Shown: positions 1 to 64,000 of the stretch, piece after piece | Layout of the letters: each line of letters opens with the position of its first letter | Numbering within the stretch: position 1 is the first letter of the stretch | Sequence record: MZ443783.1 | Strand: one strand, 5' to 3' | DNA: 64,000 bases | Made by a program: the position numbers and the translations under genes | The notes under the pieces: generated by a model | What the model saw: only the letters and a program-made list of their open reading frames with translations | What the model was told of the DNA's origin: nothing | Databases searched by the model: none

Positions 1-281
1 CCGTTTGAATCGTAGCACTGAACAATAGGCGTACCCGTGTTCATGTTGTGCGCGATCTCCCAGCGGCTTGAAGCAGACGCCTGAGAGTAACGGTACATCG
101 TCATCTGTTGAGTTAACGGTACCCAGATAGGCAGGTCAGCGATCTCAACACAGAACATCAGTCGCTTGTCCATGAAGATTGCCATGCCAGGCTGAGGGTT
201 GTCTGGCCAGTCTTGCACTTCTTCGAATTTGAAGTTCTTGATCGAGCCAAACTCTAAGTCTAAAGTCCCAACGACTTTCAT
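1..281 (-). CDS. Partial virion structural protein (runs off the window start); N-terminus similar to that of the 355-1980 protein
   Basis: Hand translation: MKVVGTLDLEFGSIKNFKFEEVQDWPDNPQPG...WEIAHNMNTGTPIVQCYDSNG; AGGAG Shine-Dalgarno (SD) upstream; not in the ORF track because it is truncated. Confidence 0.8.
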   Translation of the reverse strand, partial: MKVVGTLDLEFGSIKNFKFEEVQDWPDNPQPGMAIFMDKRLMFCVEIADLPIWVPLTQQMTMYRYSQASASSRWEIAHNMNTGTPIVQCYDSN

Positions 282-300
282 AAATCATCTCCTGAAAGGT

Positions 301-329
301 AAAAAGGGCAGGCAGATGCCCACCCCTTT
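301..329 (-). terminator. Intrinsic terminator
   Basis: Minus strand GGGTGGGC-ATCT-GCCTGCCC followed by TTTTT, just after the stop of 355-1980. Confidence 0.75.
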
Positions 330-354
330 ATTATGTTACGGCTGTCGTTGTCGC

Positions 355-1980
355 TTAGGCTTCTGGTTCAACGTAGGTGTTGGTGCCAGTTACGAATGCG
401 ATTGCAACTTTCTTCGCGGTGGTCAGCTCTACACGCAGGCTGTTCGCGTCGATGAACACAACTTCGTCAGGGATGATCTGGTAGCCAGTATCATCAACAA
501 CGGTGACGGTACCGAACTTGTGGCCAGCGTTGTGGGTGAAGGTGTGTGCAGTAGCAGCAACGTCACCGCTCGCAGTTTTGTCGTACTGGTAAACTTTAGC
601 AGCAGAACCGCTAGAGCCAGCAGCGATTGCATCGGTAACGAACTTCTTGCTCACCGCAGAGTTGTCGGTGTAGTCAGCGCTGTCGCCAGTCAGAGTAATC
701 TGAGCAACGTCACCACCAGTAGCGTCGATGAAGCCACCAGCAGTTTTAACAGCAGCAACATCAACGATGATTTTGCTGTTATCAACGTCCTGTTTCAGGC
801 CGGTACCCAGTGCAGCAGCAGCGATCTGGCCATAGCCCACACCGCCGTCAGCGATTGCGATACCGTCAACAGAGCGAGACAGAGTAGCGCCGTCCAGCTT
901 AACGCGAGTGCTGCCTGCGTTATCCTCCAGACCGCCGTTAGCGTCCAGTTTAGCAGTCACGGCATTGCTGGTGATCTGAATACCAGCGCCGACTTTAACG
1001 TTAACAACGTTACCAGCTTTTTCCAGACCGTCGCCAGCGTTGAACTCAGAAGCACCGCCGAAGGTAGTCCACTCAGTACCATCGAAACGACGATACTCTT
1101 TGATATCTTTAACCCAGGTAACCGCACCACCAGCTTCGCTGTCAGTTGGGTCGAACACGATAACGAACGCAGTGCCGTTATAGCGAACGATCATGTTGTC
1201 AACCAGACCAGTGATAGAACCGAAGTTCGGGTTGATGGTATCAGCAGACAGGATGATGTACTGCTTACCATTTTCCAGAACAGGGTCCAGAGTGCCGTCT
1301 GCCTGAATACCATCAGAGTCTTTCAGCCAGTCGATGCCCGCGATAGCGTTGTCAATATCGATCTTACGAGCAGCGTCGTTCGGGTTAGCAGGAGCGGCCA
1401 GGTTAGCAACGGTATTACCGTTAGCGTCGAGGTCGCCAGTCAGTTGACCGTTAGCCGCATTCAGCTTACCACCCAGCGCAGTTTCGTTTGCGTTAGCTTT
1501 ATTGCTGACCGCAGTGATCTGAGACTGGAGGTTAGAGCTTGCGCCAGACAGATAGCCCAGCTCAGAAGCAGTGATGGTAGAGCTTTGCAGTTCAGAGTCA
1601 GCACCAGCGATAACAACCGCGTTCTCTGTCAGGCCGCTGATTTTGTCTTGCTTGGTAGCAACAACGGTTTCAACGTGTTTCTTGGAAACAGCCGCGTTGT
1701 CAGCAGAAGCAGACTGGTCAGGACCAGACAGTTCTAGGTCAGCAGTCATTGCAACAGAACCGTCAGCCAGGATAGCGCCTTCTACAGAACCGCCACCAGC
1801 GCCCAGTTCCTGAATTGCAGTACCGTCGAAGTATTTGTACTTCTTATCGGTGCTGTTGTACCACATGCGGGCTTCTTGTGCCGCGACCAGATCACCAACT
1901 ACAGGGTCGGCTGCAAGAACTTCTGGGCGGAAGTTCTTAATAGAGGCGCCGAGCATTAAATCAAGATTACCAGTACGCAT
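355..1980 (-). CDS. Virion fibre/structural protein (541 aa)
   Basis: AGGAG SD; coiled-coil segment; 'AGDGL..GN...VK' fibre-type repeats; C-terminal HTFTHNAG...VVDDTG domain. Confidence 0.75.
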   Translation of the reverse strand: MRTGNLDLMLGASIKNFRPEVLAADPVVGDLVAAQEARMWYNSTDKKYKYFDGTAIQELGAGGGSVEGAILADGSVAMTADLELSGPDQSASADNAAVSKKHVETVVATKQDKISGLTENAVVIAGADSELQSSTITASELGYLSGASSNLQSQITAVSNKANANETALGGKLNAANGQLTGDLDANGNTVANLAAPANPNDAARKIDIDNAIAGIDWLKDSDGIQADGTLDPVLENGKQYIILSADTINPNFGSITGLVDNMIVRYNGTAFVIVFDPTDSEAGGAVTWVKDIKEYRRFDGTEWTTFGGASEFNAGDGLEKAGNVVNVKVGAGIQITSNAVTAKLDANGGLEDNAGSTRVKLDGATLSRSVDGIAIADGGVGYGQIAAAALGTGLKQDVDNSKIIVDVAAVKTAGGFIDATGGDVAQITLTGDSADYTDNSAVSKKFVTDAIAAGSSGSAAKVYQYDKTASGDVAATAHTFTHNAGHKFGTVTVVDDTGYQIIPDEVVFIDANSLRVELTTAKKVAIAFVTGTNTYVEPEA

Positions 1981-2003
1981 TGTAAATCTCCTGTTGCGTG
2001 GGA

Positions 2004-2747
2004 TTAGAAGAACTGACTGTCACAACCATCAAGGCTACAACGTAACGCTTGATATGCAGTGGCACGTTCCTCCGTTAGATTGATATACTTATCGTCAATA
2101 TTGTACTTCACTCTAACAGGCACGTCGTACCCATCGAGCAGGCCGTGTCGCTTATAAGCATTCAGGCGTAGCACAGGTGAACTGACCTTAGCATGTTCCA
2201 TGATGTTCAGGTCAATCTTGTCGGCGTAAATGAATGGACGCTCTCGCTTACACATGATATAATCAATCTCATGCAAATTAAAGAGTGTGAAATTCATATA
2301 GCCAATAATGAACTCCGCAATCAGCCTGAATGAATCAAACATATCAGGCCTAAATTGTTGTGTGAGAATATGATCAACGTACGGTCTGATCTCGGTACGC
2401 ATCTCATACCAACTCTCACAGAACAATGCAGGGAAGTCTTCAGGGTGATGGGCCATAAGGCCCAACACTTCTTTCTCTGTATCTGCAAAGGAACTTAAAA
2501 TGTCTGAGGCATCGTCAGACGCCTCGACACCACGACCGGTCGAAATAAAACGACGCTCAATGTCTCTCAACCAAGATTCCGAAGCAGATAGGTATTGGAG
2601 CAGTGTTTCTCTCGCGGCAGCCGAGAACTCATGCCTGTCGGAGTCAAGAACCTCACCGAGCATGAAGGCTTTCGCTTTGTAGAAATCAATATAGCGCTCG
2701 GCGGTAAATCGTCGAAACCCTATGTTATTCCTCAAATAGCCCATCAT
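2004..2747 (-). CDS. Hypothetical protein (247 aa)
   Basis: Long ORF; 4-nt overlap with the upstream gene's stop. Confidence 0.7.
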   Translation of the reverse strand: MMGYLRNNIGFRRFTAERYIDFYKAKAFMLGEVLDSDRHEFSAAARETLLQYLSASESWLRDIERRFISTGRGVEASDDASDILSSFADTEKEVLGLMAHHPEDFPALFCESWYEMRTEIRPYVDHILTQQFRPDMFDSFRLIAEFIIGYMNFTLFNLHEIDYIMCKRERPFIYADKIDLNIMEHAKVSSPVLRLNAYKRHGLLDGYDVPVRVKYNIDDKYINLTEERATAYQALRCSLDGCDSQFF

Positions 2748-3259
2748 CGCAATGCCCTCAGATCATTCAACTCCGTGTTGCCTTGAGCGTTTGGAGTTGT
2801 GTAGAGAGAACTGGAGATGCTCTGCAATCTCAGCCCGAGCTTCTCAAGTTCTTGCTGGTTGCCACCTAACTTCTCAAGGACTTCACGCATAAGTTCAACG
2901 GAGCCTTGATGGTCGCGGGATTGCTGGGAAATGATTCGTTCGAAGCGCTGCATAGCACGGAGAACAGAGTTCAATCCCTCTTTCATATCCAAATTATCGA
3001 CTGGCGCAGAATCAGAAATTGACTGAATCATTCGCATCATCTGCGCCAAGTCGGCTTGCAATTCATCGCTATCTGTATTGATAGGACGACCTGCTTCTAG
3101 CTCTGCGTTACGCGCTTTCAATTGCTCCAGTTCTTCAAGCTGCGGCAGTAGCTTCAACCAAACGTATGCACCACCTGCGATTAGCAGAACTACAGAGAAG
3201 ACAGTCGCGTAGTTGGACGCAAGCAACTTGTCTAAAATTTCCGCCCACATTATATTCAA
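2744..3259 (-). CDS. Membrane protein, single N-terminal TM helix plus coiled coil (holin/spanin-like candidate)
   Basis: Hydrophobic YATVFSVVLLIAGGAYVWL followed by heptad-rich helices; coupled to neighbours. Confidence 0.6.
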   Translation of the reverse strand: MNIMWAEILDKLLASNYATVFSVVLLIAGGAYVWLKLLPQLEELEQLKARNAELEAGRPINTDSDELQADLAQMMRMIQSISDSAPVDNLDMKEGLNSVLRAMQRFERIISQQSRDHQGSVELMREVLEKLGGNQQELEKLGLRLQSISSSLYTTPNAQGNTELNDLRALR

Positions 3260-3540
3260 CCCTTACAGGTGTTATCGTTCAGATCAACAATGACCCTCTC
3301 GGCACCTGGTTCGTTTACGTCAGTGGTTTTGTACGTGTGCGCCATCCTAGGCTTGAACTCTAAGCAGCTCTGACCGTAACGTCCATCGACAACACAGATG
3401 GCAGACAGGCAACTCACATCTTCCTTGAGAATTAAATTTTCAGGAGACTGGTTGACACTCCTAACGGCAGTGATTACAAACCCAACCACAGCGATAGCAA
3501 TGACAACCACAATGGCAATCCTAATTCGCTTGGCTTGCAT
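3256..3540 (-). CDS. Small signal-anchored protein with four Cys (antiholin-like candidate)
   Basis: MQAKRIR followed by the hydrophobic IAIVVVIAIAVVGFVITAV; Cys-containing C-terminal domain; GAGG SD. Confidence 0.6.
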   Translation of the reverse strand: MQAKRIRIAIVVVIAIAVVGFVITAVRSVNQSPENLILKEDVSCLSAICVVDGRYGQSCLEFKPRMAHTYKTTDVNEPGAERVIVDLNDNTCKG

Positions 3541-3575
3541 TTTTGGTTCTACCTCACAGTCCTTTTATCTGACTG

Positions 3576-3583
3576 AAATTAGC
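3576..3583 (-). promoter_or_regulatory. Putative late promoter motif GCTAATTT
   Basis: Intergenic, about 36 nt upstream of the 3540 start; same motif recurs upstream of other operon starts. Confidence 0.5.
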
Positions 3584-3605
3584 GAACCACACGCCCTGCG
3601 AGGAT

Positions 3606-4634
3606 TTATTCCTCCAATACGCCACTAATCTCCGTAAACATATTTTTGTACACTAAACTCCCACCAAGTTTGTCCAATCTGTCCACCAGCACATATAGCT
3701 TCGGTGTCGTGCGCATGTTAGCCCACGTCTTCTCGTTCGGGTCGAGTCCGCCTACAGTAGGTACAATCACCAGACTGAGGTTTTTATTGGCGCGAACGAA
3801 ACCGATATCCAGATGCGTCCTGTTTATAGTCCTGATAAGCCTATTGATTGCGTCCAAACCAACAGGCTTGTTGAATTCCGTATCATTGACAGTGTTGACC
3901 AAACTAATGAGAATTCCTTTGTCTTTCGTGTCGATATCAAACAGGTCTGCTTTCAGATCTGCCACAGTCGATGCCGAGAAGTATGACACGTCGTGGTTAA
4001 GATCTTTCAGGCAGGAACCTAAGGCACGCGCCGATTCGATGTGAGCCACGTTGTCATCCCGAAGAATATACACAGGCGCATCAGGCTGGTGGGTGCGTTT
4101 CGATATCAAATCAATAAGCTCGCAAGAGGGTCGACCAACAGTAGCCAGCCCCTTGTTAGCAATATAGAATTTGTCACGATACACGTCATATATGTTAGGA
4201 GGCATATACTTCATGTAGTCATCGTCCAGACTAAGAATCATTCGAGGCTTAGTTAATTGAACGACCAACTGCATACTACGAAGCGAAGCCTTATACTCTG
4301 TATCGGAGAGCACACGACTAATCGGCAGATACTGCACAACCACAAAGCGTTCGTCGATTGAGTCAACGACAGACCGTATGAGTGTGCTGCCTAATGTAGG
4401 TCCAGCAGAGAACTGGGTAACGATCATCAAACTGCCTGCGACCAAGCTACGTGTCTTAGCTACCGTCTGACCGCTACCCAGCTCGACTACGGAGGACTCC
4501 CACGTTATGGCTGGATCGTCTCGTCCGCTATCGGCATGTACATAAGCTGTGCCACACCAGAGACAGGCTCCAAGAATGTAAGCAGCAATACGTTGTCCGG
4601 ATCGGCCTCTGCTGGATTGACCGTTTCGGGCCAT
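3606..4634 (-). CDS. Secreted/periplasmic protein resembling a periplasmic-binding-protein (ABC substrate-binding-like) fold
   Basis: Signal-peptide-like N-terminus (RIAAYILGACLWCGTAYVHA|D); strong GAGGAG SD; alternating beta/alpha segments; fold call is from sequence resemblance only. Confidence 0.55.
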   Translation of the reverse strand: MARNGQSSRGRSGQRIAAYILGACLWCGTAYVHADSGRDDPAITWESSVVELGSGQTVAKTRSLVAGSLMIVTQFSAGPTLGSTLIRSVVDSIDERFVVVQYLPISRVLSDTEYKASLRSMQLVVQLTKPRMILSLDDDYMKYMPPNIYDVYRDKFYIANKGLATVGRPSCELIDLISKRTHQPDAPVYILRDDNVAHIESARALGSCLKDLNHDVSYFSASTVADLKADLFDIDTKDKGILISLVNTVNDTEFNKPVGLDAINRLIRTINRTHLDIGFVRANKNLSLVIVPTVGGLDPNEKTWANMRTTPKLYVLVDRLDKLGGSLVYKNMFTEISGVLEE

Positions 4635-5332
4635 AGCACTTCTCCTCTCTCGTCAGTGACGTAAGGAATGCCGGCGCCTTTACCCAATCCATGTCGTAAA
4701 GCCCAAACAGTGTCGGCATTCTCCTGCACGAACACTAACCCTTTGACTTGCACATCGGACGTTGCATTCTCCAGTACCTCAACACGCTTCTCAAGAAGCT
4801 CGGCATCGGATTGCAGCACACGAATAGCAGACAGGTTAGAGTTAACGCGCTGGTTCATGTTGTTGAACATGGTGAAGAACGAGTTGTTCATCGCCGTGCG
4901 AACGCCGTCCGTATAGGACTTTGGAATTAGTTCATCGTTGTCAAACGTTGTTACGCCTGTACGCGCGAGAACTTTACCGGTAAGACGTCCACCACTTGCG
5001 CTGATAATCTGAGGAGCAGGCAAATCAGCCTCATCCCAGATTTGAACAGTGGTCATCACCGTATTGTAGTCGGTCTCTTCCTGCCACGTATTCTTATACG
5101 GTGCAGTAGCCGTTTTGGACTTACGACGCATGACTTTCTTATAGCCAGCGTTCGATCCATCGGCGATGATCCAGAGACCGTTCAGTGGAAATACGTGAGT
5201 AATAGGTTCGGCGAACGAAAGAATAATCGTAACGTCGGCGCCTACCTTGTACGCAATATCGTTCGACGCAGAAAGCCCTTGCTGTTGAGCAAGAGCAATC
5301 AGCGTGTCCACGTAGTTAGTCAACTGGCTCAT
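4505..5332 (-). CDS. Virion structural protein (275 aa) with C-terminal W-x-x-x-H-G/N-L domain
   Basis: AGGAG SD; C-terminal WALRHGLG...VTDERGEVLWPE...LTFLEPVSGVA resembles the C-terminus of 355-1980. Confidence 0.7.
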   Translation of the reverse strand: MSQLTNYVDTLIALAQQQGLSASNDIAYKVGADVTIILSFAEPITHVFPLNGLWIIADGSNAGYKKVMRRKSKTATAPYKNTWQEETDYNTVMTTVQIWDEADLPAPQIISASGGRLTGKVLARTGVTTFDNDELIPKSYTDGVRTAMNNSFFTMFNNMNQRVNSNLSAIRVLQSDAELLEKRVEVLENATSDVQVKGLVFVQENADTVWALRHGLGKGAGIPYVTDERGEVLWPETVNPAEADPDNVLLLTFLEPVSGVAQLMYMPIADETIQP

Positions 5333-5792
5333 CCGAAACTCCTAACGATTGTAAAAGTGAAGAACTTGTATCGGAGAAGGCCTTAGCTATTGCTTTAGCG
5401 GCAACCTTATCGACAACGAGAGTGCTGATTCGGCCTTTGGTGTTGCATACAATTGTCTGCGGTGCATACTGTGCAAGCGCCAAAGCGAATAGCAGATGGT
5501 TGCCTAGATCACCTGAGATAGAAACTTCCACGTCAAGTTCAGGCACGTAGATGTTCTGGTTGATTTCGGCAACAAACTGCGCCAGCGCAACAGGGTCGAA
5601 CTCGGGAAGCGCTGTATCATAATCCTCAACAAGATCAATCTGTCTTGTTTCGGGATAGTAACGAAATGCAGCAGGGTCAGAGAGGATGCGACCAAATAAA
5701 TCGTCGCTCACCTCGATGCAATACTCATCCGTCTTTTCACGTACACGACCAACAATGCTGTTGTTCGCTGGATTGATTCTGATAATAGGCAT
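5316..5792 (-). CDS. Hypothetical protein (possible fibre assembly factor)
   Basis: 158-aa ORF directly downstream of a collagen-like fibre gene. Confidence 0.65.
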   Translation of the reverse strand: MPIIRINPANNSIVGRVREKTDEYCIEVSDDLFGRILSDPAAFRYYPETRQIDLVEDYDTALPEFDPVALAQFVAEINQNIYVPELDVEVSISGDLGNHLLFALALAQYAPQTIVCNTKGRISTLVVDKVAAKAIAKAFSDTSSSLLQSLGVSDEPVD

Positions 5793-5794
5793 CG

Positions 5795-6616
5795 TTAGTC
5801 TCCCACTGCCGTGTACCAGAAGTCCCAGCCTACAGTATTGGTGCCGCTGGACTTAATGGTAAAGCCGCCTAACAAGGCGTTCTCGTTCACTGCACTAGTA
5901 CCATCAAGGTTGTAGAGCGTAAACGTCTTAGCCTGGTTCGTTGCAGCATTCAAGAACGTAATCTGAATGCTAAGGCAGCGGTTGATGAACGGGCTGTTGA
6001 AGATAACGTGAATGGTATCAGTGGTAGATTTGTTCACGATGCGACCCATGTTCTGAGTATAGCCCGTGTTCATATCTCTGTTACTACCGACCCATGCGTT
6101 TGGAATCACAGCACCTGTTACAGGGTCAAGTGCTTGCGCTGTTCGATACTCGTCGATAGCGGCATCACGCCCCGGGTTACCAGTAGGACCCGTCGCACCA
6201 GTAGGGCCGACTGCGCCCGTGTTACCAGTAGCGCCGACAGGACCAGTGTTACCCGTAGGACCATTACGTCCTCTTGGGCCACGAGGCCCGGGGCAACCGT
6301 CTTCACCATCGCGACCGTCACGACCGTCAGCACCAGGAAGACCGCGTAAGCCGTCTTTACCTTGCTTGCCTTCGCGCCCTGACTTTAGCTGGTCGGCAGT
6401 AGGCAAACCAATAACGTTCGTCTGACTGCCGTCCGGCCAAATGAGTGTTAACGTACCTGTTGTCGTATCGAACTGAGCACCCTGAGCACCTGGAATCTTC
6501 GCAGCTTCTTGCGGACTGATAAACGCGACCGCAGTAGAAGTCTTCTTACCTAACACTTTACCGACGGGGTCGGTGCCACCGTCGATGAGTGAAGGATTAA
6601 TGCGTGTTAAAGACAT
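5795..6616 (-). CDS. Collagen-like fibre protein (273 aa)
   Basis: About 25 G-X-Y triplets ([28 protein letters not shown]...GATGPTG); C-terminal fibre-tip-like domain. Confidence 0.85.
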   Translation of the reverse strand: MSLTRINPSLIDGGTDPVGKVLGKKTSTAVAFISPQEAAKIPGAQGAQFDTTTGTLTLIWPDGSQTNVIGLPTADQLKSGREGKQGKDGLRGLPGADGRDGRDGEDGCPGPRGPRGRNGPTGNTGPVGATGNTGAVGPTGATGPTGNPGRDAAIDEYRTAQALDPVTGAVIPNAWVGSNRDMNTGYTQNMGRIVNKSTTDTIHVIFNSPFINRCLSIQITFLNAATNQAKTFTLYNLDGTSAVNENALLGGFTIKSSGTNTVGWDFWYTAVGD

Positions 6617-6626
6617 GGGTGAGCTC

Positions 6627-6830
6627 CTAACCAGTCAGTGTTGTCCAATCAGGTTGACCCGATTGCCCGGCTTCTGGGTTTTTGACTTTCGTGTTATTGA
6701 TTGTCATACGAACCCAACGGACAGTACCGTCCGCATCTTGCCACCGAACCTTCGTGCCACCGTATGCTAAATTAGCTACCCATCTGTCTCTGCTTGGGTC
6801 TTTGAATGCTAAACGTGCATATGCAGGCAT
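6627..6830 (-). CDS. Small structural protein (67 aa)
   Basis: AGGAG SD; fills the gap between genes; Trp pattern resembles the N-terminus of 9760-11778. Confidence 0.7.
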   Translation of the reverse strand: MPAYARLAFKDPSRDRWVANLAYGGTKVRWQDADGTVRWVRMTINNTKVKNPEAGQSGQPDWTTLTG

Positions 6831-6839
6831 AAGTTCTCC

Positions 6840-9716
6840 TTACTCGATCTCACTTGGTTCCCAGCACAGAATAGGACGGCGCCATACTTGGAACACACCG
6901 ATAGGGTTAGAACGGAAGTCATCAATGTACGCATCGAAAGTACGACCGCCACTGTTACCGCTTTTCATCAGTGTCCGTAAGTCCTGATACCAAGAAGCAC
7001 GTCCACCTGAGTCTGCTTCGAACAGTCCTTCCCACACCATATCAAAAGCGCCATTCCATGCGTTGAAGTGATGAGAAGAATATGCACCATCACCAACAGA
7101 ACACAGCACCATGTACTGGTAGTCTTTCACGCACGGAATCATGTAGTCATTACCGCGTGGAATAGCCGTGCCATTGTTGTTGAAGATACACTCCCAACCA
7201 GTACGGTCTGCGGCGCCCGTGGTCAAGAACAGAGGACGACGAATGATCATCATAATCCCGTTCGCCCAGCCGTCATTGCTTGACTTCTCGCAGTACGCAT
7301 TGCAGCGTAACGCACGGTCTACCGTAAACGTGGTAGAGTTTGAGAAGTCGCGGCAGTAATAGTTCGAACCCCACTTAGGTAGATACTCTGCTGGCGGCAC
7401 GAAGAAGTGACGTTCAGCCAATTCAACTTCACCGTAAGCATCATACGCAAACACGATGTACTCGAAGCCTGCTTCAATCTGAATGTTATGGCCCTGTGAG
7501 CCATAGCCACTCCACTTCCACACAACCTGCCAATCGTTTGTGTCTCGCTCAGGCATTTCCGTGATGAGCTGATACGGACGCTCGTACACATGCCACACCT
7601 TCCCTTCTTCTGTCGTGTTGATGTACAGAGAGTTAGGGTCGTTGATGTTACCGTTAGACGTACCACAGTAAACTTTATGCGATGCACCAGCAGTGTTGTA
7701 GATAGTGCCTGAGCCGATACCTGCGAACATATCCCAGTTCATCATCAGGTGCGATGTACACATTTCGTTCTGGCCTGCACCATCAGATGTTGAGAGCAGA
7801 TACTCATTGAGGTCTTTGAACGCATAGCGCACATAGTTCGAACCAGCACGGTTAACGCGGTGTACCCAGTCATGCGATTGAACTTTCGGCACAGGGAAGC
7901 ATGGGTTAGTGACAGACACGACGAAGTTTTTAGTTTCGTACATCGGCAGTTTCTTGAAGCGGTTATCACGAATCGTTACCGTGTGCTTCATGCCATATGT
8001 TTGCGCACCGTCCATACCGCCTAACACTTTATAGTACGACTCATGCGCACTCTTGGTGTTTTCGTACAGACTAGTGATGCCAAGACCAACGTTGCCGTCA
8101 CGGTCAGTGCCGCAGCAGAAGGGCACGTTACCTGAATCGAAGTCAAAGCCAACAGAGTAATAGCTGTCAGGTGAACTTGATTTAGGGCCCCAGTAGAGTT
8201 CGGTGTAAGCAGAACCTTCACCGATACCTGGCTCACCGAACACGCAGTATGCAGCACGATACACATACTGACTACCCTGGAACACACGGCGTGATGCACC
8301 AATGCGATACATAGCAGCAGGAAGACCGCCCTGAACACGGTTAACGTCAGCCGTATCATACGACACAACGAAGACATAACAGTCGGTGCCGATTGAGTTG
8401 AGAAACGCAGCACAGGCAGCAGCGTTAGTTGTACCTGGAGCTGTACCTTCGGCCGATGCGTGAATGTCAAACGAGCGGCGCTCAAGCAACGCAAGGTCAG
8501 ACTTACGAATCTTATAGACGTTCAGGCCACGCGTATCTCGGTACGTCACACCATTATAGACAGTGTAGCCATAGTCACCAGTGTCTAGGTAACGCTGATA
8601 ACCAACTACGTGCGAGAACAGTTTACTACGTGCTTGCAGCGACTGACCATTCTGATTCGACCAACTAACCGATACATCACCAGCAGCCATACGTGCTGCC
8701 CAGTCATCAGGCTTGTATGGATATGTGGTAACATCGAAGTTCACACCGTACGCGGAGCCTGGTTCTACGCAGCATGGATTACGATAGATGATTGGTGGAT
8801 CAATCACTATGTCATCAGGGATATCGACTTGACCGCAGTACAGTTGCTTCCACGTACCAGGCTGACCTCCGAGCGAACTAGGTCCAGCAGCAGGTGTTGT
8901 GTTGAACTGATAAATAGCAGACGTGCGATAGTTAATCTGGTTGTGGAGCTGAGGAACGTTCGTCCACGCAATGTGATTACCGAACGAGTTAATGCTTTTG
9001 TCGTGTGCGGCAGGAGTCGAGACAATATAAGCCTGACCGTTACTGCGAATGCCAAGTGGGTTGAAGATAGCGTTGAAGTTAACGTTACCCTCGTAGGCAT
9101 TCTTCTGCAATACAATCAGGTGAACTCCGTTACGGTGCGCCTCACGTAAAGCAGTAAGCATCGCCGTAGGCATACTCTGGTTAGTCGCAGACAACAGCAG
9201 CATGACACAACTGAACTGTTTGAAGTAGCGATAGTCACCGTTGTAGCCATAAGCGCCTGCGTTAATCTCTTGCCAGCTATGCGCCAACATATCGAGAGGC
9301 ATACGCTGCATGTAACCAACGAGCTGGCCCCATGATTCCATTGCCGAGTCGTCGTTGACAGGAGCAAGGTCGGAGATGACCAACATCGTACTGCCGTTTG
9401 TAATGTTTGCGTTGAAGCCACGCTGGGTCAGCAAATGGCGAAACACACCCATGTTGTTGATGGACTTGTTTCGGTAGTTGCCCATCCAGCCGTAGTTAGA
9501 ATCTACAAGAGGGCTACCGTCTCGAACAAATCGACCATTCATATAAACAGAGGCAAAGCCGCAGACGTATGCTTGCGCGTGTCCGTCCACTACGAACGAA
9601 GTAAAGCGGGAAGCATCTACCGCCATAGCATTAACAGCAGCCTCAGAGCCATTGCCGGGACTACCACTAAACACAGGAGTGATGCCTCGTGCGTACAGGC
9701 AACTTTGTTGCAGCAT
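6840..9716 (-). CDS. Large fibre/adhesin-like virion protein with an ILEI/PANDER-like domain (958 aa)
   Basis: RGLNVYKI...RSFDIH...FLNSI...VFVVSYD...IGA...YRAAYCVFGEPG matches the ILEI pattern; AAGGA SD. Confidence 0.7.
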   Translation of the reverse strand: MLQQSCLYARGITPVFSGSPGNGSEAAVNAMAVDASRFTSFVVDGHAQAYVCGFASVYMNGRFVRDGSPLVDSNYGWMGNYRNKSINNMGVFRHLLTQRGFNANITNGSTMLVISDLAPVNDDSAMESWGQLVGYMQRMPLDMLAHSWQEINAGAYGYNGDYRYFKQFSCVMLLLSATNQSMPTAMLTALREAHRNGVHLIVLQKNAYEGNVNFNAIFNPLGIRSNGQAYIVSTPAAHDKSINSFGNHIAWTNVPQLHNQINYRTSAIYQFNTTPAAGPSSLGGQPGTWKQLYCGQVDIPDDIVIDPPIIYRNPCCVEPGSAYGVNFDVTTYPYKPDDWAARMAAGDVSVSWSNQNGQSLQARSKLFSHVVGYQRYLDTGDYGYTVYNGVTYRDTRGLNVYKIRKSDLALLERRSFDIHASAEGTAPGTTNAAACAAFLNSIGTDCYVFVVSYDTADVNRVQGGLPAAMYRIGASRRVFQGSQYVYRAAYCVFGEPGIGEGSAYTELYWGPKSSSPDSYYSVGFDFDSGNVPFCCGTDRDGNVGLGITSLYENTKSAHESYYKVLGGMDGAQTYGMKHTVTIRDNRFKKLPMYETKNFVVSVTNPCFPVPKVQSHDWVHRVNRAGSNYVRYAFKDLNEYLLSTSDGAGQNEMCTSHLMMNWDMFAGIGSGTIYNTAGASHKVYCGTSNGNINDPNSLYINTTEEGKVWHVYERPYQLITEMPERDTNDWQVVWKWSGYGSQGHNIQIEAGFEYIVFAYDAYGEVELAERHFFVPPAEYLPKWGSNYYCRDFSNSTTFTVDRALRCNAYCEKSSNDGWANGIMMIIRRPLFLTTGAADRTGWECIFNNNGTAIPRGNDYMIPCVKDYQYMVLCSVGDGAYSSHHFNAWNGAFDMVWEGLFEADSGGRASWYQDLRTLMKSGNSGGRTFDAYIDDFRSNPIGVFQVWRRPILCWEPSEIE

Positions 9717-9736
9717 GTTATGTCCTTAAGATCGGC

Positions 9737-9761
9737 AAGAGGGGCCGAAGCCCCTTCTTTT
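9737..9761. terminator. GC hairpin with UUCG tetraloop; possible terminator or processing site
   Basis: Minus strand GGGGC-TTCG-GCCCC; T-rich flanks (stronger on the plus strand). Confidence 0.55.
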
Positions 9762-11778
9762 AGTCGAATACTACGTTTGTGATTGCGATGTAGTCCATGT
9801 TGATACCATCACCCCTATCCCAACCAGACGACACGTACAGCCAAATCTCTTGACCGACAGGTACGTCTACGTTTATCGTGTAGGTCTGAATTGCGGTGGT
9901 ATTCAGTGGATGGAAGACATTGTTCGGCGCAGTGCGCTCGTACCAATCAAGGCCACTGTGCCATGAACCCTGTTTACCTGAGTAGCGAATATCAATAGTG
10001 ATTTGAGTAATGCGGCGCGTGAAGAAGTTGTTCCATTTGAACCAACCTTTCGAGCCACCCCAAAGAACACCATAATCACCATCAGGCGAACGTACCTGCG
10101 ACCAGAAGTCACCAAAGCCACGACCACCAGTATGTTCAATCTGATAGCAGTACCAAGGGAAACTATCTGCAACAGGAGGTTGTGCGTTGTCGCCTTCAAT
10201 CGTCACGCAACGATAAGGAACCGTGAAGTCACTAACGTTGATATGTGGCGGCTGAATAGGACAGTACACATAGTACGACCAATCACATCCGATAGGTGCA
10301 GTCACGCGTACAGTGATGTTGGCGCGAAGCACATGCTCAGGGTATTTCCAAAATTCGAGTGTACCAGTTTTCCCAGCTACAACGATTGACGTATCGAGCA
10401 GGTTCATGTTCTGGTCAAACACTTCAAACTTCGTATCAAACGAATTGGCTACACAAACAATAAGCTGTGCGCGAATGTCCGTTTGAGTTCCTAATGCAAA
10501 ATTATCTTCTGTAGTTGGATGCCCGGCAGAGTACACGCTATAACTCTGACATGGGTGCATAAACTCACGCGCACCACGTTCACCAGGACAGTACAGGCTG
10601 TAGAAACAGCTCGCAAGTGATGCAGCGTTACCGAAGTCCTTGCTAACCACACGCACCATGATATCACACGCAACACCTTTCGGGTCGAAGTAGAAGTACA
10701 GGTAACCTTCTCCTGTCTGTGCGTCAAGTGTTGTTGCGATACGTCTGCCGGATTGATAGACCTCGATGAAGTCGAAGGTCTCCCATGACGTGTAATCGAG
10801 ATACATCCAGCCAGCTACCCAACCGATGAAGTGATAATACTCAAACGCGTTCGAGTTCTGAATGCGTTCTGTAATAGGCCAGACAGTTGCATGACACGGT
10901 GCAGGGAAGATAGGGCTGCCGATATAATCGGGGTGAATGACGTCAGGGAAGTTGATAACGTCATACGCTGCCTGACTATCGAGAGCCAAACCACCACGGT
11001 CAGAAGGTGCTGCAAGACGAGGCGGATAGACTTCTAAGCTCCAGCTATAACCTTGCGTAGTACGCACACGCACCATGATACGCATATCAGCAGCGTCAGG
11101 GTCGAACTGGAACTTGATACGCGAACGACCAACAACCTTACCGCATGTCGAAGCAACACGCACACCCATGTGGTACACGTCAACGCTTGCACCAGCAGGA
11201 GCATACGATGCAATCATCAGCTCCACGTAGCCTTCAACAGCAGGCATTGCGTAGATTGTTTCAGTGATTGTTGCACCACGACCATGAGTGGACGCATACG
11301 GTACGTTAGGGTTAGCATATGTACCAAGCCCTGAACGCGAGGCCACGCCGACAGGGTCGTAGGTCTCAATAGTCTTAATACCAGGGCGATTGATAGATCG
11401 TCCAGTAGGTGGAGCAAATGAGTTAACAAGGCCGAAGCCAGTACGCCCAGCATCAGGCAAATCAAAGCCAGCAGGATAGCCTTTAAGAATATCATACTTC
11501 TCACGACCACCTGAGCCGATGCCATTACCAGAGCCTTTAGTTGTCGATGTAGGACCGCCGCCACACGCACCAGTTTCGAGATTCGAACAAGGGTCATCGT
11601 AAGTGGGATCGAACGAGTCATCAATTAGATGCCAGCGTTGACCCCACTGATTTCTGACGCTGAACTTCTCAGGAGTAAGAGGAGTCCAGTCACCTTCTTG
11701 TGTGCGTATGAACATAGGCGTGTCAACACAATCGTGCCAACCGTTATTCGCAGCATTACGAACGCGAAAACGTGCCAC
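9760..11778 (-). CDS. Virion protein with three tandem ~100-aa beta-sandwich repeats (672 aa)
   Basis: Three units, each ending I(M/T)VRV...(W/F)S/Y..Y(P/C)P; AGGAG SD. Confidence 0.75.
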   Translation of the reverse strand: MARFRVRNAANNGWHDCVDTPMFIRTQEGDWTPLTPEKFSVRNQWGQRWHLIDDSFDPTYDDPCSNLETGACGGGPTSTTKGSGNGIGSGGREKYDILKGYPAGFDLPDAGRTGFGLVNSFAPPTGRSINRPGIKTIETYDPVGVASRSGLGTYANPNVPYASTHGRGATITETIYAMPAVEGYVELMIASYAPAGASVDVYHMGVRVASTCGKVVGRSRIKFQFDPDAADMRIMVRVRTTQGYSWSLEVYPPRLAAPSDRGGLALDSQAAYDVINFPDVIHPDYIGSPIFPAPCHATVWPITERIQNSNAFEYYHFIGWVAGWMYLDYTSWETFDFIEVYQSGRRIATTLDAQTGEGYLYFYFDPKGVACDIMVRVVSKDFGNAASLASCFYSLYCPGERGAREFMHPCQSYSVYSAGHPTTEDNFALGTQTDIRAQLIVCVANSFDTKFEVFDQNMNLLDTSIVVAGKTGTLEFWKYPEHVLRANITVRVTAPIGCDWSYYVYCPIQPPHINVSDFTVPYRCVTIEGDNAQPPVADSFPWYCYQIEHTGGRGFGDFWSQVRSPDGDYGVLWGGSKGWFKWNNFFTRRITQITIDIRYSGKQGSWHSGLDWYERTAPNNVFHPLNTTAIQTYTINVDVPVGQEIWLYVSSGWDRGDGINMDYIAITNVVFD

Positions 11779-11787
11779 ATGTTCTCC

Positions 11788-12279
11788 TTATGGGCGAACC
11801 CAAATAGCTCCTGGAGCTACTTCGTTGTCTATAGCAGGGTCAGTGTCTTGAACAAACACCTGTACTGCACCAGGATTACCGGGAGCACCCGTTGCGCCAG
11901 TAGGACCAGTTGGACCAGCAGGACCACGATTACCCACATAACCCTGTTTACCCATCTGACCATCAGAACCACGAGGACCTGGGCAACCGTCAGTACCGCG
12001 ACGACCATCGTTACCCATGAGACCGTCGATACCGTCACGACCAGAAGGACCAACGCCACCAGCAGGGCCATAGCCTATGCTGTGAATGGTAGGCAGTCCA
12101 GCAATCTGCAACTTACCAATCGACGGTATATTCAGAGCAAGCACACCCGTCAGAGCATCAAACGAACCGTTGAGTGTGCTGTCATCTTCGGCAGTGTCTA
12201 CTGTCAGACCGCCTTGAGTCGCTACGACAGGACCAGATGCGTTGGTCTTGACTAGCGCTATATCAACTTTTTCTACCAT
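11788..12279 (-). CDS. Collagen-like fibre protein (163 aa)
   Basis: G-X-Y run including GTDGCPGPRG; FDALTGVLAL...GLPT N-terminal motif; C-terminal GAIWVRP. Confidence 0.85.
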   Translation of the reverse strand: MVEKVDIALVKTNASGPVVATQGGLTVDTAEDDSTLNGSFDALTGVLALNIPSIGKLQIAGLPTIHSIGYGPAGGVGPSGRDGIDGLMGNDGRRGTDGCPGPRGSDGQMGKQGYVGNRGPAGPTGPTGATGAPGNPGAVQVFVQDTDPAIDNEVAPGAIWVRP

Positions 12280-12288
12280 GATTACTCC

Positions 12289-12921
12289 TTACGGCCAGGT
12301 AGTGCCTTGATCTTTTGTCGGGTCAACCCAGATTGTTCCAGCAGCAACTGCGCCCGGCTGGGTAGCACTCACAATGATAGACAGACGACCAGCAGGACCC
12401 GCTGCACCAGTAGGACCTGTAGGACCTGTAGCGCCAGTCTTACCAGTAGGGCCTGTGCCACCACGAGGACCAGTAGGCCCTGTAGGCCCCATAGGACCTG
12501 TGCGACCGTCTGGGCCAGTAGGACCAACAGGTCCAGGCAGACCATCACGTCCATCTGGACCTGGAATACCCTGTTCCCCGTCAGGACCTATCTCACCGTC
12601 ACAGCCCTGTTCACCAGGATTACCGTCACGCCCATCACGACCGTCTTTGCCGTCTGCACCAGTTTCACCACGACCACCCTGACGACCTTCTGGTATGTCA
12701 GCAGCAGTAGGGAAACCATTGACCTTAACAGTCTGGCCATTAGCAAACTTGAGCGTTAGAATACCGCTGGTGGCATCGAACGACGAGTCGGCAGTAAGCT
12801 CGGACGGCACGTCTGCATCAGAAGGATTGATAGTCAGCGTACCGCGCGAAGCTCTGATTGGAGTGGGCGTAGAGGACGAACCAGCTTGAATGAGGCCCGT
12901 GTTTACTTTAATCAGACCCAT
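12289..12921 (-). CDS. Collagen-like fibre protein (210 aa)
   Basis: Long G-X-Y run including GEQGCDG; C-terminal [17 protein letters not shown]. Confidence 0.85.
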
Positions 12922-14363
12922 TACGTTTTCTCCGCTTTAGCAACGATATCCGTATTGTGCACCAACACATCTCCTACGAAGTAACAGTCAAACGGGTCAA
13001 CGTCTATATCAACCGTCTGCACCTGCTCATCGACACGAACAAATTCAGATACAGCGATAGGTCCTTTACGGCCTAAGACAGTTTGACCCATACGAACATC
13101 ACGCGCAGGAACATAGCGCCATACGGACTCATCATAAATCAATACTGGATGTTCGTGAGTGAACTTCTGACCGTTGATCACATAGTAATGATCTTCTTGG
13201 CCGAGCTTCAACGCTTTCACCGTAGCGTACACGGTGTTGCCTTTGAGACTAGGCGAAGACCAATTACGAAACTCCTTAGGCTGGTTCGAGTAACCAAGCA
13301 GCGCATCGCCGACACGCAAGTTCTCTACAGCTTTAGGACCAACGATAGTGTTCACGGTACTGCCAAACACGATACAGCCAGATGTTGCAGTGTTGATAGG
13401 GTTACGTGCTACGACAGTCAAAGCAGAACGCACCGTAACAGTCGGACGTGAAGGTTGACCCATATCAGTTACGAGACAGCTAATGGTGCCTTTGATTGTA
13501 CGATCGGCACCTAAGCCTAAACGCAGATAGAAGTTAACAATGCAGGTGTTTGTCTCGACAGCATCAAGAGTCACACCTTCTGTGGTTGTGATAGTCCATT
13601 TATACTTATACGGACCAACGCCACCACGAGCATTGACAGGCAGATACGCCAGCGACGTAAACACGTCAGAGCCTTGCACTGTACGTTGACCTACCATGTA
13701 CAGATTGGACACTGACGCAGCAAGAGGTGTGATTGTAGGCAGAGGCGGAGCAGGAGTAACGTTGGCTGTAGGGTACAACCAAACGAACACTTTACCGTCT
13801 GTAGGCTGTGTGTTAGATAGCACGGCTGTAGTGATAGGCGCTGGACCAGTAGCACCAGTAGCACCCGCAATACAGCTAGGACCATCATTACCGCGAGGAC
13901 CGATAGGGCCAGTAGGACCAGTCGCGCCGTCAGGACCAGTAGGACCATCAGGACCTTGACGCCCGGTGTCTCCGGGAGGACCGTCTTCACCGTCACGCCC
14001 AGGGTCACCTACAGGACCAGTCTTACCTCTATTGCCTACACCGCCCGGACAACCTTGTTTGCCGGTCTCACCATCACGCCCGTCACGACCATCTCGACCA
14101 GGAGAACCTGGAGCGCCTCGACGCCCAGGTTTACCTTCGCCAAACATCGCAACAGTGGGCAACCCAGGGATGTTCACCACATCCCCGTTCTGCTTGATGA
14201 ATACCAACACACCTGTCTTGCTGTTAAATCTTACGCTGGCGAGCTGTGTTAATGTTGCCACATCGGAGTTTTCAAACTTAGCCACTCCGTCAACACCAAT
14301 CAATGATTTACCTTCATCGTTCGGTGTTGTTTCGACTTGCGAAAGTTTTAACTGTGTTGTCAT
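12921..14363 (-). CDS. Collagen-like fibre protein with C-terminal Hint (intein-like) domain (480 aa)
   Basis: G-X-Y run, then an Ig-like segment, then CIVFGS...THEHP...VDIDV...VLVHN|T. Confidence 0.85.
12954..13376 (-). other. Hint/mini-intein-like domain (141 aa, no homing endonuclease)
   Basis: Cys1, block B TxxH (THEH), block F and terminal His-Asn followed by Thr are all present. Confidence 0.85.
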
Positions 14364-16702
14364 TTCGGTTCAACCTTAATGCACAAGTTACCAGTCAGCT
14401 TCGAACCATAGCTAGTGATCTGCGAATCAACGATACGCACCTTAGCGACGATATCAATGAAGCCTTGTGGTTGGTTCTCTTTCAGCACCGTGAACATCTG
14501 CGTCAGGCTCACGTTCGAATACGCAATCACTTCTGTTAGACTCGTATCAGAGGTAACTACGTTGAAGCCTGCGCTACCAGTACCTTTGAGGCCACGGCCA
14601 TATTCAGCTTCGGACACGCCAGGCATCTTAAACGACAGGACGTATTCGATATGCTCTTTGCCACTTGTAGCAGCAAAGCCTGGACCAAGTTGACACTGGA
14701 AGTCAGCGATGCACGTCAGGAACACACCCTTAGAGAAGTCGATACGTTGAACGATGGTCAGTTCTTCGGAGTCTTCGACGTTCTGTTGGATGTTGTACAT
14801 GTTCTTAGGGTCAGCTTCTTCGGCCAGTGCCTGTGTATTGCTGATCGTAATCTCTGGCCATGTGCCTTTGATAACGATACCTTCACCCTGAATGATTGAA
14901 GGAGCAGCGATAGGTACGTCGATCGGAGGCAGACCTTGACGCTTGAACATGTAACCTGTTGGCGTAGGAATAGCGTCGATGATAACACCATCAACTGAGC
15001 TATCTTTTGAACCTACAGCCATGACGTTCTCGAAGATTGTTATCTCAACGAGTGTATCGGCAGGTACCTGCGAAGTTGTTTTCAGTACATTGCCAGCTAC
15101 CGTGAAGTCAAGCGGATGAACGGTCAGACCGCCCATTGCCATTACGCAGTGCGCTTTATTCAGTGGTGTAGTTGGCAGAACAAATGTATCAGCATCATAA
15201 GGCAGGCGATACTGAGCAACACGAATACGAGTAGACCAGTTGGCGCGTTCTTCATAGCGAGCCACGTAGAATGAATACTTCTGACCAGATGGAATTGCTT
15301 CGGTCAGCGTTACCTTGTTACCAGCATTGAGCTTATAGACCGTCGTTGGCTGCCAGGTAGAACCGACAACGCAGAAGATCATGTCAACACTATCAATCGG
15401 CTTGTTGCCGAGAGTGAACGTAGTAGTCTGGCCGTCACCTGTGCCTTCGTATGTATCGAACAACACCACATGGCCCTGCGACGGTTCAATGCGGAACTGT
15501 CTGAGGTCAAGCGTCATACGCTGTTCAGGATAGGACGAAAGCAGAAGCTGATCATCAACAACGCTGTATGCAACACGAGGCTGCAAGACACCTGACGTAC
15601 CTACCAGAAGGTCAGTAGAGCTATCAAGAATCTCGGACAGCGTGTAGCGCATCTTATCAGGAGTTGCTGTAGTCACGACAGAACTAAACAGCATCTTGCC
15701 TGGAGGTACGAACAACGTTGCCATTGTCTGACGAGAGCTACCACCAACAGGCGCCCAATAAGGCTTCGCGTCTTTACCACGCATCAATGCCCAGGATTCA
15801 GGCACGTCATTGTTGTCAGGCCAAGGTAGACCAGCAGTAGGCGTAGTCGGGTTAGTGATTCGACGCCATACAGCAATCGTTGTCTGGGCAGATACGAATG
15901 GAATCGCACCGTCTTGGTTAACAAGCTGTCCGCCTGTGAACTTGAAGTGACGACACGCACCAGCGCCTGTACCTGAGATTGTTTGAATAAGCACAATCTC
16001 ATTCGCTTTCAACACGGTAGACAGCGAAGCAATCTTGAACGTGTTAGCGTTAATGAATCCAGACGAGGTAATCTGACCACTGAACACGCGGTCATGCTCG
16101 CTGAATGCCCAGTAGTAGGAGCCTGCTCCATAACGATACGCAGTGCCTGGAGAGCGCGAGCCATCAGAGTTAACGTGCATGTCGAGTACAGACACGGCAT
16201 TAAACACGTTGTCGCTCAAGCTCGGCAGATTTTCAAGCGTGGCCACACTCGGAATAGAAGTGTAGTCGGCCATCTTAACAGCAAGAATCTTTTGAATGTC
16301 CTGCTGAATATGAACGAGTAAGCTCACACGGCTGATACTGTTAGGTACAGCGATGATAGGCTCTTGCAGGACAATGTGACCAAACGGTCTATTGTCAGAA
16401 AGCATAATCAGTATTTCACCGACACGCTTTAACTGCTCCCCAGCGGCGTAGCTGAGTTTTATGTCAAAGATAAAGCGAGCGCTGTTCTCGGTAAGAACCT
16501 GAACATATGACAATGCGCCCGACGCAAGCTCGTTGCCAAGTAACTGCTCTGGAACCACTGCTGGGTTAGAGCCTACAAAGTCACCTGCTTTAAACGACAC
16601 TGGCTGAACAGCGAGTCCGCCAGAGTTAGCGTTCGCAACGGCCTGTTCTCCCTGAGGCGTTAGACGCAAAGCGTCAACGTAGATAGATTCAGTGGCCATC
16701 AA
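14360..16702 (-). CDS. Tail fibre/baseplate-attachment protein (780 aa)
   Basis: N-terminal 'LTPQGEQAVANA...F.AGD' tail-collar-type domain; GDGQTTTFTL-type repeats. Confidence 0.7.
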   Translation of the reverse strand: MMATESIYVDALRLTPQGEQAVANANSGGLAVQPVSFKAGDFVGSNPAVVPEQLLGNELASGALSYVQVLTENSARFIFDIKLSYAAGEQLKRVGEILIMLSDNRPFGHIVLQEPIIAVPNSISRVSLLVHIQQDIQKILAVKMADYTSIPSVATLENLPSLSDNVFNAVSVLDMHVNSDGSRSPGTAYRYGAGSYYWAFSEHDRVFSGQITSSGFINANTFKIASLSTVLKANEIVLIQTISGTGAGACRHFKFTGGQLVNQDGAIPFVSAQTTIAVWRRITNPTTPTAGLPWPDNNDVPESWALMRGKDAKPYWAPVGGSSRQTMATLFVPPGKMLFSSVVTTATPDKMRYTLSEILDSSTDLLVGTSGVLQPRVAYSVVDDQLLLSSYPEQRMTLDLRQFRIEPSQGHVVLFDTYEGTGDGQTTTFTLGNKPIDSVDMIFCVVGSTWQPTTVYKLNAGNKVTLTEAIPSGQKYSFYVARYEERANWSTRIRVAQYRLPYDADTFVLPTTPLNKAHCVMAMGGLTVHPLDFTVAGNVLKTTSQVPADTLVEITIFENVMAVGSKDSSVDGVIIDAIPTPTGYMFKRQGLPPIDVPIAAPSIIQGEGIVIKGTWPEITISNTQALAEEADPKNMYNIQQNVEDSEELTIVQRIDFSKGVFLTCIADFQCQLGPGFAATSGKEHIEYVLSFKMPGVSEAEYGRGLKGTGSAGFNVVTSDTSLTEVIAYSNVSLTQMFTVLKENQPQGFIDIVAKVRIVDSQITSYGSKLTGNLCIKVEPK

Positions 16703-16728
16703 AGAACTCCTTGGGTTTTAACTCATCT

Positions 16729-16736
16729 AAATTAGC
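16729..16736 (-). promoter_or_regulatory. Putative late promoter motif GCTAATTT
   Basis: Lies between a terminator and the 16702 start (27 nt upstream). Confidence 0.55.
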
Positions 16737-16743
16737 GTAAATG

Positions 16744-16780
16744 AAAAAGGGAGCCGGAACATGTGCTCCAGACTCCCTTT
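16744..16780 (-). terminator. Intrinsic terminator
   Basis: Minus strand GGGAGTC.GGA...TCC.GGCTCCC followed by TTTTT, after the stop of 16784-21319. Confidence 0.75.
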
Positions 16781-16783
16781 ATT

Positions 16784-19700
16784 TTACTGATAGCGCACTG
16801 TGATTACTGCGGTTCCGAACGCACGAGCGTTTGTGCGATAGATCAAGACGTTCTCCGTCAAGTTATCGTACACAACCTTTCCTACGATTGGTCCCTTCTT
16901 ACCGTTATCTCCAGTGACAGGCCATTGAGCACCATCGAACCCAAGCCACCCTTTGTTTACTGCGCCTGTGCTGTCTGCGGCTGCTGCGAAAACAGCTTGA
17001 CCGTATGACTGCCTAACAACAAAGTAACCGTATTCATCTGTCTTGGTAGACAACACGAACTGACCACCGTTGTTAGAACGCAAGCGCGTAGGCAATTGGG
17101 CGAGCGCAATGCTAACGCCTGTTATACCAAATGGTGCAATGCCGAAGCGTGGATAGGACGACATAGCCTTCATGAAGTGCGTCTGTGTTAAGCGTTGCTG
17201 ACCTTCAATATACAGTGCTTTCACACCGAAGTCAGTATCGTTCAACAACAGGCCGATGGTTAGGCGTCCAGTCTGCGCGTTGATTGAGATGCCTTGCACG
17301 TCAACCACGTCACCCTTACTGTTCGTTATCTGCCACAAGCATTTCGCACTAACATCATCTTTGACGAACGTACCAGTACGGCCTAACAGCGCATTCATCT
17401 GCATAGAGCTATCATCACGAACGTTGGTGTAACCGCCGACTGTAAGGTCTTGCGGGAAACCTACGCCCGGACAAGTAATCTCTTGCACCAGACTGATTTC
17501 AGTACGCTGCTCGGTAATGATACATTCCACCTTAACTGTCTGTGGGTCTTTCGAGGCAGGGAAACGGAACGTGCCGTCTTGAGCCAAGCTGAATCCACTT
17601 ACAGAGTTGATGACGTTCCATTTAAACTTAACCGAGTTCGCATCTGGAATCGCGGACGAACCACCAGCACCAGAACGACGCTGATAGTAGGCGATAAAGC
17701 GATAGTCAGTGTTCGGGTTAATGTTGCCTGCAGGATTCTCGATGTAGCCGTTAAGAATCGTGTTCTGCGTTTGCAACTGAATGGTACGAGTGCCTGTGAT
17801 TGTCTCGTCTGCTAACGACTGAGGGTTTTGTTTGGTGAACACCGCACGTAGCCCAATCTGACCGTCAGAGAGTTGCGACTGACCGATAAACAGGTGACCA
17901 TTAAGCGGGTCAATAGACACACCGTCCACGTTAGTCTCATCACCAATAGACCAGATAGCATCAGTAGACAGGAACTCATCGTCAGGGTCAATGATAACAC
18001 GCAGCGAGTAAGGCACATACCAGCGACCGTTCTCATAACCAATAGTTGGGTTTCTGTCGGACACATCCCAAACAACGTCTGGGCCTACGATACCAATCTG
18101 ACGGAGATACGTGTTTGCCTGTACAAGGAACACAAGCAGGGTCTTCTCAATCTGATATTGATCGCAGGTGTAACGAGCACGAAGCATCACAGCACCGTTG
18201 ACGTTCTGGCTTGGCGTGAGAGTACCTTCCGCATCAATCTCCGCAACCACGTCAGTCGTAGGAATCAGGACTTGCGTGTTATTCGGACCATCTTGCGTGT
18301 AGTAGTTCTGCACAACAGACCATTCAGAATCAACTTCGAGGTCAAACGTTCGAGGAGTTTCTTCTGCATACGAACCATCGAGAGTACGCATTACACCACC
18401 GGTCTTATATGTGTTGACCAGAGTGTAGGACTCGTTCAACACACCAGCAGAGATTTGCGTGGCACCTTCGATGCGGCTGTTAATGATATTGTTTATGCTC
18501 TGCTTAGGTGCAGGCGAAACAATCAGGTCGATCTTATTGCTCACTCGGAAGAATGAAGCAATGACCTGCGTGTACGTGTCGTAATCAGTCAGGCTCTTAC
18601 CTGTCTGGAGAATCGCACCATCGTAATACGCTTTATCCAGATCTGCCAGACTACCGATAGCGTTGAACATAGGCAGTTTGCTTACGTCCATACTACGGAA
18701 GTCTTTGTAGTCAACAGGGGCGCGTCCTTCGATGATCTCAACCACAGCAGAACCAGAATAACGACCAGGCGAGAACTGCAAGAACTTGTACTCGTCTTCG
18801 TTTTTCTCAGGCCAGTTGCCTGTCCACTCTGCGGCTGTCACGTATTCCTGTGAGCCATCAACATAAGTTGCAAGCAAACGGACGAACGTGCGCGACTTCT
18901 CATACATCGTGTCTGGACATTCAATCGTGATACTATCCACCAGCGAGCGCACAGGGATAAGCTGTAAGTCACGATAGTTGGTGAGCGTTGTGCCTTCGAA
19001 CTCGTAGGTCAGATGAACACGCGCAGAACCATGCAGGTCACCCTGATAGTAAAGCACATACTCTTTGACGCTACGTTTCATCACAGGGTCATAAACATCA
19101 ATCGCGGAGAAACTGATATTCAACGTCACCCAGCGAGCGTAGTCAGGATTGTCTGGGTCAAATTGACTTGGGTCCTGTCCTTGTTCGACTGCCTGTTGTT
19201 GTAGCCTGATAGTACGAGCGCGAGCTTCTTCACGCGCACTATCTGATGGAAGATACTCAACCGTCGCAGCAGCCGCAGCAGCGTAAGACAGGCCGTTATT
19301 CCACAGGCACATAATCGGCAGCATGAGCGTAGAGCCGCTACTGATTGTTGGTGAGCTACGCAGGTCAACCGATTTAGGAATCATGATCGTATCGTTAATC
19401 ATGATGATGCGATTGAACGTCTGCACACCAGAACCTTCGATGTACGAGAAGTTAAGCGCATACGGCAGGGCGTTCCCATCAACCAATGGAGCTTCGAACT
19501 CACCTGTCTGCTGGTCAACACGAGGCAGAGCGTTAACGCCAGTAGCAGAGTCTTCGCCACTAAACCAGATGCCAAACACTTCGGTGTATGCAACCACAAT
19601 TGTAGGGTCACGCGCAGCAATCTGTTCAGCCGTAGCAGAAGCCAGCACATACAACGCCATTGCTTTGGGGCGAATGATATCACGTTCAACCACAGTATCA

Positions 19701-21319
19701 GGAACAATAATGTCGATTGTCGCAAGATTAATCTCTGGCGCTTTCAACACAACCTGCTTAACTGCTTCGACAGGTACAACGTCACCGAATGCTGCATAGA
19801 TGGACGTCATGTAGTCTTGGCGCATCACCTTAGATTTGAGAACGTTCTCCACAATCTCAGTGTGCTCGCTGGTGGTACGTGCTTGAGCCACGCCCAGCTT
19901 AGACGTTCCATCATTGTACGTCACGGCGTAACGCAGACTGAACTCCTCGCCTTGAGGAATCTCATCATCAACAATGATACGCAACTCGGTCGGCACCAAA
20001 TCTTTCACGCTACGATTAACGTCAAACTCTTTGGTCTGGGACATATCAAACTGTCCCTGATACTTGACGTTGATATCAATCTTCGTATCGGCGTCCACGC
20101 TAGGCAGATTGAGAGTTGTACCATTGAACGTGCCAAGAGAAGATGACAGAGCGATCATGCCACTATCAGTCAATTCTTTGGTCGAGCCTGTTGCAAGGTA
20201 CTTACCATACACCCGCACCTTAGCGCTGGCGTTACCGTACAGCGTTGGGCATTCGATTGTCAGTTCATCCGGGTCAGGCTCAACACCCATAGGATAGATG
20301 CGAGACTCAAGAGGCTGACTGGTTCCGTTGTACGTTAGAGTCAGATTGATAACAGAGATGGCCAGAGGCTCATTGAAGCGCACTGCATTACCGTCACGTT
20401 CTGCAATCCAATCAGAGTCTTCTACCCATACTTCTACCGTTTCTTCCGTATTGTCACTGTAGCTGATAACAGCGCCAAACGTAGTCCACTCGCCACCGCG
20501 AATGAACTCAGGCTGGATGAATGCGATTGAGGACTGGATAGGTCTACCAATGTTGAAACGACGTACTGGTTCGACAACGACGTGAGCACCGAGATACAGC
20601 TTCGCACCGATATTAATCGCGGCATAGACACCCTCCAATACTTCTTCGATAGGTGCCCATTGATAGAACAGGTCTGCAATACGGCGCTGAAACATTGCGC
20701 TTCGTGCCGTGTACTGTTCAACATCGTTATTCACAGGCTCAAAGCCGATATGGTTGTTGAACCAATCTTCCGCTTCTTGCTGCGTCATGCCAACTTCTTG
20801 CAGAGCGTTAACAACATCCTGTTCTGCATCTTTCGTAATCGTCAGGTCAAGGCCACCGTCAATTAGATGTGCATCGACTTCGAGATTCACCTTGTTCGTT
20901 TTGTACCACGTACCTCCGTCCTGAATGAGAGTACCAAGAGGTGTGGGCACGAATGTCTGATAGTCCGCCGTATATAAGCGCGTAGAATCAAACTGACCAC
21001 CTAGAAGCATACCAACGAACTTAGGCCATTGAGTAGTACCAGACACCTGCTGCCAATCGGGCAAACAGTCAATGACGCGTTTCAGCGAAGGCAAACGATA
21101 CTGCATCAGGTCGCGTGTGATGTTGATGCCAAGCTGGCGAATAGCAGCTTCGGCCAGCTCGTCGTTTGTGTCTGCGGTGATACGACGAAGGTCCAACAGT
21201 TGTTGAATGACTGTCAGGTTCTGTTCGTCGTTGTGCGCGTCAAGCATCTCGAACAACTCTGCCCATGCTGGATTGCTTTCAATGAAGTCAATGTTGAAGG
21301 CTAGAGTGTTTGTCTTCAC
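16784..21319 (-). CDS. Large baseplate wedge/tail protein with multiple Ig-like repeats (1511 aa)
   Basis: Follows the gp6-like gene; N-terminal wedge-like region (LGINI...LPDWQQVSGT); repeated 'L.I..P..v.e....' and 'Y.DG+' Ig-like units. Confidence 0.7.
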   Translation of the reverse strand: MKTNTLAFNIDFIESNPAWAELFEMLDAHNDEQNLTVIQQLLDLRRITADTNDELAEAAIRQLGINITRDLMQYRLPSLKRVIDCLPDWQQVSGTTQWPKFVGMLLGGQFDSTRLYTADYQTFVPTPLGTLIQDGGTWYKTNKVNLEVDAHLIDGGLDLTITKDAEQDVVNALQEVGMTQQEAEDWFNNHIGFEPVNNDVEQYTARSAMFQRRIADLFYQWAPIEEVLEGVYAAINIGAKLYLGAHVVVEPVRRFNIGRPIQSSIAFIQPEFIRGGEWTTFGAVISYSDNTEETVEVWVEDSDWIAERDGNAVRFNEPLAISVINLTLTYNGTSQPLESRIYPMGVEPDPDELTIECPTLYGNASAKVRVYGKYLATGSTKELTDSGMIALSSSLGTFNGTTLNLPSVDADTKIDINVKYQGQFDMSQTKEFDVNRSVKDLVPTELRIIVDDEIPQGEEFSLRYAVTYNDGTSKLGVAQARTTSEHTEIVENVLKSKVMRQDYMTSIYAAFGDVVPVEAVKQVVLKAPEINLATIDIIVPDTVVERDIIRPKAMALYVLASATAEQIAARDPTIVVAYTEVFGIWFSGEDSATGVNALPRVDQQTGEFEAPLVDGNALPYALNFSYIEGSGVQTFNRIIMINDTIMIPKSVDLRSSPTISSGSTLMLPIMCLWNNGLSYAAAAAATVEYLPSDSAREEARARTIRLQQQAVEQGQDPSQFDPDNPDYARWVTLNISFSAIDVYDPVMKRSVKEYVLYYQGDLHGSARVHLTYEFEGTTLTNYRDLQLIPVRSLVDSITIECPDTMYEKSRTFVRLLATYVDGSQEYVTAAEWTGNWPEKNEDEYKFLQFSPGRYSGSAVVEIIEGRAPVDYKDFRSMDVSKLPMFNAIGSLADLDKAYYDGAILQTGKSLTDYDTYTQVIASFFRVSNKIDLIVSPAPKQSINNIINSRIEGATQISAGVLNESYTLVNTYKTGGVMRTLDGSYAEETPRTFDLEVDSEWSVVQNYYTQDGPNNTQVLIPTTDVVAEIDAEGTLTPSQNVNGAVMLRARYTCDQYQIEKTLLVFLVQANTYLRQIGIVGPDVVWDVSDRNPTIGYENGRWYVPYSLRVIIDPDDEFLSTDAIWSIGDETNVDGVSIDPLNGHLFIGQSQLSDGQIGLRAVFTKQNPQSLADETITGTRTIQLQTQNTILNGYIENPAGNINPNTDYRFIAYYQRRSGAGGSSAIPDANSVKFKWNVINSVSGFSLAQDGTFRFPASKDPQTVKVECIITEQRTEISLVQEITCPGVGFPQDLTVGGYTNVRDDSSMQMNALLGRTGTFVKDDVSAKCLWQITNSKGDVVDVQGISINAQTGRLTIGLLLNDTDFGVKALYIEGQQRLTQTHFMKAMSSYPRFGIAPFGITGVSIALAQLPTRLRSNNGGQFVLSTKTDEYGYFVVRQSYGQAVFAAAADSTGAVNKGWLGFDGAQWPVTGDNGKKGPIVGKVVYDNLTENVLIYRTNARAFGTAVITVRYQ

Positions 21320-22779
21320 TGGTTCATCTTCCTTTCGCTGTAGGTGATGTTAATGCGAAGGTTGCGCAGCGCCACATACTCAAGCATCGTGTTAGGAATG
21401 ATATCCTGAACAGGGCTTTCGATGTTGCAGTAGTCCACTACAGGTCTACGCTTAGGCTGGTCTACATCGGTCCAGTCATACAGCACACGGTCTGTAATGT
21501 CAGACAGAGCAAGACGTTTACCAAGCATACCAGGACGGCGCTCAAACAGTTTAAGCACGGACGCTTCGAGTGTAGCCTGATTTGATTCACGCGTACCTGG
21601 TGCGTCAGCGTACAGAGCCACATTCAAGATGCAGTCAATCTGGAGCTTATCAGGGTTCCACGATTGCACATCGAGAGGACTGTGGTACTGTGCAAGCCAG
21701 TTCAAGAACTTCGTCCATTGCGCAGACGTAGGATTGGGATTGATGCCTCCCCACGTGCTGGTGTTACGAGGCAGAATGCAGCAGCGCACAACGCCTTGCC
21801 ACTCACGATCATTTGGTGCAATCTCCGCCTGACCTTGAACGACAACATCAGCAACGTCTGGATAGAGTGCGATGGCCGCTTTCCATTCGTCACGGCGAAT
21901 CAGCTTCTTACGACTGCGGCCGACGATAGGGCTGTAGTTGCGGTAGTAGTCCACAGGTGTTTCATCAGAACCACCGAGACACGCGCTAACAGTTTTGCCT
22001 TGCAGTTGTGAGTTAGACAGACACTGCACTTTCAGGCCGATACTGTCTGTGTTGCTCGACGCACCAAGTGCTTTGATGCCCTGCACTTTCATCGTATAAC
22101 CAACAGGAGGTTGTGCTCCCCACTGCTCACCACCGAATTGAATCTCAACGTCGCCCTCATCAGTTGTCACGTCGAGGAAGATTTGCTGGTCAGCATACGC
22201 TTCAAACAAACACTTGTCGAAACGCTGGAACTCAATTTTCGTGCCAGTAGGATGTTCGAACCACACACGCAGTTCATCGGTCAACTGGAAGTTCTCGGTG
22301 CCAAGTCGAATAGACATGTAATCGACAGCGTTAGGCACTACCTGACTGAACGTGAATGTTTCGGCAATGATGAAGTCCACGTTTTTAACTTCGCCCGGTT
22401 CCCACTGCGTAACTTCTGCCAACAGGGCGTTGAAACTACCGATAGTGAACGGCGTGTACTTATCGTATGACTGTTTGATGGACGACAGGTTAGCGACCGA
22501 GGCCGTTACTGTAGATACGGATTTGCGTCCAATATCAACGCCGAGATAGCGGGCGTTAGCGAGGATTGAAGTGTTACGTCTGGCCAGACGACTGAACGCT
22601 TCACGCGCTGCAATCAGGTTAGCGTAGGAGTTCGTTACACCGATATCGCCGAGCGCATCCGCAAGCAATGACGTCAGGGAACTTACCTGCGCATCCGTCC
22701 AGTAACTCGATTTGTTGATACGCGAAAGGAAGTCTTGTGCAAACTCCTCGTGCGTGGTGTAGGTGTTAAGCATGGACAT
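21316..22779 (-). CDS. Baseplate wedge protein (T4 gp6/baseplate J-like)
   Basis: AARE..SRLARR.TSILANARYLG; GGSDETP..YYR...P...R gp6-type motifs. Confidence 0.85.
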   Translation of the reverse strand: MSMLNTYTTHEEFAQDFLSRINKSSYWTDAQVSSLTSLLADALGDIGVTNSYANLIAAREAFSRLARRNTSILANARYLGVDIGRKSVSTVTASVANLSSIKQSYDKYTPFTIGSFNALLAEVTQWEPGEVKNVDFIIAETFTFSQVVPNAVDYMSIRLGTENFQLTDELRVWFEHPTGTKIEFQRFDKCLFEAYADQQIFLDVTTDEGDVEIQFGGEQWGAQPPVGYTMKVQGIKALGASSNTDSIGLKVQCLSNSQLQGKTVSACLGGSDETPVDYYRNYSPIVGRSRKKLIRRDEWKAAIALYPDVADVVVQGQAEIAPNDREWQGVVRCCILPRNTSTWGGINPNPTSAQWTKFLNWLAQYHSPLDVQSWNPDKLQIDCILNVALYADAPGTRESNQATLEASVLKLFERRPGMLGKRLALSDITDRVLYDWTDVDQPKRRPVVDYCNIESPVQDIIPNTMLEYVALRNLRINITYSERKMNQ

Positions 22780-22781
22780 GG

Positions 22782-23204
22782 TTACTGGGACCTCATGGCA
22801 AACGTAACGGATTCTTTCGATTCGAGCTTAGGGCAGCGCCACGTAACGATACACACGTAGGTCTGTTCATATTGCTCGCTCATTGTACACGCTGTTTGCA
22901 CGTTGGTCACATCATTCGTAAGACCATTAGCTGGGTCTTCGAGCGCAAGGCGCATATACGTTGCAATCCAGTCTGCTGTAGTCTGGTCGAAAGGTTCAAA
23001 TAGGTATTGATACACGTCAGCACCAAACGACTCACGCCATTTGCGAGACTTTTTGCGAGTACCAATGACCATTAAAATCTTCTGGACAATGCTGTCCATG
23101 TTCTGCACGTTATCACGCGGTTCAAGTTGAATCCACGCATTGATATCACAATAGACTCGCTCGCTGATAGGAACGTCTATTAGTCTGACTCCGATTCCTG
23201 CCAT
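22782..23204 (-). CDS. Baseplate wedge subunit (gp25-like)
   Basis: SIVQKILMVIGTRK..R.WRESFGADVYQYLFEPFD pattern. Confidence 0.85.
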   Translation of the reverse strand: MAGIGVRLIDVPISERVYCDINAWIQLEPRDNVQNMDSIVQKILMVIGTRKKSRKWRESFGADVYQYLFEPFDQTTADWIATYMRLALEDPANGLTNDVTNVQTACTMSEQYEQTYVCIVTWRCPKLESKESVTFAMRSQ

Positions 23205-23494
23205 TAGCCAAATCTCACGTTAGAGCTACCATTAGAAGCTGTGTCACCACAACTGTTTCCATCACCAGCACGTTGAGCGGGCTTGCCGTTAACACGCACA
23301 CTTGAGCTTGATGTTGCTTTACCAACATGCGGAGGTTTCTTAGGCTTCCAGTGTGGCTTATAGGCGTCACCGCTGCGAACGCTTCCCTTGCCGTTGACAA
23401 GCACATTCGTTGATGCCTGTGCTGGGACGACAGGGAAATAACCGCTGTGACCTGTAGACAGATCTGTGCCAAGTCGAATAGCTTTCTGACCCAT
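23204..23494 (-). CDS. PAAR-repeat spike tip protein (gp5.4-like)
   Basis: AIRLGTDLSTGH...VLVNGKGSVRSGD...VRVNGKPAQRAGD...CG. Confidence 0.9.
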   Translation of the reverse strand: MGQKAIRLGTDLSTGHSGYFPVVPAQASTNVLVNGKGSVRSGDAYKPHWKPKKPPHVGKATSSSSVRVNGKPAQRAGDGNSCGDTASNGSSNVRFG

Positions 23495-23517
23495 GATTAT
23501 TCTCCTCTGTTAGACAC

Positions 23518-23525
23518 AAATTAGC
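23518..23525 (-). promoter_or_regulatory. Putative late promoter motif GCTAATTT
   Basis: 24 nt upstream of the PAAR start, immediately after a terminator. Confidence 0.55.
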
Positions 23526-23539
23526 TTGTTAGGCCGCAG

Positions 23540-23575
23540 AAACAAAAACGGGCAGCCTCATGGCCACCCAGTTTC
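23540..23575 (-). terminator. Intrinsic terminator
   Basis: Minus strand GGGTGGCC-ATGA-GGCTGCCC followed by GTTTTTGTTT. Confidence 0.75.
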
Positions 23576-23821
23576 TGTGCTTGGATTTGTGTCGCTCATT
23601 CCCTCACACCCGAAGCGAGTGCCCGACGGCTTTAGCCGATGAGCCGGAATGAATGTCCGAGAGTGACGATACACCTGGTATCGACAGCATGTGACTCTCG
23701 GGCCATGATAGCAATAGACCAAGCATCGCTATTGCCACCAGCGACACTAAGAACAAAAGCATGTTTCGCTCCTCGTGTCTTACTTTAAATAACTACGTTT
23801 GATCAACTGGTACTTTGTTCT

Positions 23822-23849
23822 GCTCGTCGCCCAACATCACTTGAGTATC
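23822..23849 (+). repeat. 28-bp direct repeat, copy 1 (GCTCGTCGCCCAACATCACTTGAGTATC)
   Basis: Identical to 24211-24238. Confidence 0.95.
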
Positions 23850-24210
23850 AGAACGTTTCTCTGTCTTTACCGCCTACGTTGCGGTTATACCGCGCACGAC
23901 ACTCACATATCAAGGGCACTCGGCGGAAAGGGTAAGTTCCGAATGTCCTAACAACATGAGTGAAGCGAAGGAGGTCCCGTATCGGTGATCTGCAGGGGTT
24001 CACGCACTTTTAACATTCGCTTCTTTGTGCATTAGATCTTTCGTGGACTCGAATGCCCTGCTAATCATTCCACTAAGATATTTCACACCCTATTGTGAAC
24101 GGGTCAAGCTATGGCAGCACGTCAGCACGGCAGGCAGCGGACACACTCCATTAAGCATTGTTAAGGGCAATGCTCAACAGGCTGTGAACAGCTTGGTCGG
24201 AATAGGTTTC

Positions 24211-24238
24211 GCTCGTCGCCCAACATCACTTGAGTATC
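24211..24238 (+). repeat. 28-bp direct repeat, copy 2
   Basis: Identical to 23822-23849. Confidence 0.95.
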
Positions 24239-24825
24239 TCGACCTAAACTTTTACTCTCCACACGACTACAAGGAAGAATCGCGTTTCTGTGACCTGCGG
24301 ATGTTTATCACTCTCAGACTCTTGAGCCACTATCTGGAAGCTAACACGTTGAGTCGTCCGCTGGATGACGTGTTAGCTCTCCTCTCCTCGTCGTGCGAAG
24401 GCCAGAGTGGTAGCTGATGGATTGTCATGAAGGAATCCCTGGGGGTCATCGCTTCCCAATGTACACAGGGTGAAAGCCTATGCACATCAGGCAGCGTCTG
24501 CTGCGGTACTGATGTCCCCTTGAGAGTGGCCATAGCGTTGAGTTTGCGCTTCGCCAGTCTACGTGCCTGGAAGGTATCTGCCGTGCCTATGTCTGCATTC
24601 AGCATGGTTCCTTTGCTGGGCCTTTTGGGCGTCAGCGACAGAGCAGATATTCATCACGTGGGTGCCGGGGTTGTCCTCACGATTACAGAGCGAACTCAAA
24701 CCGGCTGGAGGCCCGTATGCTCAGGAATGCACATACGAGTTTACCAGAAGAACGGCCCCGCTATGGTAGCGTTCTTCCGAGACATACTGATATTACTATC
24801 TGCAATTTTTATTTACAGATTTTTC

Positions 24826-24888
24826 TTAACCTTCGCCCCAACCACAAGAAGCAGGTTTACCGTCACCGTAACCGATTTTAAACAGCAT
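24826..24888 (-). CDS. Putative 20-aa small protein MLFKIGYGDGKPASCGWGEG
   Basis: TAAGGA SD overlapping the upstream stop codon, the same arrangement as at 27712-27724. Confidence 0.45.
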   Translation of the reverse strand: MLFKIGYGDGKPASCGWGEG

Positions 24889-24897
24889 AGTTAGTCC

Positions 24898-26658
24898 TTA
24901 GAACGCTTTACGTTCGATGTTGGAGTAGTACGTGTCATATGGTTCGCTGTACAGCTCTGGGCCGCGCTGCGCACGAATGGTCACGTAACCAGTGTGTCGG
25001 TTGAACGCGATGATTTCGACTGTAGGCTGTTTCGGCTTGATGGTCGAATAAATCGGAGCGTTCATGGTTGGTTCGTCTGTCTGAATCTTATTTACAGATT
25101 GCAGAGCAGCACCAGATAGCGTAGGCAGATTGAATCTGATTTCCGCACGTTTCTGGCCGAACGCAATTTTGATTACACCAGCAGGAAGCTCAACGCCGTT
25201 CTGTTTCAGATACGCGCCGATGCGACGAGCGATACCAGTCAACTGATCGCGTGTGCGAGGGTCGAATGTACCTTCGAAGCTGATTGCTTCTGCGGGCTGG
25301 CGCACGGACAGATGCAGACCTGTGTTGAAATAGCCTTCGGTCAGCAGTCGCAGCACTTCCTTCACGACTTCTTTCGTGTTGGATTTGATGGCAGCGATTT
25401 TGAGTTCAGGCACGTCAACCTTAATCGGGTCACGCAGTTCGGTCTGGTTGTCCATGTAGCCGAGTGATACGTGTTTCGCTTTGGTGTACGTGTGCTGCAA
25501 CACACCAGTAGCGCGAATCAATACAGAGCCAGACTTAGACTGATCGTACAGTTCGTCGCTGGTGGTTGTGCTAAACAGGTAGTAGTCTGTAGGCACTGCC
25601 ATGCGATTAACTGCTTCAACTGCTTTCGTCTGTACTTCTTTTACAGTTTTACCGAAGACAACACGACTACGGTTAGGCTGTGCGGCCGAGACAGGGAAGA
25701 AGGCGCCGTATACAACCTGCACGTTCTTCTGAATAGGCTTGGAAGAGTTTACCTTGATGCCGCCTTGCAACGGAGGTAGCTTCACGCCCACCAGCTTACC
25801 GTTAACGATAGCTTTGTTTGCTACAACAGGCTTTAGGCCAGACAGCAGTTTCTGCAACTCAGCGCCATCAAGAATCTTCTCAAGCGGAACAGCAAGGTTC
25901 TGCGGCAGATAGTGTTTCTTGCGGAACGAGTAGATAACCGTGTCTTTCTTGATCTGCAAAGGCGTAGCCATGTTGCGACCAATCTGACCTACAGGCTGGA
26001 ACGTGTTCTTCTTGTCATCCGCAATGGTGCCGAATGCTTTCGTGAACTCAGACTGTCCGATGATGTTAGCCACACGCTGGTGACCACGAACGATAAACAC
26101 GATCTTCGGTTCGTCTTTCAGGCGCAGTTCGTAACGGTCACGGTTCAGATAAACCATGCTGTACTTATCACCTTTCTCCAGCTCAAGGTCATACTCATCG
26201 TTGGCGTCATCAACCACGACTTTCTTACCTTGATACGTTGCGTACTGACGAGCAGCAGACTCGGAGGCAATCTCCATAGCCTTACCAGTATTCGACAGCG
26301 CAACAGCAAAGTCAGTTACAGCAGGCATCAGGTCAACAGACGATGCAACCGCATAACTGTTACGGCGTTCACCGAGATGCAAATGCACGGCACTTGAAGC
26401 AGACATGAATACAGTGTTACCTGTGTCTTCATGCTTACCTGCAAAGTTCATGCCGCTAATGCGTTCGATGATGTTGGCGCTTAACGCAGGAAACGCGATA
26501 TCGCTACCAGCAGTGAAGTCAAAAATCTCACCGTGACGCCATGCGTATGCCACGTTGTTCGAGCTAAGACCGACAAACGCATCGCCGATCTGCTTAACAG
26601 TCATCGGCATGATACTCAAGTCACGAATGACCGAGTTTTGCTTTTGAATAAGATTCAT
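24898..26658 (-). CDS. Hypothetical protein, candidate internal head protein (586 aa)
   Basis: Long ORF; MSASSA and IASESAA motifs; shares a ~70-aa domain with three other ORFs. Confidence 0.7.
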   Translation of the reverse strand: MNLIQKQNSVIRDLSIMPMTVKQIGDAFVGLSSNNVAYAWRHGEIFDFTAGSDIAFPALSANIIERISGMNFAGKHEDTGNTVFMSASSAVHLHLGERRNSYAVASSVDLMPAVTDFAVALSNTGKAMEIASESAARQYATYQGKKVVVDDANDEYDLELEKGDKYSMVYLNRDRYELRLKDEPKIVFIVRGHQRVANIIGQSEFTKAFGTIADDKKNTFQPVGQIGRNMATPLQIKKDTVIYSFRKKHYLPQNLAVPLEKILDGAELQKLLSGLKPVVANKAIVNGKLVGVKLPPLQGGIKVNSSKPIQKNVQVVYGAFFPVSAAQPNRSRVVFGKTVKEVQTKAVEAVNRMAVPTDYYLFSTTTSDELYDQSKSGSVLIRATGVLQHTYTKAKHVSLGYMDNQTELRDPIKVDVPELKIAAIKSNTKEVVKEVLRLLTEGYFNTGLHLSVRQPAEAISFEGTFDPRTRDQLTGIARRIGAYLKQNGVELPAGVIKIAFGQKRAEIRFNLPTLSGAALQSVNKIQTDEPTMNAPIYSTIKPKQPTVEIIAFNRHTGYVTIRAQRGPELYSEPYDTYYSNIERKAF

Positions 26659-26666
26659 ATAAATCC

Positions 26667-27101
26667 CTAATACGAAACAAGGCGGAAGGCGTTCTGCTTG
26701 AGCAGATTGAGATTGCCCAGCATTAGGCTGTAGGCCAGAGTGCCGTGCTGCGCGATCAGACTATCAGGAACGATAGTCCCGAAGTAAATCGAGTTGTCTG
26801 GTCGCGTGTTAATCTCCTCACCAATAGACTTCATTGCGTCAGGGACAACGAAGCACCACGGTTCAGCAACGTATCTACCACGCACGTACTGAACTCTATA
26901 GCCAACAGCCATGTGCTGGCCTTCGGTAGGGCGGCACGAAAAAACATCCGCGTTCTGGTTGCGAGACTTACGAACCGCGAACAGCGCCATAGTCAGAAAG
27001 CGCTGTTCGAACTGCGGAATGAATGCGTTATCTTCGCAAATCTTTTTCAGAACCGCCTCTTGTCGAGCTTTAGGCATCGACGAGAACAAGTTTAAGTTCA
27101 T
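26667..27101 (-). CDS. Hypothetical protein (144 aa)
   Basis: 4-nt overlap with the tmk stop. Confidence 0.7.
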   Translation of the reverse strand: MNLNLFSSMPKARQEAVLKKICEDNAFIPQFEQRFLTMALFAVRKSRNQNADVFSCRPTEGQHMAVGYRVQYVRGRYVAEPWCFVVPDAMKSIGEEINTRPDNSIYFGTIVPDSLIAQHGTLAYSLMLGNLNLLKQNAFRLVSY

Positions 27102-27712
27102 GACAGCTTGGCGAGAATCTGACGAACAACGTCCGATACCGAATTGACCTCAGTATCAATAACTAAATCAAAGCCGCCAGGCACTTCAAGGTAGCGCTGA
27201 TTGTATTGCTCGAACACTTCTTTGGTCTGACGCTTTTCAATGCGGTCTTCACCACCGATGCGGATCTTACGACGCTCAACGGAAGTTTCATAACCACAGG
27301 TCAGCAGCACGGTCAGTCGGTTCTCAGGAGCAAGCGCTTCCCAAGTGTGCTGATAGATGTGTGCGTTAACATCTGACTCACCCGCCTGATAGACGTATGT
27401 TGATGGGTACCCACGGTCGGCAATGATAACGGTATCTGGTTCGTTTTCCAGAATACGCTCATAGGCTGTCATCGTGGAGGAACGTGCAGCAAGGAAAAGC
27501 AGCAGTTCCGTACGCGGGTCCATACCTTCGTTAAGAGGGTTTGAATTGGACAGCAGAACATCACGAATGTGTTCGGCCAGAGGCGTACCACCAGGCTCAC
27601 GCAAACGCAAAGTCTTTGCGCCGCGTTGTGTGAGAATCTCAGACAGAGCAGTACATACAGTAGACTTACCGCTACCCTCTGGGCCTTCGACTAAGAGATA
27701 GATTGAGTTCAT
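27098..27712 (-). CDS. tmk: Thymidylate (dTMP) kinase
   Basis: P-loop EGPEGSGKST, REPGGT, ELLLFLAAR, DRGYPSTYVYQ. Confidence 0.95.
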   Translation of the reverse strand: MNSIYLLVEGPEGSGKSTVCTALSEILTQRGAKTLRLREPGGTPLAEHIRDVLLSNSNPLNEGMDPRTELLLFLAARSSTMTAYERILENEPDTVIIADRGYPSTYVYQAGESDVNAHIYQHTWEALAPENRLTVLLTCGYETSVERRKIRIGGEDRIEKRQTKEVFEQYNQRYLEVPGGFDLVIDTEVNSVSDVVRQILAKLS

Positions 27713-27721
27713 AATGAGTCC

Positions 27722-28210
27722 TTAGGCAAATCGCCCACCTCGCCATGCGGCCTTGATGAGCAACTTCGCCACGATTTCGTTCTTCATTGTCTTTCGCTTG
27801 GCGTTGCTTCTGACAAATGCAGAGCCGAACTTATTCACGACGATTAGGCCGCAGCCTAACTCTTTTATGCGACCAATTATTTTGTCGCCGTGAGTTTCAA
27901 ACAGTTGTTCGTCAATGATGAAGTACATGCGCATACAGAAAGGCAAATACTTGTGCCACTTCTTATCAGTATTGAAGTCAGCCCAGCAACTCTTAACCTC
28001 AGTGATAATCATATCACACTTGGTATTCAGGCAGAACACGTCGGCCCTTAAGTTACCGTGCTTTATCAATCCGAGTTCAACGTGACAGGAATAGCGTTTG
28101 TCAATCCAGTAGCGCTGTGCGGCTTCGGTGAGAAAGGCCGTCTTATCAGGACGGCTCATTGATTTGAATACTGCTTGAATGTGTTCAGCCTTGCGCCGCT
28201 TATAAGCCAT
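27722..28210 (-). CDS. MmcB-like PD-(D/E)xK endonuclease
   Basis: RADV...I.EVKSCWADF.TDKKWHKYLPFC..MYF. Confidence 0.75.
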   Translation of the reverse strand: MAYKRRKAEHIQAVFKSMSRPDKTAFLTEAAQRYWIDKRYSCHVELGLIKHGNLRADVFCLNTKCDMIITEVKSCWADFNTDKKWHKYLPFCMRMYFIIDEQLFETHGDKIIGRIKELGCGLIVVNKFGSAFVRSNAKRKTMKNEIVAKLLIKAAWRGGRFA

Positions 28211-28658
28211 ACGATTCGATAATGTCCAGGGCTTGCTCTACAATTGGACGGAGTTTCCTGTCCAGTTTACGCAGAGCCTTATCCGCTTTGAACCATTTGC
28301 GTTCACGCGTCAGGGCTTCATCATACTCGGTCAGCATAGTCTTGACCTTCATGACGTACCATTCAACGTGTTGCTCGCGGCCGGTTTTGCCTTTGACGTA
28401 ACGCATGATATCTACGAAGTCTTTAGGCTTACCGAGAACACCAGCTTCTTCCATAGCTTCTTTAAGCGCACTGTCGAGTGCAGTCATTCCCTTCTCCACG
28501 CCGCCTTTTGGGAGACCCCAATTGCCTGCATGGGTTGTACGAATGAGCAAGAGTTCAATCGTACCATCCTTTTTCTTGCGATATGGGATAACGCCAGACT
28601 GCTTACGAGGTTTCTTCTCGCTTGGTAGTTTGGCTGACAATGACACGTTGATCATCAT
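28200..28658 (-). CDS. NUDIX hydrolase
   Basis: Nudix box WGLPKGGVEKGMTALDSALKEAMEEAGV. Confidence 0.93.
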   Translation of the reverse strand: MMINVSLSAKLPSEKKPRKQSGVIPYRKKKDGTIELLLIRTTHAGNWGLPKGGVEKGMTALDSALKEAMEEAGVLGKPKDFVDIMRYVKGKTGREQHVEWYVMKVKTMLTEYDEALTRERKWFKADKALRKLDRKLRPIVEQALDIIESYGL

Positions 28659-29158
28659 AATGAATCAAGTCCTCTCGGGAGGTCAACATCCCACGAGCCA
28701 GCGTTGTCTTTCCACAGACCTTGATTCTGTAACTCTTTATAAGCGTCATAAAGAGAAACACGAGCCTGTACAGAGACTTCGTTGATGCCCGCAGTACCTA
28801 GGCTGTAGCAATACGTGCAGCCTGGGAAGTATTGTGTACGGGTCGCCTCATATGTGTCAAACACAATTTGGCCTTCACTGTTAGAGATAACAGCATGTGA
28901 CGCCATACCACCGTGACCGAGAATGATGATATCATAGTCGGGATGCTGTTTATAGCAGCGTTGAATGAACTCGGCGCAGTCTGCAAATGGTCGAGCTACA
29001 GCAGCAGCGCGATTGCAGTTGAATTGTGCGGCAGACTCAGAAAGAGAACGCGCACCAGTAAGATTCATAGCCGAGGCAAAGATAAGAGTTGCGAGCGATT
29101 CAGGCTCAACGGCAGTGGGGAAAAACTTTGTGCCCCACGCTTGTGATAGCGAAAGCAT
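28655..29158 (-). CDS. Hypothetical protein (167 aa)
   Basis: AGGAG SD; coupled to the NUDIX gene. Confidence 0.7.
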   Translation of the reverse strand: MLSLSQAWGTKFFPTAVEPESLATLIFASAMNLTGARSLSESAAQFNCNRAAAVARPFADCAEFIQRCYKQHPDYDIIILGHGGMASHAVISNSEGQIVFDTYEATRTQYFPGCTYCYSLGTAGINEVSVQARVSLYDAYKELQNQGLWKDNAGSWDVDLPRGLDSL

Positions 29159-29187
29159 GGACGTCTCCTTATACGATAGTCTCAGCT

Positions 29188-29195
29188 AAATTAGT
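29188..29195 (-). promoter_or_regulatory. Putative late promoter variant ACTAATTT
   Basis: Intergenic, 30 nt upstream of the 29158 start. Confidence 0.45.
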
Positions 29196-29199
29196 GTGC

Positions 29200-29487
29200 T
29201 TAGTCTTCTGGGCAGATAAGCACCTGACGACCCTGTTGATAATAAGAGTCCGGTGCTCGCCCTATTACGATAGCGCGTTTGCACATAAAGGCAGGCTTGC
29301 GCAGAGCAACGTTACACCCACCGTGCGACAGTACAGCCATAGCTTCTGCTTTAGCGGGTCCTGTCAGACACAACGTATGCGAGTAAAACGGCTTTTGTGC
29401 TTTCTTCATCGTGCGTGACATTAAAGCACGGATGCGTTCGGCCTGGCCTGATGTAGGTACATGATCGCAGTACACGGCGATATTCAT
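29200..29487 (-). CDS. Hypothetical protein (95 aa)
   Basis: 4-nt overlap with the upstream gene; GGAG SD. Confidence 0.6.
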   Translation of the reverse strand: MNIAVYCDHVPTSGQAERIRALMSRTMKKAQKPFYSHTLCLTGPAKAEAMAVLSHGGCNVALRKPAFMCKRAIVIGRAPDSYYQQGRQVLICPED

Positions 29488-30209
29488 TTGCCAGCTCCTT
29501 TGATGTTCAGAATGCCGTTGAAAACAGTGAACTTATCAGAGAAATGGCCGACCACGTTACCGAGACTATGCACATCGCCATGGCCACCGTAAGGATTAAA
29601 ATCTGCGAGGTCGATTTGCAGATGCGATGCACTGATGGGATTGAATCCTGTTTCTTTAATGAAGATGGTATGGCCATCATAACGAGGCTTATCAGTAAAG
29701 AGCACACCCATGTTAGACCACGTATTGGAGCTGGACTCCAGCACGAAGACAGACGCCTGGTAAAACTTCGCTCCCAGGTCTGGTGCCGTGTCTTGGACGT
29801 AGTGGTAATCTTCATGATCAGCAACGATAACGTCCACAGTAATGAGTTCCGCTTCATTTCTACGGTTGCGCAGCCAGCTTTGCATACAGCGCGTAAAGTA
29901 GTCCGCCATTGCGCAACAAATGCAGCTACGGTTCGTCGGGTCTTTTTCGGCGCGAGGGATTGCAGTGACGTTGCGGTCGGAGAATTTCCATGTGACATGA
30001 TCGGTTACCAGATTACCAGATTGAAACTCAAACTCCTCGTCATTGATAACGAAGATGTTTTTACGCTGCATTACGATGTTCGACAATACATGGGCCGCGC
30101 TGTTTTGCAGGCCCAATGGATATTGAAGCAATACGCGAGCAGTGACGACACGAGGAACCCCGTTTTCGAGATAAGCGAAGTTCATTGTGCGATGCGCTAC
30201 AGAAAGCAT
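29484..30209 (-). CDS. Hypothetical protein (241 aa)
   Basis: AAGGA SD; follows the spike gene. Confidence 0.7.
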   Translation of the reverse strand: MLSVAHRTMNFAYLENGVPRVVTARVLLQYPLGLQNSAAHVLSNIVMQRKNIFVINDEEFEFQSGNLVTDHVTWKFSDRNVTAIPRAEKDPTNRSCICCAMADYFTRCMQSWLRNRRNEAELITVDVIVADHEDYHYVQDTAPDLGAKFYQASVFVLESSSNTWSNMGVLFTDKPRYDGHTIFIKETGFNPISASHLQIDLADFNPYGGHGDVHSLGNVVGHFSDKFTVFNGILNIKGAGK

Positions 30210-30219
30210 GGTACGTCCT

Positions 30220-31008
30220 TTAGTTCAGGTTGATTGTCTGTCCATTTACAGTTACATCCTGACCTGCCTCGATATTAACAGCTCCCCTTACATCCAACAC
30301 GTCATCGCCTTTAACAGTAACTTTACGACTCCCACCAATCTCAACAGTCTGGTTGCCTGTGATCTTAGTGTACTGATTGCCTGCATCGTTCTTCTGCGTA
30401 CCTTTGAACTTGATACGCTTCTTCGGGTCAGGCTTCAAGGACTTAGGCGTCATCACAGGGTCATTCAAGATATAGTCTGGAATGTCGTTCTTACTGCCTG
30501 TGATAATCAGTTGCTGATTGCCTACGATAGTCTGATTAACGTCACCCATGATTGTCATGTTGAAGTCACCCGACGTCACAAGGAAGTGCTCGTTGGTTAG
30601 GCGGTCAATGATGAGCTGGGTGCCAGTAGACAGACGCACACCTACGCGATGCGGATAGTTCACGAGGAACTCAGGCAGTTGGTCAGCTTCTGTCATGCGC
30701 ACATTGGTGCTATACATACCTTCGTGCAATTGACCAGTAGGGAACTTCACATTGATCTTAGCACCACGCGTAGGAATGAATGAAGCACCGAACGTCACAC
30801 CCTGTGAGCCGCCTTTAAGCCCTTCGAGATGGCCAACAGCAGGGCGAATCCAGGGTATCATGTCGTCGGCAATGTCGTCAGTCAGACCCATGATACGCGC
30901 TCGAATCTGACCTATGCGTCGAGGGTCGTTGTTGTCGATTACGATTGCCTCATAATCCATTTGAGGGTCGATGCCTTTCTTGGCGTTCACACTATTCAGA
31001 GGAATCAT
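30220..31008 (-). CDS. Baseplate central spike (gp5/VgrG OB-fold plus beta-helix; no lysozyme domain)
   Basis: VIDNNDPRRIGQIRARIMG...PWIRP...FIPTRGAKINVKF; G(N/D)xxxx(V/I)xG beta-helix repeats. Confidence 0.88.
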   Translation of the reverse strand: MIPLNSVNAKKGIDPQMDYEAIVIDNNDPRRIGQIRARIMGLTDDIADDMIPWIRPAVGHLEGLKGGSQGVTFGASFIPTRGAKINVKFPTGQLHEGMYSTNVRMTEADQLPEFLVNYPHRVGVRLSTGTQLIIDRLTNEHFLVTSGDFNMTIMGDVNQTIVGNQQLIITGSKNDIPDYILNDPVMTPKSLKPDPKKRIKFKGTQKNDAGNQYTKITGNQTVEIGGSRKVTVKGDDVLDVRGAVNIEAGQDVTVNGQTINLN

Positions 31009-32900
31009 TTATTCACCCGTGGCATATACATTTCAAGACGCTCACCGTCAGGCGTGCCGTGCGTACTTGAACCATCAACAGTACCGTCACCAAGAGAGCA
31101 CAGGAAGTTACGCAGGTTCTCTTCCTGCTGGCGAATGAGCTGGCTCAGGTTCGTACTTGGACCAAGCAGCTTGCTGATAGACAGAGCATCGAGACACTTA
31201 TCAGGCAGAGCATCGCTCATCATACGGTTCATATCGTCCAACTTGTTGCTTACGCAGCGCTGGTTGATTTGAGGACCGTCGAGATACTCAGCAGGGATAT
31301 CGCCGTTAGCAATCAGACCGTTCACGTCATTGGTGAAGCCACCAAGCATGTTCTCCATGCTATCAAGACGTGAGGCGAGACCATCGAGTATGCCACCCTT
31401 GTAATTGATCGCAAGGTTGACACTCAACTTCTCCAGACTGTTCAGTGCGCTACAGATACCAGTCAGATACTTCGCCATATTGAACTCTTGCATCAGAGCA
31501 TTCAGGTAGTCAACACCTTCACCATACTTAGCCGCCAACTCAGGAAATTTGAACGCTTCTGATTCTGTCTGGAACTGGTCGAGCATAACGTCCAGCTGGA
31601 GATTGTGTTGTTGCGAAAGCCAGTCGATAGGGTTTGAGCCATCAAGAGCCTGTTTGATGTTTGCGTTAATCTGGAACGGACGCAGAACGTTAGCAACCGT
31701 AGACAGCGGAGTCTGGATGATGTTCGAGCCACCACCAATGTTCGACGTACCCTCAACAGGAGTGAAGTTACGCGACAGCAGGAACGCTTCGCTATACATG
31801 CCACCAGAGAAGACGCGAGTACGGCCGATGACCAGCCACTTGCCTGATACCTTGATATCAGTTTCGACTTCACGATGACCGTTAATCACACCAGCAGATA
31901 CATCGACAATATCAAAGATATCGACTTCTGGACAACCGCCTAAGATGAGAGCGCGAGCAGTCTCGGTGTAAGCCATAGACTGGCGTTTGTTGTTGTAGTA
32001 CGCCTGCATGTACTTATCGTGAATGTTGATATCGTTCGTTGGTCGAGCGTAGGCCTTACGCGCACCAGCAATATCTCCACGCGTGTCGCTGTTAATGTTC
32101 AGCGGGTCACGGCCTTTGACAGTCACTGAGGACAGTTCGTTCGTCTTGCCCTTGCTATCGGCCCACAGCAGCTTTTCGCCATAGTTCGACATGCCGTTGA
32201 AGATACCACTCATGGACTTCGGCCTGAACTCATGCAGGTTATAGAGCGGCGTGTCGCCTGTGGGCTTATGGTTGAATAACCAGTATGCCTTAGGGTCTTC
32301 GTCAAACAGCTTGTTGATATCGCGCACTACCATACGCTTGTCGGCAGTGATGAACATCTTAGGCAGCGCTTCTTCACTTACCCACATGTGCTGTTCGATT
32401 TCGTGAGCGAACTTCTTAGGCGAACACGTTGCAGATACCCAGCTCATAATATCTGACGTTTGAATGTCACCGAAGTCCGGCGTCAAGCCACCGAAAGAGG
32501 CAACTTGTTTTAAAGCATCAATGGAGGTTCCGCGAATGGAGAAACTACGCGTATCAAAGAGAAAAGCAGGTGCGTCGAGAGCACACAGCACGTTAAGCAT
32601 TGGTGCGCCACCCTCACCATATTCGCGCACAGCAAACACAGAGAACGTGAACGTAGACGCCGATTCCTGATCAGGCCCCATCATCAATGTTATTTTCGTA
32701 CCGTCCACAATCGCGTGGGTAGAGCGTAGTACGTTCGTCTGGTCAGAGAATTTGATCAGAGCGCAGGGCACAGCGAAAGTGTTTTCAAACACTTGGACGG
32801 AATTGATTAGGTTCGGCATAGACGGCGGTGCTTTGCCGTCTAACAAAAGACCAAAGAAGCCTTGGTCTTTTACGCCGCCAGATGTTGCTTGGTCAGCCAT
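31005..32900 (-). CDS. Baseplate hub protein (gp27-like) with C-terminal extension
   Basis: Immediately upstream of the spike; SGKWLVIGRTRVF hub-type terminus followed by a helical tail. Confidence 0.65.
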   Translation of the reverse strand: MADQATSGGVKDQGFFGLLLDGKAPPSMPNLINSVQVFENTFAVPCALIKFSDQTNVLRSTHAIVDGTKITLMMGPDQESASTFTFSVFAVREYGEGGAPMLNVLCALDAPAFLFDTRSFSIRGTSIDALKQVASFGGLTPDFGDIQTSDIMSWVSATCSPKKFAHEIEQHMWVSEEALPKMFITADKRMVVRDINKLFDEDPKAYWLFNHKPTGDTPLYNLHEFRPKSMSGIFNGMSNYGEKLLWADSKGKTNELSSVTVKGRDPLNINSDTRGDIAGARKAYARPTNDINIHDKYMQAYYNNKRQSMAYTETARALILGGCPEVDIFDIVDVSAGVINGHREVETDIKVSGKWLVIGRTRVFSGGMYSEAFLLSRNFTPVEGTSNIGGGSNIIQTPLSTVANVLRPFQINANIKQALDGSNPIDWLSQQHNLQLDVMLDQFQTESEAFKFPELAAKYGEGVDYLNALMQEFNMAKYLTGICSALNSLEKLSVNLAINYKGGILDGLASRLDSMENMLGGFTNDVNGLIANGDIPAEYLDGPQINQRCVSNKLDDMNRMMSDALPDKCLDALSISKLLGPSTNLSQLIRQQEENLRNFLCSLGDGTVDGSSTHGTPDGERLEMYMPRVNK

Positions 32901-32902
32901 GA

Positions 32903-33346
32903 TTAGCCCTCAGCGTCAAGCTCAATCGCAATGGCTTTCAACTTCGCTGCAAGTAACTTTATCTCGGAAGACTTGGGTTGAATGTTGAAGCCACCGCGAC
33001 CCGGCTTGATCTCAGAATCGTTTTTGGTGTTGTACCACTTACGCACTGCAACGACACGGTTACCGGCATCATCGCCCACGAGGTCAACAGACAGGAAGCT
33101 ATGTTCACCAATCTGAATACGGAAGACTTCAGGCTCCGAAGTCTCTTTGCGAGTCTCCTTTACCTTCTTCTGCTTAGGACGCTTGAGTTCAGTGTCCTTT
33201 CCAGCAGGCTTCTCAGACTTCTTGGCTTTCTTAGCCTTGACGCGCTTGAGTTCTTCTGCCTGTTCGGCAAGAGGCTTATCACGCTTCAATGTCCGCTTGA
33301 TCTTCTTCGCTTTCTCGCCTACGATTTTGCCGTTAACCATTGCCAT
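32903..33346 (-). CDS. PC4/Sub1-like ssDNA-binding protein with Lys-rich N-terminus
   Basis: SFLSVD...VVAVRKWYNTKNDSEIKPGRGGFNI. Confidence 0.75.
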   Translation of the reverse strand: MAMVNGKIVGEKAKKIKRTLKRDKPLAEQAEELKRVKAKKAKKSEKPAGKDTELKRPKQKKVKETRKETSEPEVFRIQIGEHSFLSVDLVGDDAGNRVVAVRKWYNTKNDSEIKPGRGGFNIQPKSSEIKLLAAKLKAIAIELDAEG

Positions 33347-33639
33347 TAGATTTGCGTCCTCTTAACTTTCTTAATAGCAGCACTAGGCCGCTTTTGTGGG
33401 AACACGACTAGCATCCCCGCTTTAAGTTCAGAGGGATGCAGCAGTGCGTTTGCGATCAGTATGAAATTCCAGTAACCGTTAGAGCCGTATTTGTTCACGG
33501 ACAACAGCTGCGGGTTACCCTCAAGTGCGGCATCAATACGCTCGGACGTTCCCGTCTGGGCAGCATCAACATCATCAAAGATCTTCATGGTCAGAGGATC
33601 AATGCCCCACTTGTCGATTACGCCGATTGTTTCAGCCAT
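33346..33639 (-). CDS. Baseplate wedge gp53/LysM-like protein
   Basis: LLSVNKYGSNGYWNFILIANALLHPSELKAGMLVVFP. Confidence 0.8.
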   Translation of the reverse strand: MAETIGVIDKWGIDPLTMKIFDDVDAAQTGTSERIDAALEGNPQLLSVNKYGSNGYWNFILIANALLHPSELKAGMLVVFPQKRPSAAIKKVKRTQI

Positions 33640-34430
33640 TTACGAAGGTCCTCACGCGTCACAGCGAAGTAGCTACTCACCTGCAGGATGAAGTCAACGC
33701 TGATAGGGTTACCTGTCCCGTCTTCCCACACGTTGTCGAAGTTCGCGCTAACGTTATCGACTACGCAAGGACTCATCGAGAAGAAATTACCAATATCAAC
33801 AAAGAACGCTTCACTGTCTTCAAGGATGCCGCCCATTGCAGCATTCGCCGCGTCAGCAGTACCGCCACTGGCTGCAAGTGTCATCGCTTCCATACTAACG
33901 GACTTCAATGGACTTGGGCCAGGTGGAAGCAGCAAGCCTCCATTCTCAGAAGGAGCACATAGCGACAACAGGTTGATTGTTGTATCTACCACTTCGCTTT
34001 TCGTATCAGAGTAAGCATCGACAAAGATAGGTAGGTCGACCTGCATGTAGCTAGGACCGCCCCACACGCGAGCACTCGCCAGCTTGTGCATAGAACTTGC
34101 ACCAGCGAACTTGAGCGCTTTATCTGCCATGCCTGCATTATTCCCGACGAATCCAGCAATAGCACCAGTCTTACCACCAACGCCAGCTAACGCATTACCT
34201 GCGTTACCAATAACGTCAGCGACCGATGTATTCATGAACGGCGATTCCCAGGAAGAACCTAAGCTGAACGTGAAGTCAGGAGGAATGAACCCCGTGAACT
34301 TAATCGTGCCACTCTTGTTATAGATCTTTACTCGGTACATGTTATCGACAGAGATGATATCGTCACGAGACCGAGCAGTACCTATAGCAGTGGCTTGCCC
34401 ACCATCGGCGGGCATTAAGTAGTTAGCCAC
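33618..34430 (-). CDS. Tail tube initiator/baseplate-tube junction protein (gp48/54-like)
   Basis: Lies between the tape-measure-like and gp53-like genes; CVVDNVSANFD...G.PIS..F.L motif. Confidence 0.65.
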   Translation of the reverse strand: MANYLMPADGGQATAIGTARSRDDIISVDNMYRVKIYNKSGTIKFTGFIPPDFTFSLGSSWESPFMNTSVADVIGNAGNALAGVGGKTGAIAGFVGNNAGMADKALKFAGASSMHKLASARVWGGPSYMQVDLPIFVDAYSDTKSEVVDTTINLLSLCAPSENGGLLLPPGPSPLKSVSMEAMTLAASGGTADAANAAMGGILEDSEAFFVDIGNFFSMSPCVVDNVSANFDNVWEDGTGNPISVDFILQVSSYFAVTREDLRKWLKQSA

Positions 34431-34442
34431 ACAAACTCCTTA

Positions 34443-37103
34443 TCACATATAGCCCATAGTAATCATGTTCAACATCGGGTCGTCCATAAAGATTGGAATC
34501 GAATCGAGTGAATGACCAGCAGCAGGACTAGAACCACTATAGCCCGAAGCAGCAGGACGAGATACAGCGCCGCCTTTAGGCTGATTAGCAACAGGTGCTG
34601 GTGGTGCAGAAGGAGCTGGAGCAGCAGGTGCTTCCGTTCGAGCGATATCGCCCTCTGTTACGAGAGGCTGACGATCAACAGGAGCTTCTGGCTGAACTAC
34701 AGGCTCGATGCGATTGGTATCTCGTGTCATCCCTTTAGGAAGAACATCCGTAGATGGTTTCTTCGTAAATGTCTCGGCCAGGACTTCTTTGCGGACCTGT
34801 TTATCAAGTTCCTCAGAGAATGGCTTGCGACTATCAGCGACACCAGATCCACCAGAAGCAGCAACAATGTCTTTAGAAGTCTGACTGGAAGGAGAAGGTG
34901 ATTGGTCTATATTTACAGCTTTCTTCCTGTCAGCTTCGGCCACTTTGAGCAGCACGTCCTTCTCATTCTGCGCTCGCGTTGCCACAGATTGTTGCGTCTG
35001 CGCCGAGCTTGATTTGAAGTAACGATCAGTCGTTGCTGCCTTGTAGTCCTGAATAGTCTTAATCAACTCTTCATCGGACATGCCGTTAACGTCTTTGCCT
35101 TGAAGCGCATTGGCGATGACGCTTGTACCTGCACCGTACTGCACAGCCGTACTGTACATCAGTTCTTTGACACCAGCACCACGCTTCGTCAAGTCCACAC
35201 CAACTTCGTTCTGCATCTTAGCCACGAGCGGTGCGTAATGAGTACGCGTGATATAGTCGGACTGCGCTTTATCGAAGTCGGCACCTTGAGTATTCGCAAC
35301 ATCCTTATAGACGGAGTTGAACTGAGCAGTGCCTGGAGCGAGTCCGCCGAAACGTTGCAGGAACGGTTTACCTTCAGGGCTGTTCAGGAAGTTCATCATG
35401 CTGCCGTTGTTCGTAGCGAGCTGGTGCTTACCGTACGACACGCCACCAGCATCACCCTGACCAGTAGATACAGTACCTACACCGCGACCACCAGACTCGA
35501 ACTGTTCTGACACTGAACCGAGACCGCCTTCTGCGATTGCACGATTAGCGATATCGGTTACTTGCTTACTATCCATACGTCGAGCAGGCTGTGCTCGCAT
35601 CGGACCAGCATACGTACCAGCACCAGAACCAGGCATTGCGCCCATACCGCCAAAGCCAAAAGGCATGATGACAGGCTGAGGGAATTTCGCTTTGTTCTGA
35701 TTCTCTGCCGTAGTGTCGTTGTACTCGTCCATCTTCTCTTTGCGGTCTTTCTCACCGTCAGCGAGCATCTTGTCCGATTCATCAGTAATCTTTTCAGCGA
35801 CATATTCGCCTACAGAACTACCGAAGTAGTCACCCAGTATGTTACCGAGCAGACCACCCAACGCAGCGCCAGCAGCAGTACCAACAACAGGAACAACTGA
35901 ACCGAGTGTGCCGCCTATCCATGCACCAGCAATAGCACCAGTAGTACCACCAGCAGCACCACCGAGGGCAGAGCCACCCGCTTTCTTCTTCTCTTTGGCC
36001 TTCTCTGCATCAGTCAGCGTTTCGTCTGCGTCGATGTGTTGCGTTTCGTTCGCATAAGACAGGCCGTTACCTAATGCAGGACCGATGATAGGAATCTTCT
36101 TCGACGCACCAGCCAGCAGTAGACTCGCGCCAGCTACAGCAGCGTCCTGTGTTGCAGATGGAGGCGTTGGCGCATCGCCCTTAGCAGCTTCTTCCGCACG
36201 TTGAACTTCTGGTGCAGTAGGCATAGGTGTGGGTTTTGCATCCGAGTCAGGAGCAGCATCGGTCTTCTGATAATCAGGAGCACCAACACCTCCATTCTCC
36301 GCGTTCTGCTCCTCAAACTTCTCTTGTGATCTGTGCTTCAACCACAAACCACCAGCCACAGCAGCTCCAAGAGTCAACGCTAGACCCAGCTTACCTTTGA
36401 GCTTAGGTAAGCGGCTACGACGAGGTAGATTACGGCCAGGGCCTCTGCGTTCACCTCGATTGCGGCCGTAGCGTCTGCCACGTTTACGACGAGGGCGATT
36501 ATCTTCTGGGCCAAAGTCTGAGCCTGCACCATTGTCAGGTCCGTTATCGTCATTAGCAGAATCAGCAGGACCGTTGTCACCGCCACCGGCGCCAGGCTGA
36601 TTGCCGTGTGGGTCTGACTTAGCGCGGTTCTTCTCTTTGAATGCTTCGCGCTTCTCCCACTCCAACCAATCTTCAAGGGCTTTCTGCGTCTTCGCAGATA
36701 CTGCGTTGCCCTCTTTGATCGCGTGAACGATATCTTCACCAGACTTCTCGCCTGCAATAAACAGGTCTTCCAGTGCGGATTCTACTTCACGCGGATTAGG
36801 CTGTTGTGGTACGGCGCGCGGTGCAGCAGGAGCAGCATCATTGTTCTCCTGCACGTAGCGCACACGCGTGTTGGCCATCTTCTCACGCGCAGCTTTAGCC
36901 GCACGGTTCTTAGCCCTTGAGCCTGGACCAACATAAACGATTTCGTCATCAAGCAGTTCGGGATCGTAATCGTCCTCAATGTCATTGGCAGCACGCCGTC
37001 TACGTTTCGGCTTAGGCATACCAGCAACTGAACCACTAATGCTGTCCGCATGTTCGATCATTAGTTCGAGTGCGGTTAGCTCTTTCTCTTTTGGCTTAGC
37101 CAT
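34443..37103 (-). CDS. Tape-measure-like tail protein with a muramidase domain (VgrG3-C/lysozyme-like)
   Basis: Gly/Ala-rich TM-like segments; SVSEQFESGGRG.GTVSTG.GD.GGVSYGKHQL catalytic region. Confidence 0.75.
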   Translation of the reverse strand: MAKPKEKELTALELMIEHADSISGSVAGMPKPKRRRRAANDIEDDYDPELLDDEIVYVGPGSRAKNRAAKAAREKMANTRVRYVQENNDAAPAAPRAVPQQPNPREVESALEDLFIAGEKSGEDIVHAIKEGNAVSAKTQKALEDWLEWEKREAFKEKNRAKSDPHGNQPGAGGGDNGPADSANDDNGPDNGAGSDFGPEDNRPRRKRGRRYGRNRGERRGPGRNLPRRSRLPKLKGKLGLALTLGAAVAGGLWLKHRSQEKFEEQNAENGGVGAPDYQKTDAAPDSDAKPTPMPTAPEVQRAEEAAKGDAPTPPSATQDAAVAGASLLLAGASKKIPIIGPALGNGLSYANETQHIDADETLTDAEKAKEKKKAGGSALGGAAGGTTGAIAGAWIGGTLGSVVPVVGTAAGAALGGLLGNILGDYFGSSVGEYVAEKITDESDKMLADGEKDRKEKMDEYNDTTAENQNKAKFPQPVIMPFGFGGMGAMPGSGAGTYAGPMRAQPARRMDSKQVTDIANRAIAEGGLGSVSEQFESGGRGVGTVSTGQGDAGGVSYGKHQLATNNGSMMNFLNSPEGKPFLQRFGGLAPGTAQFNSVYKDVANTQGADFDKAQSDYITRTHYAPLVAKMQNEVGVDLTKRGAGVKELMYSTAVQYGAGTSVIANALQGKDVNGMSDEELIKTIQDYKAATTDRYFKSSSAQTQQSVATRAQNEKDVLLKVAEADRKKAVNIDQSPSPSSQTSKDIVAASGGSGVADSRKPFSEELDKQVRKEVLAETFTKKPSTDVLPKGMTRDTNRIEPVVQPEAPVDRQPLVTEGDIARTEAPAAPAPSAPPAPVANQPKGGAVSRPAASGYSGSSPAAGHSLDSIPIFMDDPMLNMITMGYM

Positions 37104-37981
37104 TATCCACCTCTACGACCTCGCTTCGCTGCTATCGCAAGCGCTCGCTGTTCTTCGGCTTTGTTCTTATCGTGAACATAAGCACTATGCCAGTACAGCA
37201 ATTTGTTGATCGTTATATCATCTGGCACGTAGATGTTCTTGGCACTAGCTAGGTCCAGCGTCATGTTCATCATTGATGTGTCAGAAAACACACGGAAGTA
37301 GCCTAAGATATCAATCGGACTTTTATACGTGTAGGAGCGGAAGCACTTGTTGCATTTGTGCGTTGTCTCCAGCTCACAACTAACGTACACGTAATTGCCT
37401 GCGTTCATTATCTCAATGGGGTCAGCGTATTCGAGCGTCTGCTCCAGTGGCAGGTCGCTGTCGATATACATGGCATTCATCACCTGTGTAGCATCGCGCT
37501 CCTCACTAAGTAACACGGCTTCAATCCAGCGCTGAACGGTAGGATGGCGCAAGCCTTTTGGAAGGTCGCGCCATTTGTGTTCTACGATTCGTTGTCGCAT
37601 GACTTCTTCGGTGTTAAGCAGGTTGCAGTCTACTTCTACGAATTTGCAACCACGCGGCCTGTCATAGTACCGCTCTCCGCGCATATCAACGAAGAACGGT
37701 TGTGTGCATCGCCATTCGTATAGACGGTGCGACTGCGGCCAACTATTTCTATCGAACATCGCAAGCATGTAACGGAAGTCTTCGAGGTACATGTCTCTGA
37801 TCTTCACATTGGTGAAATGCTGCAACGTATCGACAAAGAGTTCAGGCAGTTTATACTTTTGGGCGTTGAACAAACTGGACATAGCGTTCGCAGTGATCTG
37901 CTCAATACGCGCATCGGACCTGCCTGATGGGAGATATATCTCTAACATTAGCGCACGAACATCGAAGGGTTCATATCCCAA
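37103..37981 (-). CDS. Baseplate/tail assembly chaperone (gp26/51-like) with CxxC
   Basis: LPSG N-terminal motif; HKCNKC; location upstream of the tape-measure-like gene. Confidence 0.55.
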   Translation of the reverse strand: MGYEPFDVRALMLEIYLPSGRSDARIEQITANAMSSLFNAQKYKLPELFVDTLQHFTNVKIRDMYLEDFRYMLAMFDRNSWPQSHRLYEWRCTQPFFVDMRGERYYDRPRGCKFVEVDCNLLNTEEVMRQRIVEHKWRDLPKGLRHPTVQRWIEAVLLSEERDATQVMNAMYIDSDLPLEQTLEYADPIEIMNAGNYVYVSCELETTHKCNKCFRSYTYKSPIDILGYFRVFSDTSMMNMTLDLASAKNIYVPDDITINKLLYWHSAYVHDKNKAEEQRALAIAAKRGRRGG

Positions 37982-38631
37982 GCACGGACGCTTTTGCGTT
38001 TACATGCAGGGCATTCTAGGCTGATATCAGTCAACACACCGTGACGAGAAGCAAGCACCCACTCAGATAATTGCAGCCACAGTTTCAGGTCTTCCTGTTC
38101 TTCCAGTAGCGCAACGTTCGCATCGAAGTTACGACCCATGTGCGCTACATGCCAGCTAAACATATCCTCCGAAGCGCGTTCGAAGTGACGCATACGAGGC
38201 AAGTCAAACGTTTCATGCTCTGCCGCCAATACAGCCACAGTCATGGAAGTCTCATCGACAATGCCGACGTTGTTTGCTGCACAAGGGAACGTATTGATAG
38301 CACCACCTTCAGGGCGCATCTCGTTAACGATGCCATCGGAATATTCAAACAGCGGTTTGTTGCAACGCCAGTGTGTCATCAGAGGCATTACGGAGTTCAT
38401 CCACATACGCTGCTGGAAGACGAGCGCATAGGCATCAGGCACAGTCAGTTCATCGAGAGGAATAGACAGGCATGGAGCCAGTGCATCGAGAAGGATATAC
38501 TTCATGTCCTTCTTATCAATCGCTTTCGCAATCGCACGGTTCTCTTTACCGCCAAAACGACGCATCGTAAAGGCTGGTGGGAGTTGTGCTTTGTAACCAT
38601 GCGACGGTAAACTCGCTGTTTGAATTTCCAT
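37948..38631 (-). CDS. Baseplate assembly protein (gp26-like), similar to the neighbouring gene
   Basis: SLPSHGY; LDELTVPDAY; C-terminal CPACK. Confidence 0.6.
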   Translation of the reverse strand: MEIQTASLPSHGYKAQLPPAFTMRRFGGKENRAIAKAIDKKDMKYILLDALAPCLSIPLDELTVPDAYALVFQQRMWMNSVMPLMTHWRCNKPLFEYSDGIVNEMRPEGGAINTFPCAANNVGIVDETSMTVAVLAAEHETFDLPRMRHFERASEDMFSWHVAHMGRNFDANVALLEEQEDLKLWLQLSEWVLASRHGVLTDISLECPACKRKSVRAWDMNPSMFVR

Positions 38632-38642
38632 TTATTCTTATC

Positions 38643-39155
38643 TCATATCAAAGGACGGGAAACATCAAGAGCCATTTGAACACTCCACATACCACGACCT
38701 CCTGTGCCATTAAGCGTAATGCTTTGACCGCCAATAGGCCAACAGTTGCGGAGTTGTTGTTCGCCAACCATTTGCCCCTGGTTGTCGTATAGCTCAATGA
38801 TAAGATTTTTCTTGTACACAGACGGCAATCTAAAGCCGCCAGTATACGGGTTCTGAATCAAGTTCTGCCACGCGTTCATATACTTCATGACAGCGAGCTT
38901 TTGGTCGAGGCCAAACAGCAAACTGAATCCATCAACACTTGAACCGTGTGGCCAGTTGATTTGCACAGTGGCCACTTCTTTCGATTTAGATTGATAGACA
39001 GAGAACGGTAAGTCTACCTCTTCACATGCGAACGGGCTTAACGATATATTACCAATAACAGGAAATTCTCGCACACGCCACTTGTCCTGCATGAAAGGAT
39101 CATCAAGGCCAGGAGCAGAAGAATCATTCAGATCGTCAAGTGTTGGCAGCGGCAT
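38643..39155 (-). CDS. Tail tube-like protein (second gp19-like copy)
   Basis: YMNAWQNLI.NP..G....YKKNLIIELYDNQG...L.NCWP. Confidence 0.8.
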   Translation of the reverse strand: MPLPTLDDLNDSSAPGLDDPFMQDKWRVREFPVIGNISLSPFACEEVDLPFSVYQSKSKEVATVQINWPHGSSVDGFSLLFGLDQKLAVMKYMNAWQNLIQNPYTGGFRLPSVYKKNLIIELYDNQGQMVGEQQLRNCWPIGGQSITLNGTGGRGMWSVQMALDVSRPLI

Positions 39156-39157
39156 GA

Positions 39158-39832
39158 TTATTCCTCTACTATGATAAGCACAGGTCGAACATCGCTATCG
39201 AGCTTGAGGAACGTAGCACCAACCAGATAGCCGTCATTCTCAATTTGCTTGACTACGGCTTTCTCGTAGTCCGTTTCCCACTTCTCACGCTGCGAGGCTT
39301 TGTAGCCCTCAAACGTTTCAGTCGCATCATAGTAGTTATAGACACCACCAGTAGGCATAGGGATACGTGCAAGGAACTGAATACGACCAGCGTTCTTAAA
39401 CTTGGTCTTATGCAGCGCTTGAGTCAGCTTGGTGTTCTCAGCTTTAGAGCCAGGAACAGCTTTAAACGGTTTCTTCGGTTGAGGCTCTTTAGGTGCAGCA
39501 GGAAGTTTCTCACGCGCAGGAGTATTCTTGTCTGTAGCTTTCTTAACGCGAATGCCAGAGACAGTTCCTGTGAATGGACGACTACGGCTCAACAGTGAAC
39601 GTGCGGTCGCAGCGTCTACCGTGAACACCACAGACGGGTCATCCTTATGCAGCACATAGAACAGGTTGCGCTTTGCAGCCTTGATACCGAATACGTCTTT
39701 CTCCTCGATATCAGCCTCGTGCTCTTTGTTCTCAATGCTGACCTTGCGCTTACCTTCGAAGCGATACCAGTCACAATCCATAATGGACGCGACAGGCAGT
39801 TTACGTGCGCTTTCGCTCAGTAAAATAAGCAT
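39158..39832 (-). CDS. Hypothetical protein, candidate internal head protein (224 aa)
   Basis: N-terminal MLILLSESA; shared ~70-aa domain. Confidence 0.7.
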   Translation of the reverse strand: MLILLSESARKLPVASIMDCDWYRFEGKRKVSIENKEHEADIEEKDVFGIKAAKRNLFYVLHKDDPSVVFTVDAATARSLLSRSRPFTGTVSGIRVKKATDKNTPAREKLPAAPKEPQPKKPFKAVPGSKAENTKLTQALHKTKFKNAGRIQFLARIPMPTGGVYNYYDATETFEGYKASQREKWETDYEKAVVKQIENDGYLVGATFLKLDSDVRPVLIIVEE

Positions 39833-39846
39833 AGAGTCTCCAAAAC

Positions 39847-39876
39847 GAAAAAGGGCCAGAACGAATCTTGGCCCTT
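39847..39876 (-). terminator. Intrinsic terminator
   Basis: Minus strand AGGGCCAAG...CTGGCCCT followed by TTTT, after the tube gene. Confidence 0.75.
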
Positions 39877-39883
39877 GTGTTTC

Positions 39884-40396
39884 TTACGATACGAGTTCGG
39901 CGTAGTCGAAGGACCATTCGATTGAGACCGGAACAGCCTGTGCAGCACCAGAGAAGTTCAGGTCTGGTACCTGCTTCGGCCACACGCCGTAGATGTTGTA
40001 CTCAGCAACTACAGAACCATCCATATCGAAGATACGGAAGATTGCTTTGGTCGCGTAGTCTGCTTTACGTGCGCCCAGCTGGGTTTGAGTAGCACGAACA
40101 AACTCATGCCATTCTTCCAGTTGTTTATACACGGCCATCTCGGAGTTTTCGTTGTACTCGGTAGAGAGCGCGTGAGAGAAGATCTTACGACCAGCGTAGT
40201 TGAGCTGGTGGCCGAACGCTTCTTTCAGAACTTCTTCCAGAGTAGAACCTGGCTTGATGCCAGTCTTACAGAACAGACGCAGAGTACGCGCGTAGTCCGC
40301 ACCACCGACAGGCGGGTTAGGAATCAGGAACTCGAAGTTGTCATCGAGTAACGGATCTTTAGTAGACGAAAATTCGTCAAGAGTTACCTTTGGCAT
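39884..40396 (-). CDS. Major tail tube protein (gp19-like)
   Basis: Follows the sheath gene; QLNYAGRK.F...WHEFV...DYATKAIFRIFD.DG..V.EY...GVWP. Confidence 0.9.
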   Translation of the reverse strand: MPKVTLDEFSSTKDPLLDDNFEFLIPNPPVGGADYARTLRLFCKTGIKPGSTLEEVLKEAFGHQLNYAGRKIFSHALSTEYNENSEMAVYKQLEEWHEFVRATQTQLGARKADYATKAIFRIFDMDGSVVAEYNIYGVWPKQVPDLNFSGAAQAVPVSIEWSFDYAELVS

Positions 40397-40407
40397 CTAA
40401 AAGCTCC

Positions 40408-42093
40408 TTAGAGTGCACCAGAGTTGATCAGTTGCAGCGCGTACTGGATATCACCAACAGGTGGTACGATAGCCGTTACGTGGATGCGTTTGGTGTAGCG
40501 AGTCGGGTCAAGGAACACGTCGATGATCAGATCGCCACGCGCTTCGTCTTCTGCGGTGTTGTTGGTGTAGTCACAAGTAACTGCATACCAACGTAACCCA
40601 CGACCTGTCTTAATCGGTTCGAGGATTGCTTCCATCGCAGACTTCTGGCGCTGTTTCAGAATGTCGTCGTTCGGTTCGAACACAGCACTCAGGTTGTTAG
40701 CGCGAGCAGAGGCGTGAAGCATCGCAAGCAGACGACGCACACCGATATCTTGCAGCGGAGACTTCGTAGTGTAGGTGGTATCAGCACCCCACATGAAGAT
40801 ACCTTCGCCTTCGAAGATAGCAATCGGGTTAATCTGGTTATCCACCAGAATGTCGCGGTCACCCTGCTTGAAGCGATAGCGCACGTCAGTTGCGAAGTCC
40901 AGCTTACCGCGTTGCATACCGCCAGGCGCAAGCCAGGAAGCGACTTGGTCCGCAGTCAACATGCAGTATGCCATACACACAGACGCTGGTACGTAGAAGT
41001 CACGAGCGTTGGTGTTGTCACGCGCTTTAACGTCAGCATTCGACAGCGCAGACCAAGAGCCGATGATAGAGAACTCAGCTTCTTTGTACGGCTTGTTACC
41101 ACGACGATAAGCCACAGCGTTGTCACGCGCTTGATACAGCACAGGCACACCATGCGTTGCGATACAGTCCATGCGGCTCTCAGCCAAGTCATCGATCTTG
41201 TTCGCAATAACAGGATGCTCCAGACCACCAGAACACAGAATGCCTGCCTGAATGTCTTCCCAGTCGCGGTAGTTATCCCACGCAGTCAGAACAGCAGACA
41301 GAGAACGGTTAGCAATCAGTGCATCGTTGTGGTCAATGTCAATCACATCGCCGTCGCTACCACCAGTGAACTGACCGTTAGGTGCAGTAGGTGCTGTTGG
41401 GTCAGCAGGGCCGCCACCGATAGAGTTGATGACCACGAAGTTCGGGTCTTCCACCAGCTTGTAGTGATTTTCATTCAGCTTCACGCGAATGTATTTCGAG
41501 TTCACATTGATAACGTCTTCAATGTAGAACTGGTTGCCTGCTTCGTCTTTGTAGTAACGAGTAGTCACCACATGCGTTTCCAGCGGCGTCAGGTAACCAA
41601 CGCGATACACTTTGATGATGGACTTAATGCCCAGCGCATCAGTCACGTCAGGTTCAAACGTGATGTACATGTTGTTCGCGTCAGCGTACTGCGACATGGC
41701 GTAGATCAGGCAGATATCACGATCAGAGAAAGCAATCTGCTCAGGGTCTACCAGACCAGCGTCACCGAGAGGACGGCAGGTAGCGAAGTTATTATACGTT
41801 GTGAGATACACACCTGCATACTTCACGGAGAGAGCGACACGCGTGATGTTCAGCTTGGTCGCTTTCGTCATCAGAATCTTGGCGTTCTGGACGTTGTTAG
41901 CGTACTTCCCAGTTGCTGGACCAAAGATTGCGTCGATCTCATCTTTAGAGGTAACAGTTGTGTTCACACCCACAGGACCACGAGGGAACGGCAGAACCAG
42001 AGTACACATGCCATACTGGACAAGTGACGCCTGATTCGAGCGGTCGTTCTCCTGCGTGTAGACCCCCGGAGAGGGGTGATTTGGTTGTAGCAT
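40408..42093 (-). CDS. Tail sheath protein (gp18-like)
   Basis: SPGVYTQENDRS; WLAPGGMQRG; NQINPI; IGVRRLL; FEPND. Confidence 0.95.
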   Translation of the reverse strand: MLQPNHPSPGVYTQENDRSNQASLVQYGMCTLVLPFPRGPVGVNTTVTSKDEIDAIFGPATGKYANNVQNAKILMTKATKLNITRVALSVKYAGVYLTTYNNFATCRPLGDAGLVDPEQIAFSDRDICLIYAMSQYADANNMYITFEPDVTDALGIKSIIKVYRVGYLTPLETHVVTTRYYKDEAGNQFYIEDVINVNSKYIRVKLNENHYKLVEDPNFVVINSIGGGPADPTAPTAPNGQFTGGSDGDVIDIDHNDALIANRSLSAVLTAWDNYRDWEDIQAGILCSGGLEHPVIANKIDDLAESRMDCIATHGVPVLYQARDNAVAYRRGNKPYKEAEFSIIGSWSALSNADVKARDNTNARDFYVPASVCMAYCMLTADQVASWLAPGGMQRGKLDFATDVRYRFKQGDRDILVDNQINPIAIFEGEGIFMWGADTTYTTKSPLQDIGVRRLLAMLHASARANNLSAVFEPNDDILKQRQKSAMEAILEPIKTGRGLRWYAVTCDYTNNTAEDEARGDLIIDVFLDPTRYTKRIHVTAIVPPVGDIQYALQLINSGAL

Positions 42094-42135
42094 CGTGAAT
42101 CTCCATGAGAATGGGCATCGTGAAACGACTATAAC

Positions 42136-42143
42136 AAATTAGC
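42136..42143 (-). promoter_or_regulatory. Putative late promoter motif GCTAATTT
   Basis: Intergenic, 43 nt upstream of the sheath start. Confidence 0.55.
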
Positions 42144-42149
42144 GTATTG

Positions 42150-42494
42150 TCAGTAGCAAATCACATTAACACGCTGATCAACGTCACTTACGAGAACCGA
42201 TTGCGCCATCTTACCAGTGAGAGTGAATTGGCCTTCGATGATCATCTGGCCACCAGCGAACTGCAAGATGATTGGCTCAGCCGTATCAATGTACAGCAGA
42301 CCCTTAATCTCAGGCAGTTGATAGCCTTTAGGACCAACGATGATCGATTGCTCCATGAACAGTCCATCGAGAGGAATACCTACAGGATGTGACTGTCGCT
42401 TGAGCACAGAGTTTTGGTTGGAGGTGACTGAACGCACACGGCTATCAATCACAAGAGTGCGGTCGAGCTTACGATACTTCTCGCGTGTGTACAT
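42150..42494 (-). CDS. Hypothetical virion protein (114 aa)
   Basis: TAATG coupling with the upstream gene. Confidence 0.7.
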   Translation of the reverse strand: MYTREKYRKLDRTLVIDSRVRSVTSNQNSVLKRQSHPVGIPLDGLFMEQSIIVGPKGYQLPEIKGLLYIDTAEPIILQFAGGQMIIEGQFTLTGKMAQSVLVSDVDQRVNVICY

Positions 42495-43192
42495 TAGTCA
42501 TCGTCCTCTTCTTCTTCCTCTTCGGTCTCCTGAGCCTTAGTTGCACGAGGCCCTAAGTCCATGTCGATTTCAACGTTCTCGGTGATCTCACCGTAGTTGT
42601 TAATCTTGGCCTGCTCCATGTTGAAACCAATCTTGGTCATGATAGTGATTGGAATCTCCAGTTCGAAACTGCCCGGCGTACTGCCTTCATCAAGGTCATC
42701 AATGTTAGGCAGAGGGATAGAGTCATCAATCTTAACGCGCACAGTCCATTTAGCTGTAGGCATCTCAATAGAGAAACTCATCAGGTCAGTCAAGCCAGCA
42801 ACCATTAGCTGTTGCACACACAGCAGCGCCTGATCGATGTTCATGAACTTGAGGTACAGGGAACCTGTAAGAGTGATAGGGAAGTAGTAGTTCGTTACTA
42901 CAACGGCATTCGTACCATCGCTGCCTATAGCCCAGCCAGAACCGTGACGTGCAATGTTCTTAATGTTCACGGATTCTTCGCGGTTGAAAGCCATAGTAGG
43001 TAGTTTGAACCAGCCGTACGGATAGTCAGTGCTTTGATTGTTCGTTGCACGAATACCCTGCTTAGGGTTGTTATGCACAGACCAAACAAAACGCTTTAGG
43101 CCGAAGCCTTGTCTAAATTGGCGTTGAAAGCCAAAGATGGTTGCTCGTAACGATGTGCTGTTCTTGAGCAAGCCTGCAACGTTTGCGCTCAT
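42494..43192 (-). CDS. Putative neck/tail-completion protein with acidic tail
   Basis: Lies between capsid and sheath genes; function inferred from gene order only. Confidence 0.5.
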   Translation of the reverse strand: MSANVAGLLKNSTSLRATIFGFQRQFRQGFGLKRFVWSVHNNPKQGIRATNNQSTDYPYGWFKLPTMAFNREESVNIKNIARHGSGWAIGSDGTNAVVVTNYYFPITLTGSLYLKFMNIDQALLCVQQLMVAGLTDLMSFSIEMPTAKWTVRVKIDDSIPLPNIDDLDEGSTPGSFELEIPITIMTKIGFNMEQAKINNYGEITENVEIDMDLGPRATKAQETEEEEEEDDD

Positions 43193-43206
43193 GTGGAGCT
43201 CCAGAG

Positions 43207-43236
43207 ACGAAAAAGGGCGGCCGAAGCCACCCTTTT
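43207..43236 (-). terminator. Intrinsic terminator (UUCG loop)
   Basis: Minus strand AGGGTGGC-TTCG-GCCGCCCT followed by TTTT. Confidence 0.85.
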
Positions 43237-43255
43237 GGTTACCCGTAGTCGGGTG

Positions 43256-43675
43256 CTAGTCGTCGAGTCGTAAGCGAATCAGAGAAGGCGCGGCGGCAGA
43301 TTCGGATTCAACGGTAGCGTCGTCCTCATCTTCCAGGTCTTCTTCATCGTCAAGGTCTTCATCTTCTTCCTCATCGGAATCGGAGTTCAGACTGATGATT
43401 TCGTCATCGCCATACAATGCAGCGACTTGTTCTTCCTCGGCATTAAGCGCTAAAGCAGCAGATAACGCAGCAACGGATTCGTTCATACCTGATGCGCTAC
43501 TCACGGAGTTAACGAGGCATGACGCTTCGAAGTTATCCGTGAGTTCACAACAAAGAAAGTCCTCAGTGTCTGGCGCTACAGCAGCTTGAGCAAGCAAGCG
43601 GGAAGCATCCATCCACTGTCCGTCACGCGCTGCGACGATTGCCAGTGCAGCTAAGGAACCAGATAAAGTCTTCAT
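43256..43675 (-). CDS. Small acidic head-associated protein (139 aa)
   Basis: Directly after the major capsid gene; D/E tract; SES motif. Confidence 0.7.
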   Translation of the reverse strand: MKTLSGSLAALAIVAARDGQWMDASRLLAQAAVAPDTEDFLCCELTDNFEASCLVNSVSSASGMNESVAALSAALALNAEEEQVAALYGDDEIISLNSDSDEEEDEDLDDEEDLEDEDDATVESESAAAPSLIRLRLDD

Positions 43676-43728
43676 GCTTGGTCCTCAGTTAAGAGGGCAG
43701 CGGTGTGCTACCCTCGATGCACAAACAA

Positions 43729-44829
43729 TTAGCCGCGAACTGCTTTAGCCACAGAACGCACGTTCGCCAGAGTGAAGGAGAAGGTGCTAGACAGCAACCA
43801 GCCGCGGTCGGTGTTACCCTGGTTAGCGCCAGAGGTCGGAGTAGACTGGGTGCCGCCACGAGTGGTGTACACTGCGTGGTAGTCCTGGTCTGCCAGAACG
43901 TACAGCTCGCCGTCCTGCAGAACGCGGTGCTCTGGAGCACGGAAGCCGTCAGTTACCAGTTCCATACCCAGCAGGGTACCCAGACGACCGGTGGTGATCA
44001 GGTCATACTTAGACACTGGGTCCAGAGCAGAGCTGAACTGATCGTTACCAACGATATCGTTCCAGTAGTCCTGCGCCATCACGGCAGTGCTGACAGGCAG
44101 CGGCCAGGAAGACACAGAATTTTTCAGAGTAGACAGCAGACGCGGAGTCAGGTCACCGTGAACGAAGGTCATCGGGTTAGCAACGCCGACTGCCTGGTCA
44201 CAAGCACGTTTCCACAGACGGTCTTCTGCAACCATGATAGAAGACAGGCCGTCTTGCTGCGCACGGTCCAGCAGGTCGCCGTTGATCTGGTCCAGATCCA
44301 TTTTGCTGACGCGGATGTTGGATTTCAGTTCGAACTCAGCAGGCGTGTAAACACGACCGCGGAACTGGTAGTAACCCATGTCAGAAGGACCGGTCGCGAT
44401 GATTGCTTCCGCCTGGTGAATTTTCAGTTCGATACGAGCGATATCGCCCTGACGAACGGTAGCGCCTTTACACACTTTGCGCAGCAGGCCAGCACGTTCA
44501 GCACGGTCTTCGATAGATGCAACGATAGAAGCACCCAGAGAAGCCCACTTCTCACCAGAGCTGTCAGCCACAGCTTCCTGGAACAGTTCGATCTTCTCTT
44601 GCTCTGACAGGCCGCCAGCATTCGCAGAAGTAGAGTGAACCAGTTCGCCGTTCTGGAATGCGCCCATCAGCTTAGTGATTTGGCCCAGCAGGTCTTTTTG
44701 GCTCGATGCGTTGATCTCACCAGTGGAAGAGGAAAGCGCCAGCTCACCTTTACCACCAAAACGCAGGTCTTCGATAGGCGCGCCATTACGCAGGGTTACT
44801 TTAGCGCCGCGCATTAAAGAGTTGTTCAT
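43729..44829 (-). CDS. Major capsid protein (HK97-like fold)
   Basis: AGGAG SD; high-expression codon usage; PEFELKSNIRVSKMDL...LLDRAQQDGLSSIMVAEDR P-domain pattern; follows scaffold and decoration genes. Confidence 0.85.
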   Translation of the reverse strand: MNNSLMRGAKVTLRNGAPIEDLRFGGKGELALSSSTGEINASSQKDLLGQITKLMGAFQNGELVHSTSANAGGLSEQEKIELFQEAVADSSGEKWASLGASIVASIEDRAERAGLLRKVCKGATVRQGDIARIELKIHQAEAIIATGPSDMGYYQFRGRVYTPAEFELKSNIRVSKMDLDQINGDLLDRAQQDGLSSIMVAEDRLWKRACDQAVGVANPMTFVHGDLTPRLLSTLKNSVSSWPLPVSTAVMAQDYWNDIVGNDQFSSALDPVSKYDLITTGRLGTLLGMELVTDGFRAPEHRVLQDGELYVLADQDYHAVYTTRGGTQSTPTSGANQGNTDRGWLLSSTFSFTLANVRSVAKAVRG

Positions 44830-44891
44830 TAGTTGCTCCTGAGATTAATCTCGTAAGTTTTCAGATACTAAACAGTCACGGTGCGCGACGA

Positions 44892-45614
44892 TTAAGCGCC
44901 GTAAGAGGAAGTGGTTTCGATGATCAGGTAGCCGCGCTCAGTAGTAGGCGCTTGCTTGATGATCAGACCTTTCAGCACGGTGCCGTTACCACCGATGGTC
45001 AGCAGGCCGTTTGGACCCAGGCTTGGGTGCAGCACGTTGTCAGCAGACCAGTCAGCAGTCGGGTCAAACATAGAGGTAGCAACGTTACCCAGTTTGATGT
45101 ACGCGATGCGGCCTTCAACGTTAGACGGCAGACCACCGATAGGGGCATCAGCAGTGTAAGAACGCGCTTCGGTCACGGTCAGTTCGTAAGCATACTGGAT
45201 GCGAACTTTCTTACCAATGTCGTCAGCGTGGAAGTACAGGTCAGCACCCTGAACACCGACTTTACCTTCGGCAGTAGGAGCTGCGTTAGCTTCCTGATCT
45301 GCTTTAGTACCGTCGATTTTAACCAGCAGTGCGCCAGCGTTAGGAACGCGGGATGCAGTGAATTTTTTGGTAGCGTCGATAACGAACTCTTCCACACGGT
45401 TCATGTTCGCAGGCGGCATAGAGCGAGCCAGAGCGAAACCGGCGAATACTTCGTCAGCAGCACCAGTAGACAGACGCAGGAAGGAGTGACCGCCTTCGCG
45501 AGTCCAAACCAGTGCGACGCCTTCTTCGTGGATTACTTCACCCGGCAGCAGATCAGCTTCCTGGGTCTGTACGATTGCGGTAGCGTTTTGAAACAACATA
45601 ATCAAATTCTCCAA
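44892..45614 (-). CDS. Capsid decoration/minor head protein
   Basis: Lies between scaffold and major capsid genes; strong codon bias; FAGFA...IKLGNV.TS.FD pattern. Confidence 0.6.
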   Translation of the reverse strand: MENLIMLFQNATAIVQTQEADLLPGEVIHEEGVALVWTREGGHSFLRLSTGAADEVFAGFALARSMPPANMNRVEEFVIDATKKFTASRVPNAGALLVKIDGTKADQEANAAPTAEGKVGVQGADLYFHADDIGKKVRIQYAYELTVTEARSYTADAPIGGLPSNVEGRIAYIKLGNVATSMFDPTADWSADNVLHPSLGPNGLLTIGGNGTVLKGLIIKQAPTTERGYLIIETTSSYGA

Positions 45615-45650
45615 TAAGAGATTGCGAGATTAAACTACTGTCTGCCTGTA

Positions 45651-47684
45651 TTAGCGCAGACGAGCCAGTTTATCAGCGAAGGATGAGCCAGTGGAAGCTG
45701 AACTCTGGGAAGAAACAGACTCGAGGTCCTGATTCAACAGGTCAGCAGCAGTCTGTTGTTTGACTGGTGCAGTGGTAACCTGCTGTTGAACAACTGCCTG
45801 GCGGTCGGCACTAACAGTACCAGCAGCGGCGTCGATCGATTCAGAAATTTCGTTCTGGGCTACTTCGGACTTGCTCATCAGGTCCATCGCTTTTGACAGC
45901 GAAGCCGCGAGGAAGTCTTTACCGTGAGCGATAAACGCACGTTCAATCAGAGCACGTGGCTCTTTGAGACCGGCAGCAGTCAGAGAACTCGCCAGAGACT
46001 CAACGATTGGGTTACGCACATCACCCCAGAAGTTTTTGGTAACACCCAGCTGGGCAGCAGACAGCGCAGCGACCAGACGATCAGCGTGAGCTGAGGTAGC
46101 TTCTTCAATAGTCGCAGTGACGTTAGAAGTTGCTTCGTTGATACGCGCGTCGGATTCAGCCACCAGCAGTTTGTCTACCGGCATTTCGAACTGATACGGC
46201 ATAAAGCCGAACGATTCACAAGTACCAGCAACACCAGTCTGATTCAGAGAGTGTGATACGGCACGGATGAAATTATCAGTATCGAAAGATTTAACCGCAT
46301 TTTCTTCGCCGACTGCATTAGATACAGAAGCGAGAGTAGCGCGGGCCAGAGGTTCGCCATCGTAGTACATGTGAACAGTGTTCACTTTACCAGCAGCGCG
46401 GCTCAGGCTAACGAGTGACGGGTCCAGCGTGCCGTGGTTGGCTTGCGCAGTGGACAGACTGTCGAAGGTGCGGCTGACGGCTTTACTTTCAGAATCGAAA
46501 TCGTCTTCGTCGTCGAGGTCGAGATCATCTTCTTCCAGTTCTTCGTCGTCGAGGTCTTCGTCTTCATCGCTAGATGATTCGGAATCGAAATCGTCGTCGA
46601 GGTCTTCGTCATCCAGATCTTCGTCGTCGAGGTCGTCTTCGTCGAGATCTTCGTCGAGATCTTCGTCGTCTTCGTCGTCGTCAGAGCTGGATTCAGAATC
46701 GAAGTCGTCTTCGTCTTCTTCCAGGTCTTCGTCATCCAGATCATCTTCATCCAGATCTTCGTCGTCGAGGTCGTCTTCGTCGTCGATATCATCTTCATCA
46801 TCGTTGGATGATTCGGAGTCGATATCGTCTTCGTCCAGATCGTCATCTTCGTCGTCGAGGTCATCTTCCTCAACAATGTCGATATCGCTGTCGTCGCCAG
46901 ATTGAGATTCAATCGGCTCATCAACCAGCGCGGCAGAACAGTGAGCGCAGAACACTGGCTCTTCATCGGAAGATACAGTGAATGGCTGGTCGCAGTTAGC
47001 GGAGCAGCTATAGATATGCGCTTCAACTTCACCGCCAGCAGAAGACAGAGCCGCTACAGCTTCTGGAGCTTCTTGCGGGTCACAGGAAGTTACTTCCTGG
47101 CCGGTGTACGGGTCGAAGTTTGCGGCAGTAGCAGCGTTAAAGCTACCAGTACCAGACACAGCGGTAAACGTGTGTGCGTTGCTCAGTGCCAGTGCGAAGT
47201 TGCGTTGTGCAGCTTCGGCAGTCTCGCCGGTAGCAACCAGACCAACGTGTTCAACCTGTTCGTCAGCAGAAGCTGATTCGGCCAGGAATTGAGTAACGCG
47301 TTCGTCAGTGATTTCGGACAGGTCAGCAGAGCACGATGGGCAGCAGCCCTGAACCAGAGCAGAGCTATCAGAGATAACGTGGCTACCGCAACCATCAAGA
47401 CAGATGGTGTAATGCGCTTTCACGTCACCAGCAGAAGACTGCGACTGGACTTCGGCTTTCTCAACCAAATCAGGATGCTCTACCAGCAGTTCTTCACCGC
47501 CGTTAGGATTGTAAAGGTCCGCGCCGCTCTGCGAAGCAAAGCCCACACCGGCAGAGTTCCCGAAAATCATCAGGTTCTGACCGAGTGCAGTACGGCGAAA
47601 GTTCTCTACTGCCTGATTATGGTTTTGACCGACACACAGGATACCCGCGAGTTGGGTAATCTTTGGCATGGTTAAAACCCTCAT
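45651..47684 (-). CDS. Scaffold/core-like head protein with two Cys4 Zn-ribbon-like repeats and a long D/E tract (677 aa)
   Basis: CLDGC...CCPSC and CSANC...CAHC; ~140-aa acidic tract; lies between protease and capsid genes. Confidence 0.65.
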   Translation of the reverse strand: MRVLTMPKITQLAGILCVGQNHNQAVENFRRTALGQNLMIFGNSAGVGFASQSGADLYNPNGGEELLVEHPDLVEKAEVQSQSSAGDVKAHYTICLDGCGSHVISDSSALVQGCCPSCSADLSEITDERVTQFLAESASADEQVEHVGLVATGETAEAAQRNFALALSNAHTFTAVSGTGSFNAATAANFDPYTGQEVTSCDPQEAPEAVAALSSAGGEVEAHIYSCSANCDQPFTVSSDEEPVFCAHCSAALVDEPIESQSGDDSDIDIVEEDDLDDEDDDLDEDDIDSESSNDDEDDIDDEDDLDDEDLDEDDLDDEDLEEDEDDFDSESSSDDDEDDEDLDEDLDEDDLDDEDLDDEDLDDDFDSESSSDEDEDLDDEELEEDDLDLDDEDDFDSESKAVSRTFDSLSTAQANHGTLDPSLVSLSRAAGKVNTVHMYYDGEPLARATLASVSNAVGEENAVKSFDTDNFIRAVSHSLNQTGVAGTCESFGFMPYQFEMPVDKLLVAESDARINEATSNVTATIEEATSAHADRLVAALSAAQLGVTKNFWGDVRNPIVESLASSLTAAGLKEPRALIERAFIAHGKDFLAASLSKAMDLMSKSEVAQNEISESIDAAAGTVSADRQAVVQQQVTTAPVKQQTAADLLNQDLESVSSQSSASTGSSFADKLARLR

Positions 47685-47746
47685 AAATTTTTAGTCGTTG
47701 AATCGACAGGTTAAAATTAACGATTGCAGAAAAAATTCAGGTATTT

Positions 47747-48880
47747 TTAAACTTTTCTGCTATCAATGTCAGCTTGCGGAATATAGCGATTTTCGAAGTA
47801 TTTATTGACCACTTCTACTCCGTTTAACGTATAAACGTTACGCATACTATCACCCCAAACCATTAGCTCTGCGAGGGTCGCAAAGTGTTCTGCGGGCACT
47901 GTATTTATGGTACGTGCGTTCAAGCTATCTGGATGGATTTTCTTTCCTCGGATAGCCTGATCGAACTTCATACGGTCAACATTTCGTATCATCGTATGGT
48001 CAACAAAGTGCGCCAATTCGTGGGTCATTGCATGGCCAAATGAACGGCTATTATAACCCCCGAACAAGTCCACCAACTGCTTTGGACTCATTGAAATTAC
48101 ACCATACAGGAATCCTGACACGGTATAAGTAGCAATATGTGACCCACCAACATCGTTACCCTGTTTAACGATACCCACATACAGGCGTTTAAACGGCAGC
48201 GGCACATTAAGACCTATGCCGGGCATGACATTTTCCTGAATGTCTTTGAGAACATAGTCAGGAGGACTCACGCCGTCCAGCAGGATTTTCTTGCCACCTA
48301 TACGCAGTTCGTCAGCACCCAATACCTCAAGATGCACATTGCCACAACGTGGTAGCTTCTGGACTGCGTAGTTATTTGGCGTACCACCAGGATAGTTAGC
48401 GTTTGCATACACCAAGGCTTTCATATCACCGAACTGCGGCATGTCCATTAGACGGCGCTGTTTGGCTTTGAGCGACTCTGGCGTATCTACACCGAACTGG
48501 TCAAGAGGGCCATCGGCTGGTGTATCTTGTTCGGGCGCTGGAGCTTCTACTTGCATGGGTTTCGCTTTGACAGGCACAGGCTTCGGCTTTGGTGCAGCAG
48601 CTTTCTGCTTTTCCTCGTAAGGAACGAAGTCGAATCCAGGCTTGAAGAGGGCGTCAGGCTTAGCCGTGAATGGGCGACTCTGCGATACTACGCGGTCACC
48701 GTCTTCTCCACTGATTGCATAAGCCATGTCGTATTTAGGATGGGCTATGTAGTACAGGTCGTCACTCACTTTGACCAGACCTACAACCTCGCGTGTATGC
48801 AGATGCACACCGTTTGAGATCATAGCGTCCGGCCCAAGGTAACGATAGTACGAATAGTCTGCTATGGACATATCGGACAT
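47747..48880 (-). CDS. Hypothetical protein with HExxH (zinc metallopeptidase-like) motif
   Basis: AMTHELAHFVD...AEHFATLAE; start probably the TAATG-coupled ATG at 48880 (ORF track gives 48922). Confidence 0.65.
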   Translation of the reverse strand: MSDMSIADYSYYRYLGPDAMISNGVHLHTREVVGLVKVSDDLYYIAHPKYDMAYAISGEDGDRVVSQSRPFTAKPDALFKPGFDFVPYEEKQKAAAPKPKPVPVKAKPMQVEAPAPEQDTPADGPLDQFGVDTPESLKAKQRRLMDMPQFGDMKALVYANANYPGGTPNNYAVQKLPRCGNVHLEVLGADELRIGGKKILLDGVSPPDYVLKDIQENVMPGIGLNVPLPFKRLYVGIVKQGNDVGGSHIATYTVSGFLYGVISMSPKQLVDLFGGYNSRSFGHAMTHELAHFVDHTMIRNVDRMKFDQAIRGKKIHPDSLNARTINTVPAEHFATLAELMVWGDSMRNVYTLNGVEVVNKYFENRYIPQADIDSRKV

Positions 48881-49659
48881 TAAGCCATCCGCAGCAGATG
48901 TTCTTTGTACGTTGCAGCACACGCGAATGCTGGATCATCAACCGAGCTACATTCGAAGCCAGTCAACATCTTGCAATCACGATACACCAGACGGCCTGTA
49001 CGACCATCGAGGTAAGTAGGCTTATTGAATGCCGTGTGCGAACAGAAGTTACGATGACGCGGTGTAACCAACTGACCACAGATACTGCACTTATATGCCT
49101 TGTACGTTGTGCCTTTAGAGTACGTGTTAAGCTCGCCACTCAGAATACGGTCGCAACGCTCTTTGCAGCGTGTACGGTCAAACGCCAGCAGCAGAGTAAG
49201 ACGCGCATGGTTGCCACGGAAGTTTTGCAGCTTCGACAGGTTCGAGTCAAAGATCATTCCCATTGCCTGGCGGTAATCTTTGTTGTTGTGCTCGATGAAC
49301 GTAGGCTTACCGATGAACGTTTGATAAGCAAGACGGCCTTGGTCTGGATTGAATGTCAGCCATTCTTGAAGTGAGAACGCATCACCGTTAGTGTTCGGCA
49401 GTTCAGTGATATTCACAGGAACAGGCACGATGATGTAGTCACGAATATCTCGCGAGGTGTTGTACTGCTCGGCCGCTTTAGGCAGCCACACGTTCACGTC
49501 AAGATTAAACGAGCCTGATTGAATGCCGAAACGCGACGCATCTACACGAATGGATTTAGCATCACGGCTAACATCTTCTTTGTGCATATCAATCGCGTTT
49601 AGACCAACAAGGCCCATATCCGAGGTATCAAAAGACTCGGAGCGAATGGACTGGTCCAT
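48880..49659 (-). CDS. Prohead (head maturation) protease
   Basis: NTNGDAFS..E...FIGKPTFIEHNN...GMIFD...YSKG motifs; C-terminal Cys cluster (CSICG...FCSH). Confidence 0.8.
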   Translation of the reverse strand: MDQSIRSESFDTSDMGLVGLNAIDMHKEDVSRDAKSIRVDASRFGIQSGSFNLDVNVWLPKAAEQYNTSRDIRDYIIVPVPVNITELPNTNGDAFSLQEWLTFNPDQGRLAYQTFIGKPTFIEHNNKDYRQAMGMIFDSNLSKLQNFRGNHARLTLLLAFDRTRCKERCDRILSGELNTYSKGTTYKAYKCSICGQLVTPRHRNFCSHTAFNKPTYLDGRTGRLVYRDCKMLTGFECSSVDDPAFACAATYKEHLLRMA

Positions 49660-49669
49660 CGTGTTCTCC

Positions 49670-50092
49670 CTATTGGAAATTGTTGATGTTATCGGCGCTT
49701 GCGTTAGCCAAACGAACGCAACCCTCTTCGACTTGGAAGCCGTTGAGTCCGTCCATAGTGCTTAGCCAGTAGCGCAGCCGTCCATCTGAAATTACTGCGT
49801 TTTCAACATACGCAGGAACTTCTTTGCCCGAATCTTTGAACGTGGCAATGACTTCAACGCCAGGGTAGAACACGTCGAATGACTTCGTGCTGAATATAGG
49901 CTTGACGATATCGGTCTCGGTCACTGGGTGCATTGCGTAGCGACTCTGAATCATGTACAGAGCCTCAGTTGCTCCGATAAGAATCGAGTTGATTGTGCCA
50001 CGCAACTGACAACGTTCAGTACCTTCTAAATTGCGCCCGTGATAGAACGTCACGATATCGCCGATGTTATAATCAAAAGAGAACTGGGCCAT
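49670..50092 (-). CDS. Hypothetical protein with two SH3/KOW-like units
   Basis: FDYNIGDIVTF and FYPGVEVIATF repeats; GAGGT SD supports the ATG at 50092. Confidence 0.65.
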   Translation of the reverse strand: MAQFSFDYNIGDIVTFYHGRNLEGTERCQLRGTINSILIGATEALYMIQSRYAMHPVTETDIVKPIFSTKSFDVFYPGVEVIATFKDSGKEVPAYVENAVISDGRLRYWLSTMDGLNGFQVEEGCVRLANASADNINNFQ

Positions 50093-50093
50093 G

Positions 50094-50969
50094 TTAACCT
50101 CGCAGCGCACCACGTGCCCAAGACTTGGCAAGAGCCAGAGTCATACGGCTCGGGTTTTGCAGTTTGACTTCACCTTTATGTACGGCAGTGAATGGCTCAT
50201 GAGCATTCTCACCACGGCCTGAACGATATGCAGCTTCATTGAAACCGTCGAATAGCGTTACAACCCAGCCGGTGGACTTATCAGAACATTCACCACACGC
50301 TTTGTCCCAGCTAATCTTACCGCAAGTACGTCCACCAGCATTCACTGCATAACTTACTTGCTCGGTACCTTTATACAGGTCCTGAGCTTTCATCGCTTTG
50401 AACGTCACGCGAGTAGAAGATTCCGAGCGAGGCATCATCTTCTCTTTCAGTGCTTCAATGTCCAGAGAACTCCAGAACGATTCAAACAGCGCAGCGAACT
50501 TCTGCTCAATAGGCAGGTCGATTGTGTTGATCTGTGCGATAGTACTGGAGCTGTCGTTCAGCACACGGTTAAGGAAATAGCCACCGAGAATTACAGGCAT
50601 CTGGGTGCCTTGTGCGCCAGCCGTAAGGCCCGCACGTTTCGCGTACATATCACACATACCGATAGCAAGACGCGCCAACGTCATGAACGTCTGCTTCTCG
50701 GTACTGTTAGCGATCTCCGTGTAGATACGCGCAGCGATTGCAGGCACTACGGTACGTTTCGCCACGCTTAGGATATCCTCTGGAGAGATAGCCTGACCGA
50801 GTTTCTTCTTGGCAGCCAGCTCAAAAGCATTAATCAGGCTTGCTTTGTTCGCTGGTGTCAGAGACTCGCTCAACTTGATAGTCGTCTGCTCGGAGCTGTT
50901 CACCAGACTCGGCTGCGGTGCTACCTTCAGTCTGCGGACTCCCGTCGTGTTCAATCGAGCTACTGTCAT
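50094..50969 (-). CDS. Hypothetical protein (291 aa), candidate head protein
   Basis: AGGA SD; KLSESL motif; start lies inside the upstream glycosyltransferase ORF. Confidence 0.7.
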   Translation of the reverse strand: MTVARLNTTGVRRLKVAPQPSLVNSSEQTTIKLSESLTPANKASLINAFELAAKKKLGQAISPEDILSVAKRTVVPAIAARIYTEIANSTEKQTFMTLARLAIGMCDMYAKRAGLTAGAQGTQMPVILGGYFLNRVLNDSSSTIAQINTIDLPIEQKFAALFESFWSSLDIEALKEKMMPRSESSTRVTFKAMKAQDLYKGTEQVSYAVNAGGRTCGKISWDKACGECSDKSTGWVVTLFDGFNEAAYRSGRGENAHEPFTAVHKGEVKLQNPSRMTLALAKSWARGALRG

Positions 50970-52074
50970 TTGTTTCTTCCTGAGTAGGAGCCTGTAGATA
51001 TTGCAGCAGGCCAGAGTTCATGATCTCCTCATTCACATCCTGACCACGAAGCGTAGCGAGATGTGCGAGGTAATTGAGTGCGGGTTCGACCATACCCAGA
51101 TTGCGACAGCCCCAATAGGCTATGTCATAACACAGGTCTAAATTAATAGCGGTCTGGTCGAACAGGAAACCTTTTGGATTCTGCTTGGTCGCTTCAATGC
51201 CCTGAACAGCCATACCGATAGCATTGATGTTATCGCCGTGTCGGTAGAAGATATCAGCCAGCATCGAATACGCTTCAATGCGGTCAGGACGGAATGCTAT
51301 AGCGCGATAACACGCACACACCGCTTCCTGAGTGAAGCCCTGCTTGTACGTGGCTTTCGCCAGTTCGATGTTGGCGATTGTAACGTAATCCGCCCACTTA
51401 GCAATGCCTGCCAAGCGGTCTACTTCGCGCCGTGCGTCTTCGAGCAAATCAGGACGTTCGTAATACGCAACGGCATAGCAGAGTTCACGCGCATAGTAGA
51501 AACTGCAACGGTCATCATGCGGATAGTCACCAACATCGAGTCCAAGCTCCAGCAGATAGTTACGGCCTTTGCTGTGGTCTGGATAGTGATCGGTGGCGAA
51601 CGGAGCTTCAACCGTTCTGAGTTGCTGTCCAGGCTTACGCGAGGTAAGCACTTCATGCGCACGATATTTCCAGAAGTAAGAACGACGGCGGTATGCCTTC
51701 ATCTGACTGTAGTGGCTGTCACCATTGCGCATCAGAATCCAAACAGCTTCTGCCTTCTTAATGCCTTGCATTGTGCGCAGCTTCTCAACCCAATCAGGGT
51801 CATCGAAACGCTCATCAATATCAAGCCACACTACAAGGTCATCTTCGGAGAATGGCGTAGCGGCCAGTTCACGACTTGCACCAAGGTTACGCTCTTGACT
51901 AACATCAAACGTGTGGTAGATGTTAGGGTGCGGGAACGCCGAGATGATGTTTGTGGTTTGGTCTTCGCTGCCTGTATCGACAATGCTAATCGCATCAGCC
52001 TTGGCTACGTGCTTCAACCACTCACCCATATTCTTTTCTTCATTGCGACAGATAGCCGCTACGCAAATTCTCAT
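50830..52074 (-). CDS. Glycosyltransferase family 2 with TPR repeats
   Basis: RICVAAICRNEE...IVDTGSED; WLDIDE (DxD-like); WKYRAHE; TPR-like helices (AIAFRPDRIEAY). Confidence 0.9.
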   Translation of the reverse strand: MRICVAAICRNEEKNMGEWLKHVAKADAISIVDTGSEDQTTNIISAFPHPNIYHTFDVSQERNLGASRELAATPFSEDDLVVWLDIDERFDDPDWVEKLRTMQGIKKAEAVWILMRNGDSHYSQMKAYRRRSYFWKYRAHEVLTSRKPGQQLRTVEAPFATDHYPDHSKGRNYLLELGLDVGDYPHDDRCSFYYARELCYAVAYYERPDLLEDARREVDRLAGIAKWADYVTIANIELAKATYKQGFTQEAVCACYRAIAFRPDRIEAYSMLADIFYRHGDNINAIGMAVQGIEATKQNPKGFLFDQTAINLDLCYDIAYWGCRNLGMVEPALNYLAHLATLRGQDVNEEIMNSGLLQYLQAPTQEETNDSSSIEHDGSPQTEGSTAAESGEQLRADDYQVERVSDTSEQSKPD

Positions 52075-52089
52075 ACATGCCTCATTGGG

Positions 52090-53007
52090 TTATACTAAAA
52101 CGTTACCACTATCCCACCAGCGCTTACCGTAGATATCAGACACACGGTATTCGAGGATGAGAGGTTGGTCCAGGTCGACTTGTGTTATGTATCGCTGTAG
52201 AGAAGGACTCCACACTGTTTTCTCCTCAGTGTAAAGCCGTATCTCCAGCTCAACGTCGCCTTGAGAGTTCTTCGGTACGAACGGATGAGAATAGTCCCCA
52301 TCGAAACCCGCACCAAGAGAGTCGTCGAAGTAAGTGAATGCGCGAACTTCTTCACCAGTGTTGATGATCGTGGGTGCATACACTTGACGGTTATAATACG
52401 CAGTATAGTCGGCAACAGTTGTCTGCCAAACTGTACGGCGCTTATAGATACGCGTCACGCCTTTGCTGTCTGTCTCCGCACGATATTGGTTGTAGTACCA
52501 AGTTATCTGTGCGAACTTAACAGGCTTCAACGGTGTTTGACCAGACGCATATTTCATGAACGGCTTCGCAGTGAAACGGTGATATGTCTTCTGCGTGTTC
52601 AAGCGATAAAGCAGAACCTGATACGTGTACCACTGATAAACATCGAGGGTAATCGTACCTGAGTCTGATTGCTGCGTACCGTTAGTAAGGATGTATGCGA
52701 AACAGTCCGTACCTACGTAGCCGCTGCGTGGGTTATAGAGGAACGCATCGCTAAAGTTGTTCAGTTGCACTGTGCCTACCATCGGGTCATTGACCTTGAT
52801 CGCAGAAAGGCGCCAACCCCTTTGAGCTGGCACCTTATCAAGCACACCCTCAGTCGGGCTATGCAACGTCACTTCATCACGAGCGCCTTGTAAGATCTTT
52901 TCGAGCGTTATCTCGGTCTTACCCGAGTTACGCACTCGCACCGTAAGGTTCGGAGCTAATGGTTTGTAATTGCGCCAATAGTCGAACGTACAAGGCAAAG
53001 AGAGCAT
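52090..53007 (-). CDS. Virion protein with Ig/cadherin-like (Big_9-like) domain
   Basis: NDP...GTV.L....FLYNP.SGYVGTDCFAYILTNG..QS..GTITL. Confidence 0.7.
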   Translation of the reverse strand: MLSLPCTFDYWRNYKPLAPNLTVRVRNSGKTEITLEKILQGARDEVTLHSPTEGVLDKVPAQRGWRLSAIKVNDPMVGTVQLNNFSDAFLYNPRSGYVGTDCFAYILTNGTQQSDSGTITLDVYQWYTYQVLLYRLNTQKTYHRFTAKPFMKYASGQTPLKPVKFAQITWYYNQYRAETDSKGVTRIYKRRTVWQTTVADYTAYYNRQVYAPTIINTGEEVRAFTYFDDSLGAGFDGDYSHPFVPKNSQGDVELEIRLYTEEKTVWSPSLQRYITQVDLDQPLILEYRVSDIYGKRWWDSGNVLV

Positions 53008-53009
53008 AG

Positions 53010-54983
53010 TTACTCCAGTTTGTACTTGCTCTTAAACTCTGCGAGTCCCATAACAGGGATGCCTTTGTCCATCGCTTTCTGGAGTTTCGCAGAACCAGAG
53101 CCAGGGTCTTTTGCGATCAGTATCGTCGTATCGGCTTTCATGCTATCAGAAGCAGTACCACCAAGTTCAACGATACGCTTCATCAGGTCGCGATCACGAA
53201 TGCCTGTGAATGCTACGTTAACGCCTTTTAGCTTGGAGCTAACCACTTTCACTTTCTTCGGAGCAACGAGAGTCACGCCCATATTCGCGGCCATCATGTA
53301 TGACTTAACAGCAGCTTCTGCGATGGCAGGACCGAGCTTGTCGATGCCGTGCATACCACTAATCTTGAGAACAAGGTCTGCGGTATATCCACGCTTGAGG
53401 TAATACTCAAGGTTAGGAATGGCGTCAACAACTTTGTCGAACGTAGTGTTAGCACCGCGCATGAAGAATGACGCTGTAGCTTTCAGCCACGTATTCATCG
53501 GCACACCAGCTTTCAACGCTTTGAGGTCTTTAGCCAGTTGACGACCGCGAGAGTCGCCTACGATTTCACGCAGCGCACTCATTGAAGCACTAAACAACTG
53601 CTCAGGAGTTTTGATGCCTGACTCAACAAGCATCTTACAGGTACCAGGGCCTGTGTTCGCAACGTCCAGTCCTTTCAAGAACGAGCCAAGCATACGAGCA
53701 TCAGCAGCAGACGACTTCGTTTTGACGACGAACTCTACACCACTGATCTTGTACGGCACGTCAGGTAACTTAGGCTTCTTAGCGGGCTTGAGAATCTCCA
53801 TGATGTATGGGATTACCTTACCGCTTCGAATCAACTTAACCTTAGCACCAGGACCAAGCGGGCGTTTAGGGCCAAGCACTGCACCTTTCTTCTTCGGCTT
53901 GAGATAGCCGTGCTCAACGTAGAAACCGTTGTGAGCAGAAGCACGTTCGACAGTCACACCACCAGGCATAACAGTAGGTGGGAACAGTGCGACAGGAGCC
54001 AGTACGCCGTACTTGGACTCTTGATAGATAACGTCTTTGACAGTCACAATCACCGTGTCCGCTTCAACGTTCATCTTGAACTTAAAGGCATGTCGTGGGT
54101 TGCTTGCCGTAGCTTTCGGCGTGGCCACATCACGAGTCATCACGATGCCGTCGAGTTCATACTTCGCTTTGGCTATACGCTTGTCTAACCAAGGAATGAG
54201 TTCTTCCTGATTGTCGAAACGCAATGGACCAAAGTGACGCACTACCTCGAATCCCCACTTGTCTAACAGTTTGAACTGTTTCGACTGCGAGAGCGTGGCA
54301 CCTTTACCACCGATGATACCGAAGCATACCATGTGGACGTACTTGAACTCTTTAGAAGTTTCAAAGTTACGGATGAGTCCTGACGCAGCGTTACGTGCGG
54401 CCTTAAAGCGACCACCAGCAGATTCGTGCAGCTTCGCCATAAAGGTCTTGTAGGGAATCAGCGCTTCACAGCGTATAACCACCTGACCCTTTTCTGGGAT
54501 TTTCTGAGGAATGCGCATGGCCGGAAGGTGCTGAGACACATCCTTACCGTGAGTAGCATCGCCGCGAGTAAGCGCACGAACAGGCACACCCTTCTCGTAA
54601 ACGATTTCAATACTCAAGCCATCGAGCTTATCTGTCAGAATCCAGTCAACGTCTTCGGCCAGTGCCTTAGACAGTTGCTTACCGCCGAGCGTGTACTGAT
54701 CGAGACTCGCCATAGGAACAGGCAGCTTAACATCGGAATCATCACGAGCACCGATCTTACGAGCCAGCTTGGACTTAGGCCAGCGCGTGTCGATATAGCG
54801 ACGAATATGGTCATAGACCGCATCCGATATCAAGCCTTCCGAATCAGTGTGGAACGCATCATCAAGATGCGCCACAAGTTTCGTTGTCTGCGTCAGATTG
54901 AGCGTGTCCAGAACCTTATCAGGATTCCTTTCGAGCCGCTTCAATGAGATTTGCATGTTGTTTTCTCCGATCGTCATCAACAC
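53010..54983 (-). CDS. ligA: NAD-dependent DNA ligase
   Basis: ISDAVYD (domain Ia), KLDG, RGD...G.DV, DGIV, AFKF, OB fold, C-terminal BRCT; no obvious Cys4 zinc finger. Confidence 0.95.
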   Translation of the reverse strand: MLMTIGENNMQISLKRLERNPDKVLDTLNLTQTTKLVAHLDDAFHTDSEGLISDAVYDHIRRYIDTRWPKSKLARKIGARDDSDVKLPVPMASLDQYTLGGKQLSKALAEDVDWILTDKLDGLSIEIVYEKGVPVRALTRGDATHGKDVSQHLPAMRIPQKIPEKGQVVIRCEALIPYKTFMAKLHESAGGRFKAARNAASGLIRNFETSKEFKYVHMVCFGIIGGKGATLSQSKQFKLLDKWGFEVVRHFGPLRFDNQEELIPWLDKRIAKAKYELDGIVMTRDVATPKATASNPRHAFKFKMNVEADTVIVTVKDVIYQESKYGVLAPVALFPPTVMPGGVTVERASAHNGFYVEHGYLKPKKKGAVLGPKRPLGPGAKVKLIRSGKVIPYIMEILKPAKKPKLPDVPYKISGVEFVVKTKSSAADARMLGSFLKGLDVANTGPGTCKMLVESGIKTPEQLFSASMSALREIVGDSRGRQLAKDLKALKAGVPMNTWLKATASFFMRGANTTFDKVVDAIPNLEYYLKRGYTADLVLKISGMHGIDKLGPAIAEAAVKSYMMAANMGVTLVAPKKVKVVSSKLKGVNVAFTGIRDRDLMKRIVELGGTASDSMKADTTILIAKDPGSGSAKLQKAMDKGIPVMGLAEFKSKYKLE

Positions 54984-54996
54984 TGTTATTTACAGT

Positions 54997-56898
54997 CTAG
55001 CTGGCGATTGGGTCTTTGTTGACAGGATAATCTTCCACCATGTCGATTACGCGATTGAACAGCTTAGGCGCCATATCTTTCACATGTTCGGCATAGTCAA
55101 AGAGGTTTTGTTTACGCGCACGGTTCACACGGACCTGACGCACTTCATCAGGGCTGTTGGTGATATCGTACAGCGTATAGACCACGATATTATCAGAGGC
55201 GTTGTGCGTACTAACACGGACGATAACCCAATCACGATTGAGTTTGGCATCTGCTCTGAATCGCAGCACGTCACCTTCCTCCGCTTCTTCTGCGCGAGCA
55301 TTAGGAGTGGATTTGTTGGCGGCAGCAATCTTCTTCGCAGTCTCTTTAGCTTCGGCCTCTGCGGCAGCAACGTCAGAGTCTTGGTCTTCCTCTGCGTCAT
55401 TCTCATCTACCGCGTCAGTAGCGTCGGCTTCTGGGTCATCATCGGAGGCTTCGTCGTCTTCTGCTCCAGAATCTTCTGAGTCAGCTCCTTCGTCGTCAGC
55501 GCCTTCATCATCCACGGATTCGGAATCATCGTCGGCAGTGTCGTCCTCATTTGATTCATCATCAACATCTGGATCGCTATCGTCAACGTCTTCTTCTGCA
55601 TCTGGGTCTTCCTCTTCCTCTTCACCGTCAGTAGAGTCTTCTTCTGGTGCAGGCTTAGCAGGCTTGGCGCCTTTCTTAGGACGCACTTTAGGCGGCGGAG
55701 TATCTTCTTCGTCGTCTTCTGGTTCGTCAATATCAGAAAGGTCAAGCGCAGGTTCTTCGTGGTCTTCTGAATCATCACCACCAAACAGCGAACCTACAGA
55801 ATCTTCGATGTTGAACATGTCACCTGCAAACGGGCTGCGGGATAACACGTCTTCGAGTTTCTGCTCATCGAAGTCCAGATCGATTTCGACTTCTTCAATC
55901 GCATCGTCCAGTTCTTCGTGCTCAATGACACGCACACGCTTGCCACGTTTGTCGATACCATCTTCATAGACAGTACGCACTTCTGCTTTAGGCGCTTCGA
56001 TCTCACCGGACTTAACCTTGCTACGCAGGTCTTTCATCTCGGCAGCACGGGCCTGTTGCTTCTTACGTGTTTCCTTCGCAAGCTCTTTGCGTTGCTGCTT
56101 CTGCTCAAGAATCTTCGCATTGTTGGCGAGGCGTACAGCTTCTTCCTCTTCCAGTTGCGAGCGCTTACGATGACGGCGCACCTGCTTGCGATATGCTTTC
56201 AGCGTATCAATGTCCACTTCACCTTTCGGCCAATCATTGAATGGGAGAATGTTGGTGTCGTGAACAAGCAGATCGTATTGCGCGTCATCAATCTTAACGA
56301 ACAGGCCTTCGGTGCTAATGACCACACCGCCTTTACCTTGTCGCAAGAAGCGTACACCGATCATGTCGTTTTTGTACAGCTTGAGCATACCCTTAGAAGT
56401 CTTAATAGGGTATTCCATGCTCGGAACCATACGCCACTGATAGTTATCGAAGTTAACACCATACACAGCCTCAGACTTCACAGACTTAGGCGAGAAGCGG
56501 GCAGCATCGAACTGCACACGATTGATTTGGCGCTGCATGGTTTTAGCACCAGCAGTCTTCGTGCGCGTTTCACGTTGAACAACATCGGGGACCTTGCGCA
56601 GTTTGGAGCTACGCTCAATCAGGAACAGGCCTGTTGTTTTATCGAGAGGGAAGTCAACGTGAGGCATGTCGGCAAAGATTAATGTGTAGCGACCGCCATT
56701 GCGCAGCGGGAGAATGCCGAAAGTATCTCCATCACGAATCATACGCTTATGAGTTCGTTGGGATACTTCCTTGCCGCGTGAACCTTTATACTTCATCCAC
56801 GCGTACTTCGTTACTGCATCTTCGTGGGATGCGGACACGGAAAGTATCATGTTCTTGTCTCTATGTTGTCTGTCACTCATTGAAATTAGCTTACGCAA
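54997..56898 (-). CDS. Hypothetical protein with a coiled coil and a long acidic tract; candidate internal head protein
   Basis: Two copies of the shared ~70-aa domain; D/E tract; true start possibly 56850 (MILSVSAS) because the promoter motif lies at 56883-56890. Confidence 0.7.
   Translation of the reverse strand: MRKLISMSDRQHRDKNMILSVSASHEDAVTKYAWMKYKGSRGKEVSQRTHKRMIRDGDTFGILPLRNGGRYTLIFADMPHVDFPLDKTTGLFLIERSSKLRKVPDVVQRETRTKTAGAKTMQRQINRVQFDAARFSPKSVKSEAVYGVNFDNYQWRMVPSMEYPIKTSKGMLKLYKNDMIGVRFLRQGKGGVVISTEGLFVKIDDAQYDLLVHDTNILPFNDWPKGEVDIDTLKAYRKQVRRHRKRSQLEEEEAVRLANNAKILEQKQQRKELAKETRKKQQARAAEMKDLRSKVKSGEIEAPKAEVRTVYEDGIDKRGKRVRVIEHEELDDAIEEVEIDLDFDEQKLEDVLSRSPFAGDMFNIEDSVGSLFGGDDSEDHEEPALDLSDIDEPEDDEEDTPPPKVRPKKGAKPAKPAPEEDSTDGEEEEEDPDAEEDVDDSDPDVDDESNEDDTADDDSESVDDEGADDEGADSEDSGAEDDEASDDDPEADATDAVDENDAEEDQDSDVAAAEAEAKETAKKIAAANKSTPNARAEEAEEGDVLRFRADAKLNRDWVIVRVSTHNASDNIVVYTLYDITNSPDEVRQVRVNRARKQNLFDYAEHVKDMAPKLFNRVIDMVEDYPVNKDPIAS
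56883..56890 (-). promoter_or_regulatory. Putative late promoter motif GCTAATTT
   Basis: Immediately downstream of the hairpin at 56903-56924 and 33 nt before the ATG at 56850. Confidence 0.45.
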
Positions 56899-56902
56899 GG
56901 TA

Positions 56903-56924
56903 AAGCGGGGATTAACCCCCGCTT
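56903..56924. terminator. GC-rich hairpin, probable terminator
   Basis: AAGCGGGG-attaac-CCCCGCTT overlapping the stop of 56912-61099. Confidence 0.6.
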
Positions 56925-59900
56925 AAATACCCTCTTGCAGCACATGACATAGAGCCACAAGATTCTTCGCACACGGTGATTTGTGCCCACGTCCAGTAAC
57001 CGTTAGGCTGCTGAATCGCATACACCACAGACGGGTCAAAGCCCCAGACCTGCGTAGCATTTTGAAGTGCCAGCAATTCTGTTTCGAAATAACCTTCTTC
57101 GAGTGGCTTATCAATTGAACCGTGGTTAGGCTCAACAGTCCAGGCCTCAACTACAGGCGCAACAACAGCATACGACTTGTTGTTATCTGCTTTACGTGAC
57201 GTCCTTATCTCGACTGAAATAGGAGGGCGTGTTGCAGGTGCGCCAGGAGTACGCGCAACAGGAATGATTCTCGGTGCCTTGATAAGATCAGGCTCAAGTA
57301 CATCCGTGTCGATTCGTGGAGCACTTTGAATGAACTTACCTTCTATCAGATGCAGATAGACAGTAGGTGCATCCTTAGCAGACGGCTTCGCAACGTCAAC
57401 AGGCGCAGCAATCAGCTTGAGTTGTTCGAACTCACCAGCAGCAGGACTCACAGGGTACTTAACAATATGCTCCATACGCACAGGCGTAGCTGGGTCATAG
57501 TGATAGATCTGTGAAGGCTGCAACCAACGAGTGAACGGGATCTCAGGCATGAACAGCACGGCCGGATGGTAGTCAGGATCGACATACTTCGCGGTCATCG
57601 TCTTGGCTTTATACGTCACATAAGCAGGACGCCATAGAGGACGTGCCCAACCCACATGATAAACAGCAGACGGTTCGATATACTGCGGACCAAATGCGTC
57701 TGGATGGAACAAACCACCGAGATTAGCCTGACGCGGCTCTGTCATACCCTGCTGGAACAAGCCACCAGCATTTACCTTCTTGACCTCAAGCACGTCTACT
57801 GGATAGTTGCCTTTCGTGTCAGCAAATCGCGGCAGAATTTGGTCGGACTTCGTTTTAACACCGGTGCGGTACACAGGATCTCGAAGATCGAAATACTGTG
57901 GCGCATCGTCCATGTGCTCAACAAAGTTGTTGATGAACGTGTCATTGACAGTAGCAACATCTGTAGCGAAGGTCGGCCAGAACCAATCAGAAACAACATC
58001 CTCGCCAACAGTCGCTTCAAACAACTGGAAGTCCGTTGCAGTATCGACTTGTCCTTGCGTCATCTCAAACAGAGGGAATGTGGCAGTCGCTGCACCTTCG
58101 TTCGTACCGATGAAAGCAGGAAGAGGTGTAGTGGCAACAACATCCTTCTGACCCTCAGTGAGTTCAAACAGAGGGAAGTTATCGGACGCAAGTGCTGGTG
58201 CTTCTGTCAGTTCAAACAGAGGGAAGCGGTCGTAGATGATATCCGAACGGTCAATCAAATCGGCCATGCGGAAGTTATCCACAAAGTCCTTATGACCAGT
58301 GTCGAAGTCATTCCCTTTGATGACCTGCACAACGTCACGATCACCAGTAGCAATCACACGGTCGGCAGCAACCACAGCGTGGGTAGCAGCGTCTTCGAAG
58401 TCAAGCCACTGTAGTTGAACGTCCAGTTCTGGGTCGTACACAGGCGTGAGGACAATGTTCTGGTCAGACGCAGCAACATAGGTCTTAGCATCGAACACAG
58501 ACACTGCATCGGTGGTAGCGTCCAGATAGGACACGTCAAACAACTGAACAGAGTCAGTGCCATAAGCTGTGTACGTCGGGTCGACCGTCATGTTGTACAG
58601 CCAGCCAACTGACGCATCACCGAACTTCAACGAGTGAGGTTGATTCTGCGAAGGCAGGCCGTAGATCTTGAGCATCGTGTCTGCACATTCGAACGGACCT
58701 ACTACAAGGCCTTGCTCTTTGTACACACCACGACTATCAAGCTCTTGTTCAACACGCACACCATCAATGTCCAGCAGCATACCCGCAGGAATCGTGAAGT
58801 ACGTCCAGAAGTTATCTGGAATGTTGTCGATGAAGAACGTACCGCTATCACCCATGACATAACGTTCAGCACGTTTAGCAGCAGGTGTCGTACCCAGCCA
58901 TTGCTTGTCAGCCCATACATACCATTCATAAGTAAACTGGTCTGAATGGAACTTAACGGCATACTGCTTATTCTCTTTAGGTGTGAACTTAATGCTGGTG
59001 GAAGCACCAACGGCCAGAGTAATCGTCTGCGTACCGTTCGGGAATACAGCATCGGTATCAGTGATTGTCAAGACCAGAGGGATGGTGCCTGTGTTCTTCA
59101 TCACATCGGACTGGACTTCTTTGCCAACAGGCACGTATGCCCAGTGACGTCCAACATCCAATTGCGCTTCGACGATAGTGAACACGCTGAAACGAGAAGT
59201 GCCTTGTCCTACATCAACATCAATGCGTGACGTGTCGTTCTCATGCAGAATCTCAAAGCCGAGTGTCTGATTGTTACGGATAAGCACAGGCATTGCTGTC
59301 TCTACACCGTTAACGAAGATCTTCACACGGTCGTAATCTTCCACACCATCGACAAACACTTTCACAGGAACGGACACGTTAATGCCGGTGATGGCCACGT
59401 CTTCCGTACGGTTCCATGTGTCATTATCAACACCAACGATGTTCTGCCACGAGAAAGCATTAGGCGTATCGTCAGCTTTCATCTCAAACTGGTATACAGT
59501 ATGACCGATTGTAATAGGGAACGATGAGCTGGTGATGTACTCATGGCTTAACGTGATAGTGACTTCCTGCCCATCATACACTTTGGTCACAGGCACGGTC
59601 GTAACCGTAGTGACCTCTTTACCGTCTACGATATCAGTCGTGGTGACGTCAATCGTCGCAGCAACAGTAACGCCAGCAGGCGCAGTGATAGGCAGAGGGA
59701 TATCAGGGTCGCCAGCATCGACGAGAACCTTGAACTTGACAGTCGGACCAAGCTGGACAGAAGACAAGTCAGGCCACACGATATCGTAATTGCGAATCGC
59801 CAAATGCTTTAAGCCAGTAGTTGGTCGCGCAACGTAATAGAACAGGCGATCATACGTGTCGGCTTGAGTGTACGGCGGAGTGATGAGTTCTATGTATGGC

Positions 59901-61099
59901 CAACCAGAACGAGTCTGCGTAGGTGTTTCAGCAGATGCGAAGTTGAACAGTGCGTTACTACCGTTCGTGTCCATACCTGAAACGAGCTTACCACCCTTAT
60001 CAGTCCATGCAGCAGTCGTGTTAAACACAACGAGGTCGTTAGCGACAAGTGGACGAGCCGCTACGTTCTGAACGTTATCACGCAGGTTGAACTGATAAAT
60101 GTTTGTACCGTCATGCCCGAGCACCAACAATGAACTCGGAATGAACTGGTACCAGAAGACAGATGCAGGAGCAGCAGCAGTGTTACCTCCCACCAGCTTG
60201 CCGTCCAATGTTGACAGCACATCGTAGCTGTCGGAGCCATTAACGTAGAATTGGTCTGACTTAACAGAAGTCTCTACGAAAGATGCGTTAAGGTAATGCG
60301 CACGGCCATCTTTATCGAAAGCCACATAGCTATCGACTGTGTTTGTACCGACGCCAGCACGACGACAGATAACGCGATTGACTTCGTAGCCCAACTGCTT
60401 AGGTTCACCGAACTGCGTCATCGCTTCATCGAGAACATCAACCTGACCAGACGTGTGGAAGACTACCGCGCTGCGTTTGTTGTTCGTGTCGTAACTGACT
60501 TTATAGCCAGCGATATCAACGTCATCCATGCTACCGAACACTTTCGTATTCGAAGCATCACCGTCAGTGTGCAGATAGTACAGTCGGCGGCCTTGGCGGT
60601 CATAGACGATAGATATTGGTTTGGTTAAATCAAAGAACGTACCTTCAAAGTCCGAGAACTTCGCTACGCTACTTTGCTGCATGTCCTGTGTGGTAGGGAT
60701 GCGTACACCGCCACCAAGAACAAGACCACCATAGGTAGGATTGAGTGCGCCACCAAGTGGCATAGCATCCATACCCTGTGTGACTAAACGATAGTCCAGC
60801 TCTTTCGTCTGTGGACGGACAAAGATGCGAGACAGTGAATGCACAAGCACCCACGTATCACCGTCAAGATAATACAGCACAACAGGTTGCGTAGCAGCGG
60901 CAGAGACCGTTACGTTAGCGATAAGACTAACATCATAGTCAGAGCCTGAACTCGGCGTGATATCTTTCTCTGTGGAAGCATCAGCAAATGTCCCGCCAAC
61001 AACACGGAACTTGAGTGCATCAGTATGGCCGTTAACTGAAACAGTACCAGACCAAGACTGCGCACCCGTCGCTGATACGACAGGAATCATTTCAGCCAT
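56912..61099 (-). CDS. Large virion fibre/structural protein (1395 aa)
   Basis: Beta-propeller-like N-terminal region; TPNAFSWQ...ITGIN repeat typical of phage fibres; FPLFE repeats; Pro-rich C-terminus. Confidence 0.7.
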   Translation of the reverse strand: MAEMIPVVSATGAQSWSGTVSVNGHTDALKFRVVGGTFADASTEKDITPSSGSDYDVSLIANVTVSAAATQPVVLYYLDGDTWVLVHSLSRIFVRPQTKELDYRLVTQGMDAMPLGGALNPTYGGLVLGGGVRIPTTQDMQQSSVAKFSDFEGTFFDLTKPISIVYDRQGRRLYYLHTDGDASNTKVFGSMDDVDIAGYKVSYDTNNKRSAVVFHTSGQVDVLDEAMTQFGEPKQLGYEVNRVICRRAGVGTNTVDSYVAFDKDGRAHYLNASFVETSVKSDQFYVNGSDSYDVLSTLDGKLVGGNTAAAPASVFWYQFIPSSLLVLGHDGTNIYQFNLRDNVQNVAARPLVANDLVVFNTTAAWTDKGGKLVSGMDTNGSNALFNFASAETPTQTRSGWPYIELITPPYTQADTYDRLFYYVARPTTGLKHLAIRNYDIVWPDLSSVQLGPTVKFKVLVDAGDPDIPLPITAPAGVTVAATIDVTTTDIVDGKEVTTVTTVPVTKVYDGQEVTITLSHEYITSSSFPITIGHTVYQFEMKADDTPNAFSWQNIVGVDNDTWNRTEDVAITGINVSVPVKVFVDGVEDYDRVKIFVNGVETAMPVLIRNNQTLGFEILHENDTSRIDVDVGQGTSRFSVFTIVEAQLDVGRHWAYVPVGKEVQSDVMKNTGTIPLVLTITDTDAVFPNGTQTITLAVGASTSIKFTPKENKQYAVKFHSDQFTYEWYVWADKQWLGTTPAAKRAERYVMGDSGTFFIDNIPDNFWTYFTIPAGMLLDIDGVRVEQELDSRGVYKEQGLVVGPFECADTMLKIYGLPSQNQPHSLKFGDASVGWLYNMTVDPTYTAYGTDSVQLFDVSYLDATTDAVSVFDAKTYVAASDQNIVLTPVYDPELDVQLQWLDFEDAATHAVVAADRVIATGDRDVVQVIKGNDFDTGHKDFVDNFRMADLIDRSDIIYDRFPLFELTEAPALASDNFPLFELTEGQKDVVATTPLPAFIGTNEGAATATFPLFEMTQGQVDTATDFQLFEATVGEDVVSDWFWPTFATDVATVNDTFINNFVEHMDDAPQYFDLRDPVYRTGVKTKSDQILPRFADTKGNYPVDVLEVKKVNAGGLFQQGMTEPRQANLGGLFHPDAFGPQYIEPSAVYHVGWARPLWRPAYVTYKAKTMTAKYVDPDYHPAVLFMPEIPFTRWLQPSQIYHYDPATPVRMEHIVKYPVSPAAGEFEQLKLIAAPVDVAKPSAKDAPTVYLHLIEGKFIQSAPRIDTDVLEPDLIKAPRIIPVARTPGAPATRPPISVEIRTSRKADNNKSYAVVAPVVEAWTVEPNHGSIDKPLEEGYFETELLALQNATQVWGFDPSVVYAIQQPNGYWTWAQITVCEESCGSMSCAARGYLSGG

Positions 61100-61120
61100 T
61101 GTTCACCTCACGATGTAGAA

Positions 61121-61147
61121 ACGAAAAAGGGCGGCCGAAGCCACCCT
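61121..61147 (-). terminator. Intrinsic terminator (UUCG loop), identical to 43207-43233
   Basis: Minus strand AGGGTGGC-TTCG-GCCGCCCT followed by TTTT. Confidence 0.85.
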
Positions 61148-61160
61148 GTGAGGAATAGGC

Positions 61161-62342
61161 TTAGCCGCCTGTTACTTCTGGTTCTTTGTAACCCTGCAGG
61201 AAGAAGATACGCATACCGGTGTTGTTCGGACTGTTAGCAGTCAGAGCTTTGTAGGTACGTTTCTTCGGCGTGCTGCCGTCATCTTCCATTTCGTTGTACA
61301 CCTGCACGTCGATCAGAGTACCGTTGGAGATAACGTCAGAAGACGCATAGCCCACGATATCCATTTCGTACGGATAGCTGTAACGCTGGGTATTGAAGCC
61401 AGCAGGCAGACGGAAGTCGAAGTGGTTATCTTCGGAGAACGGAACCATCTGATACGGGTTGATAACCGCGTAGCTATCAGCACTGTGTACATGCGCAGGT
61501 ACTGGCAGAGTCGGTGCGTTCACATCAGACTCACGCACGGTGTAGCGCATGATCTGGAACGAGCCTGGGCTGTTAGTCGCAGGACGAACTTCCAGATCGT
61601 TGTTGATAGAACCACCGCCGTTGACAGAGAACATGCAGAACAGAGGGGCTTTACCATCGACGACAACAGATCCATCAGAGTTGATAGCACGCTGAACTAC
61701 CAGCCATGCACCACGGCAACCGTCAGAGTCACGACCTTCAACTGCGAGATGCAGAGCGAAGCCGTGCTCAGTCAGAGCGATGTGGTAGGTAAACGGTGAT
61801 GCTTCTGGGTCTGCCCAGATCAGGCTGTCTGGGTTCTGCTGACCTGCAGTGGCGTTGGTGGCGTTGGTTGGGTACGCCATGGTGCCGCCATAGTAAACTG
61901 CGCCGTTGCTGTTTGCAATGCCACGATGCCAGAAGCACACGTCATAGTCGCCAGTAGTACCACCAGTGTTGCCGTTAAAGCGAGCACCGACCTGACCTGC
62001 GTACTCCGCAAAAGAAGTACCGCCAACGGTAACAGTACCAGTCTTAGCGATAGTGCCTGTGTCAGAGATCTGCTCTGGAGCAGCAACGTACAGGTTGGTA
62101 CGTTTGTCGGTGACTTTACACGCTACACGCCAGCGCTGTTTGCCTGCACCAGTACCGGCCAATGGATCGACAGTCGCAGTAGCTTCAATAACGAATGAAG
62201 CCAGGTCGGTGGACGGAATCGTCGATGCGACGGTACCGTTAACGCTCACCAGCTGGAAGCCGTTGTCCACCAAATCCTGGAGGATAGATTTCCACATCTT
62301 GATGTTGCTGGTGAAGCCAGATTTCACAATCAGTTTGTTCAT
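61161..62342 (-). CDS. Abundant virion structural protein, paralog A (393 aa)
   Basis: Strong codon bias; collinear similarity to 62362-63348. Confidence 0.75.
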   Translation of the reverse strand: MNKLIVKSGFTSNIKMWKSILQDLVDNGFQLVSVNGTVASTIPSTDLASFVIEATATVDPLAGTGAGKQRWRVACKVTDKRTNLYVAAPEQISDTGTIAKTGTVTVGGTSFAEYAGQVGARFNGNTGGTTGDYDVCFWHRGIANSNGAVYYGGTMAYPTNATNATAGQQNPDSLIWADPEASPFTYHIALTEHGFALHLAVEGRDSDGCRGAWLVVQRAINSDGSVVVDGKAPLFCMFSVNGGGSINNDLEVRPATNSPGSFQIMRYTVRESDVNAPTLPVPAHVHSADSYAVINPYQMVPFSEDNHFDFRLPAGFNTQRYSYPYEMDIVGYASSDVISNGTLIDVQVYNEMEDDGSTPKKRTYKALTANSPNNTGMRIFFLQGYKEPEVTGG

Positions 62343-62361
62343 GAGTCGTTATCCCCTAATA

Positions 62362-63348
62362 TTAAGCCGCGTCGCCAGCACCGATAGGAAGCATCAGACG
62401 CATACCACGGTTGTCTTTACCGTTTGCGTTCATGCCCAGGTACTTGGTTTTGTTAGTCGCTTTCAGTGGGTTCAACTGTACTTCTGAACCAGCAGAGAGA
62501 ACGTCAGCAGAGGTATAGCCCAGCATGTCCAGTGTAGCGAAGTACACATAGCGTTGGGTGTTAATCATCTGCGGGAACAGCACGATGGCGCGGTTACCTT
62601 CTGCAATCATAACCTGCTGGAGCGGGTTAATGATTGGCGCGGAGTCAGGAGTCGGCTGCACGGCAGACAGAGGAACTGTCGCACTGTAGATACCTGCTTC
62701 GATAACAGTGAAGCGCTGAATTGCTTCAGGCTTGATGGTATCAGGGTCGCCAGCCAGACCGCCACCACACGAGAAGATGCAGAACAGTGGGCTATGATCA
62801 CCAGGCTTAGTATCGCCCGTCTGTACGCCACGCTGTGCAACGAACCAACTGAACGCGGTGCCAGTGTTGTCGAAACCTTCTGCGTTGATGTGCAGAGCGA
62901 TACCGTGGTCGGTGGTGATGAAGTCATAGGTCAGCGGATATGCTGCCATGTCAGCGGTCGCGTCCATCTTCCAGTCAGCAACCAGATCGATGAAGCTGTT
63001 AGCAAGCAGACCAGACTTGGACAGACGGCCGATTTCTACGGTAGCAGAACGCTTCGCCGCAGTGTAGTCGTTCTCACTCACCTGAAGGTCAGGCAGAACG
63101 TTGATTGACAGAGTTTTGGCCGTGTCGTCAGCTTTGAGGATGATACCCCATTGCTGTGTATCGAACAGCGGATCAACTGCATCAGAAGCCATCAGGTAGA
63201 ATGCTTTACCATCTGGTTTGATCTGAGTACCAGCAGTACCATCGACTGCAACGAGTTCAAAACCCGCAGCAACCATTTTAGCCACCAGGTCACGGGTCAG
63301 AGCTTCCAGACCAATGATCTTAGTGGCAGTTACACGTTGAATAGCCAT
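62362..63348 (-). CDS. Virion structural protein, paralog B (328 aa)
   Basis: GFELVAVDGT, WFVAQRGV, PLFCIFS, INPLQQV, GYTSADV, N.GMRL motifs shared with 61161-62342. Confidence 0.75.
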   Translation of the reverse strand: MAIQRVTATKIIGLEALTRDLVAKMVAAGFELVAVDGTAGTQIKPDGKAFYLMASDAVDPLFDTQQWGIILKADDTAKTLSINVLPDLQVSENDYTAAKRSATVEIGRLSKSGLLANSFIDLVADWKMDATADMAAYPLTYDFITTDHGIALHINAEGFDNTGTAFSWFVAQRGVQTGDTKPGDHSPLFCIFSCGGGLAGDPDTIKPEAIQRFTVIEAGIYSATVPLSAVQPTPDSAPIINPLQQVMIAEGNRAIVLFPQMINTQRYVYFATLDMLGYTSADVLSAGSEVQLNPLKATNKTKYLGMNANGKDNRGMRLMLPIGAGDAA

Positions 63349-63355
63349 AAGTTAA

Positions 63356-64000
63356 TCACTCCATTACCAGATAGGTTACAGTGAGTTTCGGTTTCGACGG
63401 CGAGGTGCCGATATTCTTCATACGCCACGAGATTGTAGGCGTGTTGTCCTTGTTGGACAAGAAGCTGTATCGGCGCAGCTTACGGATGACAGGATTGCCT
63501 TCGCTATCCACATCAGAGAACACGCCGTCATCTTCAAGAAAATTAGCAGTGGAGCGGAATAAATACGGATTTCTGTCGTCGCGTTGCGCTGTAGGGAATG
63601 CGGAGAGTTCCACATCAAACGCATTGAGTTGAACAGAAAGCAGCATCACGGTGCGGTTCATCTGCAAATCAAAATCGATCTGCTGACCAGGAGTAATGTA
63701 CGAAGGTGATTCGTACTCCACAGTCTTACGCACACCAGCACTCTCATTGCCGCTCAAGTCGGCCCAGAACATTGTACCATTAGCGCCAGACACGAGGGTC
63801 ATCCCTGCGTATTCAGGCTCAGGCACTTGTTTACTTGGGTCGAGGCCTACAACAGTCAGACCTGTCTCATCCACAGCAGTAACGAAAGGCGACTCGAACT
63901 TATACTCCGAGCCACCAAATTTCGCTTCTTCCCATGTCACGTTGTCTGCACCAAGCTGATACATCTTCTTGGTCTCGGTCACGTAACACAACATCCCAGG
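63356..64000 (-). CDS. Partial virion protein (probably begins upstream of the window end)
   Basis: Frame is open to the window edge (PGMLCYVTETKKMYQL, a fibre-type motif). Confidence 0.7.
   Translation of the reverse strand, partial: PGMLCYVTETKKMYQLGADNVTWEEAKFGGSEYKFESPFVTAVDETGLTVVGLDPSKQVPEPEYAGMTLVSGANGTMFWADLSGNESAGVRKTVEYESPSYITPGQQIDFDLQMNRTVMLLSVQLNAFDVELSAFPTAQRDDRNPYLFRSTANFLEDDGVFSDVDSEGNPVIRKLRRYSFLSNKDNTPTISWRMKNIGTSPSKPKLTVTYLVME

What the first reader, a model, noticed from the sequence alone, without database searches (positions are those of the whole stretch)
12921..13420. Collagen-like fibre ending in a catalytically intact Hint domain with a 10-residue C-extein
Seen: ...TATSG|CIVFG (Cys1), THEH (block B), VDIDV (block F), VLVHN|[10 protein letters not shown], 141 aa with no endonuclease. 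Known: inteins usually sit in conserved enzymes, whereas C-terminal Hint domains (Hedgehog, bacterial intein-like domains) cleave and can ligate a nucleophile to the new C-terminus. Inference: the phage may use Hint autoprocessing to mature a fibre, either by releasing a folding chaperone, splicing on the short tail, or attaching a small molecule or another protein to the fibre tip.
Basis: partly seen in the sequence, partly recalled or inferred. Interest (0 to 1): 0.7.

Follow-up and report, generated by a model that had tools for sequence, protein, structure and literature searches.

The report
Self-cutting Hint domain on phage fibre
A collagen-like tail fibre of an Erwinia jumbo phage ends in a small intein-like (Hint) domain with all its catalytic residues intact. 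It belongs to a large, apparently unstudied group of phage tail proteins built the same way, so the domain most likely cuts itself off the fibre tip during maturation.

Summary
ORF 12921-14363(-) of Erwinia phage pEa_SNUABM_28 encodes 480 aa, in this order:
- an N-terminal domain
- 29+3 G-X-Y triplets
- a possibly Ig-like domain
- a 141-aa Hint domain (Cys330, T-H-E-H, His469-Asn470) with no endonuclease
- a 10-aa tail

The AF2 model (pLDDT 92.9) and a sequence profile both match the Clostridium thermocellum bacterial intein-like (BIL) domain best. Tetrahymena BIL2 comes next.

The domain is not a selfish intein. No Hint-less allele was found, and the +1 residue varies among relatives (T, S, A, V, M).

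It belongs to a wide family: 532 clusters at 50% identity. In 115 of 148 hits outside the fibre's own orthologues, the Hint sits at the extreme C-terminus.
- A Gly-rich linker usually precedes it.
- A tail of median 7 aa follows it. No protein ends at His-Asn, and 110 of 115 tails hold a lysine.
- Cys1 and His-Asn are invariant.

Partner domains and gene neighbourhoods are those of phage tail modules.

Most likely this is a type-A-BIL-like, single-turnover self-removal that leaves a ~33.5 kDa fibre. Processing itself is inferred, not shown.

Part of the tail's conservation comes from the Shine-Dalgarno site of the next gene.

GenBank notes already say "contains intein domain" for two relatives. 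I found no paper on its function.

The parts
12921..14363 (-). Whole gene: 480-codon fibre precursor plus stop (50.4 kDa)
   Evidence: (100% identical to MZ443783.1 74921-76363)
14136..14363 (-). N-terminal domain, residues 1-76, shared with the two downstream paralogues; presumed virion-attachment end
13839..14135 (-). Collagen-like region, residues 77-175: 29 unbroken G-X-Y triplets (G77-G161), Cys164 in a Gly position, then 3 more triplets; Cys105 and Cys164 invariant
13377..13838 (-). Linker plus middle (distal) domain, residues 176-329, possibly Ig-like; ends at Gly329, the residue before the predicted scissile bond
   Evidence: SprB repeat E 0.01; phage decoration protein 5lxk E 0.013; evidence is weak
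12954..13376 (-). Hint domain, residues 330-470, 141 aa, no endonuclease (15.8 kDa)
13374..13376 (-). Codon of Cys330 (Hint position 1, predicted nucleophile)
   Evidence: Cys in 164 of 164 aligned family domains
13149..13160 (-). Block B T-H-E-H, residues 402-405
   Evidence: Thr 175/184, His 176/184
12954..12959 (-). His469-Asn470, terminal pair of the Hint domain (predicted Asn cyclisation site)
   Evidence: His 187/187, Asn 186/186
12924..12953 (-). 10-residue C-terminal tail, residues 471-480, with Thr at +1 and Lys at +6 and +9
12930..12933 (-). GGAG Shine-Dalgarno site of the next gene, inside tail codons 477-478; the next gene's ATG (12919-12921) overlaps the stop codon by one base
   Evidence: GCG GAG invariant at synonymous sites in 11 orthologous loci
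12289..12921 (-). Paralogous collagen-like fibre gene (210 aa), no Hint
11788..12279 (-). Second paralogous collagen-like fibre gene (163 aa), no Hint

Best explanation
The gene encodes a precursor of a collagen-like fibre in the tail module of a jumbo myophage. Its last 151 residues are a type-A-BIL-like Hint domain plus a short lysine-bearing tail.

The domain most likely acts once, on its own chain:
1. An N-to-S acyl shift at Gly329-Cys330 makes a thioester.
2. Asn470 cyclises and cuts the Asn470-Thr471 bond.
3. The thioester is resolved mainly by water or a thiol. This gives a mature fibre of about 329 residues (33.5 kDa) ending ...TATSG, a free 15.8 kDa Hint domain and a decapeptide. A minor share may be re-ligated to the tail.

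The Hint would thus be a self-removing C-terminal module. It occupies the position that intramolecular-chaperone (Peptidase S74) domains occupy on other phage fibres.

Shown: the domain's identity, its fold, the conserved catalytic residues, and its distribution and context. Inferred: that cleavage happens, which products form, and what the module does before it leaves (folding or assembly aid, or masking of the tip).
For: - Hint identity and fold.
- Closest relatives are BIL domains with a terminal His-Asn (2lwy). By the cited definition these are type A, which cleave at both ends and mostly yield cleavage products (PMC4031507; PMC7765530).
- Catalytic residues are invariant in 19 orthologue clusters. 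They are also kept in 199 domains from 148 diverged representatives: Cys1 164/164, Thr 175/184, His 176/184, His-Asn 187/187 and 186/186.
- None of 115 C-terminal members ends at His-Asn, so a bond after Asn is always kept.
- The -1 residue is Gly in 92/160, and 81/164 have at least 2 Gly in positions -1 to -4. This indicates a flexible, exposed junction.
- The +1 residue is not conserved.
- The Hint evolves under constraint like the rest of the protein (mean pairwise identity 0.66).
- All 17 clusters that share the middle domain carry the Hint.
- The same module ends other tail proteins in related and unrelated phages. In one case it lies next to a fibre with a weak precomputed Peptidase_S74 hit.
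Against: - There are no experimental data on the mature protein in any relative. The Y3 paper, which I expected might report virion proteomics, is not held.
- Thr at +1 is kept in 17 of 19 close clusters, so true splicing could dominate in this clade.
- The near-universal tail lysine is not explained by plain hydrolysis.
- Hint domains are not known as folding chaperones, so the benefit of a removable module is conjecture.
Confidence: 0.5

Rival explanations
1. Canonical class-1 protein splicing. Thr471 attacks the thioester, Asn470 cyclises, and the 10-residue tail is joined by a peptide bond to Gly329. The product is a 339-residue (34.6 kDa) fibre.
For: All class-1 elements are present in this phage: Cys1, T-x-x-H, His-Asn and Thr+1. 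Thr or Ser at +1 occurs in 18 of 19 orthologue clusters. A type A BIL spliced once its +1 residue was a nucleophile (PMC4031507).
Against: The +1 residue is Ala in one cluster, Val in Yersinia phage fHe-Yen9-02, Ala in NCTB and Met in Afa-NA1. It is S/T/C in only 15/115 wider relatives. Much of the tail's conservation is nucleotide-level constraint from the next gene's ribosome-binding site. No function is apparent for the added decapeptide.
Confidence: 0.2
2. Ligase-like use of the thioester. The fibre's C-terminal Gly329 is passed to a lysine side chain. The acceptor is either a tail lysine (an isopeptide 'splice' that leaves a branched tip) or a lysine of another virion protein (a covalent anchor or cross-link).
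For: A lysine in the C-flank marks the clade. 110/115 terminal tails hold one, 5 of 6 single-residue tails are Lys, and +1 is Lys in 52/72 internal domains. The background is 27/75 phage protein C-termini. The second-closest solved structure, Tetrahymena BIL2, forms a Lys isopeptide bond with a lysine of its C-terminal flank and conjugates to other proteins (PMC8616854). A Gly-rich junction precedes Cys1.
Against: This is pure inference and no acceptor is identified. In this protein the lysines lie at +6 and +9, and Lys476 varies among orthologues (K, Q, R, L). Lys479 is confounded with the ribosome-binding region. The lysine could instead serve catalysis, solubility or translation termination.
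Confidence: 0.15
3. The Hint domain is not processed. It stays on the fibre as its distal, perhaps receptor-binding, domain.
For: It is the most distal globular domain. The reference annotation calls the whole product a virion structural protein. The Hint is as conserved as the other domains.
Against: A purely structural domain has no reason to keep exactly Cys1, block-B Thr/His and the terminal His-Asn across proteins with only about 25-35% identity to this Hint domain, nor always to keep a residue after Asn. The same domain ends proteins with many unrelated partner domains.
Confidence: 0.1
4. A selfish mini-intein that invaded the 3' end of the fibre gene and is simply tolerated.
For: Jumbo phages of this group carry true inteins elsewhere, for example in terminase (PMC7412058). 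An HNH endonuclease gene is annotated about 8 kb downstream in the same tail module of the close relative pEa_SNUABM_16.
Against: No endonuclease domain is present. No Hint-less allele turned up among 17 clusters that share the middle domain. The host protein is not conserved, and the insertion point is 10 residues from its end. The +1 nucleophile is not conserved. The same terminal architecture recurs on unrelated tail proteins.
Confidence: 0.03

Closest known systems
Type A bacterial intein-like (BIL) domains, e.g. the Clostridium thermocellum BIL domain (PDB 2lwy)
   Same: Best sequence and structure match. Shares Cys1, T-x-x-H and a terminal His-Asn. There is no conserved +1 nucleophile at family level and no endonuclease. 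It sits in a variable, non-enzymatic surface protein. Cleavage is expected at both ends, with ligation as a side reaction (PMC4031507).
   Different: Here the host is a phage virion protein. The domain is at the extreme C-terminus with only a 1-20 residue lysine-bearing tail, so there is essentially nothing to ligate. This phage has Thr at +1.
BIL2 of the Tetrahymena thermophila BUBL1 polyubiquitin-like locus (PDB 6y75, 6tmm)
   Same: Second-best match (Foldseek 2.7e-7; profile 8.6e-13). It is a Hint domain that hands the upstream domain's C-terminus to a lysine amine (PMC8616854).
   Different: It is eukaryotic and flanked by ubiquitin-like domains. Identity is only about 16%. No ubiquitin-like partner is present here, and lysine transfer is unproven.
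Hedgehog C-terminal autoprocessing (Hog) domain (PDB 1at0, 6tyy)
   Same: Same fold. Same logic of a C-terminal Hint that releases the N-terminal functional part through a thioester at a Gly-Cys junction. That junction detail comes from my own knowledge and was not tested.
   Different: Hedgehog needs a sterol-recognition region after the Hint, per the cited review; from my own knowledge it also lacks the terminal His-Asn. Here only 10 residues follow and His-Asn is invariant.
Mini-inteins (e.g. gp41-1, Npu DnaE, Mtu RecA splicing domain)
   Same: Same fold and the same catalytic blocks A, B, F and G. Thr at +1 in this phage would allow class-1 chemistry.
   Different: It is not inserted in a conserved site of a conserved enzyme. 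No intein-less alleles were found, and +1 varies among relatives.
Pretoxin HINT (Pfam PF07591) of polymorphic toxins
   Same: Best Pfam family for the domain. It matches 45 of 74 relatives. The domain is used to release a neighbouring part (PMC3482391).
   Different: In PT-HINT proteins the Hint precedes a C-terminal toxin domain. Here no domain follows. The window's protein scores below the family cut-off (24.3 against 27.7 bits).
Intramolecular chaperone, auto-cleaving C-terminal domains (Peptidase S74) of phage tailspikes and fibres
   Same: Same position on a trimeric phage fibre, with the same presumed outcome of self-removal after use. One contig shows a fibre with a weak precomputed S74 hit and a Hint-ended protein side by side.
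   Different: The fold and chemistry are unrelated. No S74 match occurs in this protein. This is an analogy of position only.

Membership tests
Hint (Hedgehog/intein) superfamily | Hint fold | tested here: met
   AF2 pLDDT 92.9. Foldseek found 48 PDB hits at E<=1e-3, all of the 48 listed being BIL domains, inteins or Hedgehog domains, with TM up to 0.81.
Hint (Hedgehog/intein) superfamily | Nucleophile at position 1 and block B Thr-x-x-His | tested here: met
   Cys330 and T402/H405 are invariant in orthologues. In the wider family the counts are 164/164, 175/184 and 176/184.
Type A BIL domain | C-terminal His-Asn as in inteins | tested here: met
   H469-N470; 187/187 and 186/186 in the family.
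Type A BIL domain | No conserved nucleophile at +1 | tested here: inconclusive
   This protein has Thr at +1. Relatives have A, S, V or M, and only 15/115 wider relatives have S/T/C. The feature is met for the family but not for this sequence.
Type A BIL domain | Located in variable, non-conserved proteins rather than conserved enzymes | tested here: met
   The host is a tail-module fibre. Partner domains in relatives are collagen, fn3, Ig, Calx-beta, PKD and BACON.
Type A BIL domain | Closest relatives are known BIL domains | tested here: met
   2lwy is the top hit by sequence (9e-6), by profile (5.2e-22) and by fold (2.9e-9).
Type A BIL domain | Auto-cleavage at the N- and C-terminal junctions | not testable with these tools
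   Needs protein-level data.
Canonical (class 1) intein | Inserted in a conserved site of a host protein, with intein-free alleles | tested here: not met
   All 17 clusters sharing the middle domain are 477-480 aa, so none lacks the Hint. The domain lies 10 residues from the C-terminus.
Canonical (class 1) intein | Conserved Cys/Ser/Thr at +1 | tested here: not met
   The residue varies among orthologues and relatives.
Canonical (class 1) intein | Homing endonuclease domain or its remnant | tested here: not met
   The domain is 141 aa and aligns end to end with the 138-aa BIL domain.
Hedgehog-type Hog domain | Adduct (sterol)-recognition region after the Hint module | tested here: not met
   Only 10 residues follow Asn470.
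Pretoxin HINT (PF07591) | Score at or above Pfam's gathering cut-off | tested here: not met
   24.3 bits against 27.7. Several orthologues do carry a precomputed PF07591 hit.
Pretoxin HINT (PF07591) | Followed by a C-terminal toxin domain | tested here: not met
   No domain follows.
Peptidase S74 intramolecular chaperone domain | Sequence membership | tested here: not met
   No S74 hit at E<=1. This is an analogy of position only.
Bacterial/phage collagen-like fibre | Long unbroken G-X-Y repeat | tested here: met
   Pfam Collagen 6.7e-14; 29 unbroken triplets.

The most novel reading that the evidence does not exclude
The conserved lysine after the Hint domain may be the acceptor of the thioester. 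The domain would then work as a built-in, ATP-independent protein ligase. It would transfer the fibre's C-terminal glycine onto a lysine amine, either of its own tail (an isopeptide 'splice') or of a partner virion protein (a covalent joint in the tail). This is the chemistry shown for Tetrahymena BIL2. It would be a new post-translational step in virion assembly, shared by hundreds of phage tail-protein clusters.
Probability: 0.15. Interest if true: 0.8.

Novelty: new variant of a known kind. Interest (0 to 1): 0.6.

Why it matters
Self-cleaving C-terminal modules on phage fibres are so far known from one family, the S74 intramolecular chaperones. A second, chemically different module would add a maturation step to tail assembly if it proves active. 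It is a BIL-type Hint domain that ends tail proteins from at least 115 diverged (50%-identity) clusters, among 532 clusters with a related Hint domain.

It would also give type A BIL domains, whose natural role is still vague, a concrete biological setting. And it would supply a large natural set of compact, C-terminally placed self-cleaving domains.

The lysine rule in the tail is a specific, checkable clue to the chemistry.

For annotation, the mature fibre is probably about 33.5 kDa, not 50.4 kDa. This matters when reading virion proteomes of these 'hairy' jumbo phages, whose hair and fibre proteins are still unassigned (PMC6143709).

Tried and rejected
**Literature.** Nine searches (one search was a syntax slip) found no paper on a Hint or BIL domain at the end of a phage fibre. 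Two hits (phiCbK, CBB) concern terminase or RNR inteins only. The Y3 paper, which I expected might hold virion proteomics, is not held.

**Tail conservation.** I considered that the conserved tail proves a protein-level function. I rejected this in part: the codons GCG GAG AAA are invariant at synonymous sites because they carry the next gene's GGAG.

**Lysine excess.** I considered that it is only a ribosome-binding-site or termination-context effect. A control set of 75 phage protein ends shows a lysine in 27, against 110/115 tails. The control is small.

**Other Hint domains.** I looked for more in the 64-kb window and found none.

**Middle domain.** Only weak hints were found: SprB repeat 0.01, and phage decoration protein 5lxk 0.013. 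NCBIfam gave only collagen-adhesin matches below cut-off. The promoter and terminator scan was at chance level.

**Not done.**
I did not send it anywhere afterwards.
- The viral fold library was unavailable.
- The scan of viral contigs with the diverse alignment found no usable conserved stretch.

Full report
**1.
The minus-strand ORF 12921..14363 encodes 480 residues. Translating 12954-13376(-) gives a 141-residue stretch that starts C-I-V-F-G and ends V-H-N. It is preceded by ...T-A-T-S-G and followed by [10 protein letters not shown] and the stop. T-H-E-H is residues 402-405 and D-I-D-V is 452-455.
- Pfam gives Collagen 6.7e-14, PT-HINT 4.1e-5 (24.3 bits, cut-off 27.7) and Hint_2 1.1e-3.
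- The best solved relative by sequence is the 138-residue bacterial intein-like (BIL) domain 2lwy, aligned end to end (9e-6).
- There is no room for an endonuclease.

**2. Source and setting.**
The window is 100% identical to Erwinia phage pEa_SNUABM_28, a 267-kb jumbo myophage (MZ443783.1); its 97.7%-identical relative pEa_SNUABM_16 is classified in Alexandravirus. The gene lies in a tightly packed minus-strand tail module. In the annotated relatives the order is: PAAR and baseplate-wedge genes, a 1511-aa tail protein, a 780-aa protein, this gene, two short collagen-like fibre genes, then 672-aa and 958-aa proteins and further fibre genes. Relatives of this group, such as Y3 and AD1, are 'hairy' myophages whose hair proteins are unassigned (PMC6143709).

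**3. Anatomy of the protein.**
- Residues 1-76 form an N-terminal domain shared with the two downstream paralogues.
- Residues 77-175 are collagen-like: 29 unbroken G-X-Y triplets, Cys164 in a Gly position, then three more triplets. Cys105 and Cys164 are invariant.
- Residues 176-329 are a Pro-rich linker and a distal domain with weak Ig-like hints: SprB repeat E 0.01 and phage decoration protein 5lxk E 0.013.
- Residues 330-470 are the Hint domain.
- Residues 471-480 are the tail.

**4. The Hint domain is real and closest to BIL domains.**
An AF2 model of residues 322-480, built on 77 sequences, has pLDDT 92.9 and pTM 0.88. Foldseek against the PDB ranks:
- 2lwy first (2.9e-9, TM 0.71/0.81);
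- then the BIL2 domain of the Tetrahymena BUBL1 locus (2.7e-7);
- then mini-inteins and the Hedgehog autoprocessing domain.

A family profile gives 2lwy 5.2e-22 and BIL2 8.6e-13. By the published definition, type A BIL domains keep the terminal His-Asn, lack the +1 nucleophile and sit in variable non-conserved proteins. They cleave at both ends, and splicing is a minor route (PMC4031507; PMC7765530).

**5. Orthologues.**
Thirty-two phage records match at the DNA level and 60 at the protein level. They span Alexandravirus, Sasquatchvirus, Yoloswagvirus, Rivsvirus, Snuvirus and a Yersinia phage. In 19 clusters at 45-91% identity, the invariant residues include G329, C330, T402-H405, D452-V455, H469 and N470.
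- The +1 residue is Thr in 17, Ala in one and Ser in one. It is Val in the Yersinia phage, Ala in phage NCTB and Met in Alcaligenes phage Afa-NA1.
- All 17 clusters sharing the middle domain are 477-480 aa, so no Hint-less allele was found.
- The Hint evolves about as fast as the other domains (mean pairwise identity 0.66).

**6. A caveat on the tail.**
The tail codons GCG GAG AAA are identical, even at synonymous sites, in 11 orthologous loci, whereas neighbouring codons vary. They hold the GGAG of the next gene, whose ATG overlaps the stop (TAATG or TAAATG). The invariant Ala-Glu of the tail is therefore largely a nucleotide-level constraint, and the invariant Lys479 lies in the same ribosome-binding region. 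A tail still exists where the ribosome-binding site lies outside the gene (Afa-NA1).

**7. A wide family with the same terminal build.**
A full HMMER search of 1.84 billion representatives with the Hint region found 532 clusters at E<=1e-3. Of the 148 listed hits outside the orthologue group:
- 115 have His-Asn within 20 residues of the C-terminus, with a median tail of 7 residues;
- +1 is A 22, K 19, S 11, L/V/I 9 each and T 4, so only 15 have S/T/C;
- none ends at His-Asn;
- 110 of 115 tails hold a lysine, and five of six one-residue tails are Lys;
- internal or tandem domains have Lys at +1 in 52 of 72.

In a control of 75 long phage ORFs, 27 have a lysine in the last seven residues (Fisher p about 6e-20, with a small control).

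On the N-terminal side of the domain, -1 is Gly in 92/160, and 81/164 have two or more Gly in -1 to -4. Cys1, block-B Thr and His, and His-Asn are kept in 164/164, 175/184, 176/184, 187/187 and 186/186 domains.

Partner domains are collagen (13 of 74), fn3, Ig, Calx-beta, PKD, BACON and the tail-collar fibre N-domain. PHROG matches are tail-fibre families.

Contexts are phage tail modules:
- the same jumbo-phage module, with two Hint-ended proteins (L006, L021);
- a siphophage-like set of a large 1763-aa protein (possibly a tape measure), NlpC/P60 and a 1192-aa protein;
- a P2-like baseplate followed by a fibre with a weak precomputed Peptidase_S74 hit, and then a Hint-ended protein;
- a lysis-gene neighbourhood.

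Phage NCTB has three Hint ORFs in this module, one of them free-standing. The window's 672-aa neighbour is homologous to the N-terminal half of NCTB's 1304-aa Hint-ended protein but has no Hint.

**8. Mechanism.**
The strict retention of the nucleophile, block B, the terminal Asn and a peptide bond after it, in proteins that otherwise share little, argues that the chemistry is used. The variable +1 residue, the lack of Hint-less alleles, the terminal position and the absent endonuclease argue against a selfish intein. They also argue against tail splicing as the conserved purpose.

The best reading is a type-A-BIL-like, single-turnover self-removal:
1. A thioester forms at Gly329-Cys330.
2. 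Asn470 cyclises.
3. The thioester is resolved mostly by hydrolysis or thiolysis.

Predicted masses are 50.4 kDa for the precursor, 33.5 kDa for the cleaved fibre, 34.6 kDa if the tail is re-joined, and 15.8 kDa for the Hint. What the module does before it leaves is inference. It could aid folding or assembly, or cap the distal domain. By position it parallels the S74 intramolecular chaperone.

Rivals are:
- class-1 splicing through Thr471, which is possible in this clade;
- lysine-directed transfer, suggested by the lysine rule and the BIL2 precedent (PMC8616854);
- a retained structural domain;
- a selfish intein.

**9. Novelty.**
Hint and BIL chemistry is known. GenBank notes on Y3_110 and on NCTB genes already say 'contains intein domain'. 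I did not find the following described in the searchable literature:
- the breadth of the terminal architecture on phage tail proteins;
- its distinction from inteins;
- the Gly-rich junction;
- the rule of a short lysine-bearing tail.

I rate it a new variant of a known kind, of moderate to good interest.

**10. Limits.**
There is no protein-level evidence. The lysine control is small. The middle-domain fold is uncertain. It was not used as a query or as evidence.

Noticed in passing
window 11788-14363 (-): Three tandem paralogous collagen-like genes (480, 210 and 163 aa) share the N-terminal domain, the start of the G-X-Y run and a Cys in the same register (Cys105). The collagen lengths differ. 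It is open whether they form separate homotrimers or mixed trimers.
   Followed up: partly
window 12919-12935 (-): The next gene's GGAG and ATG are embedded in, or overlap, the last codons and the stop of the Hint gene (TAATG). The codons GCG GAG are invariant at synonymous sites in 11 orthologous loci, so part of the 'conserved C-extein' is a translation signal.
   Followed up: yes
family-wide (proteins P0023-P0170): A lysine marks the C-flank of this Hint clade. 110/115 terminal tails hold a Lys, no protein ends at His-Asn, 5 of 6 one-residue tails are Lys, and +1 is Lys in 52/72 internal or tandem domains.
   Followed up: partly
L005 8698-9159 (-) (phage NCTB BN7874_135): A free-standing 153-aa Hint-like ORF sits directly after the fibre gene. 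It has only 7 residues before its Cys and 3 after His-Asn. Its role is unknown.
   Followed up: no
window 9760-11778 (-) and L005 3420-7334 (-): The window's 672-aa protein is homologous (35% identity, 6e-76) to the N-terminal 470 residues of NCTB's 1304-aa protein, which carries Calx-beta and a C-terminal Hint. The window's version has no Hint. The module is therefore gained or lost among orthologues of the neighbouring gene.
   Followed up: partly
L019 7541-10089 (+): In a 56-kb myophage contig, a fibre with Phage_fiber_2 and a weak precomputed Peptidase_S74 hit is directly followed by a 362-aa protein ending in a PT-HINT domain. If the S74 hit is real, two different self-cleaving C-terminal modules sit side by side.
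   Followed up: no
proteins such as P0055, P0119, P0160: Some relatives carry several Hint domains in tandem, joined by Lys plus oligo-Gly linkers. They would fall into pieces if every domain were active.
   Followed up: no
window 13839-14135 (-): Invariant Cys105 (X position of a triplet) and Cys164 (in a Gly position, breaking the repeat) bracket most of the triple-helix region. They might form inter-chain disulfides.
   Followed up: no

Follow-up and report, generated by a model that had tools for sequence, protein, structure and literature searches.

A 1.4-kb gap between protein-coding genes of the Erwinia jumbo phage pEa_SNUABM_28 (Alexandravirus) encodes, on its minus strand, a new family of folded RNA of about 1.0–1.3 kb that is conserved across phage genera. 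The window that we analyzed, a 64-kb stretch of this genome, is densely packed with minus-strand genes: open reading frames (ORFs) of at least 100 amino acids on that strand cover 94% of it, and the gap is the only break of more than 350 nt in this coverage, in agreement with the preliminary description of this DNA, which had singled it out as the only large gene-free gap amid minus-strand genes. Upstream of the gap lies a gene for a 586-amino-acid protein (24898–26658, minus strand) with a KMPT-N domain (Pfam PF20294, E = 1e-19), and downstream lies that for a PAAR spike-tip protein (23204–23494, minus strand; Pfam PF05488, phrog_281), with which the baseplate block opens. The locus had been placed inside the baseplate cluster; more exactly, it forms the upstream edge of this cluster, with the thymidylate kinase gene and others on the opposite side. 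The label "ORF-less" given to it holds to the extent that there is no long ORF between the PAAR gene and the 586-amino-acid gene; the last 160 nt of the locus contain a conserved small ORF.

The RNA locus occupies the same position in 46 phage records and in the metagenome contigs L047, L058 and L091; synteny is identical in all relatives, and the KMPT-N gene always adjoins the RNA. Its carriers, jumbo phages of Erwinia and Dickeya, form a group that spans several phage genera, and the family thus joins the few known giant RNAs of phages. To our knowledge, natural RNAs of such size and structural complexity are very few outside ribosomes and introns. Across relatives, the locus keeps a length of 1267–1357 nt, though nucleotide identity falls to 53–60%. 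A BLAST search of E. coli genomes and plasmids gave no match to it, and a search for wider homologs with a degenerate DNA pattern returned matches at 15 metagenome and 27 genome loci, of which the covariance model assigned 11 and 26, respectively, to chance. A literature search found no description of this RNA. No Rfam 15 model reached its gathering score in the window or an E value of 0.1 or less in ten relatives, and the models for group II introns (Intron_gpII, group-II-D1D4), GOLLD, ROOL, OLE, HEARO and raiA gave no match in the gap at E ≤ 10; the group II and GOLLD/ROOL models, which had been proposed at the outset as a check, matched neither the gap nor the ten relatives. The box C/D sRNA model gave a sub-threshold match at 23817–23874 (15.7 bits, E = 1).

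That RNA structure has been selected on the minus strand is, in our judgment, close to certain. The minus-strand consensus fold of the alignment (−600 kcal/mol) comprises 349 pairs, with 93.7% standard pairs, and 154 of the 349 show compensatory changes among homologs, in comparison with 40 and 36 in a coding control of equal length. For the segment 24800–23780, the fold scored −443 versus −252 ± 7.5 under a column-shuffle null (z = −25), with 128 compensatory pairs observed versus 33.7 ± 3.6 in the shuffles. The strand was evident from the alignment, in which the minus-strand structure has 674 G-U cells versus 80 A-C cells and the mirror structure of the plus strand has the inverse. Folding energies, which the preliminary description had expected to be better than those of shuffled controls, are indeed better, mainly on the minus strand (z = −2.0 and −4.3 for its two halves; −0.84 and −1.73 for those of the plus strand). 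An all-against-all covariation search for pseudoknots and long-range pairs recovered, at this sampling depth, local helices only; the two-pair long-range "stacks" that it also produced look like phylogenetic noise.

We rejected a protein-coding explanation of the gap, as stop-free stretches in the six frames are short and unshared among relatives and substitutions fall evenly on the three codon positions (223, 215 and 219), without codon periodicity. Besides the small ORF, no ORF on either strand of the gap is conserved in position; the annotated ORFs at 24330–24605 (minus strand) and 24427–24894 (plus strand) contain no domains and are unconserved. With covarying structure over hundreds of nucleotides and no conserved coding capacity, 24800–23780 belongs to the large ornate structured non-coding RNAs, which are a descriptive category and not a homology family, the 3′ 160 nt of the locus being coding. 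The proposal of a new large phage ncRNA class had been offered as one option, and strong covariation across several genera bears it out, with the amendments that the minus strand encodes the RNA and that a conserved small ORF lies at the RNA's 3′ end.

The 5′ edge of the locus, read along the minus strand, is a 32-nt box (AATCTGTAAATAA...TAGTAATATC; 24789–24820) that is invariant except at two columns in 15 aligned lineages. It probably represents a promoter and/or a 5′ terminal hairpin (24820–24813 with 24805–24798); the promoter role we infer from its position. The box occurs once per genome in the 46 records, and elsewhere in the 64-kb window we found two loose matches and, within the upstream gene, a single partial copy. 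It was accordingly rejected as a general promoter of the phage, as it does not recur as a promoter motif in the window. The box is followed by two variable hairpins, one (24744–24780) whose stem is kept while its sequence differs from clade to clade, and another (24712–24739) in which nine of the ten pairs show compensatory changes and the loop varies in length. Domain A (24514–24713) is built as a multi-helix junction, keeps long unpaired stretches that do not vary, and is conserved more widely than any other part; Salmondvirus JA13 and JA29 have a minimal version of it at the syntenic position (19 bits, E = 2e-4). Domains A and G each pass both shuffle and slide controls. In domain A (A2/R1/A4), 46 pairs are 96.2% paired versus 84.4% in shuffles (0/500), and both sides have changed in 25 pairs versus 12.3 in shuffled and 3–9 in slid controls.

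Domain B (24447–24512) consists of hairpins with invariant GCUGCCUGAUG and CAUUGGGAAG stretches, and its helix 24500–24477/24469–24447 has compensatory changes in 8 of 21 pairs. Domain C (24303–24420) is a peripheral block of three hairpins (compensatory pairs 9/10, 1/6 and 3/5), and domain D (24196–24300) is a shortened paralog of domain G, as the covariance model of domain G matches the site of domain D in every lineage (26–44 bits). Contig L091 provides a natural deletion variant: its RNA is otherwise complete and lacks the block 24420–24195 (225 nt, domains C and D). Domain E (24108–24192) has three hairpins, with compensatory changes in 8 of 13 pairs of the helix 24180–24168/24160–24148 and a mostly invariant helix 24147–24137/24126–24116, and domain F (23994–24090) has a closing helix and two inner hairpins (2/5, 7/10 and 1/6). 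Domain G (23812–23995) is a covarying three-way junction with an invariant, unpaired CCUCCUU at 23968–23974, a stretch complementary to the AGGAG-type ribosome-binding sites (RBSs) of the same locus. Its 45 pairs (A6/R2/A7) are 97.0% paired versus 79.0% in shuffles (0/500), with changes on both sides in 34 pairs versus 18.5 in shuffled and 5–14 in slid controls. A 33-nt direct repeat has one copy in domain D (24206–24238) and one in domain G (23817–23849). We considered it as a CRISPR-like element or as the template/variable pair of a diversity-generating system and rejected both readings, since the repeat has only two copies, each of them lies within covarying hairpins of RNA domains that are paralogs of one another, and a reverse transcriptase is absent.

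An AU-rich linker (23780–23811) of low column identity and variable length, the least conserved part of the locus, joins the large RNA to the module of the small ORF. This ORF (23604–23762, minus strand) encodes 52 amino acids, of which residues 1–20 are hydrophobic (mean Kyte-Doolittle value 2.5). It is open in all 17 full-length lineages (47–53 amino acids), has homologs of 53 and 64 amino acids in Yoloswag and SNUABM_5, and has undergone only indels that are multiples of 3; its pN/pS of 0.65 in the N-terminal part and 0.90 in the C-terminal part indicates weak selection at the protein level. Its RBS lies in a hairpin (23743–23779) that pairs AGGAG (23769–23773) with codons 3–7 and leaves the AUG in the loop. 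The 13 pairs of this hairpin are mostly invariant, with one covarying, and its GACAC/GUGUC pairing is kept in 14–15 of 15 lineages. Further covarying hairpins extend over the 3′ half of the ORF (23598–23701; compensatory pairs 5/8, 4/6, 3/5, 4/8 and 3/5).

Directly past the stop codon, AGCGACAC (23589–23596) is a candidate alternative partner of GUGUCGCU (23740–23747), the 5-bp core being paired in 15 of 15 lineages. It had been described earlier as a plain stem, GTGTCGCT/AGCGACAC. The invariant core of that stem stands, and its clearest compensatory change is in S3, the one lineage as aligned; S34 also fits once a gap in the alignment is moved over by one column. The stem competes with the pairing in the RBS hairpin, and both of these pairings of GUGUCGCU consist mostly of invariant bases. 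The locus ends in an intrinsic terminator (23537–23577), detected by a terminator scan, in which a GC-rich hairpin (23570–23549) and a U-run are flanked by a complementary A-tract; it has 9 + 7 pairs, its changes preserve pairing, and it is kept in all lineages and in Salmondvirus. A nearly invariant spacer (23495–23536) with the RBS of the PAAR gene follows.

We propose a reading of this architecture to whose whole statement, action in trans included, we assign a probability of about 0.55. Transcription would start at or just past the box at 24820–24789 and would yield a transcript of about 1.27 kb that ends at the intrinsic terminator at 23577–23537. Its first part of about 1,000 nt (24800–23780) would form about 40 helices in domains A–G, the paralogous domains D and G both ending in the same conserved hairpin module; the variable AU-rich linker would then lead to the 52-codon ORF for a peptide with a hydrophobic N-terminus, whose RBS would be kept in the local hairpin. 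The 1-kb part would be a folded RNA in its own right, serving as a scaffold, a component of a ribonucleoprotein (RNP) or a self-assembling particle, and would work in the manner of GOLLD and ROOL, or of OLE RNA with its membrane protein, rather than as an intron or merely as a leader. The small peptide would be co-expressed and may partner the RNA. The strand, the structure, its conservation, the modular build and the ORF are shown by the analysis, whereas we infer independence from the adjacent genes and any activity of the RNA; we identified no partner, catalytic motif or multimerization signal.

GOLLD and ROOL occur in phage and prophage genomes, GOLLD RNAs are in many cases longer than 800 nt, and each of the two assembles into RNA-only cages (PMC12286853). 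The new RNA resembles them in being phage-borne, in its length of at least several hundred nucleotides, in its covarying multi-domain structure, in the lack of a known protein-coding role and in combining a conserved core with a variable periphery. It differs from them in that it is unmatched by the Rfam models in sequence or structure, is longer (about 1.0 kb of RNA in a 1.27-kb transcript), does not lie beside tRNA genes (the 64-kb window has none) and carries a small ORF. Those two RNAs also come from Lactobacillales, rumen or marine sources, in contrast to the Enterobacterales jumbo phages considered here. OLE, a large ornate RNA with a kink-turn protein-binding site (PMC12286853), offers a second comparison, as its locus also encodes an RNA-binding membrane protein, OapA, and here a gene for a small hydrophobic peptide follows the RNA; the repeated hairpin module with its sub-threshold box C/D sRNA match is a further likeness. 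Homology is absent, however, for both the RNA and the protein, OLE is bacterial (extremophilic Firmicutes) whereas the new RNA is viral, and the 52-amino-acid peptide has a single hydrophobic segment. An OLE-like binding of the peptide to the RNA would be pure conjecture. A more specific version of our reading is speculative, and we hold it rather unlikely as it stands: these RNAs might form a hitherto undescribed ornate class restricted to one lineage of Enterobacterales jumbo phages, each a self-assembling particle or a membrane-tethered RNP with the 52-amino-acid peptide, possibly helping to assemble the baseplate or tail of the virion or to take over host translation by way of the exposed, invariant CCUCCUU.

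The main rival is a giant cis-acting leader or attenuator, in which the 1-kb structure would serve the small ORF, the PAAR-baseplate operon or both as a 5′ untranslated region. We consider this possible, at odds well short of even. Alternative pairings would, with the same modest likelihood, set both the access to the RBS of the small ORF and the passage through the terminator into the baseplate genes, and translation of the small ORF may serve as a leader-peptide-like sensor. The arrangement in Alexandravirus, with RNA, ORF and terminator contiguous and 45 nt before the baseplate operon, fits a cis-regulatory leader equally well; contiguity extends to Y3 and the S7 group, and no promoter is recognizable in the 45 nt between the terminator and the PAAR start. 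The RBS is sequestered by a conserved hairpin, and GUGUCGCU can pair upstream (GACAC) or downstream (AGCGACAC), both options being kept in 14–15 of 15 lineages and showing some compensatory change. At the protein level, the ORF evolves almost neutrally in its C-terminal half, with length and frame kept, as expected of a leader ORF.

Against a leader, about 40 conserved helices and 1 kb far exceed the needs of any known one, known aptamers have no Rfam match in the gap or in ten relatives, and the linker between RNA and ORF is the least conserved part. Residues 1–20 remain hydrophobic across six genera, with many synonymous changes, which suggests that the peptide itself matters. The distant genera also speak against it: in Yoloswag, SNUABM_5 and JA13/JA29, protein genes separate the box-proximal non-coding part from the small-ORF module, and in Yoloswag the box also occurs a second time between the two, 52 nt ahead of the small ORF. 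Both Yoloswag and SNUABM_5 have a related box that sits after a hairpin and T-run that trail the upstream gene. Homology of the 5′ kilobase in these two phages consists of short islands only, and their gaps, at 40% pairwise identity, are too diverged for a comparison of structure.

A less probable rival, and one we doubt, is that the locus yields a long, highly structured mRNA for a small membrane peptide with a toxic or lysis-related role, following the logic of a type I toxin or of holin timing; that the structure would block translation of the peptide until processing or refolding is to be doubted equally. In the hok system, an ORF of about 50 codons encodes a small hydrophobic peptide and has a masked RBS, and the 5′ region of the ORF folds back on the 3′ end. 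The locus indeed has an ORF of about 50 codons with a hydrophobic N-terminus, a masked RBS and a possible fold-back between the 5′ part of the ORF and the sequence past its stop codon. However, the peptide matches no family in Pfam (Hok/Gef included, E ≤ 10) or PHROG, and the only antisense promoter-like site found (plus strand, 23681–23709) is unconserved in relatives. The G-U/A-C asymmetry reveals selection on the minus strand only, with no signal of plus-strand structure. The upstream RNA is several times the size of hok mRNA, and this rival leaves its 1 kb of conserved domains unexplained, also where the ORF has a box of its own.

The large non-coding stretch with repeats and the dyad symmetry of the invariant box could suggest an element acting as DNA (a replication origin, packaging site or recombination site) or decayed genes; this is very improbable, since the pairing-preserving compensatory changes and the G-U versus A-C asymmetry between strands demonstrate selection on RNA, not on duplex DNA or a pseudogene, and the gap has no anomaly of base composition or skew.

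Domain V of group II introns, their most conserved part, is a short hairpin that bears a 2-nt bulge and the catalytic triad. The preliminary description had seen a resemblance to it at 24710–24741 on the plus strand and had proposed that a group II-type ribozyme, degenerate or domesticated, lies there. This reading is hardly tenable: its likeness to such introns amounts to size range and multi-domain appearance, no group II or other Rfam model matches on either strand of the gap or in ten relatives, the minus strand is the one that encodes the RNA, and the supposed domain V is the second variable hairpin (24712–24739) read on the wrong strand, a covarying element that differs in sequence in nearly every lineage, the kind of element least conserved here. 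The earlier remark that no reverse transcriptase or maturase ORF is present was correct, as no ORF of the gap has a Pfam domain. Nothing is interrupted at the locus, since the genes on its two sides are complete: the 586-amino-acid gene, whose stop codon precedes it, is colinear with its homologs over residues 1–586, and the PAAR gene is likewise intact. The distant genera have other genes in between.

With about 1 kb of structure, the family is larger than GOLLD. It offers unusually clean covariation, a domain duplication, the natural deletion variant and a candidate partner peptide, and its presence in cultured phages of a laboratory-tractable host makes expression and structure directly measurable. 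The annotation of about 46 genome records is also corrected, in which the region is blank or filled with spurious ORFs and, in most, the conserved small ORF is absent.

The strings quoted in the preliminary description all occur in the DNA where it had placed them, and the stems built from them fared unevenly. The GAAA tetraloop (24468–24479) had been read on the strand opposite to the RNA. The stem GAAGCGAA/TTCGCTTC is incompatible with another helix on the same bases that covaries strongly, and GGTCAAGCT/AGCTTGGTC retains just a 5-bp core in most relatives. In the ACATCAG-GCAGC hairpin, the outer ACATCAG/CTGATGT arms are perfect in the window only; the inner GCAGC/GCTGC pairing is kept and co-varies in S34 and Y3. 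The stem AGCTAACAC/GTGTTAGCT is a real helix, with compensatory change in nine of its ten pairs.

In sequence, the window matches the 267-kb Alexandravirus genome of Erwinia jumbo phage pEa_SNUABM_28 (MZ443783.1) at 100% identity; its position 23495 corresponds to position 85495 of the record. The intergenic gap at 23495-24897 is bounded on both sides by minus-strand genes. On one side is a 586-aa gene (24898-26658), beyond which are a thymidylate kinase gene and others; on the other is the gene for the PAAR spike-tip protein (23204-23494), and after it come gp25-like and wedge genes. The sole recognised domain of the 586-aa protein is KMPT-N (PF20294), and its gene always precedes the RNA described here. 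As the preliminary description had noted, no other large gene-free gap exists: throughout the window, minus-strand ORFs leave no other break of >350 nt. Judging by the domains of the neighbouring genes, however, the gap borders the baseplate block on its upstream side and does not lie inside the baseplate cluster as had been proposed. The window contains no tRNA genes and no base-composition anomaly.

Conservation of the gap and of its position extends to 46 phage records, none of which annotates an RNA. Alexandravirus gaps share 72-100% identity over 95% of the gap; in Sasquatchvirus Y3 and the unclassified pEa_SNUABM_7/13/34 group BLAST aligns islands only, and the length is held at 1267-1357 nt. 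Database scans with degenerate patterns taken from the alignment added three metagenome lineages (L047, L058 and the phB78-like L057/L062). A 34.7-kb contig binned as a Raoultibacter sp. MAG (L091; JAVWLC010000001.1) carries thymidylate kinase, a 585-aa gene, the RNA (GC 0.49 at the match) and PAAR in that order; since this is the same jumbo-phage gene order, the contig is most likely mis-binned phage DNA. No similar sequence was found in E. coli genomes or plasmids.

We derived a consensus fold from 15 lineages on each strand in turn. The minus strand gave -600 kcal/mol and 349 pairs, of which 154 had compensatory changes and 93.7% were standard, compared with -497 kcal/mol, 332 pairs, 130 and 90.5% for the plus strand. 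When minus-strand helices are read on the plus strand, G-U pairs become A-C mismatches, and this asymmetry (674 G-U and 80 A-C cells on the minus strand, 346 and 225 on the plus) assigns the RNA to the minus strand. Single-sequence folding z was -2.0 and -4.3 on the minus strand, and -0.84 and -1.73 on the plus. The non-ORF part (24800-23780) folded at -443 versus -252 +/- 7.5 after column shuffling (z = -25), with 128 compensatory pairs versus 33.7 +/- 3.6, figures that reflect about 10 independent lineages and are inflated by kinship, which is answered in part by slid and coding controls. In domain A (24713-24514), the paired fraction was 96.2% versus 84.4% in shuffles, and 25 pairs had changed on both sides versus 12.3 (0/500 shuffles) and 3-9 in slid controls; for domain G and its paralogue D the values were 97.0% versus 79.0%, and 34 versus 18.5 (0/500) and 5-14. 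As a control, 1350 nt of adjacent coding sequence went through the same procedure and yielded 40 compensatory pairs in sense and 36 in antisense orientation. The minus-strand RNA structure is under strong selection. The large structured RNA first proposed thus stands, with covariation in relatives and folding better than shuffles, but on the opposite strand and with a small ORF at its 3' end.

The assignment to group II introns was rejected. Every string quoted in the preliminary description occurs at its stated coordinates, and its significance turns on the strand and on the relatives. No Rfam family matched the window at the gathering threshold, either strand of the gap at E<=10, or ten relatives at E<=0.1. 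The supposed domain V lies on the wrong strand, its minus-strand counterpart (24739-24712) being among the least conserved elements, and the supposed GAAA loop reads UUUC in the RNA. No gene is interrupted at the locus, and the gap encodes no reverse transcriptase, as had been recognised.

At the 5' edge of the RNA locus is an invariant 32-nt box (24820-24789, minus), present once per genome, which was not borne out as a general promoter motif of the window. In the distant phages Yoloswag and SNUABM_5 a related box directly follows the hairpin and T-run ending the upstream gene. A second copy is found in Yoloswag, 52 nt 5' of the small ORF, and several are found in JA13. By position alone, the box is a putative promoter. 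Its arms can form an 8-bp hairpin, in which the single change of the S34 group is tolerated as a G-U pair. Towards its 3' end, ~190 nt ahead of the stop codon, the 586-aa gene contains a second, partial copy of the box (25088-25099, minus).

Two variable covarying hairpins, the second being 24739-24712, precede domains A to G (24713-23812, minus), whose ~40 helices, mostly with compensatory changes, are connected by extended unpaired segments of invariant sequence. Domain D, too, is matched by the covariance model of domain G in every lineage (26-44 bits), so a 33-nt direct repeat represents the common terminal hairpin of two paralogous domains. In L091 the RNA is complete except for domains C and D (24420-24195), a block that is therefore peripheral. 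The build is modular: one domain is duplicated and one block is dispensable. At 23968-23974 lies CCUCCUU, invariant, unpaired and complementary to the locus's AGGAG sites, and a sub-threshold hit for an archaeal box C/D sRNA model (23817-23874, minus; 15.7 bits, E=1), overlapping the second repeat copy, may mark a kink-turn-like protein-binding module occurring twice; we treat both as leads, not findings. A poorly conserved AU-rich linker (23811-23780, minus) separates domain G from the small ORF, beyond which come an intrinsic terminator (23577-23537, minus) and a 42-nt spacer with the PAAR ribosome-binding site (23495-23536, minus), nearly invariant in all lineages. This near-invariance holds even where a different small ORF follows and exceeds the needs of a ribosome-binding site.

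Stop-free stretches in the gap are short and differ among relatives, substitutions lack three-base periodicity (223/215/219), relatives do not share the small ORFs that appear in the annotation of various records, and the larger gap ORFs contain no Pfam domain. Two overlapping hypothetical proteins annotated in MZ443783, pEaSNUABM28_00120 and _00121 (24330-24605, minus; 24427-24894, plus), show neither conservation among relatives nor a domain and are probably spurious. When we tested which ORFs share start and stop columns over the whole alignment, a single one emerged, of 52 codons (23762-23604, minus), contrary to the earlier claim that the gap is ORF-less; this ORF is annotated in S35, S2 and S17 but not in MZ443783. 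It has AGGAG at the usual distance, is open in 17 of 17 full-length lineages (47-53 aa), accepts indels only in multiples of three (3, 9 and 15 nt) and shows many synonymous third-position changes in its first 20 codons. The N-terminal 20 residues of the peptide are strongly hydrophobic. Selection at the protein level is nonetheless weak (pN/pS 0.65 for the N-terminal and 0.90 for the C-terminal part), and covarying RNA hairpins overlap the C-terminal half. It matched no Pfam or PHROG family, and a big protein database returned only itself and one relative.

The ribosome-binding site of this ORF is masked in a hairpin with codons 3-7. The same codons, GUGUCGCU (23747-23740), could alternatively pair with AGCGACAC (23596-23589) just past the stop, a stem that had already been pointed out. 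Both options are retained in nearly all lineages with some compensatory change, and the arrangement is suggestive of a possible switch.

Homologues of the 586-aa protein (42-50% identity) occur in Yoloswagvirus, Rivsvirus (SNUABM_5), Salmondvirus (JA11/13/29/33) and one Yersinia phage. In the four distant loci examined, 1.7-2.4 kb with extra small genes extend up to the PAAR gene. JA13 and JA29 have a minimal domain A in syntenic position (19 bits, E 2e-4), the module of terminator and spacer recurs in Salmondvirus (nhmmer E 3e-10 and 9e-10), the small ORF recurs in Yoloswag and SNUABM_5 (53 and 64 aa), and short islands of the central RNA recur. In those genera, large RNA and small ORF thus behave as separable units.

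This separability is our main reason for preferring a stand-alone RNA over a pure leader. We favour, with a probability of about 0.55, a trans-acting RNA of the ornate type exemplified by GOLLD, ROOL and OLE: a dedicated promoter would drive it, and it would accumulate as a discrete species and function as folded RNA or RNP. The layout, in which a membrane-peptide gene comes after a large RNA, is reminiscent of OLE and its membrane protein OapA (PMC12286853). An unlikely but serious competitor is that the RNA serves as a giant leader or attenuator acting in cis on the small ORF, with its masked ribosome-binding site, and on the baseplate operon beyond the terminator. Distinctly less probable is a structured mRNA timing a toxic or lysis-related peptide. 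All remaining alternatives together are very improbable. In the searchable literature no account of this RNA came up; it constitutes a new family among the loosely defined giant ornate phage RNAs.

A 75-nt insert between the 586-aa gene stop and the 5' box, confined to the S28/S16/S18/S22 clade, contains a 20-codon mini-ORF, MLFKIGYGDGKPASCGWGEG (24826-24888, minus); an 8-codon ORF, MYIGYGEG, occupies the equivalent place in a distant metagenome relative (L047:5281-5307). An extra ORF of ~42 aa, which the window lacks, lies between terminator and PAAR gene in 2910A, S33, S3, AD1, Yoloswag and SNUABM_5 (L007:1369-1497, L013:1375-1497, L092:6786-6914, L093:7089-7214), with a Lys/Pro-rich C-terminal end common to its carriers.
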